Below are positions 1-15,628 of a DNA stretch of 15,628 nt, one piece after another. The DNA is from Octopus sinensis. Taxonomy: Eukaryota. Under the pieces are notes generated by a model, which was not told the DNA's origin, did not search any database, and saw only the letters and a program-made list of their open reading frames with translations. Made by a program: the position numbers and the translations under genes. The stretch's first letter is position 1; every line of letters begins with the position of its first letter. The DNA is taken from positions 1 through 15,628 of the forward strand of contig NW_021825429.1 of NCBI RefSeq assembly GCF_006345805.1, given 5' to 3'.

Positions 1-267
1 GATGACCTCACTTTAAGTTTACTCAAGCATTTGAATAGAGTGGGATGATTTCTTGATGATGCATGTAGAAAAAAAATTGCATCTCCTTTATCAGTTTAGG
101 TTTTACCTCACAAGGGGTTTAAATAATGATTACCGACTAATTTATAATATGTGTGGGCAATTTTTTCAAAGAAATATACTAACTTGAGTTATTTATACTG
201 CAATAATTAGCAATTTTTAAAAAAAGTCAATTTATTTAATGAAAAAAAGTCATGGAACAAAATCAAA

Positions 268-420
268 TTAATATTTAGTTGCATTCCCTTTTGCTAGTAG
301 TACTGCATCCAATCTTTTTTGTAAGGATAAGTTTCTGGCATTCGAATGGAGTAATATTTTCCCATTCTTCATAGCAAATTGTTTTCAATTCTTGAATGTT
401 TTTCGATTTATATCTTAGGT
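268..420 (-). mobile_element. Tc1-family transposase C-terminal fragment (frameshifted relic)
   Basis: Minus strand reads RYKSKNIQELKTICYEEWENITPFECQKLILT and, after a frameshift, KRLDAVLLAKGNATKY* (TAA 270-268). This matches the typical Tc1 C-terminus (ELK..I.EEW..I...C.KLV.SM..RL.AV...KG..TKY). The upstream boundary is approximate. Confidence 0.8.
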
Positions 421-742
421 TTGGACACGATTCAGTTATTATATTCGGAAATATGAATTCGAAATAAAAAAATTTGAGGTGATTAAAGGCGGCCTGGCTA
501 TTAATTTGCTGTACGTAATTCGATTACTTGAAGAAAGCGTATAAACTTAATAACAAAGATTTTAAATTAAAATGCAGACCTTTTTTAAGGTGATGACATT
601 TTAGAAATTCCCTGGTTAAAAATATGAATCGATAGACAATGGAGCAGATTAATAAATTGAAATTGATACTTAAAACAAGTTTATATTACTATTCAGGTTT
701 TTAAACAAAAAAATATCTAAATAGGGAATATAAAAGAATAAA

Positions 743-777
743 TAGGATTTAGGATTATAGGATAGGATTATAGGATT
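743..777. repeat. Degenerate TAGGAT short tandem repeat (5 copies)
   Basis: TAGGAT starts at 743, 750, 758, 763 and 771. Confidence 0.8.
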
Positions 778-959
778 AAAAGAATTGTAAGATTAAATTA
801 TTTAAATATTTAATTGATAATTATATTTATTCAGAAAATTAGTAAAGGTCTCGCGTTTTATGTAGAAAAGGTCCATCTATTTTTAAATTTTAATATGATG
901 AGAATATTTTAAAAAATCAATACCTCTGGGGTTAATTTAAAACCAAGTGAGCTAATTTA

Positions 960-1861
960 TCTCCGAGTCTGGATTCTTTTCAAGAGATATTTTACTCCGA
1001 AGGGGGGTTCCGCAAGGATCCTGCCTCAGTCCACATCTCTTCAATTTGGTTATGAGCAGTTTCCCTTTGCCCCAAGACCCCCGGACAAATCTACTTCTCT
1101 ATGCAGATAACGTCCTTATTCTTGACACCTCAAAGGACGCGATGGCCTCAGAAAAGAGGCTTTTCACCTACATTGAGGTAATAAAAGAGTGGTGCGCCAG
1201 CAAGCAGCTCTCGTTAGGAATGGATAAATCCGCATACCTACAAATCAACTCGAAAAAGTCATCAGATCAGATCTCTAGCCGAAATTGTCCGCCCCAGCTG
1301 CATACGCTAACTCGGGTGCATGTCAAGAAAAAGAGAGCGAAAGCCATTGAAGAAGAAGCAAGCATGCATCTGGATACTAAGACTTTCCTCTTCGTATTCC
1401 ACGCAACCATCCTACCCAGCTTGCTGAACGGAATGGAAGCATGGTACTACTCGAAAGATCTCGAGAAAATTTACAGGCAATGAGAAAAAATTCGACGCTA
1501 CGTGCTGAAGCTAGCTTACAGGCTTGACCCACGAGGCCCCGTCCCAAGCTGGGCGGAGTCCAGATCCCCAGAGATACGACTGGTCATTGAGAATTCTATC
1601 CGGTCTTTCCGGAGAAGATCTCAAGTGACCGACCTGTTCATCGATCGGAACAAGTGACCCCCCCAGATTTCCTCAAACAGCAATATTGCTGGATAAGTAA
1701 TTCCTGCTTTCTTAAATCTCTGCTTTCTTAACTCTGGCTCACGACAGATGAATTGGACGCACGCTCAGAAGAGTTCAGTTGCCTTGACTTCAGTCTCGTG
1801 CTATCATTGTCCTTAATTCCTGTCACTTACTCTGTTAATTACAATAAAATTGATTGATTGA
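960..1861 (+). mobile_element. 5'-truncated APE-type non-LTR retrotransposon (LINE A): RT C-terminal half, 3' UTR and tail; inactivated
   Basis: GVPQGSCLSPHLFN at 1004-1045 is in frame with LLLYADNVLIL (YADD degenerated to YADN). The thumb region TFLFVFHATILPSLLNGMEAWY follows, with an in-frame TGA at 1481-1483. AATAAA at 1843-1848 is followed by a (TTGA)3 tail. Clade and 5' end are uncertain. Confidence 0.85.
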
Positions 1862-1881
1862 ACTTACAAATTTTGTTAATA

Positions 1882-2001
1882 ATGGCACCTAAAGTTAGCA
1901 CAAAGAAACAAAAAAAGCTCATATTAAAACCAAAAATGTTGCTGTTGGTACAAAGAAAAAAAGGAAAAAAAACTTTTTCGATATATCTTATGAAATCATG
2001 A
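1882..2001 (+). pseudogene. Possible histone H2B N-terminal pseudogene fragment
   Basis: ATG 1882 gives MAPKVSTKK. A shifted frame gives KKAHIKTKNVAVGTKKKRKK, and the original frame resumes with TFSIYLMKS*. This resembles the H2B tail and (E)S/TY/FSIYIYK. Two frameshifts in A-runs are required and no histone fold follows. Confidence 0.35.
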
Positions 2002-2082
2002 TTACTTGTATATATGAAAATGATCTTTAAATAAAAATAATTAAAATAGCAAAAAAACATTAACTAAACCCAAAACTAATTA

Positions 2083-3787
2083 CAGTCCGACCTCTAATTG
2101 GGGCGCACCTCCAGGGGTGGGGCACCTCTTTTTTGGGGAAAACTCTGTTTTGGGGCATTATAAATTTTTTTAACCAAATTATAAAAAATCAATTAATTTT
2201 AACATCTCTATTTGGGGCATTGATTTTTTATTAAATAAAATTAATTATACCAATTTAAAAAATAAATATTTTAAGACACGTTTCATTTCAAATTTCTTGT
2301 GTAATGCCTTTGAATTATTATTATTATTATTATTATTTAAAGACCAAACACGGGCAAAGCCAGTTAATTATAGTTATTCCCGTGATCGCCGATCCAAACG
2401 AGGGAGATCCTTCTGAAAGGTTCAATCCTTCCCGCAAGATCGGCCTGAGACGACGATGTCCCAGGGTCTGAGAAGCTAAGAGTCCTTTTTCGGTAGGCAT
2501 TAAGTGCCTCCTGAGCGTTGCCATATCCGGAGGAATGAAACCAAGTTGAAGATTGCTGATCATCTTTTAAAGAAAGAACATTCTGAGAGGAGATTATCCA
2601 TAATGTACAATACTAGCAAGGGAACTATTTTTCGTATAAAAAAGAATATTCTTCCATTTATCAAAAAAGGATTTCTTTTCCTCATCATTAAGTGAAAATA
2701 AAAACGGATTTGATGAAAAAGTCCTTGATATTTTTCAGCGTCTAAGGGATCAGAATGTTCCAGTTTCTGGAACTCTTTTAAAAAAAATTTCCCTAACTGT
2801 TTCTTTGAGAATGGGCTTAAACAAGTTTAAAGCTTCAAATGGATGGTTAGAAAAATTCAAGCAAAGGCATGAATTAAAATTCCGAACATTGTCAGGCGAA
2901 TTCGCATCTGCTGATCATGCGATAATTCTGAATTTTTTATCAGATTAAATATCAAAGTTGAACAATATGGAAAGGAGAACATTTTTAATTGTGACGAAAC
3001 TTCTCTTTTTATCGAATTTTATGCTCTTCGTCCAAAAATGCGTGGATGACAAGAGACATTTTTATATCCTGGCTCAAAAAACTAATGAAAAAATGATTAT
3101 TCAAAAAAGAAAAATCTTAATGTTATTAGATAACGCTGCTTGCCACAAAATATCGACATTAGCAACGTGATTTTTTATTTTTTCTAAAAAATACGACACT
3201 AATACTTCAACCATTGGATGCTGGAATCATTAAAAATTTCAAGGATAATTATTTGAATTGTCTAATTGATTTTTTATGTTTTCAAGACGACCAGGATTTG
3301 TTTATAGAGTCTTTATCCAAATTAAATTTGCGGCAAGTGGTAACAATAATCTCAGATGCTTGGAATAATGTATCTGCGGATATTATTTATAACTGCTGGC
3401 AAAAGGTTTTTCGACAATCTCCATCAGACTCGAGTTGCATAAATGAATCATCTGAAGAAATATTTAATAATGTTATTGATGAATGTTTTGATGAAATAGA
3501 AGATAATGATCCAAATATCTAACTATCAATATCACAAATTTTAAGTTTGATGGAAAACTTAGAGACAAACATCTTTGATTTGATTCCAGATTCTCTTCAT
3601 GATTTTTATGAATTCAGAAAGAAAGTGTCGTTAGGAATTAAAAATAAATATAAATATGGAGAAAAATTAACTGATTATTTTAAAAAATAATGTTCTTTTT
3701 CTTTATTTATTGAGCTTTTTGAAAAACCTCTTTTTTGGGGAAACCTCTGATTTGAGGCACTTAGTGCCCCATTTAGAGGTCGGACTG
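2083..3787 (+). mobile_element. pogo/Tigger-family DNA transposon, both TIRs present, degenerate transposase
   Basis: TIR cagtccgacctctaattggggc (2083-2104) matches the inverse at 3766-3787 (1 mismatch), with TA on both sides (2081-82, 3788-89). Transposase relics: HTH (ETKLKIAD..MYNTSKGTIFRIKK), CENP-B-type FKASNGWLEKFKQRH, catalytic IFNCDETSLF / LLDNAACH / LQPLDAGIIKNFK, and C-terminal KLTDYFKK* (stop 3688-3690). Frameshifts, stops and an internal deletion are present. Confidence 0.92.
2316..2536 (-). mobile_element. 221-bp retroposed insertion (5'-truncated LINE/SINE-like, (TAA)n tail) nested in the pogo transposase start
   Basis: The segment is GC-richer than its surroundings, with a (TTA)n run at 2315-2338 that reads as a (TAA)n 3' tail on the minus strand. 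GAAT is duplicated at 2312-2315 and 2533-2536. Removing the segment restores ATG CCT TTG AAT GAA ACC AAG TTG AAG ATT (MPLNETKLKI). Confidence 0.75.
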
Positions 3788-3879
3788 TAACTAATTCATT
3801 GACCCTAGTCTTCGGAAATTTTTCTTCTCAGGGGAGAACTATCCACCAATGCACTATCACTTTTATTTTCCAAATCATT

Positions 3880-4495
3880 CATGATTTGTCTATTTGTTTT
3901 GTCTGAGGAGTCTTCGCAAACAACTGGCTGGTTGTTGTAATAAATTTTTCTTTAGACGTATGAATGCCATGCCTATGCTCCTCCACCATGCTTTCTAGTG
4001 TCTTCTTTATCACAAGTGCCTGAATGTATGTTCTTGTCGGGCCTTCAACAGATAATTTTTCCATATAGGCTTTGTAACAAGTTGAAGAGTCTCTCCTGCG
4101 ATTTAATTCCCATTTCAATTATGGTAATTTCATTCTTCAGCTTGTCATGGATAAAGATATCTGGCTTATTGAACTAATAGTTGATATTGATGTATCCACC
4201 CGTATCTCGAAATTTTTGGTCCATAAACTATAGATTTAACCAAATGGGATTTTAGCTTCCCAATTTTCTTTACTCCTAAGTGTTTGCAAACGTCCAAATG
4301 GATGCATTTTACAACCTCGTCGTGCCTTCACACATAGTCACTGTTAACATTCTGTTGCACAGAGTGGCCATGTGGTCTACTGTCTCTTAGATTTCTTGCA
4401 ATGATTGCAAAGCGCATCACGCGCAGAAAAGAACAAATTTCTATCTTGCAAAAGGCAATACAAAGCTTTACTTCTTATTTTCAGACGTGAAATCG
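3880..4495 (-). mobile_element. RLE-type (R4/Dong-like) non-LTR retrotransposon 3' fragment
   Basis: Across frameshifts: LYCLLQDRNLFF..LCNHCKKSK/ETVDHMATLC (CCHC knuckle), RHDEVVKCIHL, EIRVDT, NKPDIFIHDKLKNEITIIE (PD..E restriction-like endonuclease), and YIQALVIKKTLES. Clade assignment is from memory of motifs. Confidence 0.8.
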
Positions 4496-4826
4496 AATAA
4501 TTTTTATTTGAGAAAAACATGCACTACTTGATTGTTTCAAATCTCCAAATTGTGTTATTTTTAGTATATTTAATTATCTTAACTTATCGAGTCTTTCAAT
4601 TAATTGGAGGAACAAAAGAGCCATCGGGAAACGGTGCTTTAGGTTGAATTTCTAAATATAAAATTTAGTTAAATAAAATAGAATTTAGTTCTTTTCAAAA
4701 ACAAATTCCAACACTGAAAATATAATATGATACTTTGGCCTTAAGAATATTTTTTCCAGTAATTGTCGTTTATTCGATTACCCAATATAGACTGAAAATG
4801 TATGTTTTAAAAAATTTAATTTTTTA

Positions 4827-5590
4827 GAGAAGAAGAATATGGTTTATTTAATACAATAGCTCCAAAAGAAAAGTGGCCGAGGAATTAGAGCTTAGGGGGC
4901 TTGATAACGAGAGCCACGAAGGTCTCAACCTCGGTTTTGCCCCAGGAGACTGTCTTATCTCCCTCTGCGAATTCGAGTTTTTGCCAGGATCGCGTTTATC
5001 GTGTCAACACTCCGCTCATGCAGGTCCTCCAGCGGACTGCTGAGCTCCAGGCCGAATGCCAGTTTGATGGCAAATCGTCTGGTTTTTTCGAGTTTGGCGA
5101 TTAGAAGGTCCCTTTCATCAGTTTGGTACCAGCCCTCCGAACCATAGATTATTAGTGGCTGAACACAAGTCTGGTAGATGTGTAGAAACGTTTCTGCGCT
5201 TAGACAAAAACACCTCAGTCCTTTTAGGATTTTCGCTCCTTGTTTCCGCTTTGCATGCACATGGGGTTGTATGACCCGGTGGGGTCTATAGTTACTCCCA
5301 GGTAACGTAGGTTCTTCGATATAATCAGGTTCCCATAATCCTCGAAAGTCGGTTTTTTGTCACGACCCATTGAAATCCAACAAATGGTACTTTTGTCCCG
5401 AGCGAGATTCAAGCCTTTACCATTGCACCAGATTTCAAGTTCCTCCAAGTACGGTTCTAGTCTGCTCCAGGACAACCTTCTTCTGTGTCGGGGTCCCCAC
5501 ATCGAGACATCCGTAACCAAGATATCGTCCGCGTAGATAATTAGTCTGCTCGTAGGAAAATGTGGTTTCGGGACGTCGGCCAGAAATATA
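4827..5590 (-). mobile_element. 5'-truncated APE-type non-LTR retrotransposon (LINE B) with candidate 11-bp TSD
   Basis: RLIIYADDILV, WCNGKGLNLARDKS, LRYLGVTID, then (frameshift) IYQTCVQPLIIYGSEGWY..LEKTRRFAIKLAFGL. AATAAA lies at 4848-4843, followed by a (TTC)n-like tail. Identical ttaatttttta flanks both ends (4816-4826 and 5591-5601). Confidence 0.88.
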
Positions 5591-5682
5591 TTAATTTTTT
5601 ACTTACACAATAATTTTTTTAAATATAGATTATAATTTTAAATTTTATAAAATATGACAAATACACTTTGACTTAATTATAA

Positions 5683-6495
5683 ATGAATAAGCCTGGTCAG
5701 CTTTAACTACTTTTAATAATTATCTAGATGTCACCGTAGCCATAGCACATGAAACCTACAAAAAAAAGAAAGTAAAATTAAATAGTATATTTTAGAAAAG
5801 TGAAATCGAAATTGATGATAACTGTTTCTTTTATATAAAAAACTACGATCAAAAGGATAGCGAAACAAAAGTGGAATCCGGTTCTAAATGTGGTTCGATA
5901 AAGACCTCATTTAGTATGCATTTTAATTAGTTCCTGTTAATTAATCCCATGAATAATAATTACCATAACTCATTTTAGTACAGGAAAATTGTTCTTTGAT
6001 TGATTTACCACTTCATTCTGCTTGTCGACGAAAGGAAATAGATTTTGTGCTGGAATCTATAAAACACGGAGTTTTTTGATCTTTTCAATATTTGAGGTCT
6101 CCTGTAACACAGTGGATAGTGCAGGAAATATTCTTCTTCACTTGGCTGCGGATATTGACGACGAAGAATTAATAAAAAAGATTCTTTCAGTTACAGAAAA
6201 CGTGAATTCCACAGTATTTTCAGTTTAATTATATTTAGAATAAATTGGGAATGACCGCATTGCATCGAGCTGCAATTAAAGGATATGCAAATATTGTAGA
6301 TTTGTTGTTAAAAAATGGTATTATTTTAACATAAATTGAATAGGAGTCGATCCAACAATTTTAGATAAAAATAACATGCAGGCTTTAGATCATTCAACTA
6401 ATAATCAAGTTTCGGCAATTTTGAAATTATCAGTTTATGGAATTAGTGAAAACATTAAAAATTATTTGGGGAGCTCTGAGGAAGAGGCAGAGTAG
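5683..6495 (+). CDS. OSTF1: Osteoclast-stimulating factor 1-like protein (degenerate SH3 plus ankyrin repeats), 204 aa, 7 exons
   Basis: Exons 5683-5695, 5728-5771, 5796-5913, 5979-6070, 6097-6213, 6239-6317 and 6344-6495 join into a stop-free 615-nt frame. All introns are GT-AG (32, 24, 65, 26, 25, 26 nt). The segments IDLPLHSACRR..VDSAGNILLHLA..NKLGMTALHRAAIKGYANIVDLLLKNG align by eye to OSTF1 ([43 protein letters not shown]). Length and the acidic tail also fit. The three 5' exons are less certain than the ankyrin exons. Confidence 0.8.
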
Positions 6496-6508
6496 ACTAA
6501 TCTTTTGC

Positions 6509-6514
6509 AATAAA
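6509..6514 (+). promoter_or_regulatory. Putative polyadenylation signal of the OSTF1-like gene
   Basis: AATAAA lies 13 nt after the TAG stop. The motif is common in AT-rich DNA. Confidence 0.5.
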
Positions 6515-6656
6515 ATTGGATTTTATTTTTAAATGATTCTTAAAAGAATAAATTTACTTTTTAAACGAAATAATAATTCTTAGTTAGATTATTAAAAAAT
6601 ACTGTTTGAATAATCTTTGTGACAGGAACTTTATTAAATAAACTATAGCTAATTAC

Positions 6657-6878
6657 TGGAGACACACAAAGAAACTTAGCTCCTTATTAGGAGACAGTAA
6701 AGATATCATACGGAGAAAAACCATGTTAAACGCAGCATTACACAGACTGAAGAACCTATGGTTAAAACTGAAACAAAAATAACATAAAACAGAGAATAAT
6801 GATATAGGACACATCGAACCAATTTTTCTATACAACTCTGGGACCTGGGGCACTTCAAAAAAGGAATTGGAGAGGCTG
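6657..6878 (+). mobile_element. RTE-like non-LTR RT thumb fragment (not in ORF track)
   Basis: WRHTKKLSSLLGDSKDIIRRKTMLNAALHRLKNLW..*..IEPIFLYNSGTWGTSKKELERL resembles the post-RT region of RTE-type elements. It contains one in-frame stop. Confidence 0.7.
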
Positions 6879-7190
6879 GTGATTTTTAGCGTTTCTGCCA
6901 GGTTAGTTGCGGAGCCCGCCTCTGTGGCTGACGTAAAGATGCTTCCGGCGGAGAAGGTGTCTGTGCAAGTTGCGTTCCAGATGAGCGACTTGCCATTTTC
7001 GAAGGGGAAAATCGTTAGGCTGTCAGGACGATTACCATCCTCCTGAATCAGGCCGACCGGTTCCAACTGTGATGGGAATCGGGCAGTTTCAAGAGTCCGC
7101 TTGACTATGTTGTTGAGGGCAGCGTGTCGGGGAAGCGTCCGGAGCTTCTCTGACACGATAATAAGTGCAATCCAAAGGGGTTTACCTCAA
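6879..7190 (-). mobile_element. CRE-like non-LTR retrotransposon C-terminal (RLE) fragment
   Basis: VNPFGLHLLSCQRSSGR/PRHAALNNIVKRTL..PSQLEPVGL..DGNRPDSLTIFP..GKSLIWNATCTDT..AGSATNLAETLK matches the CRE-clade knuckle and RPD..WD endonuclease pattern, with the catalytic D changed to N. Confidence 0.85.
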
Positions 7191-7629
7191 TTATTTAATA
7201 AATTGTTAATTATTCAGCGGCCGGATAGAATGGTGACTCGAATTTATCCAACCGCAACGAAGGGTTTGTTCCATAATCTTTTTTTAACTCGAAACTATGT
7301 ATAATTTTTTATCTAAACTTTATCTCCAACACTAAATTTATATTTACTATTGTGGACATTGATTTTCCTATTTATTGCCTTATAGTAGACTGAGTTTACA
7401 TCAATCGGATTTAAATTAAGTTTGAATTTTTTGGACTTGGACAATTAGAATCGCATAAATATAAATTCAAAGTTAAAATACTTGAATTTTCTAAATTTGA
7501 ACATATCAGGCCGACCGATTCCAACTTAAAACATAATTTTCAAAATGATTTTTAATATTTTCTTAAAACATAATTTGATAATTATAACCTGCATCAACTG
7601 TGTTTATTCCGCTTATTTTTTGATATCTT

Positions 7630-7800
7630 TCGAAAGGACTCTGATTTGAAAATGAATGTACAGCCTTGTTATAACGGTACACTGCTTTTTTGAGAATTTC
7701 CAGCCACTTTTTTTCATCTGTGTCTTTCATTTTGGAGAGTTTTCGGGTGATGGTTTGATTAAAACGTTTGACAATCTCCTTTGTAGGCATCTTGTTGACA
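7630..7800 (-). mobile_element. Retroviral-type (rve) integrase C-terminal core fragment
   Basis: EIVKRFNQTITRKLSKM..KKWLEILKKAVYRYNKAVHSFSNQSPFE corresponds to the VERFN..W...YN...H....SPFE motif. Confidence 0.8.
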
Positions 7801-7858
7801 ATAAGGCAGCACTCTGAGACGAAATAATATTTATAATAAAAATAATCCTTTATTGATC

Positions 7859-7989
7859 CCATTTAGTTTGTATTAAATTCACTTGATTTACTGTTAGTCC
7901 CACTTAGTTTTCTGCTAGACCCACTAGTTTGTTGTTGATTCCACTTGATTTTCTGTTGATTCCAATTAATTTGGTTCATCCTATTTAGT
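7859..7989. repeat. Degenerate ~21-bp minisatellite (about 6 units), consensus near ccacttgattttctgttgatt
   Basis: Units start at 7859, 7879, 7900, 7921, 7941 and 7962, with lengths of 19-21 nt. Confidence 0.75.
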
Positions 7990-8134
7990 ATGGGGAATAA
8001 TATAGAAAAATCAAAGAAATAAAGAATCTCAAAATTCATAAATCAGGCGGCATTAACGATACAGGCTCATAAAAAATTAGCAATAAATTTCATTTTGAAA
8101 ACAAAAAAATATATTTTCTAAAATTACGTTAATA

Positions 8135-8632
8135 ATAAAACATTTACGTGGAGAGGCCTTGTGCTCCTCGGATACAAGGCAAGTCGAAAGGTCGATTTAT
8201 TCATTTAATCAAAGCATAAAACGCCTGATATTGTCGGCAAGTTCTCGAAATTGTTTTGGACAATCTTGCGCATGCATAAAAGACATGTTTATAATTACAA
8301 CAATACTATTCATTCTACGACAAAAAATCCGATTTTACATATTTATGAATGTTGGAAATCTTTGAAAAATTAATGAAGAAGAAATTGAGAAACTTTTAGC
8401 CTTTGATTCTAGGGAATTATTAGAGGCACAAGAAAGTGCATTAGAAAATTTAATTATTGTTAGCAAAAAAATGATTGAAAAAAATTGAGATACGACGAAG
8501 AAAATATCAAGGTTGGAACGACTATACTTTAAAGTTGCAAACAAAAAAAAGGCTTTACTTCTAAGAAGTCAATTTGGAAAAGGAAGCGAAGAAACAATAA
8601 TTGCATTGGATTCTCTTCGAATGTCTAAATAA
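8135..8632 (+). mobile_element. Second rve integrase relic with C-terminal extension, heavily frameshifted
   Basis: Joining frames gives IKHLRG/RPCAPRIQG/..FNQSIKRLI and VYNYNNTIHSTTKNP. An acidic/basic tail (NEEEIEKLL..) follows, with in-frame TGA stops. Ends are approximate. Confidence 0.7.
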
Positions 8633-9305
8633 TCCCAAAGTCGATACCTGAATCCTTCCATTTTAGTTAAATTAAATTTTTTTTATCAAAAGATAACTTT
8701 ATTTCTTGTCAATTTCTAGTTTTTAATACAAAAAATTCACCAAGTTTCCAGATTTTGGAGCCTAGCCAAAGACGTAGAGATTAGTCGTTTTTATGAGTTT
8801 TTGATTGTCACTTATGATTTCAGACTTGTCTATGTACTTAATTAAACAGTCAATAAAATACTTGTTGAGGAAGCAACTTATGTTATTACCACGGAGGAAA
8901 TCAAATAAAATCTTGGAATTCGTTAGCAGATCATGCCTTAATCTCTAAAAAAACTTCTGGAAAGAAAATTATTTTGTATTTTGGATCTCCTGGAAGAAGC
9001 GTATCCCAAAATCACTATTTGGATGTTTAGGAAAGTAGAAAAGAAATGAGAACCATTTCGGTCGACAATTCTAAAACTAAACCTTAGAAAAAGTGCAATC
9101 TGAACATTTTAAACACTATATTTATTAGACTAGCAGAATGTTAAAAATTAAGATTTCTGTAGAAATGCATATTGGGAGGGTACTGGAATGTCTGATCAGG
9201 AGTTTAAAAATGCCTTGAGGGAGAAACAGCATTGGATTTATTGCTTCCTCGACATACTTTCTGGGTAATATTCGTTTCGATAATGCCCATAATGTTGATC
9301 ATCTG

Positions 9306-10220
9306 TCACAAATGACGAAAAAAAATTATTTCCAGATCTGTTATTCTGGAAGATTTGTGGCCTTTGATTAAACTGATGTTTGAAGACCCCAAATTCTGTG
9401 TTACTGGAGGTGGATTGGAAGGTAGGAGGCTAGAGTTGCTCGGGTTGTTTCTCCGTTCCTTGGACCTCCTGTTTTGAAACCAGACCTAACACTAGAGACC
9501 CCCATCCTGACTTGGATCACGCGAATTGGTAGTCCAGTCAATTTGGTCATTTCTTCCAATGTATGACGCGATGGCTTTCTTTCACTTTCGTACAATTCTG
9601 TAAGAAGCCCAATTTGGTGTGGTTTGATTGATGTCCTCCGTCCACGTTGTTTGCATTTTTTGAGGTTATTGTTGGCTTCATGGTTGGTTTGAACTTCCTC
9701 ACTAATGGATTCAGGCTTTTCAGGACTCCCATTCGCTTCCGAACAAGATTTAGGAGACTTTGATTTTCTTTTCGATTCCGCAGTGTTTTCAGTTTTTACT
9801 AAAAATAGCTCAATTACCAAACATATATTTTTGTGATAATAGTCCATGCAGTAAAGTGTGGATTTATCAGCATAGGAAAAGAAGTCCCCAGTTTTGAGTT
9901 CTTTATTACAACACCGACACTTGAGGCATTCAACATGATACATATGTGACTTGATGGTATACACCAATGTATTTAGTTCAATTTGGACCTTACACAACGG
10001 ACAAAACTTAAAATTCCTACAAACTAAGTTTTTATATAAACATTGTATAGTCGTTAAAACAGTAAATCTCGTCCCTCACGTAACAAAGATCTGTGAGTAC
10101 TTGAGAACACACAGAACACTGAAGACAGTTAGTGTGATAAAATGAGTCCATAAGACGCAAATGTGGGTTTTTTGTATAAATTACTTCTTTACATTTGGTA
10201 CATTTCAGTTGACCTTCCAT
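9306..10220 (-). CDS. Lhx1/5: LIM-homeodomain transcription factor, Lhx1/5 (Lim1/lin-11) class, 279 aa, 4 exons
   Basis: Exons 10220-10042, 10016-9823, 9798-9512 and 9485-9306; GT-AG introns of 25, 24 and 26 nt. It has two LIM domains (CTKC..H..C..C..C..C..D and CPLC..H..C..C..C..C). The homeodomain [34 protein letters not shown] matches the Lhx1/5 pattern [34 protein letters not shown]. The middle intron is stop-free and a multiple of 3, so it is inferred. The C-terminal stop (TGA 9308-9306) is moderately certain. Confidence 0.9.
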
Positions 10221-10929
10221 GCGGGGACAGCAACTAAAAACAGTAATGATAACTACGCTAATTATGTATAATGGAATGTTAGAGCGGTGTCTACGCTGAA
10301 AGTCGCTCTTTGATACGGTTTTAGCGACGCCGCAGGGGAGTGCAGTCAGATTAGCAAATACAATAAAATATATTTGAGATTAATAAAAACAAGTCATTTC
10401 CGACTCCTAGTGCAAACCATCCAACCTACTTTTAAGTACCACTCAATACCAAGCTAAAACCAAAGTATGATTATCTAACCACTAAAATACAGTTTTTAAC
10501 AGGCGTCTTCCAATCGGGCTGTTTGAGAGTAAATAGTACCAACTGGGTTAATCACTTAAGTTCATTTTCAAAATCATGGCAATCATAACAAGTCATTTTT
10601 TTAATTATATAAGTAATTATATTGCATCTGCTCGAATTGAGTTAGTAGTTTAATAAATTGATTTTTTGAGTTTTTGGCTAAAATCACTTTTTTAAAGAAT
10701 ACATTGAAATTTAATAATTGACTAATAATATAATCAATAAGCATCTGCAATAATTCTTGTACACAAAATTATGGAATTGATTATAATCAAAAAAATAATT
10801 GTAGTATTTCCAGACAATCATGTAAGTGAACTATAATTTACAGACAGTTATAAAATAACTCGATTTTTGGCACGTATCTAATATTTACTAGTTTACTAAA
10901 TTTATATTTTAGAAATCAATTATTGTACT

Positions 10930-11421
10930 AATTATGCCATACAAATATCATTTTTCGAATGATACTCCTTAAATATACTTTAAGTCAGATTAATTAATTG
11001 CACTTTCCATATAAAGCAGATTTAAAAAAATGTATGTAACTGTCAGTTTTGACCCAAAGAAAATTTGCCATCTTAGTTCTTATTCTTTCTAATGCAACCA
11101 GTGAGAGTGTTATCCGAAGCGTCGATACTAGGCTAATAGGTCTTAAGTTGGGTATGGTTTCTCTTTTTTTCCGGGTTTCTTTAGTGGAATTAACCATCCT
11201 TTGCCGAGGTCTAATAGGCTATTCTGCTCAAATTCTTTGTTCAGGATGTTTGCAATTGTTCTAGCAAGCTTAATTGGCGCGTACTTTATTAGTTCAGGTA
11301 GGATATTATCTAGTCCCCCGAACCTGACAGATAAATTAGGCCACACAAATATCATTTTTAGGATGATACTCCTTAAAAATAAATTGAATTAAATCAATTA
11401 TTCGCACTTCCAATATAAAGC
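10930..11421. repeat. Pair of 88-bp imperfect direct repeats (10930-11017 and 11334-11421)
   Basis: Ungapped hand alignment gives about 72/88 identity. The core acaaatatcattttt(c/a)g(a/g)atgatactccttaaa differs at only 2 of 33 positions. Confidence 0.85.
11045..11330 (-). mobile_element. RTE-like non-LTR RT N-terminal fragment
   Basis: GLDNILPELIKY..LGKGWLIPLKKPGK, then (frameshift) NLRPISLVSTLRITLS..RIRTKM, corresponding to RT domains 0-2. Confidence 0.8.
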
Positions 11422-11423
11422 CT

Positions 11424-11564
11424 CCGATGACCATATTGCACGCAACCTTGCGTCCAATGTCAATTTTTGGTACTTGGACGATGTTACCTTTGGAGGACAT
11501 TAACAAAATCACGTCTGGTTTCGCGGAGATCGGTCTATCTTTAAATGGTCGTAAGTGCGAACTC
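11424..11564 (+). mobile_element. CRE-like RT catalytic fragment (not in ORF track)
   Basis: IARNLASNVNFWYLDDVTFGG, then (frameshift) GFAEIGLSLNGRKCEL. WYLDD and GL.LN..KCE are typical of CRE-clade RTs. Confidence 0.75.
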
Positions 11565-11726
11565 GTACAGAGATTGGTTTAATCATCTCGAGGAGGAGTC
11601 ACGACAGTCGTGAAACGAGCTGGCTTTTTCAGCGGATATCGTTCGCGATATTACGTGGGAATTGCCTGTCCATCCGTTCGGCGACTCATCTAAATTAGTT
11701 AACTTCTCTTCTCTATTTTTCTTTAC

Positions 11727-12893
11727 GTGAATAATTCATGGCTTAAAAAAAATTTATATTCATTGCAAATTGACGAATCAACTGACGTAGCAGGAATTGC
11801 ACAGTTACTTATTTATATTCGTACTGAAAAGTCAGAAACTATTATTGAACAATTTCTTTTCTGCAAAACATTAGTTACTACTACTTGTGCAATTGATATG
11901 TACAATTTGATATTTGATTATTTTAATAAACATAATATGTCGCGAGCGCAGCGAGCGACCGAGCGCAGCGAGCGACCACTCAATTTCTAGATCCGATCAA
12001 TCAACAAATCTATAAATTGACAAATACCCAGGCTGGTATTTGGGTTAAATATATTCGATAACAAAATTTAAAATCGATGCCAAAGCAGAATGAGCTTTAA
12101 AACCGATTTCATAAATAAAAATAATATTTTAAAATTTATAATGGATATTTTAGAATAATGAGAAAAAATCTAAATGCTTCATAATTTATTAAAATGTCAA
12201 AACAAGAATCTTCTGAAGGAGCAAGCCTGTCTGCACAGTTCATTTTTGATTAGAAGACCTAATTTTAGAGATTAAAACGAAAAAATAGCAATGAGATCTG
12301 TTAAATTATTACCCCCCTCACAACCTAAACCAAATTAGCGTTCAGTATTCATTGATTTTACTTTTTCTATTAAGGTCTACTTATAAATTATTTTATGGGA
12401 TTCAATGGAAAACTTAAGTTATTTCAATTTTAATTTTAAATCATGTTAAAATTTTAAATAATTTAATAAATATATTTGTTGATGACAGGCTTGTTAGCTG
12501 TCAAAGTCGCGTCTAGCGCTCGGTCGCGCGCTGCGCTCGCGACATAATATTTCCTTTAAAAATTGTGTTGGTGTATGCACAGATGGGGCACCATCTATGT
12601 CTGGAAGACTTAATGGACTTGTATATTGTTTTATTATATGATTAATTCAGGTTTCTTTACTATTTGTGTGAAAAGGGATTTTCTGCATTACAAAACATTA
12701 AAACAAATAAGCGAAAAAATCTACTGGATTTAGATTCAGAAATGCGACTGGCCTTATCAAATATTGAGCCAGACATAGAAAAATTATGTAAAAATAATAA
12801 ATTTTATAATTATGTTTTGATTTTTGATTATGTGCCGCGAGATTATTTTTTATTAGCATTTGCGCCGCGAGAAATTTCTCGTGAAAACCTATG
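11727..12893 (+). mobile_element. hAT (Buster/Charlie, ZBED5/8-like) transposase relic, internally deleted and interrupted by a MITE
   Basis: YSLQIDESTDVAGIAQLLIYIR..EQFLFCKTL..FDYFNKHN rejoins across the MITE to ISFKNCVGVCTDGAPSMSGRLNGL. It then jumps to the C-terminal YLCEKGFSAL.NIKTNKR..LDSEMRLALSNIEPDIEKL. Subterminal tg(t/c)gccgcgaga occurs twice (12831, 12861). The right end near ctatg 12893 is tentative; no left TIR was seen. Confidence 0.88.
11938..12544. mobile_element. 607-bp non-autonomous TIR element (MITE) with TGT..ACA ends and 5-bp TSD
   Basis: 29-bp TIRs tgtcgcgagcgcagcg(a/c)gcgaccgagcgc (11938-11966 and 12516-12544, 1 mismatch). TAATA is duplicated (11933-37, 12545-49). Excision restores the hAT reading frame. 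The interior is AT-rich with no recognisable protein. Confidence 0.92.
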
Positions 12894-12987
12894 ATGTAAA
12901 TAATCCCGATATTTTTTTCCCATAAAAATAAATAGAATAATGACAAATAGTTATTAACTATGCATATTCAATTATCCCGATATTAAG

Positions 12988-13356
12988 TTGAAATTAACGG
13001 AGATCATATGCAATTATTCACAAATAATAGATATTCTCAAAGTTTCGGAATGTTGCGACTATTCAATCAATCGGGAATATTATGACATAGAAGGACTACA
13101 TTTTTATGATGATAAGGCAAATATTAAAAATTATATGAATAAAAGAATGGAGGAAAACGGATTTAAACCTATTATTGAGATGACTGAACCGAAAATTAGC
13201 CAACGAGATTATTTTTTACTTTCACGCTGTCAGGCATCCTCTGCATCCGTTGAAAGAGCTATTAAAATGCTGAAAAATATTTTAAAAAAGATAGAAACTT
13301 CTATCCAGACAATATCAAGCATTACTTCTTATTATATTACAATAAATAAAATTTAA
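12988..13356 (+). mobile_element. Second hAT-like transposase C-terminal relic (distinct family)
   Basis: LLSRCQASSASVERAIKMLKNILKK and the frameshifted KDRNFYPDNIKHY resemble the S.SVERSFS.L..LL.KDRNF hAT dimerisation-type C-terminus. Confidence 0.65.
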
Positions 13357-14279
13357 ATGTTATTTTTATTATTAAATGTTTAATTTAAATGTGATCATTG
13401 ATCACGAAAATATTATGCGAATTGGGGAAATGTTAATAAAATTAATTAAAAAACATAAAATTTCTGATTTTTTGAATATAAATAATTTTATGTATTTAGT
13501 CATTTTTACATAAAAAGAAAGATTTAATCTATATTGTAAGTTAATGTTTCAACTATAAAATATTATTTAAATTGCAAAAAATCGGCAGATTCGAGAGGTT
13601 TTAATAATAATGAAAAAAATAATTAAAGGAACAAACAAATAAAATCGAGTTATAAAATTGTTATTCAGAAAATTTTTTAAAAAAATAAGAGAAAATTTGA
13701 TAAATAATATGACTAAGAAAATAATAGTGTTTAGAAGTTTCAAAATAAATAAAAGAAACAGATTAAAGGAATAAAACCAGAAATATACAAAAAATGATGA
13801 AATTTCAGATAATTTAATTATTAAAAGAAATCACATCTCGCATTATTCCTTCTACATCCAATTAAATAAAAAATAAAGTGTGATCAAAAATTAATAAAAT
13901 ACAACAAAGTGAATCGACTCCGTAATAACACGTGGCTTAATTTATTAAGTTTTCTAGTAAAAATTAAGATAATGAAAAATAATTAATAAAAATAAATTTT
14001 ATTTTAATTACAAAAAAATTGTACTAAACTTTATTTTGAGAAAATCTTTACGTGTCATTTTTAATAGTTCGCAGGTCTAGCTGCAAAAAATAAGTGAATT
14101 TCTAAATAACAAAAAACGGACTAAAGTATAAAATTGGAATGATTTATGAAAATGTTTAAATTTCAAGCATAATGAATGGATTAGTTAGTTCGTGAATATT
14201 CTTTAGAATCTGTAGCAAATACGGAAAGTGGAAATTCGTACTATGAAATTCAAAATCCGAACAAAAGTCAATAAATTAA

Positions 14280-15627
14280 TGTCACAGGCTGGATAATGGC
14301 CTGGGTTGGATAATACCCCCTTAAAAATTTTATTAAAGTCAAACAAAAATAACCTGATAATTAATTAAAAATAACTTGATAATGGAATTAAGTCGATTTA
14401 TTCAATTTTTTATCAGTTTTTTGATTGAATGAATTTTTCCAAGAGTCGGCAAAAACCGGCATCACAAATTTTTCCGAATCAATAACGTATTTTATTATAA
14501 TTATACAATCTTTTAGGTCTACAATTTATAAACAAATATTAAAAATTGATGAATTTTTATTATATAAAAATTTTCTATAAGAGTCATATTTTTTTATGCG
14601 ACTTTTGTGTAGATGTTTGGATGATTTGTCATTCAGATCTTTAAGTGCGCACGTGTCTTTATGAACTTCCGATATTTCATATATAGTTGAATCGATCTGA
14701 TCGTATAGGGGGTATTTTCGATTATTTGGATTTGTATCAATATCATGTCTCAGTAGGACATTATCTCCTACGGCTAAATCTTCATCAAATTTCCATTTCC
14801 GCCTCCTTTTCATTTTTTCTCCGGGAAGAACATGGCTTTCATGTTCTGTTGATTCAAACAATCGTCCTCGTTTTCGAAATAATCGGATCCAATTATCTCT
14901 GATTGACTTTATTCAACCGCTTCATTTCCATCGAATGACAATAACGCCGATCTTATTTCTTCCGGGATTAACTTATTTCCTCGCATAAAAATTTCGAAAG
15001 GTGTCCTCTTGGTCGTTCCATGCTTCGCCATGTTATATTTATTTATAAACGATGCTTCGCCGGCTTAGTCGCCATCAACTTTTTTGAATAGTTCAATACA
15101 TATGCACCTGATAGTGAACGCATTTTGAGATCACAGCAGTAATTTCGTCTCGGGTTACTGCATAAATTTCCTTTCTCAATATCGAAAGCAATTTATCTCT
15201 CCCAAAATGTGTCCTCATATGTTCGATCTATAATAATTATTAGTTTAAGTTCCTTTTCTTCTTTGGGAAACCTTCCTCTTCGAAAATTAACTGTTCTGTT
15301 AATTTTCTGTATCTTTTTTTCAAATTTCTGAAATCGGTCAATATAAAAAAACATCTATTTGAATATTTTTGATTACTTCAAGTTCATCTTCGGTAAGGTT
15401 GAGTAAAACCATTTCTGAAATATAAATTTGATCGATTATACTTATTATTTTTCCAATTTGGAAAACTTAGATAACCAAAATAAATTTGCACGCTAGATTA
15501 ATTTGAAAAAAAACTTTGATAAATTACTAAAATAATTAAGAAAATCAAAAAATCTAATCAAAATTAATTTGAAAAAATAACGTTGAGGGGGCATTATCCA
15601 ACCCAGGGCATTATCCAGCCTGTGACA
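14280..15627 (-). mobile_element. Ginger/TDD-like integrase-type DNA transposon, deletion derivative with intact TIRs
   Basis: 40-bp TIRs tgtcacaggctggataatg(g/c)cctgggttggataat(a/g)ccccc at 14280-14319 and 15588-15627 (2 mismatches). The minus-strand relic starts at ATG 15412: zinc-finger-like HMRTHFGRDKLL..ISKCVHY, then FINKYNMAKHGTTKRTPFEIF and a C-terminal LAVGDNVLLR..IYEISEV. The DDE core is missing. No RT or LTR is present. The right TSD lies outside the window. Confidence 0.82.
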
Positions 15628-15628
15628 A

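Follow-up and report, generated by a model that had tools for sequence, protein, structure and literature searches.

Length limit and 3' splice-site choice in ultra-short introns of a putative dicyemid contig filed under Octopus sinensis

Very short introns in dicyemids and other lineages

Dicyemids are renal parasites of octopuses, and their tiny introns have been known from the literature since 2007 (Aruga 2007, PMC2222250; Ogino 2010; Lu 2019, PMC6736024; Zverkov 2019, PMC6543705; Hadjez 2026, PMC13644364). Published lengths are 26.2 ± 1.9 nt and a median of 27 nt, and among 51 metazoan genomes compared, no group but dicyemids and myxozoans has introns of comparable shortness (PMC13644364). 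In Dicyema japonicum, which was sampled from O. sinensis, the logos of the 5' and 3' splice sites are pared to GTa and AG, with A residues that are conserved upstream of the AG (PMC13644364). The distance between such conserved residues and the AG grows with intron length, in D. japonicum among others (Hadjez 2026, PMC13644364). The accessible literature on dicyemid introns yielded no explicit rule of the form "first AG past about 20 nt", and no report of a dicyemid spliceosome inventory was found in the searchable literature.

Tiny introns of independent origin, with minimum lengths that differ from those of dicyemids, occur in myxobolid myxozoans (median 22–27 nt), Paramecium (20–35 nt), Stentor (15–16 nt), and the Bigelowiella nucleomorph (18–21 nt). 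In Caenorhabditis elegans, introns measure at least about 40 nt and the 3' splice site, UUUUCAG, is read by U2AF without a branch consensus. The equally short-introned myxozoans keep U2 snRNA and U2AF1/2 (PMC13644364), while SMU1 and RBM17 act on short introns and are conserved in short-intron ciliates. Splicing ordinarily takes as its acceptor the first AG that follows the branch site on the 3' side, and the interval separating the two is AG-free (reviewed in PMC11482624).

Two genes and their introns in the analyzed contig

The stretch of DNA analyzed here (the window) spans 15,628 nucleotides and is the whole contig VCDQ01009219.1 of the O. sinensis assembly GCA_006345805.1. It carries an OSTF1-like gene and a LIM-homeobox (Lhx) gene (Table 1). 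Because these are metazoan genes with 24–29-nt introns, the contig is almost certainly DNA of a dicyemid parasite contaminating the octopus genome assembly. The resemblance to Dicyemida extends to the lengths (24–29 nt in 24 of the 26 introns studied here), the weak donor (GT followed by A or T), intron positions that leave the alignment to homologues collinear even within the homeobox, an octopus host matching that of D. japonicum, and surroundings with many repeats and transposon fragments. Three of the 26 introns have GC donors, which were not found reported in the literature on dicyemid introns. The genes and contigs are deposited under octopus, a protein of the sister contig L001 being labelled "[Octopus sinensis]", and the introns are read through in NCBI models.

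Table 1. Genes, exons, and introns of the window, with internal AGs given by the intron position at which they end
Feature	Coordinates	Strand	Description
OSTF1-like gene	CDS 5683-6495	+	diverged SH3 and ankyrin repeats, 7 exons, 204 aa
OSTF1-like exons	5683-5695, 5728-5771, 5796-5913, 5979-6070, 6097-6213, 6239-6317, 6344-6495	+	
OSTF1-like intron 1	5696-5727	+	32 nt, GTCAG...TCTAG, internal AG at 5
OSTF1-like intron 2	5772-5795	+	24 nt, GTAAA...ATTTTAG, internal AG at 14
OSTF1-like intron 3	5914-5978	+	65 nt, GTATG...ATTTTAG, internal AG at 17
OSTF1-like intron 4	6071-6096	+	26 nt, GTTTT...ATTTGAG, no internal AG
OSTF1-like intron 5	6214-6238	+	25 nt, GTATT...ATTTAG, internal AG at 10 (TTTTCAG context)
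OSTF1-like intron 6	6318-6343	+	26 nt, GTATT...GAATAG, no internal AG
LIM-homeobox gene	CDS 10220-9306	-	2 LIM domains and homeodomain, modelled spliced ORF 279 aa
Lhx intron 1	10041-10017	-	25 nt, GTTTA...AGTTTGTAG, internal AG at 18 (= -8)
Lhx intron 2	9822-9799	-	24 nt, GTTTG...ATTTTTAG, internal AG at 14
Lhx intron 3	9511-9486	-	26 nt, GTCAG...TCTCTAGTGTTAG, within homeobox, internal AGs at 5 and 20
Candidate fourth Lhx intron (speculative)	9373-9404	-	32 nt, GTAAC...CATCAG

The OSTF1-like gene is absent from the gene calls of the assembly, and no close homologue of its product turned up in a set of 5.8 billion proteins. The spliced reading frame is open throughout, and residues 6–184 of the protein, in which Pfam identifies the ankyrin repeats, are collinear with residues 14–192 of human OSTF1 (3ehq). 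Over the N-terminal part (6–96 against 14–103) the alignment has a single 1-aa gap that does not fall at a junction; there is none at aa 19, 58, or 89, the junctions of introns 2, 3, and 4. Intron 2 contains an in-frame stop, and in intron 3 the sole other GT donor upstream of the in-frame stop leads to a stop (read by eye). Intron 1 has the weakest support among the six, since it lies outside the PDB alignment, and exon 1 encodes just MNKP plus one base. Retention of intron 1 would cut the reading frame to 7 aa, and human OSTF1 begins with MSKP.

The LIM-homeobox protein, whose subfamily could be Lhx1/5 or Lmx, has two LIM domains and a homeodomain at 176–232 (Pfam). It aligns with the LIM domains of Lhx4/Lhx3, and its residues 178–232 are collinear with residues 5–59 of the Lhx4 homeodomain. 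Intron 1 sits in the linker between LIM1 and LIM2, and the Lhx4 alignment shows a gap of 1 aa close to its junction. Once intron 3 is removed, a full homeodomain (57/57 in Pfam) spans its junction. Intron 2 is in frame and stop-free, so that it is unproven by frame, and its retention gives a 287-aa ORF; it is probably genuine, judging by its GT...AG ends, its length, and the ATTTTTAG at its 3' end. In the NCBI model P0003, which is 180 aa long, introns 2 and 3 are treated as coding sequence. The L001 copies of all three introns have identical lengths, and that of intron 1 also has the identical internal AG. A fourth intron is speculative: its removal brings the tail in the window (FNQRPQIFQNN...YYPESM) into the frame that stays open in the L001 copy, but its 3' context is atypical, with C at -3 and without a T tract. 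Alternatively, the tail may be frameshifted and decaying.

Length limit and 3'-anchored signal

The nine introns of the window were combined with 17 homology-verified introns from the transaldolase, RPSA, and BET-bromodomain genes of the sister contig, bringing the total to 26 introns, drawn from two contigs and five genes; the three Lhx copies that L001 carries do not count as independent. All junctions were placed by frame and homology. Those of transaldolase and RPSA are gap-free in alignments to solved homologues. The PDB match of the BET gene spans bromodomain 1 only and differs in length by 2 aa, at a place that, judged by eye, adjoins the first junction; its alignment to polybromo has a 1-aa gap adjoining the third.

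For the nine window introns, the lengths, donor pentamers, and internal AG positions in Table 1 are exactly those of the original prediction, and each of the six AGs at positions 10–20 gives a premature stop when used as acceptor, among them the AG at 14 of OSTF1-like intron 2 and the AG at 20 of Lhx intron 3. The proposal that the acceptor is the first AG beyond about 20 nt describes the pattern correctly and holds in 26 of 26 introns. Skipped AGs end at positions 5, 5, 5, 6, 10, 12, 14, 14, 14, 16, 17, 18, 18, 19, 20, and 20, and none ends later. The lengths are 24 nt (six introns), 25 (five), 26 (six), 27 (two), 28 (two), 29 (three), 32, and 65 nt, so that the minimum of 24 nt (n = 26) is reached exactly by six. 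This lower limit is real. AGs in good context are skipped when the donor is too near (TTTTCAG ending at 10, GATTTTAG at 12, TCTCTAG at 20), and 24–25-nt GC-AG introns with gap-free homology are used over 13- and 15-nt GT-AG alternatives.

No branch-point or polypyrimidine consensus had been thought visible; the 26 introns show a clear one, anchored at the 3' end. T occupies position -3 in 21/26 and position -6 in 21/26 (p = 4e-4 for each, with the 46.5% T of the interiors as reference), and positions -7 to -3 are 67% T and 15% A. Relative entropy aligned on the acceptor exceeds shuffles (z = +3.3), whereas information aligned on the donor over positions 3–22 of the 26 introns does not (z = -0.7). 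An A stands at -9 in 13/26 introns (p = 0.016), and within -9 to -7 in 24/26, where interior A content would predict about 17 (hand count; hand binomial ~0.002). The A enrichment is modest, and in 24–26-nt introns a branch anchored to the donor at 16–19 would account for it just as well. A motif at constant spacing from the acceptor, which the original prediction named as counting against it, is plain for the T tract and TAG and suggestive for the A. In four introns (AGTTTGTAG, AGTGTGTAG, AGTGTTAG, AGTCCTAG) the A of a skipped AG at -8/-9 is the final one ahead of the acceptor; in Lhx intron 1, the first of these, that A stands at -9. This arrangement fits a branch adenosine followed by the classical choice of the first AG downstream.

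Choice of the acceptor

Probably, these are compressed U2-type dicyemid introns in which the acceptor is the first AG past a likely branch A, above a steric minimum length. They would be ordinary spliceosomal introns (GT-AG, sometimes GC-AG) squeezed to the smallest size that the dicyemid spliceosome tolerates, about 24 nt. The 3' end would be read by sequence, as an adenosine 7–9 nt upstream, a 4–6-nt A-poor, T-rich tract, and (T)AG, and exon ligation would take the first AG 3' of the adenosine at -9 to -7, which is likely the branch point. AGs ending at or before 20 nt from the donor would be unusable because too little RNA would remain to span the 5' splice site, branch site, and acceptor. 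As in classical 3' splice-site choice, no AG lies between the putative branch A and the acceptor, and AGs at or upstream of this A are ignored, four of them containing it. Unlike in classical systems, the putative branch-to-AG distance would be 7–9 nt and the donor-to-branch distance about 16–20 nt, both far exceeded by the spacings of yeast and mammals.

It is unlikely, though conceivable, that spliceosome geometry sets the branch about 16–19 nt from the donor and that splicing then uses the first AG lying about 5 nt or more beyond it, the ruler fixing the branch and not the acceptor. The published shift of conserved A residues in longer introns agrees with such an arrangement, as do the 12/26 introns with an A at position 17 from the donor, an A at position 16 of the 65-nt intron (hand count), and the A at position 17 in TAL_5 and TAL_6 (read from the sequences), the two introns without an A at -9 to -7. 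The lack of donor-anchored information argues against it. Among introns of at least 27 nt, 4/9 have no A at 16–18 while 7/9 have an A at -9 to -7 (hand count), and the 32- and 65-nt introns share the A–T-tract–AG end of the short introns (ATTTTAG in the 65-nt intron, as in 24-nt introns), which would be needless with a branch 40 nt upstream.

The original prediction envisaged a reduced spliceosome that measures from the donor and ligates the first AG beyond about 20–23 nt without branch- or U2AF-type recognition. Its lower length limit is genuine, but selection of the acceptor by distance rather than by signals is not supported, and we regard this account as improbable, though conceivable for long introns. 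It draws on the exceptionless rule, the skipping of well-contexted AGs, the pared-down D. japonicum logos, and the 65-nt intron, which is AG-free from 21 to 63. Shuffling intron interiors at fixed composition left no AG from position 21 to the acceptor with P = 0.011 for all 26 introns, but with P = 0.13 for the nine window introns. In 24–26-nt introns just 2–4 positions could carry a late AG, and in all introns of up to 27 nt the free positions lie within the A-poor tract. By our count about 44 of 147 free positions lie upstream of -7, 37 of them in the single 65-nt intron, and the estimated probability that these lack an AG is ~0.26 (at a rate of 3.6% per position). The clear signal is anchored at the 3' end, none at the donor. 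Applied to 204 exonic GTs, the distance rule alone would excise 99 pseudo-introns of up to 32 nt, which have T at -3 in 8/99 against 19/23 real GT-donor introns, a mean of 1.33 against 3.35 Ts in -7 to -3, and an AT content of 55% against 72%. Distance alone is thus insufficient to define introns.

That nothing mechanistic is involved, the shortest frame-restoring GT...AG leaving scarcely any space for a second late AG, is very improbable: the P values of the window introns and of the 17 L001 introns taken alone (0.086), the placement of boundaries by frame and homology with its admitted circularity, and the 24-nt Lhx intron speak for chance and ascertainment, but the combined P, the transaldolase and RPSA junctions fixed independently by gap-free alignments, and the sharp 24-nt edge with its skipped early AGs and 13/15-nt alternatives speak against them.

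The present introns share with those of myxozoans, ciliates, and nucleomorphs a narrow range of lengths against a hard lower limit, and a reduced splice-site consensus with weakly conserved A residues ahead of the AG. As in C. elegans, a short U-rich tract abutting the AG is the main 3' signal, although it reads TTTT(T)AG, with T and not C at -3; U2AF may have a role here, and the tract may be read by U2AF-like or SPF45/RBM17-like factors. The first-AG pattern would follow from the minimum length, the AG-free 3' tract, and the classical first-AG choice taken together, and it gives no ground for supposing that the spliceosome disregards branch and U2AF-type signals.

Gene models and the enlarged intron sample

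Both gene models in the window were re-derived from sequence, and their coordinates are collected in the table below. Human OSTF1 (3ehq) is collinear with the OSTF1-like model (6-184 versus 14-192), and the N-terminal part contains a 1-aa gap that is distant from the junctions; a homologue search with this protein returned only two weak ankyrin matches and no orthologue. Lhx4 and Lhx3 align with the LIM pair of the second gene, and the homeodomain is matched in Pfam at 57 of 57 positions across the junction of Lhx intron 3.

Nine introns are too few to test a rule, and the 97.7-kb contig VCDQ01013172.1 (L001) was mined for more. It carries the Lhx locus in diverged form (86-88% identity), in which the intron lengths (25/24/26 nt) and the skipped AGs are conserved, together with a complete transaldolase gene, RPSA, and a BET-bromodomain gene, which contribute 17 further introns (eight, three, and six, respectively). 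The sample covers five genes on two contigs. A third locus, VCDQ01009379.1 (L002), is a 99.4% duplicate of the window; its 98 differences, 33 of them gap openings, cluster at window 10-16 kb. It appears to be a haplotig or a duplicate left uncollapsed and, because none of the differences falls within the two genes, it supplies no independent introns.

Coordinates of the gene models, introns, and other features
Feature	Sequence	Positions	Strand	Remarks
OSTF1-like gene, CDS	window	5683-6495	+	splices to a 204-aa SH3-plus-ankyrin protein
OSTF1-like introns	window	5696-5727, 5772-5795, 5914-5978, 6071-6096, 6214-6238, 6318-6343	+	32, 24, 65, 26, 25, 26 nt
LIM-homeobox (Lhx) gene, CDS	window	10220-9306	-	splices to 279 aa; two LIM domains and a homeodomain
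Lhx introns	window	10041-10017, 9822-9799, 9511-9486	-	25, 24, 26 nt
Lhx C-terminal tail	window	9238-9410	-	three 1-base deletions
Possible intron in the Lhx tail	window	9373-9404		GTAAC...CATCAG, 32 nt
Transaldolase intron TAL_7	L001	364-341		24 nt
GC-AG intron, transaldolase	L001	908-884		25 nt
GC-AG intron, RPSA	L001	15291-15314		24 nt
GC-AG intron, BET	L001	5715-5691
ET-domain frameshift, BET	L001	~5290		1 base
Candidate intron, RPSA C-terminus	L001	~15717-15739		GT-AG, 23 nt
Transposon fragments	window	1046-1483, 2958-3522, 4955-5520, 6653-7156, 11143-13356, 14526-14861		degraded

Removal of the introns yields open frames that are collinear with homologues. The spliced transaldolase aligns with the mouse and human enzymes over 3-318, the two small gaps in this alignment both lying outside the junctions, and RPSA aligns gap-free over 3-219. 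The BRD4/BRD2 match of the BET model covers bromodomain 1 only; its length differs by 2 aa, by eye next to the first junction, and BET introns 3 and 4 are based on motif reading. Junctions are free of alignment gaps in transaldolase, RPSA, OSTF1, and the homeodomain, and a gap of 1-2 aa lies beside the Lhx LIM1-LIM2 junction and two BET junctions. Retention of a whole intron truncates the protein for eight of the nine window introns, the exception being Lhx intron 2. This intron and TAL_7, both of 24 nt, are in frame and stopless, so that retention adds 8 aa, and they are the exceptions to proof by reading frame. The other six introns of a length divisible by three all contain an in-frame stop by eye. 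A comparable pattern of stop codons, linked to NMD, is found in the tiny introns of Paramecium.

All 26 introns end in AG; 23 have a GT donor and three a GC donor. The GC-AG introns amount to three of the 17 from L001 and three of 26 overall, far above the share of about 1% in eukaryotes. Exonic CAG precedes all three GC donors and few of the GT donors. Two of them are set by gap-free alignment to solved homologues and the BET one by the reading of a conserved helix. Several alternative models were rejected: a 13-nt GT-AG intron in transaldolase would insert 4 aa into a conserved gap-free segment, a 15-nt GT-AG intron in RPSA would insert 3 aa, and a 43-nt GT-AG intron in BET would remove a conserved helix and pass over AGs at positions 32 and 36. 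A GT-AA reading of the third BET intron, which would be non-canonical, was also considered and rejected.

Three further observations concern the ends of these genes. In the Lhx C-terminal tail, the window carries three 1-base deletions 3' of the homeobox relative to the L001 copy, and L002 is the same; the first gives rise to a potential GT-AG segment whose excision brings the L001 frame back for about 45 codons, and the tail may represent either intronization after a frameshift or decay. In the BET gene, a 1-base frameshift breaks a recognizable ET domain (NIDT / LDEHRLKLIEKQV), which may reflect an indel introduced by assembly within a CC run or, alternatively, genuine damage to the gene. 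The non-conserved tail of RPSA contains a candidate GT-AG intron (GTTTGGATTTCGGTTTTTTATAG); if real, it would lower the minimum intron length to 23 nt.

Intron length and the position of the acceptor

The lengths of the 26 introns are 24 nt (six), 25 nt (five), 26 nt (six), 27 nt (two), 28 nt (two), 29 nt (three), 32 nt, and 65 nt, so that 24 of the 26 lie within 24-29 nt. A hard lower limit on intron length is supported. None is shorter than 24 nt, and AGs at positions 10 (TTTTCAG), 12 (GATTTTAG), and 20 (TCTCTAG) are skipped despite a good acceptor context. Neither the 13-nt GT-AG option in transaldolase nor the 15-nt one in RPSA is taken; the GC-AG introns used instead, of 25 and 24 nt, give gap-free alignments.

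The original prediction held that the acceptor is whichever AG first ends beyond 20 nt from the donor. Its inventory of skipped AGs in the window is exact (internal AGs end at 5, 14, 17, 10, 18, 14, 5, and 20), and each of the six AGs at positions 10-20 does lead to a premature stop if it is used as the acceptor. As a description, the rule also extends to the enlarged sample: it gives the acceptor of all 26 introns, the 16 skipped AGs end at positions 5-20, and no late AG, that is, one between position 21 and the acceptor, occurs. Its independent value as evidence for a donor-based measurement is almost nil. An intron of 24-26 nt leaves room for a late AG at only 2-4 positions, and in introns of up to 27 nt all such positions fall within the last seven bases. 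By our own count, only about 44 of the 147 free positions lie upstream of -7, and 37 of these belong to the single 65-nt intron. At the per-position AG rate of 3.6%, the estimated probability that a run of this length lacks AG is about 0.26. This is the only intron longer than 32 nt; it is free of AG from 21 to 63, for which the chance is estimated at about 0.2-0.3. When interiors are shuffled at fixed composition, the probability of finding no late AG is 0.13 for the original nine introns, 0.086 for the 17 new ones, and 0.011 for all 26.

Distance by itself is also not enough to specify introns. The exons of the five genes contain 204 GTs, and for 99 of these the rule would close a pseudo-intron of no more than 32 nt. 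These decoys are clearly separated from the real GT-donor introns: T(-3) is present in 8 of 99 decoys versus 19 of 23 introns, the number of Ts in -7..-3 is 1.33 versus 3.35, and A+T content is 55% versus 72%.

Signals at the 3' end and a proposed compressed splicing mechanism

The original prediction had seen no shared branch-point or pyrimidine consensus; across 26 introns, a consensus anchored at the acceptor is present. T(-3) and T(-6) each occur in 21 of 26 introns (each p = 4e-4 against 46.5% T in the interior), and positions -7..-3 consist of 67% T and 15% A, a pyrimidine-rich tract cut down to about 5 nt. Summed positional information compared with shuffles reaches z = +3.3 when anchored at the acceptor and z = -0.7 at positions 3-22 when anchored at the donor. 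There is no strong branch consensus; A(-9) is found in 13 of 26 introns (p = 0.016), and by hand count 24 of 26 have an A within -9..-7. Many introns, including the 65-nt one, end in A-TTTT(T)-AG. In four introns the last A before the acceptor is supplied by a skipped AG at -8/-9, as expected if branching takes place at that A and splicing then proceeds to the following AG; the textbook rule is that the AG next after the branch point is the acceptor (PMC11482624).

The most likely reading is that canonical U2-type splicing in compressed form would be sufficient to account for these introns, given a lower limit on length, a short U tract, and use of the first AG that follows an A. Splicing would be squeezed to its steric minimum: the branch A would sit 7-9 nt ahead of the acceptor, corresponding to 16-20 nt past the donor for introns of the common size class, and would be followed by a short, A-poor U tract and then UAG. 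U2AF would probably read this tract, or else short-intron factors like SPF45/RBM17 and SMU1; factors of this type are conserved in other short-intron organisms. The AG ligated would be the first one after the branch. The branch may be anchored from the 3' end or from the donor. In two introns the only candidate A is at donor position 17; in most of the longer introns an A is present at -9..-7. Conserved A's have been reported to lie farther from the AG as introns lengthen (Hadjez 2026, PMC13644364).

We consider it improbable that a dicyemid spliceosome measures physical distance starting at the 5' splice site, with the branch fixed at about 17 nt or with no sequence-specified branch, and accepts whichever AG comes first outside a sterically excluded zone. 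If it did, introns of 30-100 nt would also be free of AG from position 21 on, the T-rich 3' tract would reflect AG avoidance only rather than a protein-binding signal, and donor-anchored measurement would be a real departure from 3' splice-site choice defined by the branch site and U2AF. The stronger proposal, that distance replaces branch and U2AF signals altogether, is mostly explained away by the 3' signal and the separation of the decoys; a spliceosome that ignores these signals is not supported by the present introns, of which a single one is long. A search for literature on the dicyemid spliceosome found no paper, and a 2026 paper on the shortest animal introns closes with the handling of introns of about 24 nt by the spliceosome as an open question (PMC13644364). 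No snRNA or other RNA was detected by Rfam at the gathering threshold in the 56 kb examined.

Origin of the contigs

A contig look-up identified the window as the complete 15,628-bp contig VCDQ01009219.1 of GCA_006345805.1. Metazoan genes with tiny introns (LIM-homeodomain, OSTF1, BET, and animal-type transaldolase) occur on these O. sinensis contigs, and the presence of such genes with 24-29-nt introns inside an octopus assembly points to a dicyemid source, so that the window, filed as octopus, looks like dicyemid parasite DNA. O. sinensis is the host from which Dicyema japonicum was collected. An origin from a ciliate or apicomplexan parasite of the octopus was rejected, given that these are metazoan-specific genes and that TAA, TAG, and TGA all serve as stops.

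The two genes of the window are surrounded by transposon fragments, some of which lie in patches richer in G+C. Pfam searches of the remaining ORFs found only transposon remnants, namely RVT_1 (reverse transcriptase; weak) and DDE_1 (pogo-type), and hAT-like and integrase-like pieces were seen by eye. These transposon-rich surroundings are consistent with the reported repeat content of D. japonicum, 49%. A search for further contigs of the same genome with 27 concatenated transposon-derived ORFs from the three loci gave 5043 candidates and none that was significant. Protein searches returned no spliced dicyemid product. They did bring up P0003, a read-through ORF of the window itself, along with a protein titled "LIM/homeobox protein Lhx1-like [Octopus sinensis]" at 69% identity. 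Gene calls on the three contigs are limited to the "Lhx1-like [Octopus sinensis]" models P0003 and P0004, in which the 24- and 26-nt introns are read through into the wrong frame; there is no call for the OSTF1-like gene, transaldolase, RPSA, or BET.

The tiny introns themselves are already known because dicyemid intron lengths have been published (26.2 +/- 1.9 nt; median 27 nt; mean 38 bp), and those of the present contigs fall in the same class of about 24-30 nt. Among 51 metazoan genomes compared, dicyemids had the only comparably short introns outside myxozoans (PMC13644364). The original finding is thus a correct description of a known phenomenon on a mislabelled contig, and only the presence of these introns, unannotated or mis-annotated, in an octopus assembly is new. 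Part of the O. sinensis assembly would accordingly be parasite DNA, and its "octopus" protein models there would be read-through artefacts. For the annotation of such contigs, gene finders would need a minimum intron length set at about 24 nt and would have to tolerate GC donors and use the T-tract/TAG signal.
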